A DNA stretch of 64,000 nt from Minisyncoccota bacterium (GTDB lineage: Bacteria; Patescibacteriota; Minisyncoccia; Phycocordibacterales; Phycocordibacteraceae): assembly GCA_041658485.1 (NCBI GenBank), contig JBBAAE010000003.1:10300-74299 (forward strand), given 5' to 3'. Shown here piece by piece: positions 1 through 64,000 of this stretch (its first letter is position 1; the number at the start of each line of letters is the position of its first letter). Below the pieces are notes generated by a model. That model saw nothing but the letters and a program-made list of their open reading frames with translations. It had not been told where the DNA came from and made no database searches. Both the position numbers and the translations under genes were made by a program.

Positions 1-1
1 A

Positions 2-787
2 GTTCTTTGTGAGGTGTATCAAGCGAACGGTGATGTGCACCCTTCAAACACTCGTGCAGAGCTTCGTGCGGTTGCTAAAAAATATCAAACGGCTGGCGCA
101 TGGTTTGGTATTGAACAGGAGTACACACTTTTTCAAAATGGCAGACCAGTAGGATTTCCTAAAGTAGGATTTCCAGGCCCTCAAGGTCCGTACTATTGCG
201 GTGTTGGTGCAGAAAATATTGTTGGTAGGGATTTGGTGGAAGAACATATGGAGGCTTGTCTTAAAGCGGGGATAGAACTTTCAGGTATTAATGCGGAAGT
301 GATGCCAGGGCAGTGGGAATTTCAGGTAGGGCCTGTGGGGCCGCTTGCTGTGGCTGATCAACTTTGGGTTGCGAGATGGCTACTTGAGAGACTTGGTGAA
401 GAACACGACATGTCAGTTTCATATGCACCAAAACCGGTGAAAGGAGATTGGAATGGTGCAGGTGCGCATACAAATTTTTCAACGAAGGCAATGCGTGCTT
501 CGGGTGGATTGAAACATGTGAAAGTGGCATGTGAGAAATTGAAACGGCGTCACCATGAGCATATTGCTGTCTATGGGGCAGGGAACGAAGAGCGACTCAC
601 GGGTAAACATGAAACTTGTAGCATTAACGAATTTCGCTACGGCGTTTCTGACCGAGGCGCATCCATCAGAATTCCTATGGCAACAGCAAACGACGGTAAA
701 GGATATCTTGAAGATAGGCGTCCTGCGGCGAACATGGATCCGTACCAAGTGTGCGCCGTGCTGATGAAAACTATTTGCGGAAACTGA
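2..787 (+). CDS. glnII: Glutamine synthetase type II (eukaryote-like GSII), C-terminal portion; the 5' end lies outside the window
   Basis: Frame continues to position 2 with no start. Translation has GSII catalytic-domain motifs (GPYYCGVGA, NAEVMPGQWEFQVGP, NGAGAHTNFSTK, RIPMATANDGKGYLEDRRPAANMDPY). Confidence 0.8.
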   Translation, partial: VLCEVYQANGDVHPSNTRAELRAVAKKYQTAGAWFGIEQEYTLFQNGRPVGFPKVGFPGPQGPYYCGVGAENIVGRDLVEEHMEACLKAGIELSGINAEVMPGQWEFQVGPVGPLAVADQLWVARWLLERLGEEHDMSVSYAPKPVKGDWNGAGAHTNFSTKAMRASGGLKHVKVACEKLKRRHHEHIAVYGAGNEERLTGKHETCSINEFRYGVSDRGASIRIPMATANDGKGYLEDRRPAANMDPYQVCAVLMKTICGN

Positions 788-943
788 ATTGCTATAGATG
801 CCAGACCACCTACTCATTCTAGTATTTTGCAAAATACTAGAATGAGTAGGGTCGGAGTGAGGTGTGGGGGTTATGCGAAGAAGCTAAGGATTGTGAATGT
901 TGATTGACGAATGGCTGTAAAGCTATTACGGTAGCGAGAGCGT

Positions 944-1576
944 ATGACTCTATCTTCACCACAGGGTTCTCAGAAGCCGAAAAAAGTTCTCGGTGTTGAT
1001 CTTGATGATGTATTGATCCGCACGGGAGATGCGATGGCAAGCTTTCATAATGCGACATACGGCACCAACTATTTGCGCGATGAAGTTGTTGACTACAATT
1101 TAGGAACGGTTTGGAATTGTGCGCCCGAAGAAACACAAAGGCGCATTGATGAGTTTGTGGGTACAGAGTTTCATCACCAAGCTGAGGCAGTTTTTGGAGC
1201 CTATGATGCCTTGAAACATCTTGGGAAAACTTATGAGATAGCTGTTGTGACAGGTCGCCATGAAGGGATGCGTGACAACACTATTGACTGGCTTACTAAA
1301 AATTTCTTAGGACTCTACCGTGAAATTCATTTCACGGGTCACTATGAAACTGATCCTTCAAAAAAGCGTTTGAAGTCGTCAGTGATGACTGAAATTGGAG
1401 CCGATCTTTTTATTGATGACGCGCTTCACTTTGCGTCTGATGTAGCGAGCGTGGGGATCCCCGTATTACTCCTAGATACACCGTGGAATCAAGGGGTAGT
1501 ACCGACCGGCGTTACTCGTGTAGCATCATGGACGGAGATACTTGCAATTCTTGCCTCAAAAGAAACACTAAGATAG
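944..1576 (+). CDS. HAD-superfamily 5'(3')-deoxyribonucleotidase-like hydrolase
   Basis: ATG at 944. N-terminal DxD motif (LGVDLDDVL), a later DD motif (LFIDDALHF) and NT5C-like length (210 aa). Confidence 0.55.
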   Translation: MTLSSPQGSQKPKKVLGVDLDDVLIRTGDAMASFHNATYGTNYLRDEVVDYNLGTVWNCAPEETQRRIDEFVGTEFHHQAEAVFGAYDALKHLGKTYEIAVVTGRHEGMRDNTIDWLTKNFLGLYREIHFTGHYETDPSKKRLKSSVMTEIGADLFIDDALHFASDVASVGIPVLLLDTPWNQGVVPTGVTRVASWTEILAILASKETLR

Positions 1577-1683
1577 AAGGGCTCTGAGTCCACAGTGGCA
1601 TCTTCGCTCGTGCGGTATAATAGAAAGGTACGGCTTTATCAGTCTGTGCTCATTATCTAATTATCTAAGTACTTCTTACATAT

Positions 1684-1971
1684 ATGTCAGGAAATATAAA
1701 AGTAGCCAGTGGAATTATACTCGCAGCTGTTGTTCTCGGTGGCGGTTTTTATTGGTATGCATCAACACGCCCAGCGCCAGCCCCTGTTGCTGTAGCTCCT
1801 ACCGAAACACAGCCTACGGTTCCTCAAGGACCGACGCTCGCAACAGGCGCTGACACCTCAGACGCTTCATTAAGTCAGGATATTGCATCGGTAGACGCAG
1901 ATATGACCGCAATGAATGGAGACACAACGGCAATTGATGCAGGTCTCAACGATAAGGCAGTTGCACAGTAA
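1684..1971 (+). CDS. Hypothetical membrane-anchored protein with a Pro/Ala/Thr-rich linker
   Basis: ATG start, N-terminal TM helix (IILAAVVLGGGFYWY), then a low-complexity extracytoplasmic tail. Confidence 0.4.
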   Translation: MSGNIKVASGIILAAVVLGGGFYWYASTRPAPAPVAVAPTETQPTVPQGPTLATGADTSDASLSQDIASVDADMTAMNGDTTAIDAGLNDKAVAQ

Positions 1972-1999
1972 ATTTATTTTTCTAATAATCTTCTACAGT

Positions 2000-2839
2000 A
2001 TGAAAAAAATCACTCCGATATTCCTTTCTCTTATGGCATTCGCAGTTCTTCTGTCCCCAGCTTTTGCGTTTGCTGAGGAGGCGGTAACTACCAGCGTGAA
2101 CGCGGGCGCCACTGTAACTCTACCTGCTGTCACAAAAACGGAAGTAAAAGCAACTGCTACACAGTCAGCTGCATTAATGCGAGGCAAGGATCGCGGAAAC
2201 CAAGAAATTGACAGAAGAGTCACAAACCTTAATGCTCTCATCGCTCGCGTACAAGGAATGAAAAATCTTTCCGACGCGGACAAGGCTTCTATTGCGGGAA
2301 CTTTGACAGCACAGGTGAATGCACTGAATGCACTTAAAGCTAAAATTAATGCAGATACTGATCTTGAAACATTGAAGGGTGATGTGAAATCCATTACTGA
2401 TTCGTATCGCATCTACGCACTTATTATTCCTCAGGGAGGAATAATTACTGCGGCTGATCGTATTGTGACAATTTCAACCACGATGCAACTCATCGCGGTA
2501 AAGTTTGAAGCACGCATTGTGGCGGCCGCTACTGCGGGAAACGATGTTACTGCGGTTCGTGTAGTCCTTGAAGAGTACAAAGCAAAACTTGCAGATGCGA
2601 GCTTGCAAGCACAAGCAGCGGTGAACGCAATCGTTACCCTCGTTCCTGATAATGGTGATGCTACAAAAAAAGCTGCAAATACAAAGGCACTTAAGGATGC
2701 CCGAGCTCAAATTGTAGTTGCACAGAAAGCTTTACAGACAGCACGTAAGGATGCTGACAAAATTATTGTTGCTCTCAAAGGGATGAAAGCTGCGGCGTCG
2801 ACAACGACGACTACGGAAACATCTGCTGGAGCACAATAA
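2000..2839 (+). CDS. Secreted Ala/Thr/Lys-rich alpha-helical (coiled-coil-like) protein
   Basis: Internal ATG at 2000 gives MKKITPIFLSLMAFAVLLSPAFAFA, a signal peptide with an AFA cleavage site. The rest is low-complexity, helix-forming and Ala-rich. Followed by a heptamer repeat and a terminator. Confidence 0.55.
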   Translation: MKKITPIFLSLMAFAVLLSPAFAFAEEAVTTSVNAGATVTLPAVTKTEVKATATQSAALMRGKDRGNQEIDRRVTNLNALIARVQGMKNLSDADKASIAGTLTAQVNALNALKAKINADTDLETLKGDVKSITDSYRIYALIIPQGGIITAADRIVTISTTMQLIAVKFEARIVAAATAGNDVTAVRVVLEEYKAKLADASLQAQAAVNAIVTLVPDNGDATKKAANTKALKDARAQIVVAQKALQTARKDADKIIVALKGMKAAASTTTTTETSAGAQ

Positions 2840-2842
2840 TTC

Positions 2843-2866
2843 AGGTTCTAGGTTCTAGGTTCTAGG
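2843..2866. repeat. Tandem heptanucleotide repeat (AGGTTCT)x3 plus a partial unit
   Basis: aggttctaggttctaggttctagg sits directly after the stop codon. Same 7-nt repeat family as in the minor-pilin leaders. Confidence 0.7.
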
Positions 2867-2875
2867 AATTAGGAA

Positions 2876-2905
2876 AAATCCCGACATATGTCGGGATTTT
2901 TTTTA
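2876..2905 (+). terminator. Rho-independent terminator
   Basis: Hairpin atcccgaca-tat-gtcgggat followed by T8. Confidence 0.65.
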
Positions 2906-2938
2906 TGAGTTGTTCAAAAGTTGGCGTATTATTAAGTA

Positions 2939-3118
2939 ATGTCAAAAGAAAAACTTTCATCCGCAGAGCTTAGTCGACAGGCAGAAGAAAAAGCTAAGAA
3001 AAAAAGAGATCGTACAAAAACAAGAATTAAGGCAGCTAAGGCAAATGGTTCTGATTCTCGAGAGGCAGGTAAGAAGATCGGAAGCCGAAAGGGTAGAGGT
3101 TATAGTAAGGGTAGTTAG
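2939..3118 (+). CDS. Small highly basic hypothetical protein (59 aa)
   Basis: ATG..TAG ORF MSKEKLSSAELSRQAEEKAKKKRDRTKTRIKAAKANG..., below the ORF-track length cutoff. Sits between a terminator and a convergent gene. Confidence 0.3.
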   Translation: MSKEKLSSAELSRQAEEKAKKKRDRTKTRIKAAKANGSDSREAGKKIGSRKGRGYSKGS

Positions 3119-3763
3119 TTAGTGGGCGAGGGTTATTGCAATGACTTCAGAAGCGCCAGCTCCTATGAGTGCACGCTTTGCATCAGAGAGTGTGGTGCCG
3201 GTCTCGGCGACATCGTCTATAAGAATGACATGCATGCCACTTACTTTTTCAGGACGAATCACGGAGAATGCACCAGCAATATTTTTTTCTCGCTCGGACT
3301 TTAATACTTCAACCTGACTTGCCCTGTCTTCTCGCCCGAGTACATCAGGGGCATAGGTAACCTCCGCTTCAAGATGGGGAAGTGTAGCTAGAGTGATTCT
3401 CTCAACTTGGTTATAGCCTCGAGATTTTAGGCGAGCGCTTGAGCTGGGGATGGGAACGAGAAGTGGATTTCGCCATCCTCCGAGTGTTTTTTTGTCCGCA
3501 AGTATTTGAATGATTTCATCGGCCAAAATTCTACCCAGTGCAGGAAGCGGAGCCTTTTCGCCACGATATTTTATGGCACGGATGAGTGCGCGAACTTTGG
3601 GATTTCTGTACGGAAACAGAGCTACAATCCACTGTTTATCACGGTGGATCATTGGGTGAAGAAGCTCTGCCAGCGTTTCTTCTGAAAGTGAACGGGCAAT
3701 AGCTGACTCACTAGATATAGGAATCAATGCATCAAGAATCCTCCGGAAAATGTGACCAATCAT
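3119..3763 (-). CDS. ComF-family protein (phosphoribosyltransferase domain)
   Basis: C-terminal PRTase motif VILIDDVAETGTTL and ComFC-like length. No N-terminal zinc ribbon. Confidence 0.6.
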   Translation of the reverse strand: MIGHIFRRILDALIPISSESAIARSLSEETLAELLHPMIHRDKQWIVALFPYRNPKVRALIRAIKYRGEKAPLPALGRILADEIIQILADKKTLGGWRNPLLVPIPSSSARLKSRGYNQVERITLATLPHLEAEVTYAPDVLGREDRASQVEVLKSEREKNIAGAFSVIRPEKVSGMHVILIDDVAETGTTLSDAKRALIGAGASEVIAITLAH

Positions 3764-3890
3764 GATATACTTGGAAACATTGTACTCCCTGACTTAGACT
3801 TGATTCCACTCTATGGAGAACGCTACGGGAGACATAGGGATTCATCATGATAATTATTAGTCTTTGTACCCAGCGTTCGTAGTCTCTCGT

Positions 3891-5003
3891 ATGGATTTCT
3901 CTCTCAGCACACTGTCTGAAAAATTTAAACAGCTCGCTTCATCTTTTAGTGTGAAAGATGGTGAGAGTGTTCTTGGTATTGATATCGGAACTTCATCCAT
4001 CAAAATTGTGCAGGTAAAGGAGGTGAAGGGGAGTGCTGTCTTGGAGACATACGGAGAGATTGCACTTGGTCCATATGCAAATGCCGAAGTGGGACAATCG
4101 GTGATGCCTCCACCTGAAAAAATTGGGGAAGCTTTGAAAGACGTGCTCCGTGAGGCAAACGCGACAGCAAAAATTGGCGGATTCTCGGTACCACTTTCTG
4201 GAAGTCTCATTAATGTCATCACACTCCCTACAAAAGATCATGCCGATTTGGCAACTATGATTCCAATAGAGGCTCGCAAATATATTCCTGTGCCAATTAC
4301 AGAAGTGGCGCTCGACTGGTTCGTGATACCTGAGGAAGAAGCGAAATTTTTAAGTCCACAAGGGGGTGTTCCAAAATCAGATCACTCAACCGATGTGCTT
4401 CTTGTCGCGATCCACAACGCAGTCCTTGCTAAATATCAGCTTATTACAGAAGCGGCCGCTATTACACCGCGGTTTTTTGAGGTAGAGCCATTTAGCATGG
4501 GGCGAGCTTCTTATGAACACACCACTGCGCCTGCAATGATTATTGATATGGGAGCATCATCGACTCGTGTATATATTATTGAATTTGGCATTATCGATGT
4601 TTCGCACACCATAGGTCGTGGCGGACAAGATTTAACGCTCTCACTGGCAAAGTCAATGGGCGCTACATTTCAAGAGGCTGAAAATATAAAAAGGGATAAA
4701 GGTTTGTCTGAATCTGAGGTGGGATCCGCGGCGCTTGACTTCATATTTGCTGAAGCCCGTCGTATTTTGTTGACGTACCAGCGTAAAGAAGGGAAAGCGG
4801 TATCGCAAGTAGTTCTTGTAGGAGGAGGAGCTTCTTTGAAAGGTTTGAAGGAGGTAGCTTCGCGTTCTTTTGATGCACGGATTGTCATTGCTTCTCCGTT
4901 TGAAAAGTTAGCTGCACCCGCGTTCATTTCTGATGTACTCAAGGGCGCTGGTCCATCCTTTGCTTCCGCTGTCGGACTCGCACTTCGTGCGTTGCATCAA
5001 TAA
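3891..5003 (+). CDS. pilM: Type IV pilus assembly ATPase-fold protein PilM
   Basis: Actin-like fold signature VLGIDIGTSSIKIVQV. ATG at 3891 is preferred over the TTG at 3864. First gene of the pilMNO cluster. Confidence 0.8.
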   Translation: MDFSLSTLSEKFKQLASSFSVKDGESVLGIDIGTSSIKIVQVKEVKGSAVLETYGEIALGPYANAEVGQSVMPPPEKIGEALKDVLREANATAKIGGFSVPLSGSLINVITLPTKDHADLATMIPIEARKYIPVPITEVALDWFVIPEEEAKFLSPQGGVPKSDHSTDVLLVAIHNAVLAKYQLITEAAAITPRFFEVEPFSMGRASYEHTTAPAMIIDMGASSTRVYIIEFGIIDVSHTIGRGGQDLTLSLAKSMGATFQEAENIKRDKGLSESEVGSAALDFIFAEARRILLTYQRKEGKAVSQVVLVGGGASLKGLKEVASRSFDARIVIASPFEKLAAPAFISDVLKGAGPSFASAVGLALRALHQ

Positions 5004-5054
5004 AAAAGCGTTTAGTGGTTAGGCGATGCCACATCGGGTCCGTAGGGACCATTT

Positions 5055-5130
5055 AGCGTTTAGGGAAAAACTTTTTGTATTAGCTTTTGCTGTTCACACT
5101 AACCCCTAATCACTAACCCCTACCCACTAG
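5055..5130. repeat. REP-like intergenic repeat built from TTAGGG/CCCTAA-type units
   Basis: agcgtttaggg ... cactaacccctaatcactaacccctacccactag. Related copies at 11601, 55131, 56849 and 58038. Confidence 0.6.
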
Positions 5131-5151
5131 TTTGAGTGTTACACTTTCCAC

Positions 5152-5793
5152 ATGGACGATCGTGTCACGACATCTTTTATACCTAAGGCTGCGCTCAAGG
5201 TTGAACGCACTGAAGCCAAACGAGCAAGCCCTGTTGCACTCGTAAACATAATTGCTGGCGCGATTCTTATTGTTACCATTCTTTCTGCGGGTGGTATTTT
5301 TGGTTTTGAAAAATATTTAATACAATCGGTTGAAAGTAAACGGCAATCTTTGGAGCGTTCGCGTGCAGCCTTTGAACCTGCAACCATAAAAGAACTTTCG
5401 CGTCTTGATACAAGGATTGCAGCGGGGAGTACACTTCTTAAAAATCACACGGCTCTCTCACAGCTTTTTGATGAGCTTGAGAAGCTTATGCTGACCAATG
5501 TACGATTTAGTAATTTTTCTTATGACATCGCAGACCCAACCAGAACCTTACTCTCAGCATCCGGCGAAGCTGCTAGTTTTAATGCAGTTGCACTCCAGTC
5601 AGACGCATTTAGCAAGAGTAGTATCATTACCGATCCAGTGTTTTCAAATGTGAATATATCGAAGACGGGTAGCATACTGTTTGAATTCACCGCAGTCATT
5701 GATACGACTCGCATAGGGTACACAGGAGTGAGTGCTACGCCCACAGAAGCTCTACCTACAAGTGTGCCACCAACATCACCACAAGGAATATGA
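5152..5793 (+). CDS. pilN: Type IV pilus assembly protein PilN-like (single TM plus coiled coil)
   Basis: N-terminal TM segment (IIAGAILIVTILSAGGIF), then a coiled coil. Position follows pilM. ATGA overlap with the next gene. Confidence 0.6.
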   Translation: MDDRVTTSFIPKAALKVERTEAKRASPVALVNIIAGAILIVTILSAGGIFGFEKYLIQSVESKRQSLERSRAAFEPATIKELSRLDTRIAAGSTLLKNHTALSQLFDELEKLMLTNVRFSNFSYDIADPTRTLLSASGEAASFNAVALQSDAFSKSSIITDPVFSNVNISKTGSILFEFTAVIDTTRIGYTGVSATPTEALPTSVPPTSPQGI

Positions 5794-6332
5794 AACTTTT
5801 TACCCCAATTCTTTTTCTCGGTCTCGCTGGCGCAATATTTTTTTGGTATATAAACCCAACATATTTAGGTCTTCAAGGTTCATTAGCTGAACAAGCACAA
5901 TTTGATGCTGCACTATCGCGTTCTCGAGAACTTCAAGATGTCCGTGATCAACTCTTGAGTCGTTACAACACATTTCCACAGCCCGATTTAGCTCGCCTAC
6001 AAAAACTGGTTCCCGACCATGTTGATAATGTACGACTCATCCTTGATTTTGATAGCATGGCGACCAAATACGGTATGCGTGTCAGAAATGTAGTTATTGA
6101 AACCCCAAAAGAGCGAGTCAGTAGAGGACAAATAGGTCCTGATGAGAAGACATACGAGTCCGTTATCTTGTCTTTTAATGTCAGCGGTTCTTACGATACA
6201 TTCAGGCAATACCTCGCTGACCTAGAGAAAAGCCTCCGTCTTGTGGATGTGGTAGGTCTTTCTTTCACTGCAAACGAGACAGGTATTTACGAATTCACCT
6301 TCCATATTAAAACCTATTGGCTCAAACCATGA
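5790..6332 (+). CDS. pilO: Type IV pilus assembly protein PilO-like
   Basis: N-terminal TM, 180 aa, synteny pilM-N-O. ATGA overlap at both ends. Confidence 0.55.
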   Translation: MKLFTPILFLGLAGAIFFWYINPTYLGLQGSLAEQAQFDAALSRSRELQDVRDQLLSRYNTFPQPDLARLQKLVPDHVDNVRLILDFDSMATKYGMRVRNVVIETPKERVSRGQIGPDEKTYESVILSFNVSGSYDTFRQYLADLEKSLRLVDVVGLSFTANETGIYEFTFHIKTYWLKP

Positions 6333-6655
6333 TTGATTTATTTAAAAAATTCAAAACGGTCATCATAGTGGTACTCCTAATTGCCATTGCTTTTGTTATA
6401 TATTCATATTTCTTTGCGAAACCAGCCGAGCCTGTTTTGTCAGCACAAGCAGTGTCGGCTATTCCCTCTGTTGATCAGGACCTTATAGCAATCCTTCTTG
6501 AGCTTAAATCAATTAAACTCGATGACGCTATTTTCTCAGACTCTGCCTTTAAAAGTTTACAAGATTTTAGCCAAGAGCTCGTACAGGAACCGGTCGGACG
6601 CAACAACCCCTTTGCTCCACTTGGGGCTAAACAGCTCACTCCGCAAGTGAGATAA
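6329..6655 (+). CDS. Small single-TM pilus-locus protein (PilP-like position)
   Basis: ATG at 6329 overlaps the pilO stop. TM helix (VIIVVLLIAIAFVIYSYFF). Located between pilO and pilB. Confidence 0.4.
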   Translation: MIDLFKKFKTVIIVVLLIAIAFVIYSYFFAKPAEPVLSAQAVSAIPSVDQDLIAILLELKSIKLDDAIFSDSAFKSLQDFSQELVQEPVGRNNPFAPLGAKQLTPQVR

Positions 6656-6659
6656 CACT

Positions 6660-8438
6660 ATGGATGTTCTTTCCCTCCTCTCGGAGAAAGGTCTCGTTGA
6701 TAAAAATGCTCTTGCTGGCATTAAAGAAGAGATTGCAACAAGTTCCAAAACTCTTGAGAAGGCCCTCTTAGATAGGGGAGTATCTCCGAGTGACATTCTT
6801 AGTGCTCGGGGTGAGTATTACTCAGTACCAACGCATGAGATTGGTGAGGACGTAGTCCCTTTTGCTGTACTGAACTATATTCCAGAAGAATCTGCTCGTC
6901 ATTACCGCTTTGCCCCCCTCGCATTGAATGATGGCGTACTTGAGGTTGGTACTACTGACCCAGATAACCTTGATGCAGTAGAAGCACTTAATTTCATTGC
7001 TTCGCGCACAAATGTTCCGTATAAGATATTTCTTATCTCCGATGAAGACTTCGACAAAATTATTGGAATGTACAAAGGTCTTTCTGGTGAGGTTGGGCAG
7101 GCACTCGGAGAATTACAAAGCACGGCTGGAGATGATGATGAACTCAGTGTGGCTCTCGAGGAAGCGCCAAGCGAGAAACTTACTGATGCTGAAAAAGGAA
7201 ATGTCAAAATAAAAGAAGACGCTCCCGTTACAAAAATTGTTGCAACTATTCTTCGGTATGCCGTTGATGGTAAGGCGTCCGACATTCACATAGAACCAAC
7301 GCGCGAGGAATTGAAGGTTCGTTTTCGTGTTGACGGCGTCTTGTACACGTCTCTCCGACTACCAAAAAACCTAGAGCGTTCTGTTATTGCGCGTATTAAG
7401 GTACTTTCATCACTCAAGCTTGACGAGAGAAGAAAGCCACAAGACGGTCGTTTTTCTGCAACCATAGATGCGAGACGCGTAGACTTTCGTGTATCAACAT
7501 TTCCAACCTATCACGGCGAAAAGGTGGTGATGCGTATTTTGGATCGTCGACTTCAAACACAAAAACTCAATGACATTGGACTGACGGACGAAAACTCTGA
7601 AACGATTCGAAAAGCAATTAAAAAGCCTTACGGAATCATTGTTATTTCTGGTCCAACAGGTTCTGGTAAATCGACAACACTGTATGCGATGCTTCAGGAG
7701 CTTGATCGTGAGGGAATGAATGTTGTCTCTCTTGAAGACCCGGTCGAGTACGACATCGATGGGGTGTCTCAGTCACAGGTACGCCCAGAAATCGGCTATA
7801 CATTTGCATCGGGACTCCGCTCCATATTGCGTCAAGACCCGAACATTATTATGGTGGGAGAAATTCGCGACAAAGAGACAGCACAGCTTGCCATTCAAGC
7901 CGCACTCACTGGACACCTAGTTCTCACCACGCTTCACACCAATAATGCCATTGGTATCGTGCCCCGACTCGTTGACATGGGCGTTGACCCATACTTGATT
8001 GCGCCGACGCTCATTCTATCTATCGCTCAGCGACTTGTGCGTCTTCGCTGTGAAGATGCTGGTAAGCCTATTCCTTTTGAGGGTGCTGTTGCTACTATGA
8101 TTGAAAAGGAATTCGCTGATATTCCTGCTGAATTTAAGAAAAAACTTCCCGCAGCAAAAACTGTCTACGGTATTGCTCCATCTCCAACCTGCGCTAATGG
8201 TACTCGTGGGCGTGTTGCGGTGTTTGAAATGTTGCCTACATCGCCTGAACTAGAGCACATCATTCTTACTAACCCAATTGAAGATGAATTGTACAAAGTG
8301 GCGCGTGCACAAGGCATGTTCACGATGAAAGAGGATGCTATTATGAAAATGCTTAAAGGCACTATTCCTTTCGAAGAAGTGAACACGCTTGGTGGTGAAC
8401 TTCTTCGCGACGAGGAAGCCGACGAAAAATTGCCGTAA
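6660..8438 (+). CDS. pilB: Type IV pilus assembly ATPase PilB (GspE family)
   Basis: N-terminal GSPII_E N domain, Walker A GPTGSGKSTT, Asp box, His box (LVLTTLHTN), tetracysteine-like region. Confidence 0.9.
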   Translation: MDVLSLLSEKGLVDKNALAGIKEEIATSSKTLEKALLDRGVSPSDILSARGEYYSVPTHEIGEDVVPFAVLNYIPEESARHYRFAPLALNDGVLEVGTTDPDNLDAVEALNFIASRTNVPYKIFLISDEDFDKIIGMYKGLSGEVGQALGELQSTAGDDDELSVALEEAPSEKLTDAEKGNVKIKEDAPVTKIVATILRYAVDGKASDIHIEPTREELKVRFRVDGVLYTSLRLPKNLERSVIARIKVLSSLKLDERRKPQDGRFSATIDARRVDFRVSTFPTYHGEKVVMRILDRRLQTQKLNDIGLTDENSETIRKAIKKPYGIIVISGPTGSGKSTTLYAMLQELDREGMNVVSLEDPVEYDIDGVSQSQVRPEIGYTFASGLRSILRQDPNIIMVGEIRDKETAQLAIQAALTGHLVLTTLHTNNAIGIVPRLVDMGVDPYLIAPTLILSIAQRLVRLRCEDAGKPIPFEGAVATMIEKEFADIPAEFKKKLPAAKTVYGIAPSPTCANGTRGRVAVFEMLPTSPELEHIILTNPIEDELYKVARAQGMFTMKEDAIMKMLKGTIPFEEVNTLGGELLRDEEADEKLP

Positions 8439-8440
8439 TT

Positions 8441-8842
8441 ATGGAGCCAACTACTCAAAAAAACTATTCCATTCTTCTCGTCGATGACGATCGATTTCTT
8501 TTGGATATGTATACATTGAAGTTTAAAAACGAAGGGCATACTGTTGAAGCAATTCCAGACCCTAATCTTGCTCTTGAAAAACTGCGAAAAGGTTTTTTGC
8601 CGAACATTATTTTGCTTGATGTTGTAATGCCGGGGGTATCAGGATTTGAGCTCTTGGAGATAATTAAAAAAGAAAATCTTGCGAAAGGTGCAGTAATTGT
8701 AATGCTCACCAATCAAGGTCTTCAAGAAGATATAGACAAAGGAATGAAGTTTGGTGCATCTGGCTACATCATTAAGGCAAGTTCAATACCTTCTGAGGTT
8801 TTGCAAAAAACATTGGCAATTGCTGCGACGCAGCTTACATAA
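8441..8842 (+). CDS. Stand-alone response regulator receiver (CheY/PilH-like)
   Basis: ILLVDDDRFLLDMY...LLDVVMPGVSGFELL receiver motifs. No output domain. Confidence 0.8.
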   Translation: MEPTTQKNYSILLVDDDRFLLDMYTLKFKNEGHTVEAIPDPNLALEKLRKGFLPNIILLDVVMPGVSGFELLEIIKKENLAKGAVIVMLTNQGLQEDIDKGMKFGASGYIIKASSIPSEVLQKTLAIAATQLT

Positions 8843-8844
8843 TT

Positions 8845-9906
8845 ATGGAATACAAATCCGAACTTGAATCGCTTATAGATACTGTTATTGCTGAAGGAGC
8901 ATCCGATTTACATATAACTGCAAATTCCAATCCCATCATTCGCACTTCGGGTACGCTTATACCACTTCTGAAGCGTGTAAAATATACACCTGAAGATACT
9001 CTCGGAATCTTGGGCGCACTCATTCCGCCAGAAAAATTACAATCATTTAAGCAGGATCAAGAGGTAGATTTTTCGTATCAGTATAAAGATCAAATGAGGT
9101 TTCGTGGCAATGCATTCTTTCAGCAAGGAACAGTGTCCATTGCGCTTCGTTTGATTCCAAGAGAAATCAAGTCACTTGAAGAATTGGGGCTACCTCCAAT
9201 TCTTGAGACATTTTGCCAATTACAGCAAGGTTTTTTCTTGGTTGTGGGTCCTGTTGGTCAAGGAAAATCAACGACACTTGCGTCAATGGTGGAAAAAATA
9301 AACCAAACACGCACTGAGCACATTATTACTATTGAGGATCCGATTGAATACATGTTCACATCGAAAAACTCAATTATCAATCAGCGTGAAGTGCGACTCG
9401 ATACTAAAACATTTCAAGCGGCTCTTCTTTCCGCGTTCCGCGAAGACATCAATGTGCTCATGGTGGGGGAAATGCGTGGACCTGAGACCATGGCAGCAGC
9501 AGTGACCGCAGCTGAAACTGGACACCTCGTGCTTTCAACACTGCACACCAACAATGCTGCTCAGACCATTGATCGTATTATCGATACATTCCCAACGGGT
9601 CAGCAGGATCAAATCCGTCTTCAACTTGCTGCATCATTGGCAGGGATATTCTCACAGAGACTTGTTCCTAGGATATCGGGAGGCCTCATTCCTGCATATG
9701 AGCTTTTGATTAATAATGATGCAGTGGCAAATCTTATCCGTGAAAAGCGTACCCATGAAATTAATGCAGTGATTGAAACAGGTACGGAGTCGGGCATGAT
9801 TGACATGAATCGCTGTCTTGCTGACTTGGTGCGTCGCGGAGAAGTTACGCCGGAGAATGCACTTTCGAGAACATGGAATCCTAAGGCATTTTCGCGCCTT
9901 ATGTAA
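8845..9906 (+). CDS. pilT: Twitching-motility ATPase PilT
   Basis: Walker A GPVGQGKSTT, LVLSTLHTN, PilT-like length (353 aa). Confidence 0.9.
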   Translation: MEYKSELESLIDTVIAEGASDLHITANSNPIIRTSGTLIPLLKRVKYTPEDTLGILGALIPPEKLQSFKQDQEVDFSYQYKDQMRFRGNAFFQQGTVSIALRLIPREIKSLEELGLPPILETFCQLQQGFFLVVGPVGQGKSTTLASMVEKINQTRTEHIITIEDPIEYMFTSKNSIINQREVRLDTKTFQAALLSAFREDINVLMVGEMRGPETMAAAVTAAETGHLVLSTLHTNNAAQTIDRIIDTFPTGQQDQIRLQLAASLAGIFSQRLVPRISGGLIPAYELLINNDAVANLIREKRTHEINAVIETGTESGMIDMNRCLADLVRRGEVTPENALSRTWNPKAFSRLM

Positions 9907-9918
9907 TGTATAGATTGT

Positions 9919-11127
9919 ATGCTCTTTAAATACCAAGCAATTGATGCAAGTGGAGCAAAGCAAGAGGGGAGTATTGATGCAATATCCCGTGATGTTGCTA
10001 TTGCTTCGCTCCAGCGTCGCTCACTCACTATCTCAGCAATTGAAGAGTCTGATCCTGAAAAAAAATCTTTGTTGGGCGGTATTACTTTGTTTGAAAGTGT
10101 TACGAATCGCGACATTGTTTTATTGTCACGCCAAATCGCGACATTGTTCGAAGCTCAAGTGTCCGCGCTTCGCGTGTTTCGTCTTCTTGCATCAGAATCT
10201 GAGAAGCCTCTTTTGGGCCGAGTCTTGACTGAGGTAGGAGATGATCTTCAGTCAGGTAGTCCAATATCTAAAGCGTTATCAAAACACCCGAAAGTTTTTA
10301 GTGCATTTTATGTGAACATGGTGAAAGCTGGCGAGGAGTCAGGCAAGCTTGATGAGACATTTCTCTATCTTGCCGATTACCTCGATCGATCATACGAAGT
10401 GATGAGTAAGGCAAAAAATGCACTCATCTATCCCGCCTTTGTTATAGCGACATTTTTTGTAGTTATGATTCTTATGATGACCATGGTCATCCCACGTATT
10501 TCTTCCATTCTTATCGATGCAGGACAAGCAATACCCGTGTACACGCAGGTAGTTATATCTATCAGTAACTTTTTTGTGAACTACGGAGTGTTCCTTCTCA
10601 TACTTCTCGTTGTTGGAGGCATATTTCTTTTCCGCTATGCAGGTACTCCTCAAGGACGCGCATCATTCAGTGCTTTTGAGCTCGCTATTCCCTATGTGGG
10701 CGATTTATACAAGAAGCTTTATCTATCGCGCATCGCTGACAACCTTGCCACGATGCTTGGGTCGGGTATTTCTGTGGTGCAAGCTGTTGACGTGACGGCA
10801 AATGTTGTAGGCAATGCAGTCTATGCAGATATTTTGCAGGAAGTCGCAAATTCAGTGAAGGGAGGAGGTTCAGTATCTGGAGCTCTCGAAAAACGTAAAG
10901 AGGTACCTGGGATTATGGTTGCAATGATGCGCGTCGGTGAAGAGACGGGTGAATTAGGTAGTATCTTAAAGACTCTTGCGAAGTTTTATCAGCGAGAGGT
11001 TTCAACGAGCGTAGATACACTCGTTGGTCTTATTGAGCCAATTATGATTGTGACTTTAGGTTTGGGGGTTGGTATACTGTTGGCATCGGTCTTGGTGCCG
11101 ATCTACAATCTCTCCGCCGCTATTTAA
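9919..11127 (+). CDS. pilC: Type IV pilus inner-membrane platform protein PilC (GspF family)
   Basis: Two GspF repeats with 3 TM segments, 402 aa. Confidence 0.85.
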   Translation: MLFKYQAIDASGAKQEGSIDAISRDVAIASLQRRSLTISAIEESDPEKKSLLGGITLFESVTNRDIVLLSRQIATLFEAQVSALRVFRLLASESEKPLLGRVLTEVGDDLQSGSPISKALSKHPKVFSAFYVNMVKAGEESGKLDETFLYLADYLDRSYEVMSKAKNALIYPAFVIATFFVVMILMMTMVIPRISSILIDAGQAIPVYTQVVISISNFFVNYGVFLLILLVVGGIFLFRYAGTPQGRASFSAFELAIPYVGDLYKKLYLSRIADNLATMLGSGISVVQAVDVTANVVGNAVYADILQEVANSVKGGGSVSGALEKRKEVPGIMVAMMRVGEETGELGSILKTLAKFYQREVSTSVDTLVGLIEPIMIVTLGLGVGILLASVLVPIYNLSAAI

Positions 11128-11150
11128 AAGTGTATATTAATATAAATTCC

Positions 11151-11603
11151 ATGAACCTTGCTTCAACAAAACGAGGCTTCACCCTTATCGAACTCCTCGT
11201 TGTTATTGCCATCATCGGTATTCTTTCGTCCGTCGTGTTGGCATCTCTCAACACTGCTCGTTTGAAATCACGCGATGCGCGTCGTATTTCGGACATTAAG
11301 CAGTTGCAAATCGCACTCGCTCTTTATTCTGACTCAAACTCTTCAGCATACCCAACGACACTTGCAGGTCTTGCCCCTACCTACATCGGCGTTGTTCCTA
11401 CTGATCCTGTAGGCAACGTAGCCTATAGATACGCAGCACTTGGTACTGGCGCTTCTTGTACGAATTACCATCTCGGCGCAACCTTTGAAGAGACTACCAA
11501 CCAAGCTCTGACTGGAGACATCGATGCAGCTGCAGGTACCATTTGTACTGGCTCCAGTGCCGACTTTGCAGGTACGGACCCAATCTTTGATGTGAAGCCG
11601 TAG
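11151..11603 (+). CDS. pilA: Type IV major pilin with a short leader
   Basis: ATG at 11151 gives MNLASTKRG|FTLIELLVVIAIIGIL, the class III signal and N-methylation motif. Confidence 0.8.
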   Translation: MNLASTKRGFTLIELLVVIAIIGILSSVVLASLNTARLKSRDARRISDIKQLQIALALYSDSNSSAYPTTLAGLAPTYIGVVPTDPVGNVAYRYAALGTGASCTNYHLGATFEETTNQALTGDIDAAAGTICTGSSADFAGTDPIFDVKP

Positions 11604-11697
11604 GGAAGCAGGGGATAGCGTTTAGGATATAGGGGTTAGGGAAGAGCCCTGAGTTAGAAGTTCCCCTAAACACTAAACGCTACACCCTAACCCCTGC
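11601..11697. repeat. REP-like imperfect-palindrome repeat (TTAGGG/CCCTAA-type units)
   Basis: gcaggggatagcgtttaggatataggggttaggg ... cccctaaacactaaacgctacaccctaacccctgc; the two halves are inverted copies. Fills the pilA-pilD intergenic region. Confidence 0.65.
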
Positions 11698-11704
11698 TCT
11701 CTGT

Positions 11705-12550
11705 ATGCTTGAAGTACTTCTCCCACTTTTTGTGTTTGGTATAGGGCTATGCGTTGGGAGTTTTGTTAATGTTCAAATATTTCGCTTTGGTTTTGGCGAG
11801 CATGCTCGTTCTCGTTCATGTTGTATGGCATGTGACATGCCAATCTCTTGGTATGACCTGATTCCTATTTTCTCATATGTCGCACTGTCAGGCAGGTGTC
11901 GTGCATGTGGAAGCGCGCTTTCAACTCAATATCCATTGATTGAGGGTATAGTTGGATTTCTGTTTTTGGTAGCATTTTTAATAATGCCACCAGTCTTATC
12001 GCTTTGGTCAATTCTGGCATTCACCATGCTCCTTGTTTTTATTGCATCTTTGGTGGCCTTAGTTGTATACGACATACGACACACTTTAGTGCCTATGCCT
12101 TTTATCTATATGCTCGTAGGTTCTGCACTTCTCGCATCTATTTCACAAAGTTTGTTTAGCGATTCGTTTTTTCCACTTATTGATTCTCTTATTGGAGGGG
12201 CAATCTTGTTTGGTGGTTTTTTCGGTATTGTACTTGTTACCCGTGGGCGAGGTATGGGCGTAGGTGATGCGTATGTTGTTGGTGCGGCCGGCCTCTTGCT
12301 CGGACTGTTTCGAGGTATCGAATCAGTTATGTTCGGAGTCTGGTCTGCAACAATTGTTTATTTGATAATTTTTCTTTTATCCTCTATTCATTCAAAAAAA
12401 AGATTGTTGCCTCACGGTGCTCGGGTTACCATGAAAACAGAGTTGCCGTTCGTGCCATTTCTTGCTTTTGGCATTGGCCTCGCTCTCTTCACGACGCTTT
12501 CACCACTCTCACTTGGGTCGTGGCTCGCCAATCTATTATGGTTTCAATAA
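11705..12550 (+). CDS. pilD: Prepilin peptidase PilD (A24 family)
   Basis: N-terminal CxxC...CxxC zinc-binding domain (CMACDMPISW...CRACGSAL), multi-TM body with conserved Asp-containing loops. Confidence 0.85.
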   Translation: MLEVLLPLFVFGIGLCVGSFVNVQIFRFGFGEHARSRSCCMACDMPISWYDLIPIFSYVALSGRCRACGSALSTQYPLIEGIVGFLFLVAFLIMPPVLSLWSILAFTMLLVFIASLVALVVYDIRHTLVPMPFIYMLVGSALLASISQSLFSDSFFPLIDSLIGGAILFGGFFGIVLVTRGRGMGVGDAYVVGAAGLLLGLFRGIESVMFGVWSATIVYLIIFLLSSIHSKKRLLPHGARVTMKTELPFVPFLAFGIGLALFTTLSPLSLGSWLANLLWFQ

Positions 12551-13158
12551 AAAAAAAGCCTTCAGCTTTCAGCCTTCAGCTTTCAGGGGGGATTAAAAAA
12601 TCTTTTGTCGTTCGTGGTTTAACGCTCATTGAGCTTCTTGTAGTGATGGGTATTTTCTCTATCATTTCGCTCGTTGTTCTTGCTAATCACTCTCGCTTCA
12701 ATAGTTCAGTTCTTCTTGGAAGTCTTGCATATGATATTGCGTTATCGATTCGTGAAGCACAGGTGTATGGCTTGTCTGTAAAACAATATGGTAGTAATTT
12801 CCAAGTTGGATACGGTCTCCGTTTTGCCGGTGCATCCTCGTATACATTTTTTGTTGATACAAATGCAAATAAACGCTATGACAGCGGGGTTGATTCAATT
12901 GTGCAGACATTTTCAATTAGTCGTGGCCACACCGTGAAAAGTTTTTGCGGTATCACGGCGAGTGGAGTTCAGGAATGTTCTCCGAGCGGGATTGATCATT
13001 TAGATGTTGTCTTTTTTAGACCTGACCCAGATGCTCTATTTTCTTCCAATACTTCTACCGTGTATTCAAGTGGTCAAATAGTAGTTACATCTCCGACAGG
13101 GGAAACGCGCACCGTTAAAGTTGCTTCAACGGGTCAGATTTCGGTAACAAATCCATGA
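12538..13158 (+). CDS. Minor pilin (pseudopilin 1) with a long leader
   Basis: Leader MVSIKKKPSAFSLQLSGGIKKSFVVRG|LTLIELLVVMGIF. The leader is encoded by (GCYTTCA)x4 tandem heptamers. Overlaps the pilD stop. Confidence 0.7.
   Translation: MVSIKKKPSAFSLQLSGGIKKSFVVRGLTLIELLVVMGIFSIISLVVLANHSRFNSSVLLGSLAYDIALSIREAQVYGLSVKQYGSNFQVGYGLRFAGASSYTFFVDTNANKRYDSGVDSIVQTFSISRGHTVKSFCGITASGVQECSPSGIDHLDVVFFRPDPDALFSSNTSTVYSSGQIVVTSPTGETRTVKVASTGQISVTNP
12559..12586. repeat. Tandem heptanucleotide repeat inside the pseudopilin-1 leader coding region
   Basis: gccttca gctttca gccttca gctttca (4 units, 28 nt). Confidence 0.75.
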
Positions 13159-13844
13159 AAAAAACTACGCAAAGCACCTATACGAAAGACCACTCCGGGG
13201 CGTTTGCCCGAGTCTCAGTCTTTCGTATAGGTGCTTTGCTCCGCACGGGTGGAAAGGGAACAGCGCGGGGATTCACTCTGATTGAGATGATGGTTGCGGT
13301 AACAATATTCGCCATTGTTATGATGATTGGGGTTGGTGGGTTATTGTCGCTTGTGGCTACAAACCATCGTGCGCAGGCAATCCATTCAGTCATGAACAAC
13401 CTGAGTGCAGCAGTCGAAGGTATGTCACGATCCATTCGTGTAGGCACCTTATATAATTGTGTTACTTCTGCCACAACACCCCCATCCCCTCCGCCATCTT
13501 CAACAATTGCAAATCCACAAGATTGCGCTTTGGGTGGAGCTCGTCTTCTTGCGTTTGAGTCGTCAACGGGCAATTTGACCGACGCGAATGACCAAGTTGT
13601 CTATCGGTTAAATGGTACACAACTTGAGCGTTCTTTGCGTGGCGGTGCTAACGGTAGTTGGATTGCGATTACTGCGCCCGAAGTTTCAATTGATAGCTTT
13701 GATTTTTATGTTGTTGGCTCAGCGAAAGGAGATGGTATACAGCCCCGTGTTCTTATGCGCATTAAGGGTTCGGCGGTAGTTCCGGGGGGTACAACTACAT
13801 TTACCGTGCAGGCAAGTGTTGTTCAACGCGTTCTTGATATTTAA
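13155..13844 (+). CDS. Minor pilin (pseudopilin 2) with a roughly 40-aa leader
   Basis: ...GKGTARG|FTLIEMMVAVTIFAIVMMIG. ATGA overlap with the upstream gene. Confidence 0.7.
   Translation: MKKTTQSTYTKDHSGAFARVSVFRIGALLRTGGKGTARGFTLIEMMVAVTIFAIVMMIGVGGLLSLVATNHRAQAIHSVMNNLSAAVEGMSRSIRVGTLYNCVTSATTPPSPPPSSTIANPQDCALGGARLLAFESSTGNLTDANDQVVYRLNGTQLERSLRGGANGSWIAITAPEVSIDSFDFYVVGSAKGDGIQPRVLMRIKGSAVVPGGTTTFTVQASVVQRVLDI
13170..13238. repeat. 21-bp perfect inverted repeat inside the pseudopilin-2 leader coding sequence
   Basis: caaagcacctatacgaaagac (13170-13190) and gtctttcgtataggtgctttg (13218-13238), separated by a 27-nt spacer. Confidence 0.8.
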
Positions 13845-13847
13845 TTT

Positions 13848-14414
13848 ATGAAAAACAACCAGCTTTCAGGTTTCAGCTTTCAGCTTTCAGGTTCTAGACA
13901 GGCGAACACAATTCGTGCTTTCACATTAATTGAAACATTTGTTGCAATTACCGTATTGTTAATTTCTCTCGTCGGACCTCTTTCAATTGCGGCACAATCT
14001 CTTCGTCTCGCATATTACGCACGGGATCAAGTGACTGCTTTTTATCTTGCACAGGAAGCGGTGGAATATGTGAGAGCCGAGCGCGATCAAAACTATCTTG
14101 CTAATGCGCCGTGGCTTACTAATCTTGGTGACTGTGTGGGGGCGTCATGCGTGGTTGATTTTCCTCGCTTTACCCACAGTGCATGTGGCGTTCTGAGTAC
14201 CTGCCCTCCTATATATATAAGTAGTGCAACAAAATTATACAATCAGGACGCAACGAGCGGGCCTGCATCAGCCTTTACTAGAGTCCTTTCTATTACGCCA
14301 GTTGTAGGCAGTGTTGATGAAGTAATAGTGAAGGTGAGGATCTCTTGGGTGTCGGTTGGAATCAATAGATCATTTCAGGTTACTGAGCATCTTTTTAATT
14401 GGGCAGGACCATGA
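13848..14414 (+). CDS. Minor pilin (pseudopilin 3)
   Basis: Leader MKNNQLSGFSFQLSGSRQANTIRA|FTLIETFVAITVLLISL. Leader encoded by 5 tandem heptamers. Confidence 0.7.
   Translation: MKNNQLSGFSFQLSGSRQANTIRAFTLIETFVAITVLLISLVGPLSIAAQSLRLAYYARDQVTAFYLAQEAVEYVRAERDQNYLANAPWLTNLGDCVGASCVVDFPRFTHSACGVLSTCPPIYISSATKLYNQDATSGPASAFTRVLSITPVVGSVDEVIVKVRISWVSVGINRSFQVTEHLFNWAGP
13861..13895. repeat. Tandem heptanucleotide repeat inside the pseudopilin-3 leader coding region
   Basis: agctttc aggtttc agctttc agctttc aggttct (5 units). Confidence 0.75.
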
Positions 14415-14947
14415 GTATGAAAGAAAAAACAGGTTTCAGGTTTCAGGTTTCAGGTGCGAGTTCATTAACTCCAAAAGCCTTTTCTCGTACCTCACGGGGA
14501 TTCACTCTTTTGCTCGCAGTATTGATTAGTAGCATACTCATTGCTATTGGTTCGGCAATTTTTAATATTCTTTCAAAAGAAATTATTCTTTCGTCGTCAG
14601 GTCGTGAGTCACAATTTGCTTTTTTTGCAGCTGACAGCGGAATCGAGTGCGCTCTCTATTGGGATACAAAACAGAATGCATTTGCAACAACATCAGCACT
14701 CACACAAGTTGCCTGTGGAGGCGGTTTGGCAGACTTAACGCGCACCTCAGGGGGCACTCTACTCCGACCAACATACACAACGGTGTTTTCTTTTCCGCTT
14801 GACGGAGGAGAGGCTAATCCTTGTATTACCGTGACGGTTGCCAAAACCTTTTATCCAACCGAAACAATTATTGCCTCGCAAGGTTACAACACATGCGTTA
14901 CGACGAATCCGCTCCGTCTTGAGCGCGCCATTCGAGTACAGTATTAA
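14411..14947 (+). CDS. Minor pilin (pseudopilin 4)
   Basis: MSMKEKTGFRFQVSGASSLTPKAFSRTSRG|FTLLLAVLISSILIAIG. ATGA overlap. Leader contains (AGGTTTC)x3. Confidence 0.7.
   Translation: MSMKEKTGFRFQVSGASSLTPKAFSRTSRGFTLLLAVLISSILIAIGSAIFNILSKEIILSSSGRESQFAFFAADSGIECALYWDTKQNAFATTSALTQVACGGGLADLTRTSGGTLLRPTYTTVFSFPLDGGEANPCITVTVAKTFYPTETIIASQGYNTCVTTNPLRLERAIRVQY
14431..14451. repeat. Tandem heptanucleotide repeat inside the pseudopilin-4 leader coding region
   Basis: aggtttc aggtttc aggtttc (3 perfect units). Confidence 0.75.
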
Positions 14948-15066
14948 TTTTGGAAACTATGGAGTGGAAAAAAGTTACAAAATTTTCGCAGGTGGTAGCT
15001 ATCATTTTATTTGTTGGAGTATTTTTTCTTGGTTTTTATCTTGGGAAAATGTCGGTAAGTGTTTAG

Positions 15067-15324
15067 ATGTCCCACTTTGTTTATATTTTAGAGTGTGCTG
15101 ATACGAGCCTATATATTGGGTCTACTGTTGATTTGGAAAAACGAGTCCATCAGCATAATCATGCCTCATCAGGTGCCCACTATACAAAAATTAGGAGGCC
15201 TGTTGTGCTGAAATACACAGAAATATGCACAAGCTTTGCACAGGCTCGTGCTCGTGAAGCAGAACTGAAAAGACTAACTCGAGAAGAAAAAATTATACTT
15301 ATACACAGGAGTACTGAGAAATGA
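15067..15324 (+). CDS. Small GIY-YIG nuclease-family protein (UPF0213-like)
   Basis: VYILECADTSLYIGSTVDLEKRVHQHN... matches the GIY-YIG motif. 85 aa. Confidence 0.7.
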   Translation: MSHFVYILECADTSLYIGSTVDLEKRVHQHNHASSGAHYTKIRRPVVLKYTEICTSFAQARAREAELKRLTREEKIILIHRSTEK

Positions 15325-15378
15325 TTGTATAAACGGAAAGAGTTTTAGATACAGCAAAATGAGATTGTAGGGTACCCT

Positions 15379-17052
15379 GTGTCGATGACGCAGAATGATG
15401 CACTCACGATTTTGAAGACGGGCGCTAATGTTTTTTTGACGGGTGAACCTGGAAGCGGAAAGACTCACACTGTAAATGCATATGTAGCATGGCTTCGAGA
15501 TAAAGGAATTGAACCTGCCATCACCGCATCAACGGGCATTGCAGCGACACACATTGGAGGCATTACATTACACTCTTGGAGTGGTATCGGTATTGCAGAG
15601 CGTTTATCAGAGCAGGATATCGATGCCATTGCGGGGAAAGAACATGTGGCGAGGCGAATAACAAAATCGCGCATACTCATCATTGATGAAATTTCTATGC
15701 TATCGGGAGAAACCTTAGCGCTAGCAGAAGCAGTGGTACGAGAAGTACATCGAAGTCAGGAAGTGTTTGGTGGTATTCAGGTGATTTTTGTTGGTGATTT
15801 TTTTCAACTTCCACCAGTTTCTAAACGAGGTGCTTCGCGGGCATCTTTTGCTTTTGAGTCTGCCGTCTGGAAGGCAGTAAATCCAATTGTTTGTTACCTC
15901 ACTGAACAGCATAGGCAAGAAGATGAAATATTTCTTTCTGCCCTCGCTTCCATTAGGTCGGGCGTTGCTGACGAAGAGACCTTACTGTGTTTTCAAGACA
16001 GAGCGGTGTCTCCGAATGATGTCTCACATAAAATTCCGCGTCTCTTCGCACATAATATGGATGTCGATCGTATTAATGCGGACGCACTTGCCAAACTTAA
16101 AGGTCAGCCGACGGAATTTGCGATGACCGCACAAGGAAGTGACAATCTCGTCCTTGGCCTCAAGCGGGGATGTTTGTCTCCTGAGAAGCTTTTTCTTAAG
16201 AAGGATGCGGTAGTGATGTGTACGAAGAACAATCCGAACATTGGTTTTGCAAATGGTACGCTCGGAGTGGTTATTGGATTTAATGAAGAAAATACGTACC
16301 CAATTATAAAAACAAAAGATGGGCACGTATTTACTGTGGAACCTATGGAATGGGCTGTGGAGCAGGATGGAAAAGTGCGCGCACGAATTACTCAAGTACC
16401 ACTCAGGCTTGCATGGGCAATGACCATACATAAGAGTCAGGGGATGAGTATGGATGCTGCTGCTATAGACCTCTCTCAAGTATTCGAGCATGGGCATGGG
16501 TATGTTGCTCTCTCAAGGGTACGAACTCTCCGAGGGCTTCATCTTCTAGGGTGGAGCGAGCGGGCACTCTTGGTGCACCCGCGAGTGGCTGAACAGGATG
16601 CACAATTTCGTATTAAGTCTGAGGATGCAAGGGCAGTTTTCGAGGAGATGAGTGATGCAGAGCATGCGGGTATGGAAGAAAATTTTATTCGTGCATGCGG
16701 AGGAACACTTGAAGCAGAGAAGAATATTCACACTAAAAAAGAAAAATCCAGCACACTCTCTAAAACACTTATCCTGATACAGGAAGGTCACTCCATCTCT
16801 GATATTGCTAAGATACGATCGTTAAAAGTAGGAACACTTATTGACCATGTTGAAAAAATAGTAGAGCGGGGTTTATGTGAAGTGAATGATATACAAAATA
16901 TTTTTTCGATGAGTATTATAGAGGCCTTGCCGGTTATTCACGAGGTATTTGAGCGGGAAGGATCGGAACGACTTTCTCCGATATTTGAGCATTTTAAGGG
17001 CATGTACTCGTATGAAGATCTTCGTATTGCCCGTCTATTTTTTAAGCAATAG
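15379..17052 (+). CDS. PIF1/RecD-like ATP-dependent DNA helicase with a C-terminal HTH domain
   Basis: Walker A GEPGSGKTHTV, Walker B LIIDEISML, helicase motifs (VGDFFQLPPV, AMTIHKSQG). C-terminal HTH-like segment LIQEGHSISDIAKIRSLKVGTLIDHVEKIV. Confidence 0.8.
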   Translation: MSMTQNDALTILKTGANVFLTGEPGSGKTHTVNAYVAWLRDKGIEPAITASTGIAATHIGGITLHSWSGIGIAERLSEQDIDAIAGKEHVARRITKSRILIIDEISMLSGETLALAEAVVREVHRSQEVFGGIQVIFVGDFFQLPPVSKRGASRASFAFESAVWKAVNPIVCYLTEQHRQEDEIFLSALASIRSGVADEETLLCFQDRAVSPNDVSHKIPRLFAHNMDVDRINADALAKLKGQPTEFAMTAQGSDNLVLGLKRGCLSPEKLFLKKDAVVMCTKNNPNIGFANGTLGVVIGFNEENTYPIIKTKDGHVFTVEPMEWAVEQDGKVRARITQVPLRLAWAMTIHKSQGMSMDAAAIDLSQVFEHGHGYVALSRVRTLRGLHLLGWSERALLVHPRVAEQDAQFRIKSEDARAVFEEMSDAEHAGMEENFIRACGGTLEAEKNIHTKKEKSSTLSKTLILIQEGHSISDIAKIRSLKVGTLIDHVEKIVERGLCEVNDIQNIFSMSIIEALPVIHEVFEREGSERLSPIFEHFKGMYSYEDLRIARLFFKQ

Positions 17053-17105
17053 GCTGTCTATAAGAGGTTTTTTCTATGCGGTAGGCGGTATGTTACGCTA
17101 GAGAA

Positions 17106-17618
17106 ATGATTAAAATAGGACTCATAGCTACTATCGGAGTAGGAATAGTTGTTATTGGTGCAGGATTTCTTTTCTTGCAACCGCAAGCAAAGCCACAGGG
17201 AGTAGCATGTACTATGGAGGCTAAAATCTGCCCAGATGGAAGCGCAGTTGGCCGAGCTGGTCCACAGTGCGAATTTACAGCGTGCCCTACTCCAACAATG
17301 ACTTGGAGTTTTGTTGATGTTGGTGAAGATACAGTGCAGGGAATACCTCATACTGAGGTAATTTTTGCGATGAATGACAAGAAATATAGTGCGGGTACCT
17401 ATGAAGGTAACTGTACGGACATTAAGAATTCAAGTTGGCAGCTTGTGGCAGGTGAGCAGGCAGGCGCCATCTGCTGGTGGGCAGGCGGAGGCACGGAGCT
17501 CGGTGTCTTTGAGGAAGGTGGTCAGTTGGTTATCAAAAAGGGATTGTTAGATGAGGGTGGTGCTGAAACGCCAGGTATTCGTGGTAATTTCGAAACGCTC
17601 TTAAGGCTCGTGCCATAG
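17106..17618 (+). CDS. Hypothetical membrane-anchored or secreted Cys-containing protein
   Basis: N-terminal TM (IGLIATIGVGIVVIGAGFLFL), then a Cys-rich segment (CTMEAKICPDG...CEFTACP). Confidence 0.4.
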   Translation: MIKIGLIATIGVGIVVIGAGFLFLQPQAKPQGVACTMEAKICPDGSAVGRAGPQCEFTACPTPTMTWSFVDVGEDTVQGIPHTEVIFAMNDKKYSAGTYEGNCTDIKNSSWQLVAGEQAGAICWWAGGGTELGVFEEGGQLVIKKGLLDEGGAETPGIRGNFETLLRLVP

Positions 17619-17671
17619 TTATTTTTTTGTACCATGGGTTTTTCTATAGTTTTCCAAGTGCGCGTTTGAAT

Positions 17672-19204
17672 ATGAGACATCATCATTACTATTCAGATGG
17701 TTTCGCTATTTTTTTTATTGTGACGCTTGTGGCGTTGATTATGTACTCTGCATTCTCAAATCCGTATGGTCGAATGAGTCGCGTTAAGAATCCATTTGAA
17801 ACAAGACGACAGGGGAGAACCATCGCTCTTCTGAAGCGTTTCAATCTTAAAGTATGTAAGTCCTTCTTTTGGCACGGTTTTGCGTACGCGAAATGTGCGT
17901 GGCATATCGTTTCCAATGTGCATGCTGGTGAGAAAGCAAGGAGCCGAAGTCTCGAGGGTGTTATACGCGATATTCATAAGGTGCGATTTAATCCAAAGAG
18001 GCCCTATTTGATTTCAGGAGATCATTTTAATGTTTTTTATCCAAGGAATCTTGGTGTGTTTTATTATGCAACTCTTGATCCACGAACTGCATTAGGAAAA
18101 AGTGATTGGGAAAATAGACAGAGAATCTACCTTCAAACGGTTGCCTATGCAATCGCTGCATTTACAAAAAATGGCGATTGTACCACCACTATTGTGCCAG
18201 TAGGACCTCGAGCGGTGAGTTGTATAAATATCTATCACTATCCATCAGACGCTCTCTACGGTGTTCTTTTCGGTCTATCTACACTTATCGACAACTCCTT
18301 TTTCGTGAAGCGTTATCCTTTTGAATCAGAAAATAGTTTTGGACTTGAGACAAAGACTGCCGCTGGGAATCTTCTCGAAGAGAATCGTGATGCACTAGCG
18401 CTTCTTATTACGAAATACTACAACCGAGTTTTTGATACGAAAACAGGCTTAATTAAAAAGGATATTCATATTTCATCAGCGAAAGACATCACCGTGCGCA
18501 CGAGTGCGTTTTATGACAATATTATTTTTTGGAAAACATTTATGCTGGCGCGGACATTGGGTATAGAAAATATACCTGCAGTTGATCTCCCTAAGTTAAA
18601 GACCCGTATTCTCGAAACCTACTGGCAAGAGACAGAAGGGTACTTTTTAGAAGATAGCTCCTCTGAAGGGGTAGCGGGAAAATATTACTCCGCAGACTGG
18701 TTGGCTGCATACTTTACTGGATTCTTGGATGTCACAAAGTCTGACGAGAGGCGATATCTTGAGCGCGCAACTCTCTACACAATAAAGGAAGGGATTGATA
18801 TGCCATTTCCTTTGCGGTATCAACAAACCAACAGGGCGTCACGCCAAGTACCCATTGTCCGTCTTTTTGTTGCGTCCTATGGAGGTACCGCTATATGGAG
18901 TTTCTGGGGGGCGGAGTTTATAAAAGTTCTTGTTGCGTTATCTGAATATGATAATCAGCATTTATTCTTAGAGCGTGCTGCACGACATATTGGTGCATAT
19001 TCAAAAAATATGGTTCGTTACTATGGATATCCTGAAACCTACGATACGGCAGGAAATATGCTCCGCACTCCTTTCTATAATAGTGTTCGCCAGACTGGCT
19101 GGGTAGTTGGGTATGAGCAGGCAGTCGCAATGTTTAAATCAATGTCGACCCGATTAGAAGTTGCTAAATCAGATTCTGTTCTTGAGATTGTGGAGACACT
19201 ATGA
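17672..19204 (+). CDS. Large hypothetical protein with an N-terminal TM anchor (possible six-hairpin glycosidase-like fold)
   Basis: Internal ATG (MRHHHYYSDGFAIFFIVTLVALIMYSAF) followed by about 500 aa without a recognisable catalytic motif. The fold assignment is speculative. Confidence 0.4.
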   Translation: MRHHHYYSDGFAIFFIVTLVALIMYSAFSNPYGRMSRVKNPFETRRQGRTIALLKRFNLKVCKSFFWHGFAYAKCAWHIVSNVHAGEKARSRSLEGVIRDIHKVRFNPKRPYLISGDHFNVFYPRNLGVFYYATLDPRTALGKSDWENRQRIYLQTVAYAIAAFTKNGDCTTTIVPVGPRAVSCINIYHYPSDALYGVLFGLSTLIDNSFFVKRYPFESENSFGLETKTAAGNLLEENRDALALLITKYYNRVFDTKTGLIKKDIHISSAKDITVRTSAFYDNIIFWKTFMLARTLGIENIPAVDLPKLKTRILETYWQETEGYFLEDSSSEGVAGKYYSADWLAAYFTGFLDVTKSDERRYLERATLYTIKEGIDMPFPLRYQQTNRASRQVPIVRLFVASYGGTAIWSFWGAEFIKVLVALSEYDNQHLFLERAARHIGAYSKNMVRYYGYPETYDTAGNMLRTPFYNSVRQTGWVVGYEQAVAMFKSMSTRLEVAKSDSVLEIVETL

Positions 19205-19287
19205 AGAAAAAATCCCTATAATTTACTTCAATCATTAAAAAAAGAAAACGAGGGCTGGTAGCGTAGTCTTCATGTAATAATGAATCC

Positions 19288-19956
19288 ATGTTCTATTCTG
19301 AACGTATGAACAGAAGAGTGGTTCAAGGGAGTGTCATGCAGTGGTTAGTGCTCACTCTAGCGATTGTGTGTTTTTTGTCCCTGTGGATTTTCAATCACCC
19401 TTCGGCGCTTGGCTTATTTTTTGATGATTCGGTACTTGTTGCAAACGCAAGCATTCCTGAAGGTTGGCGTGAATTTGATTCTACAAAACTTGGTATTTCT
19501 ATTTTATATCCACCAGAGTATGTCGCTGATTCTTCATCCGTACATACGGAACTTGGTTCGCGTCAAGGCAGTAAAGGGGTGCAGTTTAAAATTCCTAAGT
19601 CATACACAGAGGGAAACAATCTCTCGCATATCGATACCGGTGTTTCTGTAGAGATACTCCCTCGTGTAGCGCCATGTACGGGCACCAGTTTTGTTGAAGA
19701 GGGTTTGGTGTCGAAGACATTAAAAGAAAAAGGTACCACCTACTTAATGACAAAGACTGCTGGTGCTGGCGCAGGTAATCTCTATGAAGAAACCGTGTAT
19801 GTGATTTCAGGAAGTGTGCCTTGCACGGCAGTGCGCTACTTTTTCCACTCTACGAACATTGGCAACTATAGCCCCGGTACAGTAGAGGCGTTCGATAAGC
19901 AGGCGCTACTGAAAGAATTTGATGCAATTCGTTACTCGCTCGTACTAACTCGATAA
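19288..19956 (+). CDS. Hypothetical secreted or membrane-anchored protein
   Basis: ATG start. Basic N-terminus then hydrophobic helix (WLVLTLAIVCFLSLWIF). Confidence 0.4.
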   Translation: MFYSERMNRRVVQGSVMQWLVLTLAIVCFLSLWIFNHPSALGLFFDDSVLVANASIPEGWREFDSTKLGISILYPPEYVADSSSVHTELGSRQGSKGVQFKIPKSYTEGNNLSHIDTGVSVEILPRVAPCTGTSFVEEGLVSKTLKEKGTTYLMTKTAGAGAGNLYEETVYVISGSVPCTAVRYFFHSTNIGNYSPGTVEAFDKQALLKEFDAIRYSLVLTR

Positions 19957-19975
19957 TTTAAAATTGATTCAACTT

Positions 19976-20467
19976 TTATTTCTTTACGTCATCAAACTCT
20001 CCGTGCTCCGGTAGATGTCCAACTTGTTTCAAAAGCATGGCGCGGAGTGTTTTTACAGCAAAGTAGAGTGCAAAGAGAAAGAGGATTGCTGTGGTTTCTC
20101 GGATGGCAAATAGTAAGAACGACTGTGAGTGATAGAAGTCAATCGCTGCCATTTCAAGGAGTAGTGCCCCCGTAGCAGACACTAGGGTATTGATTACCGC
20201 TACAGTTGGACTGTGGGGGTTTGTAAGGCCAGCGAGGAGAACGAGAAGGAGTGCACTTAAAAGTTCAAAGAATGTACCAAAAGGAAGAAGGTTTCCCCAG
20301 AGAGGAATAACCAGAACAGAGATTACTGCAATGGCAACAAAAATTCTACGAAGCGGGTCACCGTAGTAGTGTGCGACAATTATTTTTACTTTTCCCATTT
20401 GTCCAGATTGAACACCCGTATCCTTAGAATCTGTCTCAATATTGTTCATACATAACAATGGTATCAC
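19976..20467 (-). CDS. Hypothetical polytopic membrane protein
   Basis: 4-5 predicted TM helices. Divergent from the GH18 gene. Confidence 0.4.
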   Translation of the reverse strand: MIPLLCMNNIETDSKDTGVQSGQMGKVKIIVAHYYGDPLRRIFVAIAVISVLVIPLWGNLLPFGTFFELLSALLLVLLAGLTNPHSPTVAVINTLVSATGALLLEMAAIDFYHSQSFLLFAIRETTAILFLFALYFAVKTLRAMLLKQVGHLPEHGEFDDVKK

Positions 20468-20606
20468 TGGTAGAGACTTTAAATACCGCCAATCCTCGGT
20501 GCGGTGGGAGTATCTGCATTAAAAAGGAGTTAAGAGGAAATCGAAGCGTTTTTTACTATACGCGTCTTCGTCGAAGTAAATTATCTCACAGGGTATACTT
20601 ACCGTA

Positions 20607-21830
20607 ATGCAGTCAAAAAATGTATTTGCAGTGTGCGCTATTTTCGCTCTCTTGCTGACCTTTGGTGGCATGGCAGTTTCTGTAGATGCTGCATCAAAGC
20701 CAAAAACTCAGAAACTTGAAGTTTCGGGATGGCTCCCATATTGGCGTAAGGCTACATCAACAGCAGATGCTTTACTGCATATAGATGCGTTTACTGAAAT
20801 CAATCCTTTTGGTTATTCGGTAAAAAATGACGGAACATTGTCCGACACTATGAAAATAGATGAGGCTCCATGGCCTGAACTTATTGCTACTGCAAAAGCA
20901 AAAAAAGTGCGAGTTATTCCCACGGTGATGTGGTCAAACGGCGAAGCTATACACCGAATACTCAGCAATACTAAAACTCGTATCGCTCTTGAGGATGAAA
21001 TTGCTGCTCTTGTGAAGAAAAAAGGTTTCGATGGTATTGATATTGATTTTGAAGGAAAGAAGGCAGAAACAAAAGAATATTTCGCATTGTTTCTCAAAGG
21101 TTTATATCAAAGAATGGGAAACAAATGGGTGACGTGTGACATAGAGGCACGTACTCCTGTGTCATCACGCTACGACAGCACTCCGCCAGCAGACGCCACT
21201 CTCTATGCGAACGATTACGTTGCTATCAATAAATATTGCGACCGTGTGCACATAATGACCTATGATCAAGGTGCGATAGACGTGAAGCTCAATAGGGCAG
21301 CAAACGGTGCCCCGTATGTGCCTGTATCCGACCCGAAATGGGTTGAGAAAGTAATCACACTTGCATCGCAGACGATTTCGAAGAAAAAAATTGTTATAGG
21401 GGTTGCAACGTATGGCTATGAATATACGGTAACGCCACTTTCTGAATATGGATATCGGTATGACTTACAGTGGGCATTCAATCAAAAGTACGCATACGAC
21501 CTTATTGCCCAATATCAACCTAAGGTAGAGAGAAATAGCGCGGGAGAAATGAGCTTCACATATGTTCCAAATGTATTACCGAGCACAACCACCAACTCAA
21601 ACATTGACCCTCTATTAAATCTCATTCCTATCGCAACGACTTCGTATTCCGACGGTGTCACGAGTCCAGTTGCCACTGTTCCGTCCTACAATATCGTGTG
21701 GTGGAGTGATGCGAATGCCATCGCAGACAAGGTAGCTCTCGCAAAGAAGTTGGGAGTTAGGGGTATTGCTATATTTAAAATTGACGGCGGGGAAGACCCA
21801 AGCCTTTGGGATGTCCTCAAGAAAATCTAA
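20607..21830 (+). CDS. Secreted glycoside hydrolase family 18-like protein
   Basis: Signal peptide plus a GH18-type catalytic motif FDGIDIDFEG (D-x-D-x-E). GWLPYW at the barrel start. Confidence 0.6.
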   Translation: MQSKNVFAVCAIFALLLTFGGMAVSVDAASKPKTQKLEVSGWLPYWRKATSTADALLHIDAFTEINPFGYSVKNDGTLSDTMKIDEAPWPELIATAKAKKVRVIPTVMWSNGEAIHRILSNTKTRIALEDEIAALVKKKGFDGIDIDFEGKKAETKEYFALFLKGLYQRMGNKWVTCDIEARTPVSSRYDSTPPADATLYANDYVAINKYCDRVHIMTYDQGAIDVKLNRAANGAPYVPVSDPKWVEKVITLASQTISKKKIVIGVATYGYEYTVTPLSEYGYRYDLQWAFNQKYAYDLIAQYQPKVERNSAGEMSFTYVPNVLPSTTTNSNIDPLLNLIPIATTSYSDGVTSPVATVPSYNIVWWSDANAIADKVALAKKLGVRGIAIFKIDGGEDPSLWDVLKKI

Positions 21831-21884
21831 GTCTCGTCATTGGGATTTTGAGCACGGGCATTTTCGCTTTATTATAAGGGGTAC

Positions 21885-24830
21885 ATGGTTATACGGATTG
21901 ATGTCACACCTAAAATTCTGGATGCTCGGGCCGAAGTGAAGCTGAAAGCCTTTCGAGCACTTACAGGTTCAGTAGTTACAAAAGTGCACATTGTTGATTC
22001 GTATCTTATTGACGCGAAGCTCTCGCCGAGACAGGTGTCGCAGGTAGCGTACGCGCTTACTAACAGTGTGACTGAAGCGTCAACGGTGGGGTGCTCAGTC
22101 CCGCAGAAATTTGATTACGCTATTGAGATAGGATTCCTCCCAGGGGTTACTGATAATGTGGGCACCACTACCGAGCAGACAGCGGAAGATACGACCAAGC
22201 GTTCTTTTAAGGCAGGGGAGAAGGTGTACTCACTACAAGTATTTTTTATTGAAGGAGAATTGTCACGAGCACATGTAGAAAAAATTGCAGCGAGTTTACA
22301 TAACCCTCTTATTCAGTCTGCGCGGATATACGATTCGTCACTTAAAGGAAGAAAAACACTAACGAGTGTCCCTCGTGTTGCACTCGCCGGTTCATCTCGG
22401 GTACTCGAAGTGGATCTTGAGGTTAGCGATGAAGAGCTTCTCACTATAGGTACTCATGGAATTAAAAATGAGGATGGTACACACCGCGGTCCTTTAGCGC
22501 TTGATTTGGATGCACTCCACGCCATTCGTAATCATTTTCGGCACCTCCGTCGCAACCCAACTGATGTTGAACTCGAAGCATTGGCACAAACATGGTCAGA
22601 GCACTGCAAGCACACGATTTTTGCAAATCCGTTAGATTCTATTTCAGAAGGAATCTATAAGAAATATATTAAAGGAGCTACTGCAAAAATTCGCGCAAAG
22701 AAGGGAAAGAAAGATTTTTGTGTCTCAGTGTTTAAAGATAATGCAGGAGGAATTATATTTGATGAGAAATATGTGGTGACACATAAAGTAGAAACACATA
22801 ACAGTCCCTCAGCCTTAGATCCGTTTGGTGGAGCCATTACTGGTATTGTTGGTGTGAATCGAGACACGCTCGGGTTTGGGCTTGGTGCAAAACCAGTTGC
22901 AAATGTATATGGTTTTTGTTTCGCGTTCCCTGAAGACACACGAAAATTGTATAGGAATAAAAATCTAACGCAGGAGATGCTCCCACCAAAGCGCATAGCA
23001 GAGGGAGTTATTCAGGGAATTAATGCAGGTGGGAATCAGAGCGGTATTCCAACGCCAAACGGATTCATGCTATTTGACGATTCTTACAGAGGGAAGCCGT
23101 TGGTATTTGCAGGCACTGTAGGACTTATTCCAAAGAAAAACGGTAAACGAATTCTCTATGAGAAAAAGGCAAAATCAGGCGATTACATTGTCATGGTTGG
23201 TGGGCGAGTAGGCTTAGACGGTATTCATGGCGCAACGTTTTCGTCGGTGAGTTTAGATGCAGGAAGTCCTGCGACGGCTGTGCAGATTGGAGATGCTATC
23301 ACGCAAAAGAAATTCTCAGATGCTATTTGCAAGGAGGCAAGAGATTTGAATTTATATAACAGTATTACCGACAATGGTGCTGGCGGTTTGTCTTCTTCGG
23401 TTGCTGAAATGGCTCGAGAATCAAATGGGTGCAGAGTGGACCTTGAAAAGGTTCCGTTGAAATACCCAGGACTTCAGCCATGGCAAATATGGATTTCAGA
23501 ATCGCAGGAGCGCATGACGCTCTCGGTCCCTAAAGGAAAATGGAAGGCCTTTTCAAACTTGATGAAACGGCGGGACGTTGAGGCAACCGTCATAGGAGAG
23601 TTCACGCGCTCTGGCAGGTGTGTGGTTACGTACCAAAAAAAGAGTGTGATGGATTTGAAGCTCGAATTTTTGCATGATGGTTTGCCTAAAAAACAAATGC
23701 AGAGCAAAAAGCCCGAATGGGTTTTTGAAGAGCCTAAGCTCACTGAGCCTCAAGATTTTTCGAATCAAGTGATCTCACTTTTATCTCGCCACAATATTGC
23801 TTCGCATGAGTTTTTGGCACGACAATTCGATCATGAGGTGCAAGGTGGTTCCGTCATAAAACCAGTACAAGGTGCTGGTCGTGTTACAGGAGACGCGGGT
23901 GTGTTTCGTCCGCTCCTCTCCTCTAATCGGGGCGTTGTCTTGTCAAATGGAATTACGCCGTACTATGCAAATCTCGACCCTTACAAGATGGCTACTGCGT
24001 CAATTGACACTGCTATTCGGAATGCAATCGCGGTAGGAGCAACATTAGATCACCTAGCGATTCTCGATAACTTCTGTTGGGCATCATCAAACGAGCCTGA
24101 GCGCTTGTGGCAACTCAAAGAATCTGCACGAGCCTGCTACGATTTGGCAACTCTGTATGGAACGCCGTTCATTTCGGGTAAGGACAGCATGTTCAATGAT
24201 TTCAAGGGGTATGACGAAGATGGAGACTTTTTGAAAATTTCTATTCTGCCAACACTCTTGGTTTCCACTCTTGGTGTTATACAGAATGCTGAAAAGGCTA
24301 TTTCAATCGATGTAAAAAACTCTGGTGATAGCGTGTATGTTTTGGGAGAGACACATGATGAGCTTGGAGGCTCTGAATACTACCGCATGCTTGGAAGTAA
24401 GATTGGTGGGGAGGTGCCAGTTGTTGATGGTAAGAAAAACATGAAGCTCTACCGTGCGTTTACGCATGCTGGTGAGCTTGGGTTAGTAGCCTCTGCTATT
24501 TCTGTAGGAAGAGGAGGCCTTGCTGTTGCGCTTACTCGTATGAGTATGGCGGGCAAGCAGGGGCTTGATGTAAATCTTTCAGACATCGGGGGTGATGCAA
24601 AGCGTGTTGATTCAATTCTTTTCTCTGAATCACAAGGACGCATTGTTGCAACAGTCGCTCCTGAAAATGTTGAAAAATTCGAGCATATTTTTGCAGGTAC
24701 CGCCTTTCATAATGTTGGTACAGTTACGGATACTGGGAAGATTGCTATTGCATGTTCCAAGCACCATTCGGTACATTTTTCTGTCGAGCGAGCACTTCAG
24801 TCCTATCGTTCAACCTTTAAAAAATGGTAA
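21885..24830 (+). CDS. purL: Phosphoribosylformylglycinamidine synthase, fused PurS-PurL
   Basis: N-terminal PurS-like domain of about 90 aa, then PurL/AIRS-fold motifs (SHCKHTIF, VETHNSPSA, GVNRDTLGFGLGAKP, GISGKDSM). 981 aa. Confidence 0.85.
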   Translation: MVIRIDVTPKILDARAEVKLKAFRALTGSVVTKVHIVDSYLIDAKLSPRQVSQVAYALTNSVTEASTVGCSVPQKFDYAIEIGFLPGVTDNVGTTTEQTAEDTTKRSFKAGEKVYSLQVFFIEGELSRAHVEKIAASLHNPLIQSARIYDSSLKGRKTLTSVPRVALAGSSRVLEVDLEVSDEELLTIGTHGIKNEDGTHRGPLALDLDALHAIRNHFRHLRRNPTDVELEALAQTWSEHCKHTIFANPLDSISEGIYKKYIKGATAKIRAKKGKKDFCVSVFKDNAGGIIFDEKYVVTHKVETHNSPSALDPFGGAITGIVGVNRDTLGFGLGAKPVANVYGFCFAFPEDTRKLYRNKNLTQEMLPPKRIAEGVIQGINAGGNQSGIPTPNGFMLFDDSYRGKPLVFAGTVGLIPKKNGKRILYEKKAKSGDYIVMVGGRVGLDGIHGATFSSVSLDAGSPATAVQIGDAITQKKFSDAICKEARDLNLYNSITDNGAGGLSSSVAEMARESNGCRVDLEKVPLKYPGLQPWQIWISESQERMTLSVPKGKWKAFSNLMKRRDVEATVIGEFTRSGRCVVTYQKKSVMDLKLEFLHDGLPKKQMQSKKPEWVFEEPKLTEPQDFSNQVISLLSRHNIASHEFLARQFDHEVQGGSVIKPVQGAGRVTGDAGVFRPLLSSNRGVVLSNGITPYYANLDPYKMATASIDTAIRNAIAVGATLDHLAILDNFCWASSNEPERLWQLKESARACYDLATLYGTPFISGKDSMFNDFKGYDEDGDFLKISILPTLLVSTLGVIQNAEKAISIDVKNSGDSVYVLGETHDELGGSEYYRMLGSKIGGEVPVVDGKKNMKLYRAFTHAGELGLVASAISVGRGGLAVALTRMSMAGKQGLDVNLSDIGGDAKRVDSILFSESQGRIVATVAPENVEKFEHIFAGTAFHNVGTVTDTGKIAIACSKHHSVHFSVERALQSYRSTFKKW

Positions 24831-24832
24831 TT

Positions 24833-25435
24833 ATGGATGATAAAAAGTTCTGGAAAGGAAGATGGAGAGGGAGTTTTATTCAGACACCCAATCCTTTTGC
24901 TAAACGTGCATATGTATTAATGAAAAAGAAATATGTAAAGCGAGTTCTCGATCTTGGATGTGGAGACGGTAGGGACTCAATATATTTTGCTCGTAAAGGA
25001 GTCGCCGTTGAGGCGTTTGATTTTTCTGAAAGTGGTATTGAATCCCTAAAGATGAAGAGTCCAAGCATTAAGGCGCACATTGGGGATATTCGAAAATTGC
25101 CATTTAAGAAAAATTCATTTGATGCTGTCTACGCACATCTCAGTTTGCATTATTTTTCTGATTCAGAAACCGAAAAAATATTCTCTAAGATACATGCAAT
25201 GTTGAAGAAAGGTGGGTTACTCTTTGTTAAGTGTAAATCAACTGATGATCCTCTGTTTGGAAAAGGAAAGAAAATCGCTGAAAATACCTATCGCAGTGGA
25301 CATGTACGGCATTTCTTCACAAAAGAATACATGGCACAAAAGCTCGACCTTTTTAAAGTTCTCCAACTTAAGAAAAGCTCTTCCGCATACGCATCCTCGA
25401 AGTCATCTTTCATAGAGGCGATTGCACAGAAATAA
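24833..25435 (+). CDS. Class I SAM-dependent methyltransferase (TPMT/TehB-like)
   Basis: FWKGRWRG... and the SAM motif VLDLGCGDGRDSIYFARKG. Wedged between purL and purQ. Confidence 0.65.
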   Translation: MDDKKFWKGRWRGSFIQTPNPFAKRAYVLMKKKYVKRVLDLGCGDGRDSIYFARKGVAVEAFDFSESGIESLKMKSPSIKAHIGDIRKLPFKKNSFDAVYAHLSLHYFSDSETEKIFSKIHAMLKKGGLLFVKCKSTDDPLFGKGKKIAENTYRSGHVRHFFTKEYMAQKLDLFKVLQLKKSSSAYASSKSSFIEAIAQK

Positions 25436-25436
25436 T

Positions 25437-26225
25437 ATGAAAACCATTCCATCAAAAAAAGTTCGTGTTCTTGTCTTTTCCGGCTACGGTCTCAACTGCG
25501 AAGAAGAAGCGCGCTATGGCTTTGAGCTTGCAGGGGCAGATGCTGAAATTGTGCACATTAATGACATCATTGATGGGCATGTGAAGCTTGAAAAATATCA
25601 AATTCTCGCATTCCCTGGAGGCTTTGCGTATGGCGATGACACTGGTTCAGGTAAAGCATATGCAAATCGCGTTAAAAACCATCTCTCGAAGCCTTTGCAG
25701 AAATTTATAAAAGAAAAGAAACTGATTTTAGGTATCTGTAATGGCTTTCAAATCCTTACACAAATAGGACTTTTGCCAGGCGCGCTCACATTCAATGAGT
25801 CCAATCGCTATTCTGATAGATGGGTTGATATGGAAGTTGAGGGTACGAGCCCATGGCTTTCAGGGATTAAAAAACTATCAGCACCTATTGGACATGGAGA
25901 GGGGAGGTATGTAGCTGATGCAGATACTCTTCTCAATCTAAAGAAAAAAAATGAAGTAGCACTTCGCTATGTGAAAGGTGAGACGGCAACCTATCAAGAC
26001 TTGCCTGCAAACCCGAATGGCGCAACAGAAAATATTGCTGGCGTACTTTCCCATGAGGGAAGAGTGTTTGGTTTAATGCCACATCCCGACCGTGCGCTTT
26101 TTACAACAAATCTTCCGCATTGGACTGTCCTTAAGGAGAGTGCAAAGCGCTCGGGTGAAGTATTTCCTGAGTACGGCGCAGGTCTTCAGATATTTAAAAA
26201 TGGAGTTGAGTATTTCAAGAATTGA
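25437..26225 (+). CDS. purQ: Phosphoribosylformylglycinamidine synthase glutaminase subunit PurQ
   Basis: KVRVLVFSGYGLNCEEE, catalytic Cys in GICNGFQIL, and His/Glu downstream (MPHPDR). Confidence 0.85.
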   Translation: MKTIPSKKVRVLVFSGYGLNCEEEARYGFELAGADAEIVHINDIIDGHVKLEKYQILAFPGGFAYGDDTGSGKAYANRVKNHLSKPLQKFIKEKKLILGICNGFQILTQIGLLPGALTFNESNRYSDRWVDMEVEGTSPWLSGIKKLSAPIGHGEGRYVADADTLLNLKKKNEVALRYVKGETATYQDLPANPNGATENIAGVLSHEGRVFGLMPHPDRALFTTNLPHWTVLKESAKRSGEVFPEYGAGLQIFKNGVEYFKN

Positions 26226-26410
26226 CTTCCCTCAAGCTGTTGATACGATTAATATATGATTTTGTATTTTGTAGCAACCAGCGCAATGTTAATGGTAATG
26301 ATGTTCTCAATGAGAAGGCTGGTTTTGCGTACGATACACATTTAGTTCACAAAGCCCTCGGACAAAACCAGCCTTCGCCCAACGAGGGCTTTTTTAAATC
26401 AAAAATAATC

Positions 26411-26602
26411 ATGTCAGCAGAATCACAAAAAGATAATCGAATCGATGTTGAAGCCGTTTGTAGTATATGCAATGGTACGGGCTACAAAAGTAAAAAGCAC
26501 AGAGAGTATTACATACCCGGTAATCCTGCATTACATCTAGAGATACATAATGTGCCGTGTCCAAAGGGTTGTTTGGGAAAAATTCTGTATCCTAACGGAT
26601 AG
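26411..26602 (+). CDS. Small zinc-ribbon-like protein (about 63 aa); the longer TTG-initiated form is less likely
   Basis: Internal ATG gives MSAESQKDNRIDVEAVCSICNGTGYK...VPCPKGCLG with CxxC and CxxxC pairs. Confidence 0.3.
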   Translation: MSAESQKDNRIDVEAVCSICNGTGYKSKKHREYYIPGNPALHLEIHNVPCPKGCLGKILYPNG

Positions 26603-26871
26603 TTGGTTACATTTAATATCCATTTGGCTAGAATTTTTGTCGACGCCTGTCACGCTCAGTACGAATGCGTTTTTTGAACTCAGCAAAATTCTCAATAAGT
26701 TTTTCTGCTTCAATTAAAAGCCCTTCGAGTGCAGTGGTTTCTATTCCACTGAATAACGGATCAGGCTCTCCAAGGTTTTTGCGTTCTTTTCGTCCACTCA
26801 TAGTCTGCGGATACTACGGTATACCCTCTATTGGGTCAAATAATTAAGCCTGCTATAATTAAAGAATAAAT

Positions 26872-27396
26872 ATGGCACAAGCACAGGTGGGTATCATTAT
26901 GGGATCGGATTCGGATTTACCGGTCATGAAGGTAGCACTTGAAGTACTCCATGATTTAGGAATTGAATCAGAAATAACGGCACTCTCAGCTCATCGTGCA
27001 CCTGAGGCAGTTGCTGAATATGCTAAGACTGCAGTCGAGAGGGGACTAAAAGTGATTATTGCGGGAGCAGGTGTTGCCGCACATTTGCCAGGGGTCATTG
27101 CTGCATTCACCCCGCTTCCAGTCATTGGGGTCCCTATAAAAAGTTCTGGCACTGCAGGAATAGATTCACTATTCGCCATCGCACAAATGCCACCGGGAGT
27201 TCCTGTTGCAACTGTTGCAATAAACGGTGCAAAGAATGCAGGTATCTTAGCCGCTCAAATGATTGGTACTGGTGATTCCGCTATCCGTGAAAAAATTTCT
27301 GCATTCAAAGCAAAGTTAGAAAAAGAAGTTTTAGAGAAAGCACAAAAATTGGAAGAAAAAGGATTTGAACGATACATAAAAGAAAACCTCTCCTAA
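26872..27396 (+). CDS. purE: N5-carboxyaminoimidazole ribonucleotide mutase PurE
   Basis: VGIIMGSDSDLPVM...SAHRAPE...AGAGVAAHLPGV... are classic PurE motifs. Confidence 0.85.
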   Translation: MAQAQVGIIMGSDSDLPVMKVALEVLHDLGIESEITALSAHRAPEAVAEYAKTAVERGLKVIIAGAGVAAHLPGVIAAFTPLPVIGVPIKSSGTAGIDSLFAIAQMPPGVPVATVAINGAKNAGILAAQMIGTGDSAIREKISAFKAKLEKEVLEKAQKLEEKGFERYIKENLS

Positions 27397-27448
27397 TCCT
27401 AATGGCCCTTAGAGTTTGCCACCAGCTCCTCTTTTTTCCTTATGGACA

Positions 27449-27462
27449 CATTCGTACGAATG
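27449..27462. promoter_or_regulatory. 14-bp perfect palindrome CATTCGTACGAATG, candidate ArsR operator
   Basis: Lies about 50 bp upstream of the arsR start. The same core is the centre of the 48-bp palindrome downstream of arsR. Confidence 0.5.
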
Positions 27463-27511
27463 GTAGAATAAGGAGGTAGAGGTATAGGAATAATGAAGGA
27501 GGTAGAAATAT

Positions 27512-27778
27512 ATGAATGAAAAAGAATTGGAAAAGATTTTTAAAGCGTTTGCAAATCGTCGCCGACTTTTAATCGTTAAATTTTTGAAAAAGCATAAAGA
27601 AGCCTCAGTAGGGGAGGTTGCAAGAGAAATTAAACTTTCTTTCAAATCAACCTCTCGGCACTTAAGTGTTCTTGCGGGTGCGGGCATTCTTGATCGGGAA
27701 CAAAAAAGTATTCATATGTATTATTCAATTACGCCCACTATCCCTGAAGTCGCTCGTCGTATTCTTACCCTTCTATAG
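27512..27778 (+). CDS. ArsR/SmtB-family HTH transcriptional regulator
   Basis: FKAFANRRRLLIVKFL...ASVGEVAREIKLSFKSTSRHLSVLAGAGIL is a winged-HTH of the ArsR family. GGAGG RBS upstream. Confidence 0.75.
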   Translation: MNEKELEKIFKAFANRRRLLIVKFLKKHKEASVGEVAREIKLSFKSTSRHLSVLAGAGILDREQKSIHMYYSITPTIPEVARRILTLL

Positions 27779-27825
27779 ACACGATACATTCACCCATTCG
27801 TACGAATGGGTGAATGTATCGTGTC
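27778..27825. promoter_or_regulatory. 48-bp perfect palindrome (24-bp arms) centred on CATTCGTACGAATG
   Basis: gacacgatacattcacccattcgta|cgaatgggtgaatgtatcgtgtc overlaps the arsR stop. Candidate bidirectional terminator and second operator. Confidence 0.7.
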
Positions 27826-27870
27826 GTGTCGTGCTGTGATGTGATGTGGCTTGGCTTCGGGTGGGGTGGA
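27819..27870. repeat. GTG-rich tract with 5-nt periodicity
   Basis: gtgtc gtgtc gtgct gtgat gtgat gtggc ttggc ttcgg gtggg gtgga, between arsR and purM. Confidence 0.5.
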
Positions 27871-27961
27871 TTTAGGGTATATGGATGAGTGGTGGTGATC
27901 TGGTGTTGGAGGAACGTAAGGTGTTCTTAAATAAGGAGGGGTTTTGCGATATAGTAGGGGC

Positions 27962-29089
27962 ATGAGCGCTGACCAATCCGCATACGCAAAAGCTGGAGTT
28001 GATTATACAAAGTTAGAGCCTTTCAAGCAGGCGATGATAGCAGCAGGAAAACGAACGACCTCGTTCCCTAATAAGAGAAATGTTTTTATTGCAGAAGACG
28101 TGATGCACGCACATGGTGCGGTGTATGAGTATCGGGGTACGGAGGAGCACATTTGGTGCACCACACAGGAAGGTCTTGGAAACAAAAACTGGATTGCTGA
28201 ATGGATGTATCAGCATGAAGGGACTGGCAAAACCTACTACGACGCGATTGCTATTGATACGGCGCTCATGATTGTGAACGACGTCATTGCACAAGGAGCG
28301 ATGCCAGTGGTTTTTTGTGATCACATTGATGTGGGAACGAGTGAGTGGTTTGCAGACGATAAGAGAAATAAAGATTTAGCGGAAGGTTTTTATAAAATTT
28401 GTGAAGAGGTGGGTATGGCGCTTCCTGCAGGAGAGTCAGCACCACTGAAGTACCTTTTGAAATCAGAACCTCCGGTAACATCCGCACCTTCTCTTTCAGG
28501 TTCGGTGACTGGCATCATCTCTCCAAAGAGTCGTCTTATAACCGGGAAAAAGCTTGGGGCAGGGGATCACATCATTGCTGTTGCATCGTCGGGGCTTCAT
28601 TCGAACGGCGTTTCATTAGTTATTCAAAAAGCACTTGAGCTCCCAGAAAAGTTTTTAACGAAACTCCCGAACGGCAATACACTCGGTGCAGAAGCTCTAA
28701 TTCCTACACGCTCATACGTTGCACTCATTGAAGCTCTGCTTGAAGCAGGTATTGATATTCATGCACTGTTGCCAGGGACAGGCGATGGTGTAGGTAAGCT
28801 CGCGTTTGATAAGCGAGCCTTCACATACCGTGTGCACTCGTGGCTTAAGGTTCCAGACCTCTTTATGTATTTCAAAGATGTGCTCAATGTTCCTCTCAAA
28901 GACTGCCTAAAAACTTTCAACTGGGGTGCAGGGTATTACATTTTTGCCTCGGATGAGGAGGTGGAAAAAATAATTTCCATTGGTACCAAGGCTGGTTATA
29001 CACTGGCAGACGTCGGGGTAGTAGAAGAAGGGAAGCGAGAAGTGATTTTTGAACCTGAAAATATAACCCTCCCTCCTCCTGGGGAATAA
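27962..29089 (+). CDS. purM: Phosphoribosylformylglycinamidine cyclo-ligase PurM (AIR synthase)
   Basis: YAKAGVDY, IGIDTALMIVNDVIAQGAMP, AGESAPL, IAVASSGLHSNGVSLV align with PurM motifs. Confidence 0.75.
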   Translation: MSADQSAYAKAGVDYTKLEPFKQAMIAAGKRTTSFPNKRNVFIAEDVMHAHGAVYEYRGTEEHIWCTTQEGLGNKNWIAEWMYQHEGTGKTYYDAIAIDTALMIVNDVIAQGAMPVVFCDHIDVGTSEWFADDKRNKDLAEGFYKICEEVGMALPAGESAPLKYLLKSEPPVTSAPSLSGSVTGIISPKSRLITGKKLGAGDHIIAVASSGLHSNGVSLVIQKALELPEKFLTKLPNGNTLGAEALIPTRSYVALIEALLEAGIDIHALLPGTGDGVGKLAFDKRAFTYRVHSWLKVPDLFMYFKDVLNVPLKDCLKTFNWGAGYYIFASDEEVEKIISIGTKAGYTLADVGVVEEGKREVIFEPENITLPPPGE

Positions 29090-29109
29090 AATAGGCTAAA
29101 ATAATTTAT

Positions 29110-30039
29110 ATGGATGTCATAAAAGAAACAAATTTCGAAGGACTAGGAAAGAAAACACAAGGAAAGGTGAGGGACATTTATGAACAAGAGAATCAACTTC
29201 TTTTGGTTACGACTGATAGGCACTCATCGTTCGACAGAATTATTGCGCACATTCCGCATAAAGGTGCGGTGTTGAATCTCATCAGTGCGTTTTGGTTTGA
29301 GCTTACGAAAGATATTGTTCCTAATCAGCTCATTGAAGTGCCAGACCCAAATGTGATTGTTGCAAAGCGTGCCCAGCCTTTCTTGGTGGAAGTAGTGGTT
29401 CGTGGATACCTCACGGGAGTTACTGATACCTCTATATGGACCAACTACCAGAAAGGCAAACGAGACTTTGGTGGCATCACGCTTCCTGATGGCATGACGA
29501 AAAATATGCCACTTCCTCGAGCAATCATTACACCAACAACAAAAGCTGGGCACGATGAAAACTTGGAGCTCGGAGAGGTGGTGCCCCGTGGACTTGCTAC
29601 AGAAGAACAGTGGACTGAGATGCAACGTGCTGCACTCGCACTCTTTGCTCGTGGGCAAGAGCACGCCTCGTCAAAAGGATTTATTCTTGTTGATACAAAA
29701 TATGAATTCGGACTCTTCGACGGAAAAGTAATTCTTATAGACGAAGTACATACGCCTGACAATTCACGTTATTGGCTCAAGAGCTCTTTTGAAGAGCGCA
29801 TTGCTTCGGGACAGGAGCCAATGGCATTTGATAAAGAGTTCTTGCGCATTTGGTTTAAAGAAAATTGTGACCCCTATAATGATGCCGTGCTTCCAGAGGC
29901 TCCATCTGAAATGGTGACGGAGCTTTCTCGTCGATATATTGAGATATACGAGACCCTTACAGGGGTGAAGTTTGAGGTTGATGAGAGCGTGCTACCACTG
30001 GAGCGGATGCAAAAGAATCTTGAGAAGTATATGCTGTAG
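29110..30039 (+). CDS. purC: SAICAR synthetase PurC (long eukaryote/archaea-like form)
   Basis: GKVRDIYE...LLLVTTDRHSSFDRI...VVVRGYLTG...LVDTKYEFG motifs. 309 aa. Confidence 0.85.
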   Translation: MDVIKETNFEGLGKKTQGKVRDIYEQENQLLLVTTDRHSSFDRIIAHIPHKGAVLNLISAFWFELTKDIVPNQLIEVPDPNVIVAKRAQPFLVEVVVRGYLTGVTDTSIWTNYQKGKRDFGGITLPDGMTKNMPLPRAIITPTTKAGHDENLELGEVVPRGLATEEQWTEMQRAALALFARGQEHASSKGFILVDTKYEFGLFDGKVILIDEVHTPDNSRYWLKSSFEERIASGQEPMAFDKEFLRIWFKENCDPYNDAVLPEAPSEMVTELSRRYIEIYETLTGVKFEVDESVLPLERMQKNLEKYML

Positions 30040-30044
30040 GAGGT

Positions 30045-30191
30045 ATGTCGTTTTCGCCTGAAGTATGGCGAGAAGGTTTGGCTCCAGCGGTTGTTCTTGG
30101 GGGTGTAGCAGGTGCATCCTTCTTACTTTATCTATTAGGAGGAGAGAAGGTCTCTAAGTGGCTTGAAAAGAGAAGAAAGAAGAAAAAATGA
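30045..30191 (+). CDS. Small membrane protein (48 aa) with a Lys-rich C-terminus
   Basis: ATG preceded by AGGAGG. MSFSPEVWREGLAPAVVLGGVAGASFLLYLLGGEKVSKWLEKRRKKKK. Confidence 0.35.
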   Translation: MSFSPEVWREGLAPAVVLGGVAGASFLLYLLGGEKVSKWLEKRRKKKK

Positions 30192-30297
30192 AGGATTGAC
30201 GGATGCTTTAAAAGCGGTAATAGTGTCAGTGTAGCGACTAAAAAGAGGGTATAAAGGGCACTTGACAGATATTAATTAGTCTGCTACTATATAGAAT

Positions 30298-30555
30298 ATG
30301 TTATCACCTGAAAATTTGAGACAAGATGCGCTTTTTGCTGCTGAGGTTGCCCTTCCTTTAGTTGGTGCTGTTGCACTATACGCATCGCGTACTGTAAGGG
30401 GGTTTGCCATGAAAGGGGTCGAATCAATTATTCGTGCTGGGAAAATTGAAGATGAAATGAGTACGTACCCTGAGCTCACATTAGGTGAAGCACGTGGATT
30501 TGTTACTGCCGAGGAGCAAATACAGAAAGAAGATGAGCGACGCATGGCAGTGTAA
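30298..30555 (+). CDS. Hypothetical protein
   Basis: ATG ORF of 85 aa, followed by a terminator. No recognisable domain. Confidence 0.35.
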   Translation: MLSPENLRQDALFAAEVALPLVGAVALYASRTVRGFAMKGVESIIRAGKIEDEMSTYPELTLGEARGFVTAEEQIQKEDERRMAV

Positions 30556-30595
30556 ATATACTGATTGCGTATTGGTGCTTCTCGAGGTATTCTCT

Positions 30596-30621
30596 AAAAA
30601 GCTCCGTGCGGAGCTTTTTTC
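30596..30621 (+). terminator. Rho-independent terminator
   Basis: aaaaagctccg-tg-cggagc followed by T6. Confidence 0.65.
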
Positions 30622-30626
30622 TTAGA

Positions 30627-30798
30627 GAGCTCGTCTCAAAAATAATGACTTAGCGAAAAGACGAAATTTCAGAGCGAAAAACGAGGATGAGGAAAGATTC
30701 GATGCAAAGCATCGAAGACAGACGAAACTCGTTTTGTAGCTGAAATTTCGTCTTTCTCGGTAGTCAAAGCTTCTTAAGTTTATTTTTGAGACGAGCTC
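30627..30798. repeat. 172-bp nested inverted-repeat element in the typA 5' leader
   Basis: Outer 19-bp perfect arms gagctcgtctcaaaaataa / ttatttttgagacgagctc. Inner arms gacgaaatttcag / ctgaaatttcgtc. Innermost cgatgc-aaa-gcatcg. Ends 15 bp before the typA ATG. Confidence 0.75.
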
Positions 30799-30812
30799 GT
30801 AATTCAAAACAT

Positions 30813-32594
30813 ATGGAAATACGAAACATCGCTATCATTGCCCATGTGGACCATGGGAAGACCACTCTTACCGACGCCCTTTTGAAACAAACAGGTGTGG
30901 GTGAAGAGGGGGTATCAATGGATTCAAACAAGCTTGAGCTCGAGCGCGGAATCACTATTTATGCAAAGAATGCAGCGGTTCCTTATAAGGATACAAAGAT
31001 AAACATTGTTGACACTCCAGGACACGCCGACTTCGGCTCTGAAGTTGAACGCGTACTCCGCTCCATCGATTCAGTGCTTCTCGTAGTTGATGCACAGGAA
31101 GGGCCTATGCCACAGACTCGTTTCGTATTGAAGAAGTCATTGGAGCTTGGTTTGAAGCCAATTGTTGTTTTAAATAAAATTGATAAACCAGCGGCTGACT
31201 GCGCTCGTGCAGAGGAGCAGGTTTTGGAACTTTTCTTGGAACTTGGTGCAAATGATGAACAGGCAGACTTTCCAGTGATCTATGCCATTGGTAAGCAAGG
31301 TATTGCAAAAGCAAAATTGGAAGATGATTCAAAAGATTTGACGCCACTTCTCGACGCCATTTTGAAGTATGTACCACCAGCTCCCGCAACTGCAGCTGAG
31401 GGCACACTGATGATTCAGCCATTCAACCTTGCATATGACAACTTCCTTGGTCGCATTGCAATTTGTCGCGTCTACCATGGCACTGTGACTACAGGTCAGT
31501 CAGTATTCATAAAAAAACCTGACGGAGAAATGCGCACAGGGAAAATAGTGAAAATGTTTACCTTTAAGGGCCTTCAGAGAGTTGAAGCAGAGTCGGTAGG
31601 TGCAGGTGACATCTGTATGATTGCGGGTCTTTCAGATATTTATATTGGTGAGACAGTAACAAACGACAAGGATGCACAGCCACTTCCTGCAATCACTGTT
31701 GATGAACCAACAATTCAACTCAATTTCTATCCGAACTCTTCACCATTTGCAGGTAAAGAAGGGAAATTTGTAACCACTCGCCAAATTAGAGACAGGCTTG
31801 AGAGAGAGCTTGAAGTGAATGTAGGTCTCAAGGTTGATTTCTCTTCAGGTGAAACATTTTTGGTGTCTGGTCGTGGAGAGCTTCATATTGCAATCTTGCT
31901 TGAGAATATGCGTCGTGAAGGTTTCGAACTCCAAGTCTCACAACCGAAAGTAATCATTCGAGAAGAAAATGGTCAGAAGATGGAACCGTTTGAAGAGGTT
32001 ACTGTTGATTCTCCATCAGAATTCCAAGGTCCTATTATTGAGCGCCTCGGTGTTCGTGCATTCGTAATGCAAAACATGGTTACTCATGGCAACTCAGTTC
32101 GTCTTACATTTGAAGGTCCTACTCGTGGCCTTCTTGGATTCCGTAATCAGTTCATCATTGATACTAAAGGTGAGGGAATACTTTCGTCACGCTTTATTGG
32201 CTTCAAACCATACGCAGGTGAAATCAAGAAGCGTTCAGTAGGTTCTATGATTTCTATGGCAGCAGGAAAGGCTCTTGGATTTTCACTTTGGAACTTGCAG
32301 GATCGTGGCACGCTCTACATTGGTCCTACTACAGAAGTGTATGAAGGTATGGTGGTGGGTAATACTTCAAAGGGTGAAGAGATGTCAGTGAACCCAACAA
32401 AAGGAAAACAGCTCACCAACATGCGTGCATCAGGCTCCGACGAAGCAATCAACATCACCCCTCCCTTTACACTTTCTATTGAGCGCGGTCTTGAAATAAT
32501 GTCTGACGATGAATTTTTGGAAATCACCCCTCTCAATATTCGTCTTCGCAAGCAATTTTTGTCTGAAAGCGAGCGAGCGAAAGCAAAACGATAA
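30813..32594 (+). CDS. typA: Translational GTPase TypA/BipA
   Basis: [31 protein letters not shown]-domain motifs plus EF-G-like domains. 594 aa from the ATG at 30813. Confidence 0.9.
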
Positions 32595-32656
32595 AGAGAT
32601 CTCTTTGTAGGCAGATGTCCCGCTACCGTGTGGGAGTATAAGGGTATACTGTTTCT

Positions 32657-33220
32657 ATGAAAAAAGTTTTGATATTGGTCATTCTCGTGGGTGTTTTTGT
32701 TGCTGGATTTTTTATGTGGAATCAGCGTTCTTCTTTTTTACCAGTAGCAGAGGGTATGCGTGTATACACGAATCATGGTGTTTCTTTTTCATATCCAACG
32801 CATTATTTCCTAGAAGAGAAAGTTAGTGAAAATGCCAAGCGTACCCACTACTCAATAATTCTCACTGAAGATACAGAAGAAAATAAAGCCGTGCGAGAGG
32901 GGAGAGCGCCGGGGCGTGAAGGCCCAACCGCTATCACAATTGATGTATTTCAAAATGATCTCGATCATTTGACGGCGGAAGAATGGATTAAACACGTGAG
33001 TAGTTCAAATTACTCTTTGTCAGTTGACTCTATTTTGACACCACGGCGTGTTGGCACTATTTCAGGTTTTGCATACCGTTGGTCAGGCCTCTATGAAGCC
33101 AAAGCGGTTGTTGTAGCAAATGATTCATTTCTCTACGCATTTACCGCAACCTACCTCACACCAAATGATGTAATTCTTAAAGATTTTGAGGAAATACTTG
33201 GGAACGTGAAGTTCAATTAA
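32657..33220 (+). CDS. Hypothetical membrane-anchored extracytoplasmic protein
   Basis: N-terminal TM (VLILVILVGVFVAGFFMW) then a soluble domain. Confidence 0.4.
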   Translation: MKKVLILVILVGVFVAGFFMWNQRSSFLPVAEGMRVYTNHGVSFSYPTHYFLEEKVSENAKRTHYSIILTEDTEENKAVREGRAPGREGPTAITIDVFQNDLDHLTAEEWIKHVSSSNYSLSVDSILTPRRVGTISGFAYRWSGLYEAKAVVVANDSFLYAFTATYLTPNDVILKDFEEILGNVKFN

Positions 33221-33235
33221 TTAGGGGTATACTAT

Positions 33236-33637
33236 TTGTATATGAAAAAGAAAACTATCCTCATTGTTGTCGCCGTCGTTATTGTTTTGGTGCTCGGAGG
33301 GCTAGTTTCATATCAATCATATAAATCCGCAGGTCCAGCACTGTCTAGTGAACTCGATGGCTTCGCAACATGCTTGAAAGATAAAGGTGCAATCTTTTAT
33401 GGTGCATTTTGGTGCCCTCACTGCCAAGCGACGAAGAAAATTTTTGGTGCATCAGCAAAGTTGCTCCCGTATGTTGAGTGTTCTACTCCAGATGGAGAGC
33501 GACAGACACAGGAGTGTATCGACAAGGGAATCAAGCAATATCCAACATGGGTTTTTGCAGACGGAAGTCAGCTCACTGGTGAGAGAACGCTTGCGGAGCT
33601 TGCTGAAAAAACAAGCTGTGAACTTCCAGTCAAGTAA
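33236..33637 (+). CDS. Membrane-anchored thioredoxin-like protein (DsbA-like oxidoreductase)
   Basis: N-terminal TM plus a WCPHC active site and a second Cys pair. Adjacent to a DsbB-family gene. Confidence 0.6.
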   Translation: MYMKKKTILIVVAVVIVLVLGGLVSYQSYKSAGPALSSELDGFATCLKDKGAIFYGAFWCPHCQATKKIFGASAKLLPYVECSTPDGERQTQECIDKGIKQYPTWVFADGSQLTGERTLAELAEKTSCELPVK

Positions 33638-33640
33638 TTT

Positions 33641-34261
33641 ATGGCTACTTTAGAGACGCTCAACTACTTGATTGCACTTGGTACCGTTCTGATGCAAGTG
33701 GCAACGGTTGCGCTTCTAGTTATTTTTTTCTTTAGGAAAAGTGCGTGGGCGCTACGTATTACAAAAATCGTTAGCGATTCAGGGCTGTGGTTTTCACTAC
33801 TTCTAGTCATAGCAGGTACGGCATTAAGTCTTGTATATTCAGAGTATTTTGGCATTTTGCCATGCGGACTTTGTTGGGTTCAAAGAGTATTTCTCTATCC
33901 GCAGGTTGTCTTGTTTGCGCTCGCTACATGGAAGAAAAGCGAACTGCTTCGCTTTTCTTCCGGTGGCGAAGCCAAGCGCCAATATTCGCAAAGCGAAAAG
34001 GTGCTAGGAGGGACGAATGATCACTTTATTGCAGATTACTCAATTGTGCTTTCGGTGTTAGGTGGGGTAGTTGCTCTCTATCAACATTACTTGCAAATGG
34101 GTGGTACGAGCACATTGCCATGCCCAGCGTCTGGCGTTGCGGATTGCGCAAAGAGATTCCTCTTTGAGTTTGATTACATTACATTCCCACTCGTTGCATT
34201 TTCCTCATTTGCACTCCTTTTTGTCATCATGCTTTTTGTACGACAAAATCGAACTGCGTAA
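33641..34261 (+). CDS. Disulfide bond formation protein B (DsbB/BdbC family)
   Basis: 4 TM helices with Cys pairs in both outer loops (CGLCWVQR; CPASGVADC). Confidence 0.65.
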   Translation: MATLETLNYLIALGTVLMQVATVALLVIFFFRKSAWALRITKIVSDSGLWFSLLLVIAGTALSLVYSEYFGILPCGLCWVQRVFLYPQVVLFALATWKKSELLRFSSGGEAKRQYSQSEKVLGGTNDHFIADYSIVLSVLGGVVALYQHYLQMGGTSTLPCPASGVADCAKRFLFEFDYITFPLVAFSSFALLFVIMLFVRQNRTA

Positions 34262-34272
34262 TTTAGTTACGT

Positions 34273-34716
34273 ATGCACATTAAAGAACTCGGGCATGTAG
34301 TGCTGTATGTTTCCAACCTTGAGCTGTTGGCGAATTTTTATAGGGATACTTTGGGTTTTACTGAAATCGCTCGAGAAGGGGGAGTCGCTGTTTTTTCTTC
34401 TGGACGCACGCACCATGAACTTCTTTTGATTGATATAGGAAAAGAACCAAAACCAAAGGAAGTTATTGAAACTGGCTTGTACCATATTGGTTTCAAAGTT
34501 GCTGATACCACGGAGGAATTAAAACAAGTGTATAAGGAGTTGAAAGCAAAGGGTGTTGAAATAATTGGCATGTCCGACCACACCGTTACTCATTCGCTGT
34601 ATATCCTTGACCCTGACGGGAATGAACTGGAACTCTATGCAGATGTGAGTGACATTTGGAAGAAAGACTCCCGTGCAGTTATGAGCCCAACTCGCTTTCT
34701 CAGCCTTGACGAATAG
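34273..34716 (+). CDS. VOC-family protein (glyoxalase/bleomycin-resistance/dioxygenase fold)
   Basis: LGHVVLYVSNLELLANFYRDTLGF...HIGFKV...LYILDPDGNELEL are VOC motifs. Confidence 0.7.
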   Translation: MHIKELGHVVLYVSNLELLANFYRDTLGFTEIAREGGVAVFSSGRTHHELLLIDIGKEPKPKEVIETGLYHIGFKVADTTEELKQVYKELKAKGVEIIGMSDHTVTHSLYILDPDGNELELYADVSDIWKKDSRAVMSPTRFLSLDE

Positions 34717-34936
34717 GCTTTTCTAGGATATAGTAAACACGTACTCATTTTCTCCATTCGCTTTTAGAGGTTTTCCTCTCACAGAGCCTTTGGAAATAAG
34801 GGTCTGCTTAGAGCAGAATCCAAGGGCGCTGTATTGATCTTTATTTCAATAGTAATGCGCATGTGTGAGATACACGCTTGCATATCGTAAGCGCATCTGG
34901 CGATTTTTTTCGTCGTTATTATTGAAATAAAATTAT

Positions 34937-36415
34937 ATGTATAACTCAGATAGTAATAGTAAAGGTAAGTTTTCACGTGCTCCGCGAACTTCTCGAGGAG
35001 ATTCTTTTCATGCGCCAAGTGGTCAACGAAGTGCATCACGCGCGCCATATAGCGGTGCGTCTGGTCCCAGTAGGTCTTCTTTTGCACCAAGCGCTCGTCC
35101 GTATCAAGGAGGAGGTCGTTCAAGTGGAGGAAGTGGTGCTCGCCCATACCAAGGCGGAAGCTCTCGTCCTTATCAGGGCGGTGGTAGCCGACCGCCATAC
35201 AGAGGCGGTGGTGGATCGCGTTTTGGTGGGGGAGGTGGCAGTCGTTACGGCGGAGGCGGTGGAGGTAGAGGGGGAGGAGGTCGCTCATTCGATAAATACA
35301 TTGATGCATCTCGCTTTGTAAACAAGGCAGTTATTACAGAAAAAGTAGAACACTTCGTTCCTGAACACGCATTTGCTGATTTCAAGGTAGATGAACGACT
35401 GAAGACTGCTATTAGCAAAAAAGGATACGTTCTTCCTACGCCCATTCAAGACAAAGCTATTCCTCATATTCTTCGCGGTGAAGATGTAGTTGGTATTGCA
35501 AACACTGGTACTGGAAAAACAGCGGCATTTTTGATTCCGCTCATTGACAAGATGCTGAAAAATCCTGAGGAAGAAATACTCATTATGGTTCCTACACGTG
35601 AACTCGCACTCCAGATTGAACAAGAGTTCCGTGGATTTGCTCCCGGACTTCGTTTGTACTCAGCGTGTTTCGTAGGAGGTGTCTACATTGGTAAAGATTT
35701 GCAGAAGCTTCGCCAGAGAAACAATCTTGTGATTGGTACACCTGGGCGCTTGAAAGACTTGGTAGAGAGACGCGCACTTAATCTTTCAAAATTCAAGACC
35801 GTAGTACTCGATGAAGCAGATCGCATGCTCGACATGGGCTTCATTGCTGATATGCGCTTCATGCTTTCAAAGATGGAACCAGTGCGTCATACGCTTTTCT
35901 TCTCGGCAACTTTGACTAAAGAAATTGAAAAACTGATTAAGGATTTCTTGACCAATCCAGTTACTATTTCAGTGAAAACACAAGAAACAGCTGAATCTAT
36001 TGATCAGGATGTGGTTAAGGTGAGCTCTGATGAGACAAAAATAGATGTCTTGCTAAATCTTTTGAAGCAACCTGAATTCGACAAAGTGCTTGTCTTCGGA
36101 AAGACGAAGCATGGAGTTGAAAAACTTGCGAAAGCGCTCGTTGCGATGGGGGTGAAGGCTGAATCTATTCACGGAAACAAAACTCACGGAAAGCGACAAA
36201 AAGCATTGGATCTTTTCAAACGAGATCAAGTGCAAGTGCTTGTGGCAACTGATGTTGCTGCACGAGGTCTCGACATCGTCGGTGTTTCTCATGTCATCAA
36301 CTTCGACATTCCTTCAACCTATGAAGATTATGTGCACCGCATTGGACGTACTGGTAGAGGTGGCAAGAAAGGGAAAGCGCTTACTTTCGTTGAGCAGAAG
36401 GGCGGACGCCGTTAA
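34937..36415 (+). CDS. DEAD-box ATP-dependent RNA helicase with a roughly 110-aa N-terminal RGG/YQGG low-complexity tail
   Basis: N-terminus ARPYQGGG...SRPYQGGGSRPPYRGGGGSRFGGGGG..., then Q-motif F..F, AxTGTGKT, DEAD (VLDEADRML), SAT, HRIGRTGR. Confidence 0.9.
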   Translation: MYNSDSNSKGKFSRAPRTSRGDSFHAPSGQRSASRAPYSGASGPSRSSFAPSARPYQGGGRSSGGSGARPYQGGSSRPYQGGGSRPPYRGGGGSRFGGGGGSRYGGGGGGRGGGGRSFDKYIDASRFVNKAVITEKVEHFVPEHAFADFKVDERLKTAISKKGYVLPTPIQDKAIPHILRGEDVVGIANTGTGKTAAFLIPLIDKMLKNPEEEILIMVPTRELALQIEQEFRGFAPGLRLYSACFVGGVYIGKDLQKLRQRNNLVIGTPGRLKDLVERRALNLSKFKTVVLDEADRMLDMGFIADMRFMLSKMEPVRHTLFFSATLTKEIEKLIKDFLTNPVTISVKTQETAESIDQDVVKVSSDETKIDVLLNLLKQPEFDKVLVFGKTKHGVEKLAKALVAMGVKAESIHGNKTHGKRQKALDLFKRDQVQVLVATDVAARGLDIVGVSHVINFDIPSTYEDYVHRIGRTGRGGKKGKALTFVEQKGGRR

Positions 36416-36645
36416 TTTTGTCTTCACTCTTTGACTTACGGTGAGTCAGCACGTATGATGAAAAAAGTCGCACGCTCTTAGCAGTCTAAAAAATAATCTA
36501 TCTACAAGTATGGATACAGATACACCAGTAGTGCCAGATGTTCCTATGGAACCTGCACACGAAGTACCAGCTCCTGCAATGCCGGAAGTAGCGCCAGAAG
36601 CGCCAACTCCAGCTACTGAAGGTACAGTAGCGTAGTCTTTAAAAA

Positions 36646-36679
36646 AGCGAGGCTGGGGAAACCCAGTCTCGCTTTTTTT
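36646..36679 (+). terminator. Rho-independent terminator
   Basis: agcgaggctggg-gaaa-cccagtctcgct followed by T7. Confidence 0.65.
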
Positions 36680-36752
36680 GTGTACGATGTTGCTTTTTCG
36701 ATTGCATAATTGTTTTCATCCTTAAGGCAGTGTATCCTTTAGTGAAAGGTAT

Positions 36753-36914
36753 ATGGCTGAAACTGGTGGTGCATTAGAAAAACTGAAAGTACCCCAACGC
36801 CCACGCTTTGTTTGTGAGGGATGTGATATGGCTGTGTATTTGGAAGATCCATGTCCACAATGTGATTTTGAAGAATACAGGAAAACATTACGAGCTTCAG
36901 GTAATAAGGAATAA
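36753..36914 (+). CDS. Small zinc-ribbon protein (53 aa)
   Basis: ATG..TAA ORF MAETGGALEKLKVPQRPRFVCEGCDMAVYLEDPCPQCDFEEYRKTLRASGNKE with CxxC...CxxC. Confidence 0.35.
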   Translation: MAETGGALEKLKVPQRPRFVCEGCDMAVYLEDPCPQCDFEEYRKTLRASGNKE

Positions 36915-36924
36915 CTAATTTTTT

Positions 36925-37383
36925 ATGAAAAAATACATTTTTGCCTTCTTACTACTTGTACTTCTTGGAGTGGGTGCATACTTTCTCTACCCACTTCTAG
37001 CGCATGCTCCTGCCTCTACTACTTCTACACAAACAAGTGCCCCAACATATGTGCGTGCATCAGCTAACGACATAGTTGTTGCTTCACCAAAACCAGATGA
37101 AACCCTAGGTTCCATCGTTGATGTTTCAGGGCGTGCTCGGGGAACTTGGTACTTTGAAGCAAGTTTTCCTGTTGAAGTTGTTGATGACAAAGGTGCAGTG
37201 CTTGGGCGGGGGATAGCAACTGCACAAGACGAGTGGATGACAGAAGAGTTTGTTCCTTTCACTGCAACAATTACACTCACCACTCCTTATACTGGTCCAG
37301 CAATGCTCATCCTCAAAAAAGACAATCCATCGGGTGAGTCATCTCGTGATGCTTCTATTTCTATACCAGTACTAATTCAATAG
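36925..37383 (+). CDS. Secreted Gmad2-like immunoglobulin-like domain protein
   Basis: TM/signal then GTWYFEASFPVEVVDDKGAVLG...WMTEEFVPFTATITL, the Gmad2 pattern. Confidence 0.5.
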   Translation: MKKYIFAFLLLVLLGVGAYFLYPLLAHAPASTTSTQTSAPTYVRASANDIVVASPKPDETLGSIVDVSGRARGTWYFEASFPVEVVDDKGAVLGRGIATAQDEWMTEEFVPFTATITLTTPYTGPAMLILKKDNPSGESSRDASISIPVLIQ

Positions 37384-37392
37384 TACTTTTCT

Positions 37393-37767
37393 ATGCACGA
37401 CATTGCGCACACAAAGTACCGAGCAATAATTGTTGCGTTTATTGTTTTATTTGTTGCTATTCTTATTCTTGCGGTCTGGCCCGATGTGAGGCGCACAGAG
37501 AGCGAGACTGAAAAAGAGAAGGCTACTATCCTTGCGAAAGCAATGTATCAGTGCAGAGATGGGAAAAGTGTGTACGCTGTGTATGTTGAAGGTGCGGTAA
37601 AACTTGAGCTCAGTGATTTGCGCGCTCGCACGCTTCCCCAGACAGTTGCGGGGTCTGGGGCTCGGTACGCCACCTTAAATGGAGGCTTCGTATTTTGGAG
37701 CAAAGGCGATACTGCATTTATACAGGAAAATAATATTTTGACTTTTACTGATTGCATACGCTCATGA
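37393..37767 (+). CDS. MliC-family protein (membrane-bound lysozyme inhibitor of C-type lysozyme)
   Basis: TM anchor then CRDGKSVYAVY...SGARYATLNGGFVFWSKGDTAF...C, the MliC signature SGxxY...W.KG with a conserved Cys pair. Confidence 0.55.
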   Translation: MHDIAHTKYRAIIVAFIVLFVAILILAVWPDVRRTESETEKEKATILAKAMYQCRDGKSVYAVYVEGAVKLELSDLRARTLPQTVAGSGARYATLNGGFVFWSKGDTAFIQENNILTFTDCIRS

Positions 37768-38216
37768 TGATTCATCCTGCCTTCGTTCACTTCCCACTCG
37801 CACTGCTTACACTATATGTGTTTTTGGAGCTTGTGCCTCTCTCAAAATTTTTTCCAAAGGTTAGGTTGGATCAGGTGAAGTATTTTCTTTTATATGTTGG
37901 AACACTCTCTATTTTCCCTGCTATTGTAACGGGCATAATTGCAGAGGGGTTGGTGGGGGAGAATGTTGTTCTTTCTGCCCATAAGGCGGGAGCAATGGCG
38001 ATACTGCTCATTTTCTTGGTTTCTGCCCTTCTTGCACTATGGAATCAGTTCTACTTGTTTCCTCGTCCGGAGCTCTTTCGGATAGCACAAAAATTACTCG
38101 CAATCTTCGGGATGATTGCTCTTGTGGTGCAGGGAGCCTTGGGTGCAGCGATGGTGTATGGATATACTGCCGACCCTATTACGAGATTCGTCAGTTCATT
38201 TTTAGGTTTTCATTAG
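37752..38216 (+). CDS. DUF2231-like polytopic membrane protein
   Basis: HPAFVHFPLALL N-terminal motif, 4 TM helices. Confidence 0.45.
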   Translation: MHTLMMIHPAFVHFPLALLTLYVFLELVPLSKFFPKVRLDQVKYFLLYVGTLSIFPAIVTGIIAEGLVGENVVLSAHKAGAMAILLIFLVSALLALWNQFYLFPRPELFRIAQKLLAIFGMIALVVQGALGAAMVYGYTADPITRFVSSFLGFH

Positions 38217-38221
38217 ACTCT

Positions 38222-38437
38222 ATGAGGGAAGCAAATATTTCTGATGGTCGTTTAATTCGAGGTGGAGTGGGGGTTGGAGGCGCACCCTATGATCCTGAAG
38301 CTAAAGCTCCGCTTTCTCTGAAGCAACTTGCAGTATGGTATAGGAATCAAGCGGATATATTTTTTCATCGTGGTCAAAAAATACGTGCGAGACAGTGGCG
38401 TCAAATGGCTGAAGCTATACATCCTAGGAAGCGTTAA
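38222..38437 (+). CDS. Small hypothetical protein (72 aa)
   Basis: Internal ATG (MREANISDGRLIRGG...) within the longer track ORF. The upstream part overlaps the preceding gene and is discounted. Confidence 0.3.
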   Translation: MREANISDGRLIRGGVGVGGAPYDPEAKAPLSLKQLAVWYRNQADIFFHRGQKIRARQWRQMAEAIHPRKR

Positions 38438-38488
38438 ACAAAAAGAGCCACAGTGTGGCTCTTTTTTCGCATAGGCTATTTAATTTGG

Positions 38489-38971
38489 CTACTCTGTTAC
38501 CACGAGTGTTCCCCACATGCCCATAGCGCGATGATTGCCCACTGAACAATAGTATTCGAATGCACCTGCTTTATCCGCGGTAAATTCGACAACGGCACTC
38601 TGACCAGCACTTAATTTAGGGGTTGCGACATTAAACTCGTCCACTTTAAGATCGTGAGTGCCTGCAGGATTGGAAAATGTAATTTTTACGCGATCGCCCT
38701 TCTTCACTTGCATTGAATTTGGGGCAAATGAGAAGTGGTCGCTCAAAACAGTGAATTCTTTTACTCCCCCAACTGTTACCCCAACAGTAATATCGTTTGT
38801 TGATACTTCCCCAGTTTCCATACCTCCCGCAGGAAGGGAAGGGGTATCTCCCGTTACCTGAGTCTCAGTCTCTACAGCCTCAGTTGATGGCTTTTGTGAT
38901 GAGAAGTAATACCAACTGCCTACGCCGAGTAAGAGAGCAATTGCAAGAATGATGACTGGTTTATTTTTCAT
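38489..38971 (-). CDS. Membrane-anchored cupredoxin (type-1 blue copper protein, plastocyanin/azurin-like)
   Basis: N-terminal TM. C-terminal copper ligands H...C...H...M (GTHDL ... YYCSVGNHRAMGM). Confidence 0.7.
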   Translation of the reverse strand: MKNKPVIILAIALLLGVGSWYYFSSQKPSTEAVETETQVTGDTPSLPAGGMETGEVSTNDITVGVTVGGVKEFTVLSDHFSFAPNSMQVKKGDRVKITFSNPAGTHDLKVDEFNVATPKLSAGQSAVVEFTADKAGAFEYYCSVGNHRAMGMWGTLVVTE

Positions 38972-39119
38972 ACATAAAGTATATCGTATTTAGTGTTTTT
39001 GTTCCTCTTCGTTGGGATAAAACTTAGACAACATTGCGCGTGTATGTGGTGACATGTTATACTTTTCCTACTTGTATGATTATACACATGTGAGGAGTTA
39101 GTAGTGTAAAAAAATCACC

Positions 39120-39734
39120 ATGACATACGACACCATTCCTTCGGCAGACATTATTGAAAAGACAATTCTGGCAATAGGTGCACGGAACGTTTCTGTTCAC
39201 CTTGTGAATACTAAGGAAGAGGCATTGGAGAAGGTGAAATCACTCATTCCTGACGGAGCAGAGGTTATGACAGGTAGCTCAACTACGTTGCAACAGATTG
39301 GTTTTGTTGATTTGCTAAAGTCAGAAAGTCATCCGTGGAAGAATGTGAAAGAGGCTATTGTTGCTGAAAAGGACGGAGTTAAGCAAACAGAACTACGAAA
39401 ATTAAGTGTGTCTACTGACTATTTCCTAGGGAGCGTTCATGCCATTACTGAAGACGGACAGACAGTCACCGCTTCTGCTTCGGGGTCTCAGATCCCTTCG
39501 TATGCATTTACGAGCGATAACGTGATTTGGGTTGCTGGTGCACAAAAAATTGTACCAACACTGGATTCTGCATTTGCACGTATTCATGAGTATGTGTATC
39601 CACTTGAGGATGCCCGCATGAAGTCGGTGGGTATGGGAGGAAGTGTGATTGCAAAGATGTTCATCTTTGAGAGGGAAGTGATGCCCAATAGACACATTCA
39701 TCTCGTTCTCGTGAAAGAGGCGTTAGGGTTTTAA
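39120..39734 (+). CDS. LUD-domain protein (LutC/YkgG-like)
   Basis: 204 aa. Resemblance to the LutC family is judged by eye, with no definitive motif. Confidence 0.45.
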   Translation: MTYDTIPSADIIEKTILAIGARNVSVHLVNTKEEALEKVKSLIPDGAEVMTGSSTTLQQIGFVDLLKSESHPWKNVKEAIVAEKDGVKQTELRKLSVSTDYFLGSVHAITEDGQTVTASASGSQIPSYAFTSDNVIWVAGAQKIVPTLDSAFARIHEYVYPLEDARMKSVGMGGSVIAKMFIFEREVMPNRHIHLVLVKEALGF

Positions 39735-39783
39735 TAAACTGTTTTTGGTGTCTGTAGAAGGTACATCTGAGAATGTGATCTCA

Positions 39784-39845
39784 AACCCCTGTATAGTATA
39801 AAATAACGACCGTTATTTTATACTATACAGGGGTTTTGTTTTATT
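39784..39845. terminator. 54-bp near-loopless perfect palindrome followed by a T-tract (terminator or protein-binding site)
   Basis: aaacccctgtatagtataaaataacg-ac-cgttattttatactatacaggggttt then tgttttattt. Confidence 0.7.
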
Positions 39846-39969
39846 TAAACCAAGAGAATATGGGGGTACATGGAGGCATTCGCATATCTTTTGGTTTGCA
39901 GGAAACCCGACGGACATTTTGGTTGGGTTCTCGTTTTAGGTTATTTTGCAGTATTAAATTCATGAGACA

Positions 39970-41802
39970 ATGTCTCTCAGCATGCGAGCAAAAATTAAGT
40001 ACCCTCCAGTTGGCGTTCTCGATGTGCTTCGTGTCATGTGGCAGGGGTTACGACCTGATGGCTGGCTTGCTGTCGTCACGCTTTTTTTGTTTCTTGTTGC
40101 CAGTATTGCAGAGGTCTTTGTTCCACTTTTGTATAAGCATTTCTTTGACACACTTACAGCTCCTCTTGAAAAGAGCGTTGCTGTCGTCACGCTACTCTCT
40201 ATTATTACTGGAGTATTGACTCTCCGAGCTTTGCGCTGGGCTTCAAGAAATATTGGACTTTTGGGATTGCAGAAGATCGAGCCAGACACAATGGCTCGCC
40301 TACGGCAGATGTCTTTTGAGTACTTGGCGCAACACTCGCTTGGCTTCTTTTCGAATAACTTCAGTGGCAGTCTCATTCAACGAGTAAGTCGCTTCGCGCG
40401 TTCATTTGAAAGACTTGCCGATACCATTGCGTTCAATTTCATACCACTCGGTGTCACCATTATTGGTGCCGTTATTGTTACGTGGAGAGATACACCACTC
40501 CTTTCGCTCATTATTGTTGCGTGGATTACTGTATTTTTTAGTTTCAACTATGTGTTTGCAGTATGGCGTGTTAAGTACAACATTCGCATGGCCGAGGCAG
40601 ATTCAAAAACAACCGGCATGCTTGCTGATTTGCTTGCCAATCAAAGCTCAATAACCTTGTTTGCAAGCCTTAAAAATGAAGTAAAGCGCTTCACTGCTGT
40701 CACGAATGCTCAAGCAAAAATTACACGCACCACATGGAATATCAATTCCTCTTTTGATGCGGTGCAGGCGGCAATCATTTTTATAGCAGAGTTTCTTATT
40801 TTCTATTTCAGTATTAAGTTATGGCAGGAGGGTTCAATAACAGTAGGTACTTTTGTTTTGGTGCAAGTGTATATTATTGCTCTTGCAGGACAGCTTTGGG
40901 ATTTTGGACGCATTATTCGGACTGTCTTTGAGGTTTTTGCAGATTCAAAAGAAATGGTGGAGATGTTGAAGTTGCCTCATGAAATAAAAGATGTAGCTGG
41001 TGCCGAAGAACTCTCGGTTTTGAGGGGGGAAATAGTTTTTGAAAATCTCACCTTTAATTTTGGTGAAAATAGGAAGGTACTAGAAGATGTTGATCTCTCG
41101 ATTTCTGGCGGTCAGAAAATAGGATTGGTAGGCCCATCTGGTGCAGGAAAAACGACAATTCTACGACTTCTTTTCAGGCTCTATAACATCACCGAGGGTC
41201 GCATTCTCATTGATGGACAAGATATACAGAAAGTTACTCAGGAAAGTTTACGCCGTGCCATTGCGGTGGTGCCACAAGAACCTGTGCTTTTCCATCGAAC
41301 ACTCATGGAAAATATTCGCTACGGCAGGCTTGATGCAACCGATGCAGAAGTAAAAGAGGCGGCTCGTCTCGCAAATTGTGCGCAGTTTATTGATGGACTC
41401 CCTGCTGGCTATGATACCTATGTGGGCGAGAGAGGTGTAAAAATTTCTGGTGGTGAACGGCAGAGAATTGCCATAGCACGCGCTATTTTGAAGGATGCGC
41501 CAATACTTATTCTTGATGAAGCGACTTCGAGCCTCGACTCTCATTCAGAAGTACTCATTCAGGAAGCTTTGGATAGACTCATGGAAGGTAAAACTACAAT
41601 TGCTGTTGCACACCGACTTTCAACAATTCGCCAGATGGATCGTATTCTTGTGCTTGAGGGTGGTCATATAAAGGAAGACGGTACTCATGATTCGCTTCTC
41701 GCAAAGCCAAGTTTGTACCGCGATTTGTGGAATCTTCAGGCAGGTGGATTCATTACAGAAGATGATGCTGTCTCTGAAGATAAAGAATCAGAAATTCTAT
41801 GA
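39970..41802 (+). CDS. ABC transporter, fused permease/ATP-binding protein (type I exporter, MsbA-like)
   Basis: 6-TM N-terminal domain; Walker A GPSGAGKTT, signature LSGGERQRIAIARA, Walker B ILILDEATS, H-loop AHRLST. Confidence 0.85.
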   Translation: MSLSMRAKIKYPPVGVLDVLRVMWQGLRPDGWLAVVTLFLFLVASIAEVFVPLLYKHFFDTLTAPLEKSVAVVTLLSIITGVLTLRALRWASRNIGLLGLQKIEPDTMARLRQMSFEYLAQHSLGFFSNNFSGSLIQRVSRFARSFERLADTIAFNFIPLGVTIIGAVIVTWRDTPLLSLIIVAWITVFFSFNYVFAVWRVKYNIRMAEADSKTTGMLADLLANQSSITLFASLKNEVKRFTAVTNAQAKITRTTWNINSSFDAVQAAIIFIAEFLIFYFSIKLWQEGSITVGTFVLVQVYIIALAGQLWDFGRIIRTVFEVFADSKEMVEMLKLPHEIKDVAGAEELSVLRGEIVFENLTFNFGENRKVLEDVDLSISGGQKIGLVGPSGAGKTTILRLLFRLYNITEGRILIDGQDIQKVTQESLRRAIAVVPQEPVLFHRTLMENIRYGRLDATDAEVKEAARLANCAQFIDGLPAGYDTYVGERGVKISGGERQRIAIARAILKDAPILILDEATSSLDSHSEVLIQEALDRLMEGKTTIAVAHRLSTIRQMDRILVLEGGHIKEDGTHDSLLAKPSLYRDLWNLQAGGFITEDDAVSEDKESEIL

Positions 41803-42350
41803 TTCTGGGTATTACGGGGACGATTGGTGCCGGTAAGGGGACTGTTGCAATGCATCTTAAGAAGAAGGGATTTCAACATATTTCTGTTTCAGCTTTCTTA
41901 GAAAGTGAGGCGCTCTGTCGCGGGCTCATTCCAACGAGGGTTGTGTGTCGTGAGATTGCAAATGAATATCGTGCGAAGCACTCAACTGCACTCGTTGAGG
42001 CAGTGCTTGGCGAAATTAATTCAGTGAAAGAAAATATCGTCATTGAATCACTACACTCAGTTCCTGAGGTTTTGTATATTCGTAATCTTGGCGGGAAGGT
42101 GCTTTCTGTTGATGCGCCACTATCTGTTCGCTACGAAAGAATACAGAAACGCGGTGAAGAAAAAGACGCCGTTTCTTTTGATGATTTCTTAAAAGAGCAA
42201 AATAAACAAATGGCTTCTGAAAATCAGGACGAAAATAATCTTAAGGGGGCTATTGGTGTGGCAGATTTTCATATTGAGAATGCTGAAATTTCCGAGGGGC
42301 TTTTTAGGAAAATTGATGATATTCTTGAACAACTACATGAGTCCGTTTGA
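41799..42350 (+). CDS. P-loop nucleoside/nucleotide kinase-like protein (CoaE/dNK-like)
   Basis: GITGTIGAGKGT P-loop at the N-terminus. 183 aa. Substrate unknown. ATGA overlap with the ABC gene. Confidence 0.5.
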   Translation: MILGITGTIGAGKGTVAMHLKKKGFQHISVSAFLESEALCRGLIPTRVVCREIANEYRAKHSTALVEAVLGEINSVKENIVIESLHSVPEVLYIRNLGGKVLSVDAPLSVRYERIQKRGEEKDAVSFDDFLKEQNKQMASENQDENNLKGAIGVADFHIENAEISEGLFRKIDDILEQLHESV

Positions 42351-43035
42351 TTTTATATACCCAGGGCGTTTTATGATTATCGGCAAAGATGCTGGTGCAT
42401 ATGTGGCAGTGTATGGCGCAACAGGGCGGAGTCCGTCGAGTTTAGCGAGGCGTTTTGTCCAAAAAGGGAATGGTATTTTTATGGGTGGTGTTGATGAGAC
42501 TGTCAAACAGGGGAATCAAGAGCTTCTCGAATACCCAGCTGTCCAAATACTCGACAACGGTATTGTTGTTGCAAATGGTACGCACATAAAACACATAACA
42601 GAACTTCAATCGCGCGATGCTCGTCAGCAACTTTCCTATGCTCTAACTGAAGAGGCATATGAGCCAGATGAGTATCGGACACCGCGCATTACTGGATGTA
42701 TTATTGAGTCTTCAAAGGGAGTGGATGGGGCACTTCACATTGTGCGCTCTGCATCTGATGGTATTGATCACGCTTCCTGGAGTCTCTCTTTTGAAGAAGG
42801 TGTAGGCTCATACATTGGTACCTATATAGGGGACGATGTGAAACCTACCCCATCATTTGCTGGCGATCCGATTTCTGTGCCGCTTACATTCGGTTCCGCA
42901 AAAAATGCAGCGAAAGGAATATTTGATTTATATGCCCCAAAGGTAGGGCAATTGGATTATCGTGTCGGCGTTATTGCCATTTATAAAAAACTTGGAGAAC
43001 AGGCGGAAATTGCTATAGTAAATCGTATCTCATGA
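42337..43035 (+). CDS. purO: IMP cyclohydrolase, archaeal type (PurO-like)
   Basis: GRFMIIGKDAGAYVAVYGATGRSPSSLARRF resembles the PurO N-terminal consensus (GRF.v.Gk...a.YrvsSRSFpnR). The start at internal ATG 42337 rather than the track start 42253 is inferred. Confidence 0.55.
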   Translation: MSPFDFIYPGRFMIIGKDAGAYVAVYGATGRSPSSLARRFVQKGNGIFMGGVDETVKQGNQELLEYPAVQILDNGIVVANGTHIKHITELQSRDARQQLSYALTEEAYEPDEYRTPRITGCIIESSKGVDGALHIVRSASDGIDHASWSLSFEEGVGSYIGTYIGDDVKPTPSFAGDPISVPLTFGSAKNAAKGIFDLYAPKVGQLDYRVGVIAIYKKLGEQAEIAIVNRIS

Positions 43036-43508
43036 ATGACGACATTGATGACATTCAGATGCCCGCAATGAATCCTAGTGGTAAATCAGCAGCTCTCGTA
43101 GAGGACGGCTTATCTCCAAAAGAATTTGAAAAAATAGTTGCTGATGCTTTTCTTTTAGTCCCAGAAAAATTTAGCTCAAAAGTGAGTGCTAGCGCTATTG
43201 TAATCGAAGATGCACCGAGTGATGCCGTGCTCCGTGAGCAGAATGTTCCAGAGAATTATACGCTTTTCGGTTTGTATAAGAGCACAGAGACTGGTGATGG
43301 GGTAGTTATATTTCGTAATCCTGTTTTGCATGCTGCCGCTCACGAAGCTGGGGTTGAAGTGGAATGGGGTGCTCCGACCGAGCCAATGAAGCGACGTCTT
43401 CGTACCATTGTGCGCGACATTATTTGGCATGAAATTGCACGCCACTTTGATATGGATGAATTTGAAATAGATGCGCGTGAGGAGACATCAACAAACGAAT
43501 TTAAGTAA
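43032..43508 (+). CDS. Hypothetical acidic protein (possible zincin-like fold)
   Basis: 158 aa. Has HEIARH, a HExxxH variant that does not match the canonical HExxH zinc-binding motif. Function uncertain. Confidence 0.35.
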   Translation: MNDDIDDIQMPAMNPSGKSAALVEDGLSPKEFEKIVADAFLLVPEKFSSKVSASAIVIEDAPSDAVLREQNVPENYTLFGLYKSTETGDGVVIFRNPVLHAAAHEAGVEVEWGAPTEPMKRRLRTIVRDIIWHEIARHFDMDEFEIDAREETSTNEFK

Positions 43509-43512
43509 AAAA

Positions 43513-43542
43513 AGCTGTCAGGTTTCAGTTTCCGGCTTTCAG
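43513..43542. repeat. Degenerate heptamer repeat x4, same family as the pilin leaders
   Basis: agctgtc aggtttc agtttcc ggctttc, directly after the stop codon. Confidence 0.6.
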
Positions 43543-43587
43543 TGAGGAAACGCTTTTATTTTTTAGGAGCTAAAACCTCTGACGTTG

Positions 43588-44157
43588 TCAGAGGTTCGCC
43601 TGAACACGCAAAGCGTGTTTTAGGAGTTCAGCGAATTTTTCTTGAACTTTTTGAAGTTTTGGTTCAATAATTACTTGGCAGTAGCCTTGAGTTTTGTTTT
43701 TTGCATAGTAGTCGAGATGCTCTTGTTCTGCCTCGTAGAATTTTGTAAGCGGTGCTATATCAGTTGCTATAGGCTTTCCTTCTTTTGATGAATCGTTAAG
43801 TTGTTGTATGAAAGCTCCGGCTTCTTTTTCTTGTGTGTCGTCAGTATAAAGAATAATGGAACGGTATTGTGTGCCTACATCATTACCTTGGCGGTTTACT
43901 TGCGTAGCGTCATGCGTTCCGAAAAATACAGTAAGTAAGTCTGAGTAAGTGATTTGTGAGGAATCAAATTCAATTTTTATTACTTCGGCGTGCCCTGTGT
44001 TCCCATTTGAAACCGCATAGTAGGTCGGATTCTCGGTTGTGCCTCCTGCATAGCCCGGGTTCACTGAAATCACACCTCGAAGCATTTTGAATACTGCCTC
44101 CGTGCACCAGAAGCAACCTCCTCCAAATACGGCAACTGAATGCGATTCAGAATCCAT
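43588..44157 (-). CDS. msrA: Peptide-methionine (S)-S-oxide reductase MsrA
   Basis: Active site GGGCFWCTEAVF near the N-terminus. Confidence 0.9.
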   Translation of the reverse strand: MDSESHSVAVFGGGCFWCTEAVFKMLRGVISVNPGYAGGTTENPTYYAVSNGNTGHAEVIKIEFDSSQITYSDLLTVFFGTHDATQVNRQGNDVGTQYRSIILYTDDTQEKEAGAFIQQLNDSSKEGKPIATDIAPLTKFYEAEQEHLDYYAKNKTQGYCQVIIEPKLQKVQEKFAELLKHALRVQANL

Positions 44158-44160
44158 GGG

Positions 44161-44784
44161 TTAGCAATTGTTAGGTTCTCGAATGTGTTTACGGATAGGA
44201 AAAAAGAGAAGTGCGCCAGCAAATTCGAGACATGCCACTGCTATAACTACCGTATGAAAACCTATCGTAGTTGCAAGGTACCCACCGATTGCTGCTGTTG
44301 CGGCCGAGGCTAGGTCGAGCATGGTGAAGTACAAACCCCACATTGTTGCTTCTTTGTTATCCGGAATATATTTAGTAAAGAGTGCCATAAATGAGGGAAA
44401 CTGAAACGCATAGGCAAGCCCAATAAGGAATTGTGCGAAGTAGAGCTCAATTGGAGTTGAGATGAAGAGGAATGAGAGGGGTATGAAACTTGCAAAAATG
44501 AGACTTCCAAAGATAAACCAGAAGTCATCTCTGTCTCCACAAATTTTATCAATAATGAACGCTGCTGGAATTTGGGCAATGCTTTTTGTAAGGAGGTAGA
44601 TAGCGATTGCGATGCCGGCCACTTCAGCACTTCCGCCATCTATGAAATCAACAACGAAAAGTGAAAAAATTGGACCCAAGAGTCCTGCGGCGGAAAAGAA
44701 CACTACATCTCCAAAAATTAGAAATTTTATGACCGGATTTGCTCGGAGGAGTTCTCCAAATGGAAAGAAAGAATGTCGTTTCAT
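44161..44784 (-). CDS. Six-TM MFS-like half-size transporter
   Basis: 6 predicted TM helices resembling one MFS half. Sits between msrB and msrA with 3 and 16 bp gaps. Confidence 0.45.
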   Translation of the reverse strand: MKRHSFFPFGELLRANPVIKFLIFGDVVFFSAAGLLGPIFSLFVVDFIDGGSAEVAGIAIAIYLLTKSIAQIPAAFIIDKICGDRDDFWFIFGSLIFASFIPLSFLFISTPIELYFAQFLIGLAYAFQFPSFMALFTKYIPDNKEATMWGLYFTMLDLASAATAAIGGYLATTIGFHTVVIAVACLEFAGALLFFPIRKHIREPNNC

Positions 44785-44800
44785 TGTGTATAGATTGGTA

Positions 44801-45184
44801 TTATTTTTCTTGTAAATCTAAACATACTGAATTAATACAATAGCGTTTTCCGGTTTCAGTAGGGCCATCTTCAAACATATGCCCTAGATGTGACCCACAT
44901 TTTGCACACACCACTTCTGTGCGTGCCATACCTAAGGACATATCTGTTTTCATTTCGACGGATCCGGCAATAGCATCATCAAATGACGGCCAGCCAGTAC
45001 CAGAATCAAATTTCTTTTCCGAAGTGAAAAGAGGGTTGGCGCAGACCTTACAATTAAAGGTTCCTTGTGTGTCTGTATGGACAAATTCGCCACTAAAAGG
45101 AGCTTCGGTGGCTCCTGTTCTAAGGACCGCATATTCCTCAGGTGTGAGGCGTTTTTTTAATTCTTCTTCGCTTTGCATGTCCAT
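44801..45184 (-). CDS. msrB: Peptide-methionine (R)-S-oxide reductase MsrB
   Basis: Zinc CxxC pairs (CKVCANPLF; [12 protein letters not shown]) and the catalytic region. Confidence 0.9.
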
Positions 45185-45219
45185 TGTCTATATTCTAACA
45201 GGAGTATAATGCAGAGTAT

Positions 45220-46368
45220 ATGAAAAAACTCTCATTTTTAGCCTTTCTGGCATTAGTAGCTTTGGTGATTCCTCTTAGTGTTGTGCACGCAGCGCAAACA
45301 CAGGTAGGTAAGATTGTTACTGTCTCACAAACTCTTTCAGAAAACGCTTATATTGCTGGACAAGAGGTGTATATATCCTCTACGGCGGAGAAGGATCTGC
45401 TTGGTGCCGGAGGAAAAGTGACAGCGAATGCCCCTGTAGTTGGTGATCTTATGCTTGTTGCAGGTAGTATCAATATCCTCGATTCTGTAGGAGGGGATGT
45501 TCGGGTAGCAGGAGGAGATGTAACGATTGCGAAATCTGTCGGTGGGGATTTGTTGGTATTTGGGGGTGTCGTTACCATCCTTCCGTCAGCAACCATTGGC
45601 GGGGATGTCATTATCTTTGGCGGAACTGTTGATATACAAGGTGCTGTGCAGGGAAGTTTGAAAGTGCATGCGGAAGGTGTGACGGTTAATGGTGTTGTTA
45701 TGGGGCCAGCTTCAGTAAAGACCTCCGACTCAGTTTCTTTTGGAGAAAAAGCAGATTTTCGCTCTTCACTTTCATATTCTGCCCCAATTGATGCAACGAT
45801 AGCCGAAGGGGCAAAGCTAGGGGGCGAAGTTGTGTTTACAAAAGAAGAAGGTGGATCTTCTAATGATAAGAACATAATTGCAGGAATTCTTGCTGTTGTA
45901 GGCATCATGATGCTCATTAAATTCGTAGGAATTCTTTCTGTTGCACTGGTGATTGTCTACACATTCAAAAACGCCTCACTTGCTCTATCTACACAAACTG
46001 TTCAAAAGTTTTGGCCGATGGTTGGTGTTGGTTTCATTGCAATAATTAGTATTCCCGTACTCACACTCCTATTATTTGCGAGTGTGGTTGGTATGTATTT
46101 TGGGTTTATTCTTCTTGCGTTGTATCTTTTTGCACTCCTAGTCGCAGGTGTCTTTATGTGCATTACTACCGGAGCATTTCTCTCGAAGTTGATCCGTAAA
46201 GAAGTACAGGTTGATTGGAAGTGGACAATATTTGGTACTGTGGTAGTATTTGTGTTGCCGTTCATTCCTTTTCTAGGCTGGGTGGCATTAATAGTTCTTT
46301 TCTTTGCTTCCATGGGTGCTGTCGCAACGAGCCTCTGGCGCGATGCGAAAGTGAAGATGGAAGGATAG
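45220..46368 (+). CDS. Secreted beta-helical repeat protein (bactofilin/DUF4097-like repeats) with a C-terminal 4-TM anchor
   Basis: Signal peptide, then repeated GGDV.V.GG.V.I units, then 4 hydrophobic helices. Confidence 0.4.
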   Translation: MKKLSFLAFLALVALVIPLSVVHAAQTQVGKIVTVSQTLSENAYIAGQEVYISSTAEKDLLGAGGKVTANAPVVGDLMLVAGSINILDSVGGDVRVAGGDVTIAKSVGGDLLVFGGVVTILPSATIGGDVIIFGGTVDIQGAVQGSLKVHAEGVTVNGVVMGPASVKTSDSVSFGEKADFRSSLSYSAPIDATIAEGAKLGGEVVFTKEEGGSSNDKNIIAGILAVVGIMMLIKFVGILSVALVIVYTFKNASLALSTQTVQKFWPMVGVGFIAIISIPVLTLLLFASVVGMYFGFILLALYLFALLVAGVFMCITTGAFLSKLIRKEVQVDWKWTIFGTVVVFVLPFIPFLGWVALIVLFFASMGAVATSLWRDAKVKMEG

Positions 46369-46540
46369 AGGATTATTAAGGTTAATAAAATAATTACATA
46401 TATATGTTCAACAAAATTGAAAAAGCAGTGAGGGAATTTCTTCGTCCAAAGGGTGGCGCTACTGGTTTTATGAATTCGACCGCACGTGGTCATGTTGAAA
46501 AACACACTCGACCAGGGGCACCGTTTGATGGTGACTAACT

Positions 46541-47008
46541 ATGTCTCTACTCGACCAGCTAGCTCCCGATTTTACGCTCGCTGATCAGGACGGGAAGGAA
46601 CACACGCTCTCAAACTACCGTGGGAGGTGGGTTCTTTTGTATTTCTACCCCAAGGATAATACTCCTGGGTGTACTAAGGAGGCCTGCATGATTAGAGATG
46701 CCTTTCCTCGTTTTGAAGGGGTACACGCACATGTGTTTGGTATTTCTGTTGATTCAGTTAAAAGTCATAAGAAATTCGCGGATGAGTACCAGTTACCATT
46801 TTCGCTTCTTGCTGACGAACAAAAAGAAGTTGTTGGGAAATATGGCGTGTGGGGAGAGAAGAAAATGATGGGACGCACCTACATGGGCACGAAGCGCACC
46901 TCATTCCTTATAGACCCGAATGGTGTGATTAAGAAAGTGTACGAGAGTGTAAAACCTGAAGTTCACGCCGAAGAAGTGCTTGCCGATCTCCAATCCTTTA
47001 ATGCCTAA
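46541..47008 (+). CDS. bcp: Thiol peroxidase Bcp (peroxiredoxin)
   Basis: YFYPKDNTPGCTKEAC peroxidatic-Cys motif. Confidence 0.85.
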   Translation: MSLLDQLAPDFTLADQDGKEHTLSNYRGRWVLLYFYPKDNTPGCTKEACMIRDAFPRFEGVHAHVFGISVDSVKSHKKFADEYQLPFSLLADEQKEVVGKYGVWGEKKMMGRTYMGTKRTSFLIDPNGVIKKVYESVKPEVHAEEVLADLQSFNA

Positions 47009-47663
47009 AGTCTTCATGCGCCGTGCTCGGGCGAAAAAAATAGTTGCATATCTGAAAAAGGTGTACCCGGAGCCTAAGAGTGAGCTTGTGCACAAGACGC
47101 CATTTCAATTTCTTGTGGCAGTAGTGATGTCGGCGCAGTGTACCGACAAGGTAGTGAATAGGGTGACTGCTCCACTGTTTAAGAAATATAAAACTGCCTC
47201 TGATTTTGCACACGCAAATCCTAGAGTATTTGAGAAAGAAATTTCTTCCGTTACATTTTTTAGAAATAAGGCGCAGCACATTATTGAAAGTGCAAAGAAG
47301 GTAGTAGCTGAACACGGCGGTAAGGTTCCGAAAACAGAACAAGAACTCGTCACTCTTCCAGGAGTGGGGTACAAGACTGCACATGTAATTTTGAATGAGC
47401 TCCACGGTATATCCGAAGGTATTCCTACCGATACTCATGTGAAGCGTTTCGCAAAGCGCTTTGACTTGGTAGATTCAAATGATTTGAAAAAGATCTCAAA
47501 AGAGCTTGAAGTACTCATTCCAAAAAAAGACTGGAAGTATGTAAACAATGGTCTTGTTTTGTATGGGCGGTATGTGTGTCCTGCAAGACCTCATGACTGT
47601 AGAGCGCATCCACTAACCACGCTCTGGCCTGATGCCAACAAAAGGTGGACAAAAGCGAAATAA
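47001..47663 (+). CDS. nth: Endonuclease III (Nth, HhH-GPD family)
   Basis: VMSAQCTDKVVN, HhH LPGVGYKTAHVILNELHG, catalytic Asp region, partial C-terminal Cys cluster. ATG at 47001 overlaps the bcp stop. Confidence 0.75.
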   Translation: MPKVFMRRARAKKIVAYLKKVYPEPKSELVHKTPFQFLVAVVMSAQCTDKVVNRVTAPLFKKYKTASDFAHANPRVFEKEISSVTFFRNKAQHIIESAKKVVAEHGGKVPKTEQELVTLPGVGYKTAHVILNELHGISEGIPTDTHVKRFAKRFDLVDSNDLKKISKELEVLIPKKDWKYVNNGLVLYGRYVCPARPHDCRAHPLTTLWPDANKRWTKAK

Positions 47664-47758
47664 TTTCTGAGACTCTTTTTTATAGAGCATCTTTTCTTAG
47701 AGTTGAGAATCTGTATGCTTACTTGACTTATAGCGTATACAATATATAAATAATCCAT

Positions 47759-48073
47759 ATGTCACACAAACATGGTCATGATGAAGATTTTCTTGCATCG
47801 TATAGGCGAGACGGGGAGCAAGAAAGAGCACACCAAGCCAAGCTCGTTTCAGCTGAGCTTCGCTACGAACGAACTGCTGTCGCACGAGTTTCTATTTTGG
47901 CATTACTTGGGATTGCAGGTGGCGCTTTTGCAGGAGCAACTATAGGCGGACCAGTAGGAATGGTTGTCGGAGGGGGTGCGGGTGGATTAATCGGTCGTGA
48001 GCTTGGCATGGCGCTCGTAAAATCTGAAATAAAAAAATCTGAAAATAAGAAGTTTAGAAGTTTCTCTAAGTAA
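47759..48073 (+). CDS. Glycine-zipper membrane protein
   Basis: LLGIAGGAFAGATIGGPVGMVVGGGAGGLIG is a glycine-zipper TM motif. Confidence 0.45.
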   Translation: MSHKHGHDEDFLASYRRDGEQERAHQAKLVSAELRYERTAVARVSILALLGIAGGAFAGATIGGPVGMVVGGGAGGLIGRELGMALVKSEIKKSENKKFRSFSK

Positions 48074-48090
48074 AATCGTCCGATAAAAAA

Positions 48091-48115
48091 CCCGAAAGCT
48101 CGCTTTCGGGTTTTT
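48091..48115 (+). terminator. Rho-independent terminator
   Basis: cccgaaag-ctcg-ctttcggg followed by T5, preceded by A6. Confidence 0.7.
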
Positions 48116-48130
48116 GTATACAATATATGT

Positions 48131-48952
48131 ATGACGCAACACGCACTTTCTTCTGTGGGAGGATTCCGAAAGATAGTGTTGACTTTTTTCAAGAAAAAAG
48201 GACGGCATACGCTTCCTTGGCGCCACACGCATGACCCTTATAAGATTCTTGTCTCGGAAATCATGCTCCAACAAACCCAAGCAGATAGGGTCATTCCAAA
48301 ATACAAATTGTTTATAAGAAAATTTCCAACAGTACAGGCACTTGCTACAGCATCTCTCGGTGATGTGCTACGAGAATGGCAGGGCTTAGGCTACAATCGC
48401 AGGGCAAAGATGCTCCATGAGGCCGCCAAAGTAATAGTTACAAACTATGGCGGGAAAGTGCCTACTCTTTACAGTGAGCTTGTCGAACTGCCCGGCATTG
48501 GTGATTACACCGCAAAAGCAGTTCGTGTATTTGCATGGAATGAACCGGAGGTAATGATTGAAACCAACATACGTACTGTTTTCATTCATCATTTTTTTCC
48601 AAATAAAGTTGCGGTGAGCGATAAAGAATTACACCCATATATGGGTGAGTTTTTGGATACGAAAAATCCACGAGAATGGTATTTCGCATTAATGGATTAT
48701 GGAAGTTATTTGAAAAAAATAGTACCAAATCCATCACGAAATAGCGCACATCACACGAAGCAGAAGTCTTTCAAGGGCTCTGACAGGGAAGTGCGCGGAG
48801 CTATACTTCGCGCACTTGTTTCGCGGTCGAAATCTTTGCCAGCTCTTTTAAAAGAACTTAATTTTCCACAAGATAAAATAAAAAGACAAATTACTGCACT
48901 CAAGAAAGAGGGCTTAATTGTGATTCGAAAAAATAAAGCACAGTTACCCTAA
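48131..48952 (+). CDS. MutY-like A/G-specific adenine glycosylase (HhH-GPD domain only, no NUDIX domain)
   Basis: ILVSEIMLQQTQADRV is the MutY hallmark. HhH LPGIGDYTAKAV. 273 aa. Confidence 0.7.
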   Translation: MTQHALSSVGGFRKIVLTFFKKKGRHTLPWRHTHDPYKILVSEIMLQQTQADRVIPKYKLFIRKFPTVQALATASLGDVLREWQGLGYNRRAKMLHEAAKVIVTNYGGKVPTLYSELVELPGIGDYTAKAVRVFAWNEPEVMIETNIRTVFIHHFFPNKVAVSDKELHPYMGEFLDTKNPREWYFALMDYGSYLKKIVPNPSRNSAHHTKQKSFKGSDREVRGAILRALVSRSKSLPALLKELNFPQDKIKRQITALKKEGLIVIRKNKAQLP

Positions 48953-48993
48953 CTACTCCGATTAATCGGAGTAGTTAGGCTTTAATGCTTGGT

Positions 48994-50151
48994 CTAAAGG
49001 GTGTCTTTGATACGAAACGAGAGTGGAACACCGAGTAGAATTACTGCACCGAAGACGGCGAAGGCATATTCGAATGGAGCGTAGAAAAGCATAATACTTC
49101 CAAGAACAGGGCCGACAATTGTGGCACCTTGCCGAAGTGCACGAAAAACACTGATGAGCTCGCTGTCTTTTGCCTCAACTTTTTTGAAGAAGTATGTCTC
49201 AGTTGCGATTTCAAGTAACGCCCCGCCGATGTGCATGCTTATTACTAGAAGTGCGAGCACAACAAGCCCCGCGCCGTTAGATAATGACAGCCCAAGGAAG
49301 CTGACTCCAGCTATTACAAATCCTCCAATAATGAACTCCTTCTCGCCAAATTTTTTGTCAGCTAGATACCCTATAGGAACCTGTAGAAAAATATATGGCA
49401 ATGAGGAGAGTGCAATTATTATTCCGATAACTGCCCAAGAAAGTCCAGCGTGGTTATGTAAATACAATGGGATATAAATATTACTCCAGACGAATAGAAA
49501 TTGGAGCAGTACATGTGCACCCATGACTGCGGTAAGTGATGAGTTTTTTAGTATTAATGCGACGGCATCTTTTACTTTTACATTTGCTTGTTCTACATGT
49601 GTGATGCTTGAAAAGAATCTAGATGAAATGTATGCACATGCTAGGAATGCTCCTGCCCCGATGATGAATATACGCCAATAGTCACCGTTGGTGAGTGCCC
49701 CCGCAATGATGAGTGATGCTATTGCTACCGCAATATTGCTTGCAGTTAAAAATATCGCGCGCGACGAGCCAGTATCTTTTTCATTTGTACCGACAATTTT
49801 CTCCAGAATGACATCAAGTGCAAGTGCCACTATCCAACCCGAAACCCATGCGACCATGAATAGTCCAAGAACGAGAGGGGTGGGGAGCTTGAAGGAGAGA
49901 CCAATAAGTGCGAACGCGGCTAAGCATGCTGAAGCGATGAGCACTCGATGTGTTCGGAATGTTCTAAATAAATGGGGAGTCGCCAAAACTGCAATGCCTG
50001 CAAGAATTGACCCGACAGAAAACACTAGTCCGACAGCAGATTCAGGGATGTAGGTCGCAAGAAAAGTGGAGTAAATAAGATAGGGGAGATACACGCCCAT
50101 CGCACGAAGGAAATTGCCTAGGTGTATGGCATTGCCCGAAAGATATTTCAT
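48994..50151 (-). CDS. MFS transporter (12 TM)
   Basis: 12 predicted TM helices and MFS-like loop spacing. Confidence 0.7.
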   Translation of the reverse strand: MKYLSGNAIHLGNFLRAMGVYLPYLIYSTFLATYIPESAVGLVFSVGSILAGIAVLATPHLFRTFRTHRVLIASACLAAFALIGLSFKLPTPLVLGLFMVAWVSGWIVALALDVILEKIVGTNEKDTGSSRAIFLTASNIAVAIASLIIAGALTNGDYWRIFIIGAGAFLACAYISSRFFSSITHVEQANVKVKDAVALILKNSSLTAVMGAHVLLQFLFVWSNIYIPLYLHNHAGLSWAVIGIIIALSSLPYIFLQVPIGYLADKKFGEKEFIIGGFVIAGVSFLGLSLSNGAGLVVLALLVISMHIGGALLEIATETYFFKKVEAKDSELISVFRALRQGATIVGPVLGSIMLFYAPFEYAFAVFGAVILLGVPLSFRIKDTL

Positions 50152-50201
50152 TCAAGGAGTATACCTTGCCCTATCATTTGTTGGGCAAATAAAATTCTTT
50201 A

Positions 50202-50393
50202 TTACTTATATTCCTTGAGGGGTTTGATATCTGCTGCTGTTGTGCCTTCTGGGAACCGGAATCCACCTTTCGAACAATACGTACATAGGTATGTGACGTT
50301 ACCTTCGTGTTCGAGTATATGAGAAGCCCAAGTTGTCGAGTGAAATTCGCAATAGTGCCACAGACGCTCTCGCCAATTATTTGCTTCCGTCAT
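50202..50393 (-). CDS. Small Cys/His-containing hypothetical protein (63 aa)
   Basis: HYCEFH...H..H...CTYC pattern, a possible zinc-binding fold. Confidence 0.3.
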   Translation of the reverse strand: MTEANNWRERLWHYCEFHSTTWASHILEHEGNVTYLCTYCSKGGFRFPEGTTAADIKPLKEYK

Positions 50394-50455
50394 TTTTATG
50401 ATCCCTACAAATTCAACGACACATTGCCTGAAACCTGAAAGCCTCAGTCTCGGTC

Positions 50456-52465
50456 TTAGACGCCTATTAAGACAGGAATTACCATTGGACGTTTTGATGT
50501 TTTCTGGAAAAGATAGCGCTCTACTGTGTCAGTAAGATTTGCTTTTATATACTCAAGGTCGACAGGGTTCATACCTGCGGCGAGGTCTTCTGTGGTTTTC
50601 TTTATGAGTAGGCGTGTTTCTGAAAGTAGTCCTTGGGACTCTCTGAGGTACACGAAACCACGAGAAATAATATCAGGAGATTTCTTTAAGGTGCCGGTGC
50701 GCAGATTTACGGTAGCGATAATGACGAACATTCCGTCTTGAGCAAGCGACTGACGGTCTCGTATAACCACTTCCTGCATGTCACCAATAGCAAAGCCGTC
50801 CACCATCATAGGATTTGAAGGAATTTTTTCCTTACGAACCGTCATGGTGGTTCCGTTTTCGATTTCTATGACAGTACCGTTATCAGGTAAGACGACATTT
50901 TCTTTAGGGAAGCCACTCGCAATCTGCGCATTGGCATGATATTTGAGCATCGAGAAGAAGCCATACGCTGGCATAAAGAATGCTGGATTTACTTGCTGGC
51001 GCATCCAGACAAGCTCTCCTGTGTTTCCGTGCCCCGTTGAGTGAACATCTGAAGAGCGATAGTGAATCAGGTTTACATTGTGACGGAGAAGATTGTCTTT
51101 TAATTTTTGCACGCGTACTTCATTGCCTGGAATAACTGATGAAGAAAGAATGATGGTATCGCGCTCAGTGAAGGCAATGTTTTTATGTTTTTTTGTAGCA
51201 ATACGCATCAGGGCTGCGGTATCCTCGCCTTGTGAGCCGGTTGCAATAATGACGATGCGATCTGCTGGATAGTCATTAATATCTTCAGCGCGAATCATGG
51301 TGCCCGGCTTTGGTGTAAAGATATTTGCGCGCTGAGCGATTTCAATGTTTGTCTTGATAGACCTGCCTTCGGTGATGATTTTTTTACCAAGATTCTCTGA
51401 CACCTTAATGATGTGAATCATGCGCTCAAACTGGGACGAGAATGTTCCGATGATGAGGCGTCCCTTCACTGACTTAATGATGTCTTCAAGGGTTGTATAG
51501 ACACGCGATTCAGGAATAGAGAAACCATCTCTCTCAGCGTTTGTAGAGTCAGCGATGAATATAAGATTTTTATCTTTTCCGAGCGCACCCCAGTGTTTTT
51601 CTTCCTTCGGGGTTGGTATGCCGTCTTCATGTTCCAATCGTAAGTCCCCAGAAATCACGATGTTGCCGTGCTTGGTTTGGATTGAAAGACCCATAGCGTC
51701 TGGAATGGAATGGGTAACAGGAAATGTTTTTACTATTACTGGATCTCCTCCAGGTAAACTCACTGAAACACGTCCGCCCGGCTCGATGACTCGAACATCA
51801 ATGTCGGCAATGTGTGGAAACTCCTCCTGTCGGCGCTTAATCATCAAGGACGTAAGGTACTGCGTATAGATTGGTGGATTACCAATACGGTCAATGATGT
51901 AGGGGATACCGCCAATGTGGTCGAGGTGTCCGTGTGTTATGAAAATACCCAAGATGCGATCTTTGTTTTCTTCAAGATAGCGAGTGTTTGGAAGTATGTA
52001 GTCGACACCAGGGGTTGCTTCTTCTGAAACGAATTGAAATCCAACATCTGAAATAATGATGCCCTGTGGCAATTCAAAAATCATCATGTTGCGACCCACT
52101 TCTTCAACGCCACCAATTGGCATAATGCGGACCGTGTCTTCATTTAATGGAGGAAGTACCACGCGATCGACTGCGTTCATGTCGCGAACTGAAGGCTCTC
52201 TTGGTGGGGGAGTTGCACGCATTGGGCGGTTATTTGAACGAGGTCTGGCGTGCCTTCGTGGTCCATTACCTGGAGCACCTTGAGGCCGTCTTGGTCCGCG
52301 TGATGGTCCTTGTCTTCCCGAACTTGGAGCGCTTGGTCGTGCAGGTTGCCCCATCGTCCTTCCAGGGAGTGCATTAAATGGACGCGCTCGGCCAGTACGA
52401 GTATTTTGAGTAGGGCGCGGTCTATCTCTTGACTGTGGGTTTGGACCTCTAGATGGAGTGTTCAT
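50456..52465 (-). CDS. rnj: Ribonuclease J with a roughly 110-aa Arg/Pro-rich N-terminal extension
   Basis: MBL motif IFITHGHLDHIGG, beta-CASP and RNase J C-terminal domains. N-terminus PSRGPNPQSRDRPRPTQNTRTGRARP... is low complexity. Confidence 0.9.
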   Translation of the reverse strand: MNTPSRGPNPQSRDRPRPTQNTRTGRARPFNALPGRTMGQPARPSAPSSGRQGPSRGPRRPQGAPGNGPRRHARPRSNNRPMRATPPPREPSVRDMNAVDRVVLPPLNEDTVRIMPIGGVEEVGRNMMIFELPQGIIISDVGFQFVSEEATPGVDYILPNTRYLEENKDRILGIFITHGHLDHIGGIPYIIDRIGNPPIYTQYLTSLMIKRRQEEFPHIADIDVRVIEPGGRVSVSLPGGDPVIVKTFPVTHSIPDAMGLSIQTKHGNIVISGDLRLEHEDGIPTPKEEKHWGALGKDKNLIFIADSTNAERDGFSIPESRVYTTLEDIIKSVKGRLIIGTFSSQFERMIHIIKVSENLGKKIITEGRSIKTNIEIAQRANIFTPKPGTMIRAEDINDYPADRIVIIATGSQGEDTAALMRIATKKHKNIAFTERDTIILSSSVIPGNEVRVQKLKDNLLRHNVNLIHYRSSDVHSTGHGNTGELVWMRQQVNPAFFMPAYGFFSMLKYHANAQIASGFPKENVVLPDNGTVIEIENGTTMTVRKEKIPSNPMMVDGFAIGDMQEVVIRDRQSLAQDGMFVIIATVNLRTGTLKKSPDIISRGFVYLRESQGLLSETRLLIKKTTEDLAAGMNPVDLEYIKANLTDTVERYLFQKTSKRPMVIPVLIGV

Positions 52466-52549
52466 GTATTTTAAGTGTGTTTACTATTTTTTTATTAATA
52501 ATTTTTTTTGAAGATGATTTTGTGTGTTTCCTTTTTTAATACGGTGATA

Positions 52550-54298
52550 TTATTTTCTGAAAATTGGCCAGATTCGTTCAGTTTTAAGATACCAATTGTC
52601 TGCAGTGTTGAATCGGTCGCTCGGAGTTGCAATGGTTACCAATGTCATACCTCCGAGATTTTTTGGTGTTACATACACGAAGTATGGTGTGTATAAGAAA
52701 ACGGCAGCGGTATCATTGGTTATGTCTTTAGCAATTGAGCGAGCTCTTTCTAGTCGAAGTGAAGGGTCGGCTAATGTGCGTAGTGCAGTGAGCTTCTTGT
52801 CTACCTCAACATTAGCATAGAGTGCAATATTAAGACCTGGGTCGTTACGCTGACTTGAGTGCCAGAAGGCAAAAAGATCCAAGTCTCGTCCCACAACTAG
52901 ACCAAACAGTAAGGCATCGTATTTGCGTGGACGGATAACCCCGACATTCAAATCATTTTGATCAAAGAACTTCAATTCTACTTCAGCACCAATCTTTTTC
53001 CAGTCTTCCGCAACGAGCTCCGCTGTGCGCTTTAGTTCTGGCACATTTGAGGTTGAAAGAGAGAAGGAAAGTCTTTGGACTTCTTTCTTTTTGCCACTTC
53101 CGACTGTCTTTGTAAAAATACCGTTCTCCCCAGCTTTCCAGCCAGCTTTTCCAAGAATTGCTTGCGCTTCTGCCACTCGAGTATCGGAAGATCGCTGATC
53201 TTTCACAATATTCCCAATAGAATCAGGAGGGAGTGGCCCGTCAATGGCGGAACCGTGACCTCGAAGCACTGTACTCACTAGAGCGTCTTTGTCAACTGCT
53301 GTGTTCAATGCCTTCCTAACTGCTGTCTCAGCGAAAATCTTATTTTGACTTTGATTGAAGAATACACTAAACACTCGTCCCAGTACCGCTTCGTTTATTG
53401 CGTGTGCACCAACAAGGTTTGTTGTAAGGATAGAATGAGCTCCATCAACTTCGCCTTTGTTGAGAGCATTTTTCAAGTCGTCTCCATTTGCATATATTTT
53501 GAAAATAAATTGCTGTATGTAGGGAATTCTTGTGCCTTCCGAAACGCCAGTAAAACGATATTCAGTTGGAATGCCAGAACTGTTGCGTTTCAGGTCGGTC
53601 ACCTTGTATGGTCCCGACCCTATAGGGTTCGCGTTTATTGTACTGAATGGAAATTCTTCCGGAGTTACATTTTTCCAGATATGTTTTGGCAAAATACCCA
53701 GTGTCATATTTTCCAAAAAGGGTGCGTAAGGGCTTTTAAGTGTAAATGAAATTGTTTTTGGATTAACAACTGTTATGCCCACACCCTCCCAATCTGCTCG
53801 ACGCGGACTTTTAATGTTGGGATTTCCTGCTGCCTCTACAGTAAATGCAACATCTTCGGCAGTCACGGGAGTTCCGTCATGGAAACGGGCACGATCGTTT
53901 AATGTAAATGTATAGGTTAGTTGGTCATCGCTTATTATGTATGACTCGGCTAGGTCAGGTGCGAGTGAACCGTCTTGTTTTGCACGGAGTAAGCCTGAAA
54001 ATACTAATACCGTGAGATCTCGGTCAGTATCAGAAATAGCTAACAATGGATTGATAAATCGAGGTGACTCAGCAAGTCCTTCTGTGTAGGTGCCACCTCG
54101 TGCGGGTACTTCAACGGCAAGCGCCAAAGAGATGGAGGCGAGCATTGATGCCGTACTGAAGGCCATAAGCACACCGAAAAACCCAATAACCAACCAATCA
54201 GATGGCTTTAGAACAACTGATACTGCCTCAAGTTTCTGAAGCGAACGGGTTGTTCGATTTTTGAGAAATGCACGAAGAAATGCTCGTAGTGATGCCAT
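52550..54298 (-). CDS. ABC transporter substrate-binding protein, family 5 (OppA/DppA-like), membrane-anchored
   Basis: N-terminal TM plus an SBP_bac_5-like body of 582 aa. No cognate permease genes adjacent. Confidence 0.7.
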   Translation of the reverse strand: MASLRAFLRAFLKNRTTRSLQKLEAVSVVLKPSDWLVIGFFGVLMAFSTASMLASISLALAVEVPARGGTYTEGLAESPRFINPLLAISDTDRDLTVLVFSGLLRAKQDGSLAPDLAESYIISDDQLTYTFTLNDRARFHDGTPVTAEDVAFTVEAAGNPNIKSPRRADWEGVGITVVNPKTISFTLKSPYAPFLENMTLGILPKHIWKNVTPEEFPFSTINANPIGSGPYKVTDLKRNSSGIPTEYRFTGVSEGTRIPYIQQFIFKIYANGDDLKNALNKGEVDGAHSILTTNLVGAHAINEAVLGRVFSVFFNQSQNKIFAETAVRKALNTAVDKDALVSTVLRGHGSAIDGPLPPDSIGNIVKDQRSSDTRVAEAQAILGKAGWKAGENGIFTKTVGSGKKKEVQRLSFSLSTSNVPELKRTAELVAEDWKKIGAEVELKFFDQNDLNVGVIRPRKYDALLFGLVVGRDLDLFAFWHSSQRNDPGLNIALYANVEVDKKLTALRTLADPSLRLERARSIAKDITNDTAAVFLYTPYFVYVTPKNLGGMTLVTIATPSDRFNTADNWYLKTERIWPIFRK

Positions 54299-54350
54299 TT
54301 GTATGGAATGAGAACGAATCGCGTCTTAATTGACGGGCGATTTTGAATTA

Positions 54351-54581
54351 CTAAGCCGTAATCAGCGCAAGTAGTGCCGAGAGAGCAAATAACACCGCAA
54401 GAACGATTGAGCTTCGGAAAAGGAACAGCTCTGCTCCGCGTCTGGTGTAGAAACTTTCTTGTGTACTGTCGCCAAAGGCACCCCCCAAGCCTGCCCCACG
54501 CTGTTGGAGAAGGATTGCTCCTATAAGGAGAATTGAGAGAATGACTTGTGCTCCTGGAAGGAGACTGTGAATGAGAGCCAT
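54351..54581 (-). CDS. secG: Preprotein translocase subunit SecG-like
   Basis: 76 aa, two TM helices with a Gly-rich loop (ILLQQRGAGLGGAFG). Confidence 0.55.
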   Translation of the reverse strand: MALIHSLLPGAQVILSILLIGAILLQQRGAGLGGAFGDSTQESFYTRRGAELFLFRSSIVLAVLFALSALLALITA

Positions 54582-54678
54582 AGTGCCTGTTCGCTAGGAT
54601 ACCACGGCCATTGAAAAAGAGGCAATACTCCTGTTGATGAGCCGTTAGAGGAATGGGTAGAGTGTGGCCGTTACTTTA

Positions 54679-54707
54679 TTGACTGTACAAAGGCGTTTCC
54701 TTATACT
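54679..54707 (+). promoter_or_regulatory. Sigma-70-type promoter for groES-groEL
   Basis: TTGACT (54679-84), 17-nt spacer, TATACT (54702-07). Confidence 0.55.
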
Positions 54708-54717
54708 AACCAGACAT

Positions 54718-54735
54718 CATGGGTATATACCCATG
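54718..54735. promoter_or_regulatory. 18-bp perfect palindrome CATGGGTATATACCCATG overlapping the predicted TSS (candidate heat-shock operator)
   Basis: Lies 11 bp downstream of the -10 element, where CIRCE would normally sit. No CIRCE consensus is present. Confidence 0.5.
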
Positions 54736-54764
54736 CCTTTAGTTCTAACGAATTGATATCAGAT

Positions 54765-55121
54765 ATGGCTAAAACGAAAAAGACTTCGTCCACAAAAACT
54801 AGTGTTCAAACGAACACAGGAGTATCTATTCGCCCTTTGAGTGACCGGGTAGTAATCAAACCACTTTCAGCCGAGGAGGCTGGATCGCGAACTTTGTCAG
54901 GCATCATTATTCCCGATACAGCAAAGGAAAAACCTGAACAAGGGAAAGTTGTTGCAGTAGGTCCTGGTAAATGGGATGAAGATGGTGAAAAACGAATTCC
55001 AGTATCAGTAAAAATTGGAGACAAGGTAATGTTCTCAAAGTATGGCTACAGTGAAGTAAAAGTGAACGGTGTTGAGTATTTCATCGTAAACGAATCAGAC
55101 ATCCTCGCTGTTCTTAATTAG
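54765..55121 (+). CDS. groES: Co-chaperonin GroES with a 20-aa Lys/Thr/Ser-rich N-terminal extension
   Basis: MAKTKKTSSTKTSVQTNTGVS precedes the canonical IRPLSDRVVIKP...GDKVMFSKYG. Confidence 0.9.
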   Translation: MAKTKKTSSTKTSVQTNTGVSIRPLSDRVVIKPLSAEEAGSRTLSGIIIPDTAKEKPEQGKVVAVGPGKWDEDGEKRIPVSVKIGDKVMFSKYGYSEVKVNGVEYFIVNESDILAVLN

Positions 55122-55130
55122 CCAATAGCC

Positions 55131-55195
55131 ACTAGGGTATAGGGTTTAAATTTCCCTACACCTGATACCCTAAACCCTAATCACTAATCACTAAT
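55131..55195. repeat. REP-like repeat (TTAGGG/CCCTAA-type units)
   Basis: cactagggtatagggtttaaatttccctacacctgataccctaaaccctaatcactaatcactaa. Confidence 0.6.
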
Positions 55196-55206
55196 AAAAA
55201 CTAATC

Positions 55207-56847
55207 ATGGCAAAAAAAATTCTTTTTGAAGCAGATGCTCGAAACGCAGTCAAAACCGGTATCGACATTGTAGCGAGAGCGGTGAAAGTTACGCTTGGAC
55301 CTCGAGGACGCAATGTCATTCTCGATAAAGGCTACGGCGGTCCACATATGACGAACGACGGTGTCACTATCGCAAAAGAAATCACCCTCAAAGACAAATT
55401 TCAGAACATGGGCGCTGAATTGGTAAAGGAAGTTGCAAGCAAGACTAATGATATGGCAGGTGATGGCACCACCACTTCAGTTGTTTTGTTTCAGGCACTT
55501 GTTGATGAAGGAATGAAACACACAGCGATGGGCTTGAATGCTATGGGTATTCGCACCGGTATGGAGCACGCTGCAGAAGCTGCGGTGAAAGCACTCAAAT
55601 CAATGGCAAAGCCGGTTGCAGGAGACAATAAAGTCATCAAGCAGGTGGCAACTATTTCAGCAGAGTCTGAAGACATTGGTAAGACAATTGGTGAAGTCAT
55701 CAAAGAAGTTGGTCAAAATGGTGTGGTGACCGTTGAAGAGTCACAGTCGTTTGGTATTGAGAAAGAAGTTGTAGAAGGTATGGAGTTTGATCGCGGATAT
55801 GTGTCGCACTACATGATTACGAATCCTGAAAGAATGGAAGCGGAATATCGTGATGCACCAATTCTCGTTACCGATAAAAAAATCGCTTCAATTCAGGAAA
55901 TCCTTCCAATACTTGAGGCTATCGCAAAGACAGGCAAAAAAGAGTTGGTTATTATTGCGGACGATGTAGAAGGGGAAGCGCTCACAACATTTGTAGTGAA
56001 CAAACTTCGCGGAGCTTTCAGTGTGCTCGCAGTAAAAGCCCCAGGATACGGCGATAGAAAGAAAGACATGCTTGCTGACATTGCTTCGACAATCGGCGCT
56101 ACTGTTGTTTCTGAAGAAACAGGTATGACCTTAGACAAGGTGGATATTTCCGTTCTTGGTCGTGCACAGAAAGTTATTGCAACAAAAGACTCAACAATCA
56201 TTGTTGGTGGAAAAGGAAAGAAGTCCGCAATTGACGCACGTGTTGCCTCACTCAAGAAGCAACTTGAAGCAATCACTTCTAAGTTCGATAAAGAGAAAAT
56301 TGAAGAGCGCATTGCAAAGTTGTCAGGTGGCGTTGCAGTCATTCGCGTCGGTGCTGCGACAGAAACTGAAATGAAGTATTTGAAAGATAAGATTGAAGAT
56401 GCGGTCAATGCCACGAAAGCAGCTATTGCTGAAGGTATTGTTCCTGGGGGTGGTACTGCTCTCGTCAAAGCTGCAGCAAAAGCTGAAGCTGATGCAGATT
56501 GGAAAAGTATGTCCAAAGAAGAGGAAATTGGTTTCCGCATCGTTCTTTCGGCTCTTTTGAAACCATTGAAGCAAATTGCGATGAACGCAGGAAAAGAAAG
56601 CGGGGAAGTTATTGTTGAGGCAGTTAAGAAAGCAAAAGGATTTGCTGGATATGATGCAGTTAAAGACGAAATTGTTCCTGACATGATGATTGCAGGCATT
56701 ATTGATCCAGTGAAAGTAACTCGAGGTGGACTTGAACATGCCGTTTCTGCAGCAGCTATTCTTCTTACAACTGAAGTTGCTATCGCGGAGGAGCCTGAAG
56801 AGAAGAAAGAAATGAGTGGTGCTCCTGGAGGGGGAATGGATTACTAA
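55207..56847 (+). CDS. groEL: Chaperonin GroEL
   Basis: AVKTGIDIVARAVKVTLGPRGRNV..., 546 aa, Gly/Met-rich C-terminus. Confidence 0.95.
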   Translation: MAKKILFEADARNAVKTGIDIVARAVKVTLGPRGRNVILDKGYGGPHMTNDGVTIAKEITLKDKFQNMGAELVKEVASKTNDMAGDGTTTSVVLFQALVDEGMKHTAMGLNAMGIRTGMEHAAEAAVKALKSMAKPVAGDNKVIKQVATISAESEDIGKTIGEVIKEVGQNGVVTVEESQSFGIEKEVVEGMEFDRGYVSHYMITNPERMEAEYRDAPILVTDKKIASIQEILPILEAIAKTGKKELVIIADDVEGEALTTFVVNKLRGAFSVLAVKAPGYGDRKKDMLADIASTIGATVVSEETGMTLDKVDISVLGRAQKVIATKDSTIIVGGKGKKSAIDARVASLKKQLEAITSKFDKEKIEERIAKLSGGVAVIRVGAATETEMKYLKDKIEDAVNATKAAIAEGIVPGGGTALVKAAAKAEADADWKSMSKEEEIGFRIVLSALLKPLKQIAMNAGKESGEVIVEAVKKAKGFAGYDAVKDEIVPDMMIAGIIDPVKVTRGGLEHAVSAAAILLTTEVAIAEEPEEKKEMSGAPGGGMDY

Positions 56848-56848
56848 C

Positions 56849-56880
56849 AGGGTATAGGGGTTAGCGTTTAGGGTTTAGGT
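56849..56880. repeat. REP-like repeat (TTAGGG/CCCTAA-type units)
   Basis: agggtataggggttagcgtttagggtttaggt has three GGG runs plus a GGGG. Confidence 0.6.
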
Positions 56881-56894
56881 AAGAAAAGAAAATA

Positions 56895-56936
56895 ATCCAC
56901 AACAAAACCCCGCATTCGCGGGGTTTTGTTGTGGAT
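56895..56936 (+). terminator. Terminator hairpin after groEL
   Basis: atccacaacaaaaccccgc-attc-gcggggttttgttgtggat; a 19-bp stem with an internal T-run. Confidence 0.6.
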
Positions 56937-57404
56937 GCGTCGCCTCGAGTAACAATCGGAGCTCTTGACAAATATGATTTATAAGATTATTCTGCGGGGA
57001 GAAGTTTTTATATTTTATTTTGAAAAGTATGGGTTCTGAAACAGCTCCAAAAAAATGTGCACGCGCGGGTTGCAACAATTTCGCTGCACCACATGATTCT
57101 CTTTGTTTAGATTGCATAACAAGAGCAGTGAGTGGTCCTGATTAGTTTTTTTCAACCCCAGAGCGGTTTTTTTCTATTAGAGGTTCTATTTATTGTTATA
57201 GTATCGAAATTATGTCTCACAAAAAGCCTGAAAAACATTATCCAAAAGATCGACATGAGGCTCGTGAACTCAGGGGCAGTTTCAAGGGTGTGGCTAAATG
57301 CATTAGGGATGGGTGGGCGTCCGTTCTTCGCGAATGGCGTAGGAATGAAATATCAAAAGCATAAATTATCGGGAAAATTAAAAATCTGATACAATGTAAA
57401 GAAT

Positions 57405-57965
57405 ATGAATATTCTTTACATTGTTCTTGCTGTAGTCGCTGTCGTTCTTGCATGGCTTGTTGCCGCATATAACGGCTTTATTAGTTTGAGAAACCGAGCA
57501 AAAGAAGCGTGGTCTGACATTGAGGTACAGATGAAGCGTCGTTATGACCTCATTCCAAACCTTATTGAAACAGTAAAGGGCTACGCGACACATGAAAAGC
57601 AGGCATTTGAAAATGTTTCGAATGCACGCGCTACCGCTATGGGTGCGTCATCTGTTGCTGATCACGCACAGGCAGAAAATATGCTTACAGGAGCATTGAA
57701 GAGCATCTTTGCAATTGCAGAAGCGTATCCAGACTTGAAAGCAAATCAAAACTTCTTGGAATTACAACGCGAACTCTCTGATACTGAAAATAAAGTAATG
57801 GCATCTCGCCGTTTCTACAACACCAATGTTATGAGCTTGAATACTGCTATCGAGCAGTTCCCAGGAAACCTTATTGCGGGCCTATTCAAGTTCACACAAA
57901 TGGAACTCTTTGAGCTTGCCGAAGGCGAACAAGCTGCGAAACAACCTGTCGCAGTGAAATTCTAA
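57405..57965 (+). CDS. lemA: LemA-family protein
   Basis: N-terminal TM then the LemA domain (AYNGFISLRNRAKEAWSDIEVQMKRRYDLIPNLIETVKGY). Confidence 0.85.
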   Translation: MNILYIVLAVVAVVLAWLVAAYNGFISLRNRAKEAWSDIEVQMKRRYDLIPNLIETVKGYATHEKQAFENVSNARATAMGASSVADHAQAENMLTGALKSIFAIAEAYPDLKANQNFLELQRELSDTENKVMASRRFYNTNVMSLNTAIEQFPGNLIAGLFKFTQMELFELAEGEQAAKQPVAVKF

Positions 57966-57980
57966 TCCTCTGTTTCTTAA

Positions 57981-58001
57981 AAGCTGAAAGCTGAAAGCTG
58001 A
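57981..58001. repeat. Tandem heptamer (AAGCTGA)x3, reverse complement of the TCAGCTT pilin-leader unit
   Basis: aagctgaaagctgaaagctga directly after the lemA stop, followed by a ggtcc-cttc-ggacc hairpin. Confidence 0.7.
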
Positions 58002-58037
58002 ATGGTCCCTTCGGACCCGATGAAGCATCGCCTATTC

Positions 58038-58063
58038 GCTAAACCCTAACCACTAAACCCTAG
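58038..58063. repeat. REP-like repeat (CCCTAA units)
   Basis: ctaaaccctaaccactaaaccctagc just upstream of htpX. Confidence 0.55.
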
Positions 58064-58066
58064 CTC

Positions 58067-58954
58067 ATGTCTACTCTCTATCAAGATCAATCTGCAAATA
58101 TTCGAAAAACTTGGCTTCTCATGGGAGTGTTTCTCATTGTGGTCATTGGCATTGGGTGGGGGATTTCTTGGTACTACAACTCCTCGGTGATTCTCTACGT
58201 TGCTGTTGCCTTTGCACTCGTGATGAATGTGGGGAGCTATTGGTTTTCTGACAAAATTGTTCTCTCAATGACGCACGCACGCCCCGCCACTCGTGAGGAA
58301 TTTTTTGACTTTTATACTGTTGCTGAAAACCTTGCTATCACTGCAGGTCTTCCGCTTCCAAAACTTTTTATCATTAATGACCCAGCGCCAAATGCATTTG
58401 CAACTGGTAGAAATGAAAAGCATGCGGTGGTCTGTGCAACGACAGGGCTTTTGGCAATGCTGACTCGGACTGAACTTGAAGGAGTGATAGCTCACGAAAT
58501 GAGTCACATAAAAAATCGCGACATGCTTGTGATGACGGTCGCTGTTGTTCTCGCAGGCTTTATTGCGATTATTGCGGACATGTTTATCCGTATGTCTTTT
58601 TTCGGGGGAGGGAACCGTGATAACGACAGCAAAGCAGGAGTCATTATGCTTGTTTTAGGTATTGTTGCCGCAATCCTTGCACCCATTGCCGCACAGCTCA
58701 TAAAACTCGCCGTATCTCGCAAACGCGAATTTTTAGCGGATGCATCAGGGGCACTTCTTACTCGTTATCCCGAAGGCTTGGCATCAGCCCTGCAGAAAAT
58801 TAGCTCATACGGCGCTCCAATGCGAAATGCAAACACAGCAACAGCACATCTCTTTATTGCAAACCCCTTTGGTGCTGGTGCAATGAAAGGTGTCACTAAA
58901 TTATTTATGACTCATCCCCCCGTAGAGGAGCGAATCAAGGCTTTGCTTGATTGA
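58067..58954 (+). CDS. htpX: Zinc metalloprotease HtpX (M48 family)
   Basis: HEMSHIKNRD (HExxH), 4 TM helices, downstream Glu. Confidence 0.85.
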   Translation: MSTLYQDQSANIRKTWLLMGVFLIVVIGIGWGISWYYNSSVILYVAVAFALVMNVGSYWFSDKIVLSMTHARPATREEFFDFYTVAENLAITAGLPLPKLFIINDPAPNAFATGRNEKHAVVCATTGLLAMLTRTELEGVIAHEMSHIKNRDMLVMTVAVVLAGFIAIIADMFIRMSFFGGGNRDNDSKAGVIMLVLGIVAAILAPIAAQLIKLAVSRKREFLADASGALLTRYPEGLASALQKISSYGAPMRNANTATAHLFIANPFGAGAMKGVTKLFMTHPPVEERIKALLD

Positions 58955-59028
58955 GAGTAGGCGAGTATACGAAAACGGTACAAGAAGTGATTTGATATAT
59001 CAAATCACTTCTTTGCATACATATAGTA

Positions 59029-59184
59029 TTAAAGTTTCACAAGGTGTTTCAAAAATTCCAGACCAGCTCCAGCAACCGCGTGCACACCAACCTCTACACC
59101 TAGGTGCTTTATGGTCTCTACCACCCCAGTTGCTCCTGCCGCACCTGCAGCAACTCCTATGATTTTTGTTTTTTCAAATGCCAT
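59029..59184 (-). CDS. Small Gly/Ala-rich hydrophobic peptide (51 aa)
   Basis: MAFEKTKIIGVAAGAAGATGVVETIKHLGVEVGVHAVAGAGLEFLKHLVKL. Preceded by the conserved upstream motif TGAAAGGTCGATTTTTAT, which is shared with a second small ORF near 59353-59475. Confidence 0.3.
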   Translation of the reverse strand: MAFEKTKIIGVAAGAAGATGVVETIKHLGVEVGVHAVAGAGLEFLKHLVKL

Positions 59185-59308
59185 ATGGGTGAAAGATGAG
59201 GGCTGATAAAAATCGACCTTTCATCTATAAAACTCAAGTTTTCACGCAAAGGTTGCACAAAATCGACTTTGTTGTGCAATAAAAAATTCCCCTAGATGGG
59301 GAATAAGG

Positions 59309-59346
59309 TACACCTAACAAGCGAGTGCACTCGCTTGTTAGGTGTA
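59309..59346. repeat. 38-bp perfect loopless palindrome
   Basis: acacctaacaagcgagtg|cactcgcttgttaggtgt, preceded by a ttcccc-tagat-ggggaa hairpin. Confidence 0.7.
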
Positions 59347-59854
59347 AGGTCGTTATCCAACTTTCTGAGAGCGTCCGAAAAATTCAGCAAGAAGCGCTGC
59401 GCCCTTGCGACCCTCCAAAGACTGTCCCCCGAGTCGTGCACCGAACATTCTTTCTGAGCTAGTTACTTCTGCCATAGAGTTTTAAAATTTATTTTTTTAT
59501 AAAATATCGACCTTTCACTTATATAACTTTTAATACTGGATAGAAGTTACACAAAAGCAACTTGCGGGACATTTTCTCTATGTTGGAAAGAGCTTCTCGT
59601 GCGCCCTTCCGAAATAAGTTCTATTTCGTGAACGATACGCAGTTCAATAAAGAATCTGTCTCGGCGTTTTTTTCGATTTGAGAGCAGTATGTAGGAATGT
59701 CCTGTTGCTTCAGGTACTGATTTTAGTAGTTGTTTTTCTACAGTATTTGGCTTCATGTTTTGCAAGTGCTTTTAGCAAAGCGCTTCCTCTTGTAGTACTC
59801 AGGATTCTGCGTTCAAGTTCCGAATATGGTATATAAAAGAACACAGACCAATAT

Positions 59855-59939
59855 GGAGGCGTCGGATAGCGGTTTATTCCACCACCTTGGAAAGGTGGCG
59901 TACCGAAAGGTACCGAGAGTTCGAATCTCTCCGCCTCCG
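59855..59939 (+). tRNA. tRNA-Ser (anticodon GGA)
   Basis: Acceptor stem GGAGGCG/CGCCTCC, D-arm, anticodon stem CCACC/GGTGG with loop TTGGAAA, long variable arm GTACCGAAAGGTAC, T-arm GAGAG-TTCGAAT-CTCTC, discriminator G. No encoded CCA. Confidence 0.85.
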
Positions 59940-59992
59940 CAAAATAATGAGCCCAATGTGTAAGCATTGGGTAATTATATTTTTGCGTGAAG

Positions 59993-60008
59993 GCGGAGAG
60001 ATTCGAAG
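59993..60008. repeat. Inverted partial copy of the tRNA-Ser T-arm/acceptor region
   Basis: ggcggagagattcgaa is the reverse complement of ttcgaatctctccgcc. Confidence 0.6.
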
Positions 60009-60161
60009 TGAGCATCGGGACCCGAGCCAGCAGGCGAGGGTGATGCGAGGTGGAAGAAACACGAACTGCTTCATGTTTCTTCCGGTTTCGCAAAGCGAAA
60101 ATGGCTTATGCCGTAGGCAAGCCATAGGTGGGCAGGCGGAGACATGAGCGACGGTGAATGT

Positions 60162-60197
60162 CGAGCGCTTAGCCGAATCTCTCCGCCTCCGCAAAAT
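60162..60197. repeat. Direct repeat B, a copy of the tRNA-Ser 3' end (att-like)
   Basis: cgagcgcttagccgaatctctccgcctccgcaaaat. 24 nt are identical to tRNA positions 59922-59945, including the 5 nt past the tRNA end. Confidence 0.8.
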
Positions 60198-60251
60198 GGA
60201 CACCTATCCGTAGAGGGATTATGCGCACTAAATGCTATCCTGTTCCTATAT

Positions 60252-61385
60252 ATGATTCACGTTCAACAGCGATCATGGACTGAAAAGGAGGGCTGGTCTA
60301 CGCCAGATACTGATTTGCCCGAAGAACCCCAACTGGTTTTTGTGTTTGGCGATCGCAACTTTGTGGCGAAGGCTGAGCTCTTTCAGCAAATTCGGCAGTT
60401 TTACCCTAAGGCGTATATATGCACCAGCTCAACGGCTGGAAATATACTTGGTAGCACGGTGAGTGAAGAGTCGGTGACCATCTCTGCCGTGTACTTTGAA
60501 AAAACAAATGTATCATTTGTTCAGACAACAATAATAAATCAATTTGATAGTCAGAATGTCGGAAAGAAACTCGCGGAGTTCCTACCTACCGAAGGGCTCG
60601 TGCATTCCTTTGTTCTCAGCGACGGTTTGTCGGTCAACGGATCAGAAGTGGTTGCGAGCATCAACAAACATTTGCCCACTACAGTGACGGTGACAGGTGG
60701 CCTTGCGGGAGATGGTAGCCGTTTTGCGCAGACGGTGGTGGGATGCAATGTTGTCCCACAAAGCAACCAAGTTGTCCTCGTGGGCTTGTATGGCTCTTCA
60801 CTCCGAGTTGGGTATGCATCTCGTGGTGGATGGACTGCAACCGAAGATGCATACATCGTAACGCGCTCTGAGAATAATGTGCTGTACGAACTCAATAATG
60901 AGCCGGCACTTGATGTATACAAAAAACTCCTCGGTGACGCCACGGCACAACTGCCAAGCTCCGCACTCCTCTTTCCGCTTCAGCTCACACTAAAAGACGA
61001 GGGCACGGTTGTCCGCACCATTCTTGGTGTTGACGAGAAGAGTAAGAGTATGACCTTTGCGGGGAATATTCCGCAAGGCGTTACCGCGCATCTCATGCAT
61101 GCGAGCATTGAAGAGCTTATTGCAAGTGCGCACAAAGCTGGCGAAGAAGCATCAGTGCCTACGGCACCGGTACAGTTTGCACTCTTGGTAAGCTGTGTTG
61201 GTCGGCGTCTCGTTCTCAAAGAAAAAGCTGTTGAAGAGGTACGCGCAGTGCACGACGCGCTTGGTCCGCAAGCAGTGGTGCACGGTTTCTACTCGTACGG
61301 AGAGTTGTGTCCTAGCAAAGAGTCAGGAGTGCGCTGTCTACTTCACAATCAGACGATGACCGTTACTACATTCTCGGAAATGTAA
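60252..61385 (+). CDS. FIST-domain sensor protein (FIST N and C domains)
   Basis: Start taken at ATG 60252 downstream of repeat B. LVFVFGDRNF...YICTSSTAGNI (FIST_N). C-terminal VHGFYSYGEL matches the FIST_C ending GFYSYGEI. Confidence 0.65.
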   Translation: MIHVQQRSWTEKEGWSTPDTDLPEEPQLVFVFGDRNFVAKAELFQQIRQFYPKAYICTSSTAGNILGSTVSEESVTISAVYFEKTNVSFVQTTIINQFDSQNVGKKLAEFLPTEGLVHSFVLSDGLSVNGSEVVASINKHLPTTVTVTGGLAGDGSRFAQTVVGCNVVPQSNQVVLVGLYGSSLRVGYASRGGWTATEDAYIVTRSENNVLYELNNEPALDVYKKLLGDATAQLPSSALLFPLQLTLKDEGTVVRTILGVDEKSKSMTFAGNIPQGVTAHLMHASIEELIASAHKAGEEASVPTAPVQFALLVSCVGRRLVLKEKAVEEVRAVHDALGPQAVVHGFYSYGELCPSKESGVRCLLHNQTMTVTTFSEM

Positions 61386-61394
61386 GGCGAAAAT

Positions 61395-61425
61395 CGAGCG
61401 CTTAGCCGAATCTCTCCGCCTCCGC
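61395..61425. repeat. Direct repeat C, a copy of the tRNA-Ser 3' end
   Basis: cgagcgcttagccgaatctctccgcctccgc matches 30 of 31 nt of repeat B (the first 30 nt of B). Starts 10 bp after the FIST stop. Confidence 0.8.
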
Positions 61426-61556
61426 CGAGATTTTTAACGAGTGCAACGATTATAAAAATCCAAGTGTACTTGCTTCTAGCAAGGTACCACCAAAATTCGG
61501 AATTTAAATTTCCACAAAAATATGGTTGGCGCGAAATCTGAGTTAGAATAGGACAC

Positions 61557-61967
61557 ATGCATCTTGAGTACATCAACGGAATAATTTTTCTGGCATCTCT
61601 CTGTGGTCTTGCGGTTGCAGTGTATATTCGCTATAAGAAAACACGGAAAGAAATACTTGTGTGCCCGATACATTTTAATTGCGAGGATGTAATACATAGT
61701 AAGTATGCAACTGTGCTCGGTGTCCCTATAGAGATTATTGGTCTTTTCTATTATGGATTTCTTGCGCTCATATATGGGACAGCAATAATGATTCCAGAAA
61801 TTATCACCGCCCCGATAGGTACAGGGCTCACTTTTGTCACCTCTCTCGCGATGGTGTTCAGCATATATTTATTATTTGTCCAAGTGATACTGAAGCAGTG
61901 GTGTGCGTGGTGCCTTCTATCTTTCGTATCATCTGTCGTCATTTTTTATTGTGTTGTTTTGGTGTGA
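61557..61967 (+). CDS. VKOR-family protein (vitamin K epoxide reductase-like thiol oxidoreductase)
   Basis: 4 TM helices. Loop Cys pair and VLGVPIEIIG motif (VCPIHFNCEDVIHSKYATVLGVPIEIIG). CxxC in the last TM (QWCAWCLL). Confidence 0.6.
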   Translation: MHLEYINGIIFLASLCGLAVAVYIRYKKTRKEILVCPIHFNCEDVIHSKYATVLGVPIEIIGLFYYGFLALIYGTAIMIPEIITAPIGTGLTFVTSLAMVFSIYLLFVQVILKQWCAWCLLSFVSSVVIFYCVVLV

Positions 61968-61980
61968 GTGAGTCTTCGAA

Positions 61981-62013
61981 CTTAGTTACGAGAGCCGAAT
62001 CTCCGTCTCCGCC
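61981..62013. repeat. Direct repeat D, a degenerate copy of the tRNA-Ser 3' end
   Basis: cttagttacgagagccgaatctccgtctccgcc, compared with tRNA gagagttcgaatctctccgcctccgc. Confidence 0.65.
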
Positions 62014-62075
62014 CGAAGAAAAAAGTATCGAAGATAAATCGGTAACTAGACTCCTAAGCTCTCTCGCTCATATAC

Positions 62076-62522
62076 TCATAAGCTCGAGGCCAGTTTGGTC
62101 AGCCAATCGTGGAGATTTTGCAAAATACCGCCAATAGGCAAGTCGCTCATTTTAATGTTTACCGGAAGAGACTTCTTGATGGGCACGTGTGCCGTCATGT
62201 CTATTGGCACTATAGTATCTATGGGGACTGTGATACTGACCTGTTCGCCGGTGACTGGAATTACGATAGGCACGGTCACTGTGGTTTTAACGGGGATACT
62301 GACTTTAATCGGAATATCAAAGGTTTCGTCAATTGTAACCTGCACGGTGAACGGACCTGTGAGAGACTGCGCCTGCATTTGCTCTACCGCGCTCGCTGCC
62401 TGACCTGCCCCATCGGCAACTTGGTTTTTGACCTGTAGCAGAAGAACGAATAAGACGATATTAGCAATCGACAGAAGCAAAAGAGTACCTAGAACAATCG
62501 GATAGAGTAGTTTATTTTTCAT
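62076..62522 (-). CDS. Hypothetical membrane-anchored extracytoplasmic protein
   Basis: N-terminal TM (LLYPIVLGTLLLLSIANIVLFVLLL), then a Val/Pro/Ile/Thr-rich repetitive domain. Downstream of the ECF sigma factor on the same strand. Confidence 0.4.
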   Translation of the reverse strand: MKNKLLYPIVLGTLLLLSIANIVLFVLLLQVKNQVADGAGQAASAVEQMQAQSLTGPFTVQVTIDETFDIPIKVSIPVKTTVTVPIVIPVTGEQVSITVPIDTIVPIDMTAHVPIKKSLPVNIKMSDLPIGGILQNLHDWLTKLASSL

Positions 62523-62536
62523 GAACGAGTAGCTAC

Positions 62537-62668
62537 TTAGGTTAAAAGATTAACGATAACTAAAATCAATGCGATAACGAGAAGCGTGTGGATTAAGCCA
62601 CCCCCAACTTTGAAATTAAATCCAAGGATCCAAAGAATTATTAAGACGAGTATGAGTGTCCAGAGCAT
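62537..62668 (-). CDS. lmo0937-family small membrane protein (43 aa)
   Basis: MLWTLILVLIILWILGFNFKVGGGLIHTLLVIALILVIVNLLT closely matches the family pattern (MLWTI..lL.lWLLGF...GGGLIH.LLVIA.I.li.nL.t). Below the ORF-track cutoff. Confidence 0.55.
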   Translation of the reverse strand: MLWTLILVLIILWILGFNFKVGGGLIHTLLVIALILVIVNLLT

Positions 62669-62694
62669 ATTTTTTATTTCTTTATATTTATAAT

Positions 62695-63171
62695 TTATTT
62701 AATTCCGTACAGTTCTTTCATTTTTTCTACTCCTCTGTGTACTTGCACCGCGACAGTGTTTTTTGTCTGTCCCGTGATAAGAGATATTTCTTTTAACGAT
62801 AGATCTTGTACGTACCTCATACGCATAACTTTGCGATAGGTTGGAGGGAGTTTTGCAATTAACAAGAGTGCCGCTTTGCCATCCAGTGCATTGAATAGAC
62901 GCTCAGTATTACCAACGCTCGGCTCAAAACCTTTTTCAAGAATGGCATCCAGCGAAGTTGTTTTGTGTTTCCGGTATTCGTCGATAATGAGATTATTGAG
63001 GATGTGATAGAGGAATGCTTTCATCGTATCGATTTTTCCACCTTTCACTAAATACTTCCATGTTTTCATGTAGGTATCCTGGACTAAGTCCTCACCAACG
63101 GCGTGGTCGTGCACTTTGAAAAAGGCATGAGCGTTGAGTGCTTTTTCATGGTCGTGATGTGCCACAGACAA
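62695..63171 (-). CDS. ECF-type sigma-70 family RNA polymerase sigma factor
   Basis: Region 2 (HAVGEDLVQDTYMKTWKYL) and region 4 HTH (RKVMRMRYVQDLSLKEISLITGQTKNTVAVQVHRG). TTG start; the N-terminus may be slightly truncated in this call. Confidence 0.75.
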   Translation of the reverse strand: MSVAHHDHEKALNAHAFFKVHDHAVGEDLVQDTYMKTWKYLVKGGKIDTMKAFLYHILNNLIIDEYRKHKTTSLDAILEKGFEPSVGNTERLFNALDGKAALLLIAKLPPTYRKVMRMRYVQDLSLKEISLITGQTKNTVAVQVHRGVEKMKELYGIK

Positions 63172-63446
63172 GATTTCTTGTCGTTGTTTTTTTGCCGTGG
63201 GGTCATCATACGTAGAGACGAATGCAGAGTTGCTTTATTACATACACATTACAGAGGATAGCTACTGTAGGAAATGTAGCCATATTTTGCAGTTGTATTC
63301 ATGGTAGTTACATGGAACTTTTATTACGCCAGCATTACAAGAGATGGCAAAGCCGAGGGAGATATATATAAAGTATACACATATCAGAGACTGTGTCTCA
63401 CTCCGCCTCCTTGCAATAGTTACTTCATTTAAACGGCTTAGTTGCT

Positions 63447-64000
63447 ATGAGTACAAACACAAAAGATACAACTCGCAGCCTTCAGGCTAGAGATATGTTT
63501 GTTGAACAGGTAGGGGAGGAAGGTTGGGGATACATTAAAACTATTATAGGGATTGTACGAGAGCCAATTTTAGTGCTGGGTAAGGACTTTCGTGTGATTG
63601 TGGCGAATGAGCCTTTTTATCAGACATTTCAAATTGAAGCAAAAGATGCTGAAGGAAAAATTGTCTATGGACTCGGTAACGGTCAGTGGAATATTTCTAC
63701 TCTGCACACACTTCTTGAAGATATTCTACCCGAGAACAAGTTTTTTAAAGGCTATGAGATAGCACATAATTTTCCGTTTATTGGGCATAAAGTCATGATG
63801 GTGAATGCTCGTCAGATTTATTGTAAGGAAGATACTACCTTAGCTCCATGTCCGCCGATCACACTTTTGGCAATGGAGGATGTTACAGAAATTATGGCTG
63901 TTGCTGACACGCTTGCCAAGCATGCGAATCAGGTCGAAGGTGCTCTTGTTGCACGGACCCAAAAGCTTGAATTTCATATAAAAAAATTAGAAGAAGAGAT
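63447..64000 (+). CDS. PAS-domain sensor protein (probable histidine kinase), 3' end outside the window
   Basis: ATG at 63447. PAS fold (ILVLGKDFRVIVANEPFYQTFQIEAKDAEGKIVYGLGNGQWNI) followed by a coiled-coil linker. No stop before the window end. Confidence 0.55.
   Translation, partial: MSTNTKDTTRSLQARDMFVEQVGEEGWGYIKTIIGIVREPILVLGKDFRVIVANEPFYQTFQIEAKDAEGKIVYGLGNGQWNISTLHTLLEDILPENKFFKGYEIAHNFPFIGHKVMMVNARQIYCKEDTTLAPCPPITLLAMEDVTEIMAVADTLAKHANQVEGALVARTQKLEFHIKKLEEE

Follow-up and report, generated by a model that had tools for sequence, protein, structure and literature searches.

Results

tRNA-Ser(GGA) and the copies of its 3' end

The window, by which we mean the whole 64-kb stretch of DNA analysed, carries a tRNA-Ser(GGA) gene on the plus strand (59855-59940, ARAGORN) in which CCA is not encoded. 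Rfam scored it as tRNA with 51.5 bits in a local run; a run over the whole window at the gathering threshold left the tRNA unlisted, which we attribute to filtering in the larger search. A 24-nt identity block, CGAATCTCTCCGCCTCCGCAAAAT (59922-59945, plus strand; arm A), defined by an exact repeat and computed repeat boundaries, extends from C56 of the T-loop through the acceptor 3' strand and the discriminator to CAAAAT, and ends 5 nt beyond the ARAGORN end of the gene. Repeat B (60174-60197) is an orphan tRNA 3'-end copy that matches arm A exactly over all 24 nt; it marks where a segment denoted unit 1 ends on the right and where unit 2 begins. Repeat C (61407-61425) contains the first 19 nt of the block without mismatch and is preceded by a unit 2 right-end fragment (61386-61406), which consists of the 3' half of a stem (P6) and the motif CGAGCGCTTAGC. 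This fragment is part of a 40-nt repeat common to the flanks of B and C (60153-60192 versus 61386-61425, 93% identity), which includes the right end of the element family described below. Alignments to B and C place a degenerate right-end remnant, CGAGAGC, together with repeat D at 61989-62012; the tRNA-like part of D (61996-62012, CGAATCTC-CGTCTCCGC) has one mismatch and a 2-nt deletion, and its trailer is similar to that of C.

B, C and D all lie on the plus strand, in the orientation of tRNA-Ser(GGA), and their divergence from the tRNA tail increases in this order: B is exact, C is exact in the tRNA part only and D is degenerate. As the most diverged copy, D is probably also the oldest. At up to three mismatches the window contains four matches to the block, versus 0.01 expected from shuffled sequence. 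A preliminary description of this DNA had reported the 24-nt recurrence at B and a degenerate D, and both are confirmed. It had also placed C at 61395-61425 and given B and C a 10-nt common flank (30 nt of identity); C is indeed tRNA-derived and the flank is shared, but the exact tRNA part of C is limited to 19 nt and the flank is longer than noted. A second assembly of the sequence (L001) has the identical arrangement (100% identity over 5,688 bp), which is therefore no assembly accident of a single contig. Contig L001 and that of the relative L210 both terminate in or close to the tRNA-Ser(GGA) repeat region.

FIST and VKOR genes and the region around repeat D

The interior of unit 2 is occupied by a gene with FIST N and C domains (60252-61385, plus strand; Pfam PF08495 and PF10442), whose product matches a 377-aa NCBI Paceibacterota protein at 100%. 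Unit 3 contains a VKOR-family gene (61557-61967, plus strand; PF07884), and the exact protein is present on L001; Pfam and these database proteins thus uphold the gene calls of the preliminary description. Of the FIST orthologues fetched, the two closest (82% and 70% identity) adjoin other tRNAs in other contexts, and those at 60-64% identity have a stable context without tRNAs. A protein-pattern scan of JGI metagenomes gave no FIST relatives; a general protein search did yield relatives. Upstream of the FIST gene of L202 there is a weak possible remnant of a right end plus repeat, too weak for use.

Comparison of the window with L210 (flanks of 88-93% nucleotide identity) delimits a segment containing D (61966-62072). 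L210 has a 2.27-kb cytochrome-b5/cytochrome-d1 gene exactly at this position, and the difference is a replacement, not a clean presence or absence. Beyond D follow genes for a 148-aa protein, a DUF5670 protein and a sigma-70 factor. Because this gene block is common to the relatives L210 and L211, the stack of repeats appears to end at D.

The segment between the tRNA and repeat B

Unit 1 begins with arm A, behind which lies a terminator-like hairpin with a T-rich tail (GCCCAATG-TGTAAG-CATTGGGT; 59951-59985, plus strand), found in a terminator scan. Comparable spacers are present in many members of the family. Next comes arm B (59985-60007, plus strand), an inverted complement of the T-loop, the 3' strand of the T-stem and the acceptor 3' strand, which was located by inverted-repeat and minus-strand matches and corresponds to the inverted T-arm copy reported earlier at 59993-60008. 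Its core match (59987-60005) has two mismatches, and it can pair alternatively with arm A or with repeat B. Taken more widely, the arms (59920-59948 and 59979-60007) are 83% complementary and 30 nt apart, a layout that recurs across the family.

The remainder of unit 1 is a structured core (60008-60173, plus strand), recognized by its minimum free energy (MFE) fold, by covariance model R1 and by family motifs. These are GAGCCAGCAGGCGA (60024-60037), GCGAGGTGG (60045-60053), an apical motif GAGCGACGGTGA (60146-60157) and the right-end motif CGAGCGCTTAGC (60162-60173), all on the plus strand; the core motifs are common to L040, L048, L103 and others. Arm B, GAGCCAGCAGGCGA, GCGAGGTGG, GAGCGACGGTGA, the right end and the terminal repeat follow one another in family order. 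Inverted-repeat and hairpin scans also find a P2-like hairpin with the family loop AACTGCTT (60052-60083, plus strand), which in the window is displaced, lying inside the core and not between the halves of arm B. The fold of 59984-60197 has an MFE of -106.6 kcal/mol (z = -7.8), and repeat B pairs with arm B in both the MFE and the centroid fold. R1 matches 60048-60192 with 21.2 bits (E = 1e-4), a modest score with a rough calibration, and its alignment of this copy is partly mis-registered onto the internal P2-like hairpin. Rfam 15 run on the window leaves the element unmatched at E <= 5.

The preliminary description had seen here an ORF-less structured segment of 220 bp. Structured it is, but it is neither anonymous nor cargo: it is a member of a conserved family. 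The possibility, raised at the same time, that the repeats belong to a structured RNA gene proves half right, in that repeat B supplies the strand that closes a conserved single-strand fold with covarying pairs. Because repeat B closes this fold, the first segment is a structured element and not cargo.

Distribution and anatomy of the element family

The family occurs almost exclusively directly behind tRNA genes (∼ 20 specificities) and tmRNA genes of Patescibacteria, and its copies share the strand of the tRNA without exception. Each combines a complement of the T-loop and acceptor strand of its own tRNA with a conserved core of several helices, and terminates in a repeat of the tRNA 3' end. 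A conserved hairpin, GCGAGCNAA-CUGC-UUNGCUCGC, frequently interrupts arm B, and the conserved right end reads ..CGAG(A/C)G..GYGRCC. Units measure 115-250 bp, or up to ∼ 1.2 kb with one gene, and most are gene-less. The direct repeat is 19 to 78 nt long; its first position is C56 or G57 in every listed copy, and it always ends at or past the tRNA end and includes CCA where this is encoded. An intact tRNA with a co-oriented displaced 3' fragment is also present in 31 metagenome copies.

An exact-pattern scan with the P2 hairpin matched at least 120 metagenome contigs, and among the matches listed 60 of 83 occurrences sit 5-72 nt behind a same-strand tRNA (∼ 20 specificities). Covariance-model matches had a same-strand tRNA within 450 nt upstream in 76 of 96 cases, mostly within ∼ 60 nt; the larger distances belong to second units in tandem arrays, and the remaining matches include six at contig edges and two after tmRNA genes. 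The tmRNA-associated copies are L120 and L114. None of the viral contigs scanned with the P2 pattern gave a match, and therefore no phage link was found. In 12 canonical loci Rfam 15 left the element unmatched at E <= 1, and the only Rfam matches in the loci searched were tRNA, tmRNA, RNase P, LOOT and a fluoride riboswitch. A literature search found no published account of the family, which is apparently widespread and undescribed.

Repeats C and D belong to right ends left over from further units of this family and are not independent copies of the tRNA tail. A nearby inverted partner is not present at C or D, and units 2 and 3 have neither arm B nor core.

Conservation of the fold

Paired cells make up 94.5% of the total in 60 copies, against 69.5% after shuffling. 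Compensatory changes occur in 34 of 37 core pairs of the same 60 copies, slid controls collapse, and RNAalifold agrees with the covarying fold. In 31 of 35 copies the tRNA-sense strand gives the more stable fold of the two strands, by a mean of 6.2 kcal/mol (Wilcoxon p = 2e-6). Decay of the right-hand repeat leaves the complementarity of arm B to the tRNA intact in 29 of 30 copies, a count that carries register caveats. In L154 the acceptor half of arm B (GCGGGG) fits the diverged downstream copy (CCCCGC) and not the tRNA (CCCGGC). Structural conservation, stability of the tRNA-sense strand and persistence of arm B may point to a function at the RNA level in place.

Junctions, empty sites and recombinases

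The left junction of L135 is a true, attL-like hybrid in which tRNA-Pro sequence gives way at the T-loop to a tRNA-Gly 3' end; the right border carries the 3' end displaced from tRNA-Pro. Since the switch from Pro to Gly lies inside the shared T-loop, DNA recombination occurred there. The cores are independent of tRNA identity: in nearest-neighbour pairs, checked by eye and alignment, Arg and Val copies are 85% alike and Ser and Gly copies 88% alike. L204 has a tandem array of four identically scoring units, L079 a 5'-truncated remnant and L064 a duplicated block of 78 nt.

At orthologous tRNA-Ser(GGA) sites a copy or partial copy is present in ∼ 12 of 58 and a direct copy is absent from ∼ 45 of 58; none was detected at tRNA-Ser(GGA) in the two closest relatives, L002 and L003. 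The preliminary description had looked to relatives for empty sites, and most orthologous sites are indeed without a detectable copy; for the window locus no empty site was found at near-identical sequence. No excised circle was seen.

Crude, non-exhaustive motif scans of the 64-kb window were negative for ORFs of tyrosine and serine recombinases, in agreement with the preliminary description. By similar crude scans of more than 100 family copies (∼ 160 loci, ∼ 1.6 Mb) a tyrosine recombinase lies nearby in one case only, L122, where a tRNA 3' fragment has a phage-type integrase upstream of it and an element behind it. L002, which has no family copy, carries a large serine recombinase beside tRNA-Ser. 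An integrase that is merely out of view or lost, as had been supposed, is a poor fit to more than 100 copies without an adjacent integrase: it is not "lost", because the whole family is without one. The serial integrase-mediated insertion at the tRNA that had been proposed is supported in part: with their start in the T-loop, their co-orientation and their graded divergence the repeats behave like att-type footprints of recombination at the T-loop, and the L135 hybrid agrees with this; an integrase merely out of view or lost is not supported.

Discussion

A model for the stack

On balance we lean towards the view that three units are stacked in the window, all from a family of miniature, non-autonomous elements whose recombination target is the T-loop of tRNA and tmRNA genes of Patescibacteria. 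A full unit would consist, from left to right, of arm A, usually a terminator of its own, arm B, the multi-helix core and the right end. It would be inserted by a crossover in the T-loop, the incoming arm A completing the tRNA and the displaced chromosomal 3' end remaining at the right border, where it could pair with arm B and close the fold. Fresh insertions at the intact tRNA would displace older units outward; the divergence order from B through C to D is what serial insertion at the tRNA predicts. Unit 1 (59922-60173) would then be a full element and unit 2 (60174-61406) one with the same left and right ends and FIST filling its interior; unit 3 (61407 to ∼ 61995) would have VKOR as its interior, and the stack would close with the oldest fragment, D. 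That FIST and VKOR were captured by or swapped into unit interiors we infer, as we do the order of insertion; since units 2 and 3 are without arm B and core, they could be later replacements inside resident units and not insertions of their own. The recombinase would presumably act in trans, and the hairpin of arms A and B in a single-stranded intermediate might mimic the duplex target (compare attP of CTX phage with XerCD, and integron attC).

A wider claim, which we put forward tentatively, is that the family could be a new class of mobile element: 115-250 nt long, gene-less, with no recombinase of its own and able to use any tRNA or tmRNA T-loop. The self-complementary single strand of arms A and B would serve as recombination site, the displaced fragment of the tRNA last entered would allow re-targeting, and occasional carriage of a single gene would amount to integron-like capture at tRNA genes. 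Equally novel would be an RNA product in tRNA biology.

A functional RNA made from the tRNA strand, with repeats that the RNA needs and copies that spread by local duplication, seems to us a rather unlikely account of the whole. The ends could form a helix resembling acceptor and T-stem, making the RNA a trailer that tRNA-processing enzymes could trim, or arm B could act as a switch between two partners, the 3' end of the tRNA itself and the copy downstream. The strong covariation in 60 copies, the more stable tRNA-sense strand (31 of 35 copies), the invariable position on the tRNA strand, the low z-score of the window copy (-7.8), the arm B that stays complementary to the tRNA after decay of the right-hand repeat and the arm B of L154 that fits its diverged downstream copy are all consistent with such an RNA. 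It does not readily accommodate the terminator-like hairpins with T-runs that separate tRNA and arm B in many copies, including that of the window, nor the patchy presence at orthologous sites, the truncated 5' and 3' remnants (among them C and D) or the cores shuffled among tRNA types, and the hybrid junction of L135 requires DNA recombination. Group I introns are mobile and structured at once, and by analogy a functional RNA would be compatible with mobility.

Two further explanations dispense with a special element. Classical tyrosine-integrase islands could have inserted serially at the tRNA, with the integrase past position 64000 or deleted and the 250-bp segment a deletion remnant. The geometry of an intact tRNA and co-oriented displaced 3' fragments starting in the T-loop fits, and recombinase-bearing insertions do use such sites in L002 (serine) and L122 (phage-type); even so we consider these islands improbable, given that the segment is a conserved, covarying family member and not a random remnant, that more than 100 copies have no integrase beside them and that the stack appears to end at D, before a gene block common to L210 and L211. 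Replication slippage, template switching or unequal crossing-over at tRNA hairpins, with FIST and VKOR as original neighbours, could yield the tandem array of L204 and the 78-nt block of L064. Such events give no account of a core common to copies behind ∼ 20 tRNAs and tmRNA, of the constant C56 boundary, of the Pro/Gly hybrid or of FIST at differing genomic positions in close relatives, and are in our opinion very improbable here.

Comparison with known systems

Miniature units that recombine with a T-loop would have several parallels. Islands in tRNA and tmRNA genes, which Islander catalogues (PMC4383910), leave an intact gene and a co-oriented displaced 3' fragment; they resemble the element in the tRNA or tmRNA target, the insert that restores the 3' end, the displaced fragment at the far border, the crossover in the T-loop and the several fragments that result from serial insertion. 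Of the marks of an island, the window and the family have the intact target with displaced fragment, the canonical T-loop start and the tmRNA target, as well as a hybrid att junction (L135) and empty sites in relatives (∼ 45 of 58); an integrase inside, beside att, was not seen in crude motif scans of the window and ∼ 160 loci. Unlike islands, the units are 115-250 bp and not kilobases long, have no integrase within or nearby, carry an att complement and a conserved, covarying single-strand fold, and as one family use many tRNA specificities.

CTX phage is Xer-dependent: the hairpin of its single-stranded attP is recombined by host XerCD, with dif as target. Like this phage, the element has two inverted target-like arms with a short spacer that could fold into a mimic of the duplex site, a layout present in the window; it has no recombinase and forms tandem arrays, and after insertion both arms would lie at one end and the displaced target half at the other. 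It differs in having the tRNA or tmRNA T-loop as target instead of dif and in having no genes; the likeness to Xer and single-strand recombination is one of analogy.

Integrons use IntI, attI and attC, the last with paired R''/L'' and L'/R' boxes and RYYYAAC/GTTRRRY core sites. Integron cassettes, like attC clusters that have no integrase, also form co-oriented arrays of small units, some with single genes (here FIST and VKOR, in relatives GIY-YIG and toxin-antitoxin genes), and attC too is conserved in structure more than in sequence. The anchor at a tRNA gene and the lack of a gene in most units are unlike integrons. Neither IntI nor attI was found in the window (no tyrosine recombinase in the crude scan), nor were attC boxes at C and D, where the sequences read CGAAT.. 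with no inverted partner and no GTTRRRY; unlike attC cassettes, the gene-bearing units at C and D lack a partner sequence with which to fold.

The helix that arm B makes with the terminal repeat reproduces T-stem and acceptor strands of tRNA, a likeness to tRNA-like RNAs (the tRNA-like domain of tmRNA, YrlA, mascRNA and viral 3' tRNA-like structures), from which the element differs in that its T-loop is opened and paired and each copy mimics its own neighbouring tRNA, with no fixed type. Self-splicing group I introns occur in Patescibacteria tRNA genes at positions 35/36 of the anticodon loop (PMC13011429). Like the element, they are structured, enzyme-less, selfish and common at tRNA genes of the phylum; the element lies after a complete tRNA and is half their size or less. 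This position, together with the lack of an Rfam group I match, speaks against a group I intron.

The element is not a MITE: its ends are not mutually inverted, and the direct repeat of 19-78 nt is no fixed-length target-site duplication. For hammerhead, C/D-box, H/ACA-like, omega-RNA and bridge-RNA identities, inspection of the sequence gave no supporting motif or neighbouring protein gene, and these identities were set aside.

In the tiny genomes of Patescibacteria a structured element appears to be present in many copies, positioned behind tRNA and tmRNA genes. tRNA genes are the commonest integration target in prokaryotes. If the element moves without a recombinase of its own, by means of a folded mimic of the tRNA gene, it would extend the short list of systems that rely on host enzymes or single strands (CTX/XerCD, integron attC), and would account for synteny breaks at tRNA genes in Patescibacteria and for single genes such as FIST that adjoin tRNA genes in close relatives. 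As orphan tRNA fragments and hairpins inserted in frame, the copies mislead annotation and interrupt assemblies; covariance model R1 makes the family searchable.

Small GIY-YIG genes adjoin tRNAs or elements in L017, L069, L157, L120, L097 and L108. We regard this association as a lead only, because the window has no GIY-YIG gene and the loci are biased towards tRNAs. A 14-nt match connects the 3' end of the L017 GIY-YIG gene with elements in L027 and L083.

Copies of the tRNA-Ser(GGA) 3′ end in the window

The tRNA-Ser(GGA) gene lies at 59855–59940 on the + strand (the ARAGORN end is used as gene end), and its 3′-end block CGAATCTCTCCGCCTCCGCAAAAT (arm A, 59922–59945) runs from C56 of the T-loop to 5 nt beyond that end. 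The block recurs exactly at 60174–60197 (repeat B), for its first 19 nt exactly at 61407–61425 (repeat C), and with a 2-nt deletion and one mismatch at 61996–62012 (repeat D); an inverted copy (arm B) is found at 59985–60007. Allowing up to three mismatches, four matches are present in the window, versus 0.01 expected by chance, and the repeated tRNA tail of the preliminary description is confirmed, as are the FIST (60252–61385) and VKOR (61557–61967) genes. A contig from a second assembly (L001) is identical to the window over 5.7 kb.

B and C have 40 nt in common at 93% identity (60153–60192 versus 61386–61425). Because these begin inside the last core hairpin, in its apical loop (GAGCGACGGTGA/ATGTCGAGCGCTTAGC/CGAAT..), C belongs to a second unit, as its right end, rather than being the fresh copy of the tRNA tail for which it had been taken. 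D retains part of the flank (CGAGAGC) and a trailer as at C. Unit 1 (59922–60173) is a full element, consisting of arm A (which completes the tRNA), a terminator-like hairpin, arm B and a core, and is bordered on the right by the tRNA 3′ end of repeat B. Unit 2 (60174–61406) carries the FIST gene in its interior and has the same ends (left, arm A and CAAAAT; right, G.GAA..TCGAGCGCTTAGC). Unit 3 (61407 to ∼ 61995) contains VKOR; its right end is degenerate, and D comes next. Identity to the tRNA declines from B to C to D, the order expected if new insertions hit the intact tRNA and older units are pushed outward.

Beyond D, genes for a 148-aa protein, DUF5670 and sigma-70 form a block that the window has in common with the relatives L210 and L211, and the stack of units appears to end at D. 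In L210, which co-occurs with L001 in the same sample, a 2.27-kb cytochrome-b5/d1 gene (694 aa, 1785–4053) sits between VKOR and the 148-aa gene and replaces exactly the 107-nt D segment (window 61966–62072), with flanks 88–93% identical to the window. FIST orthologues at 82% and 70% stand in unrelated contexts, beside tRNA-Glu(TTC) with an element and beside tRNA-Ser(TGA) respectively, and those at 60–64% in a stable ComM-FIST-M23-UvrD context without tRNA or element. Homology between the close FIST copies does not extend beyond the gene and some 40 nt 5′ of it.

The orthologous site in relatives

The window is assigned to Patescibacteria (Paceibacteria-like) by its upstream genes GroEL, LemA and HtpX, and HtpX relatives from 80 genomes were used to compare the orthologous site. 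Across these HtpX loci the conserved block is GroEL-LemA-HtpX-tRNA-Ser(GGA), and conservation ends with the tRNA. Occupancy is patchy: ∼ 12 of about 58 orthologous tRNA-Ser(GGA) genes are followed by an element copy or partial copy, mostly with an exact copy of their own tRNA 3′ end 120–250 nt downstream, and the tRNAs at these sites differ in sequence from that of the window. No direct copy was found at the remaining sites, including those of the closest relatives, L002 and L003. Val, Leu, Pro and Asp tRNAs in the HtpX loci have the same repeat pattern.

In L002 (12598–16592) a large serine recombinase gene on the minus strand lies 3′ of tRNA-Ser(GGA), flanked by 134-nt inverted repeats (99% complementary), the first arm starting within the final nucleotides of the tRNA; a further pair of perfect 178-nt inverted repeats surrounds two genes, one HTH and one ammonia-lyase-like. 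The bracketed stretches resemble invertible or mobile DNA at this same hotspot. At the orthologous site of L073 (6569–8100), the tRNA and its 3′-end copy 1,446 bp downstream enclose genes for an HTH-domain protein and for a small protein, judged by eye to resemble a toxin-antitoxin pair, and form a further unit with genes.

A family of structured elements behind tRNA genes

The segments between tRNA and repeat are homologous to each other and to window 59985–60173. They begin with a spacer, often with a terminator-like hairpin, and a short strand complementing the acceptor 3′ strand; then follow, often, a hairpin GCGAGCNAA-CUGC-UUNGCUCGC, whose two N positions covary, and a strand complementing the T-stem 3′ strand and T-loop (..GGAAUCGAA). 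The remainder comprises A/C-GCCGGAGC, a variable hairpin and GCGAGGCGG, a hairpin with apical GAGCGACGGCGA, and CGAGAG..GYGRCC leading to the direct repeat at the end. An exact metagenome scan located the conserved hairpin on at least 120 contigs. Among the matches listed, a same-strand tRNA lies 5–72 nt upstream in 60 of 83 occurrences (about 20 specificities), and in 31 the 3′ end of this tRNA recurs nearly exactly (15 nt, no more than 1 mismatch) 100–335 nt downstream. In the copies compared, the repeat always starts at C56 or G57 and includes CCA where this is gene-encoded.

A covariance model (R1) recovers 12 copies in HtpX loci and at least 105 in metagenome loci. R1 matches of 100 nt or more number 96, and 76 of them are preceded by a same-strand tRNA no more than 450 nt away, mostly at ∼ 60 nt or less, the larger distances belonging to second units of tandem arrays. 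Six matches are at contig edges, and two further ones (L120, L114) lie behind tmRNA, the terminal repeat being a copy of the tmRNA 3′ end; the others follow tRNA-like sequence overlooked by ARAGORN or are chance matches in GC-rich coding DNA. Rfam 15 holds no family matching the element and a literature search found no description of the family, which appears to be undescribed.

The family shares a conserved single-strand fold. RNAalifold of 16 copies gave 37 pairs, with compensatory change in 24. In a 60-copy alignment, 94.5% of cells are paired (69.5% in shuffles), changes on both sides are found in 34 of 37 pairs and the covariation score is 0.572 versus 0.159 (shuffles) and 0.03–0.10 (slid controls), pairing and covariation figures that are somewhat inflated because the alignment was fitted to R1 itself. 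In 31 of 35 copies the fold of the tRNA-sense strand is more stable than that of the complementary strand. For the window copy the fold has −106.6 kcal/mol (z = −7.8); this copy scores 21.2 bits against R1 (E about 1e-4) and has the family motifs in order, with the AACTGCTT hairpin within the core and not splitting arm B.

The hairpin module occurs a second time in the window, in frame (33927–34000) within a DsbB-family CDS (33641–34261). This copy reads GGAAGAAA..CGAACTGCTTCG..TTTCTTCCGG and then TTCGCAAAGCGAAAA, a 15-mer also present at 60087–60101; R1 scores 17.2 bits on 33927–34087. The module seems able to insert alone, also into coding sequence. In two loci (L108 535–690, L064 2055–2205) a tRNA 5′-end copy (acceptor strand and D-arm), broken in the D-loop by an insertion of the AACTGCTT hairpin, directly precedes a complete tRNA. 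This mirror arrangement suggests a related element that entered at the D-loop and displaced the 5′ fragment.

Probable recombination at the T-loop

The best-supported conclusion is that DNA recombination at the T-loop moves the units, as indicated by patchy sites, mixed cores, arrays, truncations and the L135 junction. A copy at Arg(CCG) has its nearest relative at Val(CAC) (85% identity) and one at Ser(GCT) at Gly(CCC) (88%), with the differences confined to the arms; the cores are independent of tRNA identity. Behind tRNA-Arg(TCT) in L204 there are four tandem units of about 160 nt, each starting at C56 and ending ..CTGAC, three with identical R1 scores, and four more loci (L076, L111, L129, L136) contain tandem arrays. 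In L079 a copy is truncated down to terminator, arm B and first core motif, and L064 has a duplicated block of 78 nt.

L135 is the decisive case. Here a unit beside tRNA-Pro has arms matching tRNA-Gly(TCC), like the copy behind tRNA-Gly 1.3 kb away. At the left junction AGATAGCCCGAGTTCGATTCTC of tRNA-Pro is joined to CCATCCCGCACAG, the tRNA-Gly 3′ end and trailer; at the right, CGATTCTCGGCACCCCGAC and the trailer of tRNA-Pro come after the element end. The change from one tRNA to the other falls within 13 nt (GAGTTCGATTCTC) common to both tRNAs.

In L017 (9212–9517, PF01541), L069 (about 12850–13066), L157 (about 4307–4546), L120, L097 and L108, small GIY-YIG nuclease genes directly adjoin tRNA genes, tmRNA genes or the ends of elements. 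Flanking the L017 gene are tRNA-Asp and a repeat of the tRNA-Asp 3′ end, and 14 nt at the 3′ end of the gene (TTAGAAACTTGACC) match the right ends of the L027 and L083 elements; L069 and L157 have a structured leader in common.

Mechanism and alternatives

We lean towards a mobile, non-autonomous unit. Such a unit, lacking its own enzyme, would recombine at the T-loop and supply a replacement tRNA 3′ end, and each new insertion at the intact tRNA would push older units outward. Islands at tRNA genes likewise supply a replacement 3′ end. Host recombinases are known to use hairpin-forming sites on single-stranded DNA, XerCD in the case of CTX phage and likewise at integron attC sites. Arm B is conserved and consistently able to pair with arm A over a short spacer, as in CTX attP and attC; since this layout is that of a hairpin attP, and arm B has no role in ordinary duplex att recombination, we infer a folded single-strand intermediate.

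The preliminary description had proposed serial integrase insertions, with the enzyme out of view or lost. Its repeats are indeed integration-type footprints and, in agreement with it, crude motif scans for tyrosine and serine recombinases found none in the window; the footprints, however, are those of a miniature structured family that as a rule has no integrase, which makes classical islands with a lost or unseen enzyme improbable. Across all loci the scans gave one tyrosine recombinase, in L122, where its gene precedes a tRNA 3′ fragment and, after that, an element; the family is without an accompanying recombinase. A primarily RNA-level function is rather unlikely. Some function in place is favoured by the strand asymmetry of the fold and by arm B: of 30 copies with a drifted right-hand repeat, 29 preserve its complementarity to the 3′ end of the tRNA itself, in a test that leans towards the left copy because registers are offset and two more T-loop bases can pair there. 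Against simple co-transcription, many copies have a terminator-like hairpin between tRNA and arm B. Non-specific duplication we regard as very improbable.

Other sequence features

A CTAA(A/C)CCCTAA-type repeat (e.g. ACCCTAAACCCTAATCACTAA) occurs in the window at 5096–5122, 11656–11696, 55167–55193 and 58036–58062; two copies directly precede the start codons of GroEL (55207) and HtpX (58067), and the motif is possibly tied to leaders or promoters. A (G/C)(C/T)TTCAG heptamer is repeated in runs that follow an A-rich stretch at four places (12543–12586, 13847–13890, 14417–14460, 43499–43542). Intron-containing tRNA genes have been reported for Patescibacteria (PMC13011429), and several successive tRNA 5′ halves, each followed by ATTTTTACCCCGTTAGA, downstream of the hairpin on the minus strand of L117 are probably of this kind. 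A Patescibacteria contig (L045, 16269–16389) carries a LOOT RNA (Rfam RF03000, 75.9 bits).
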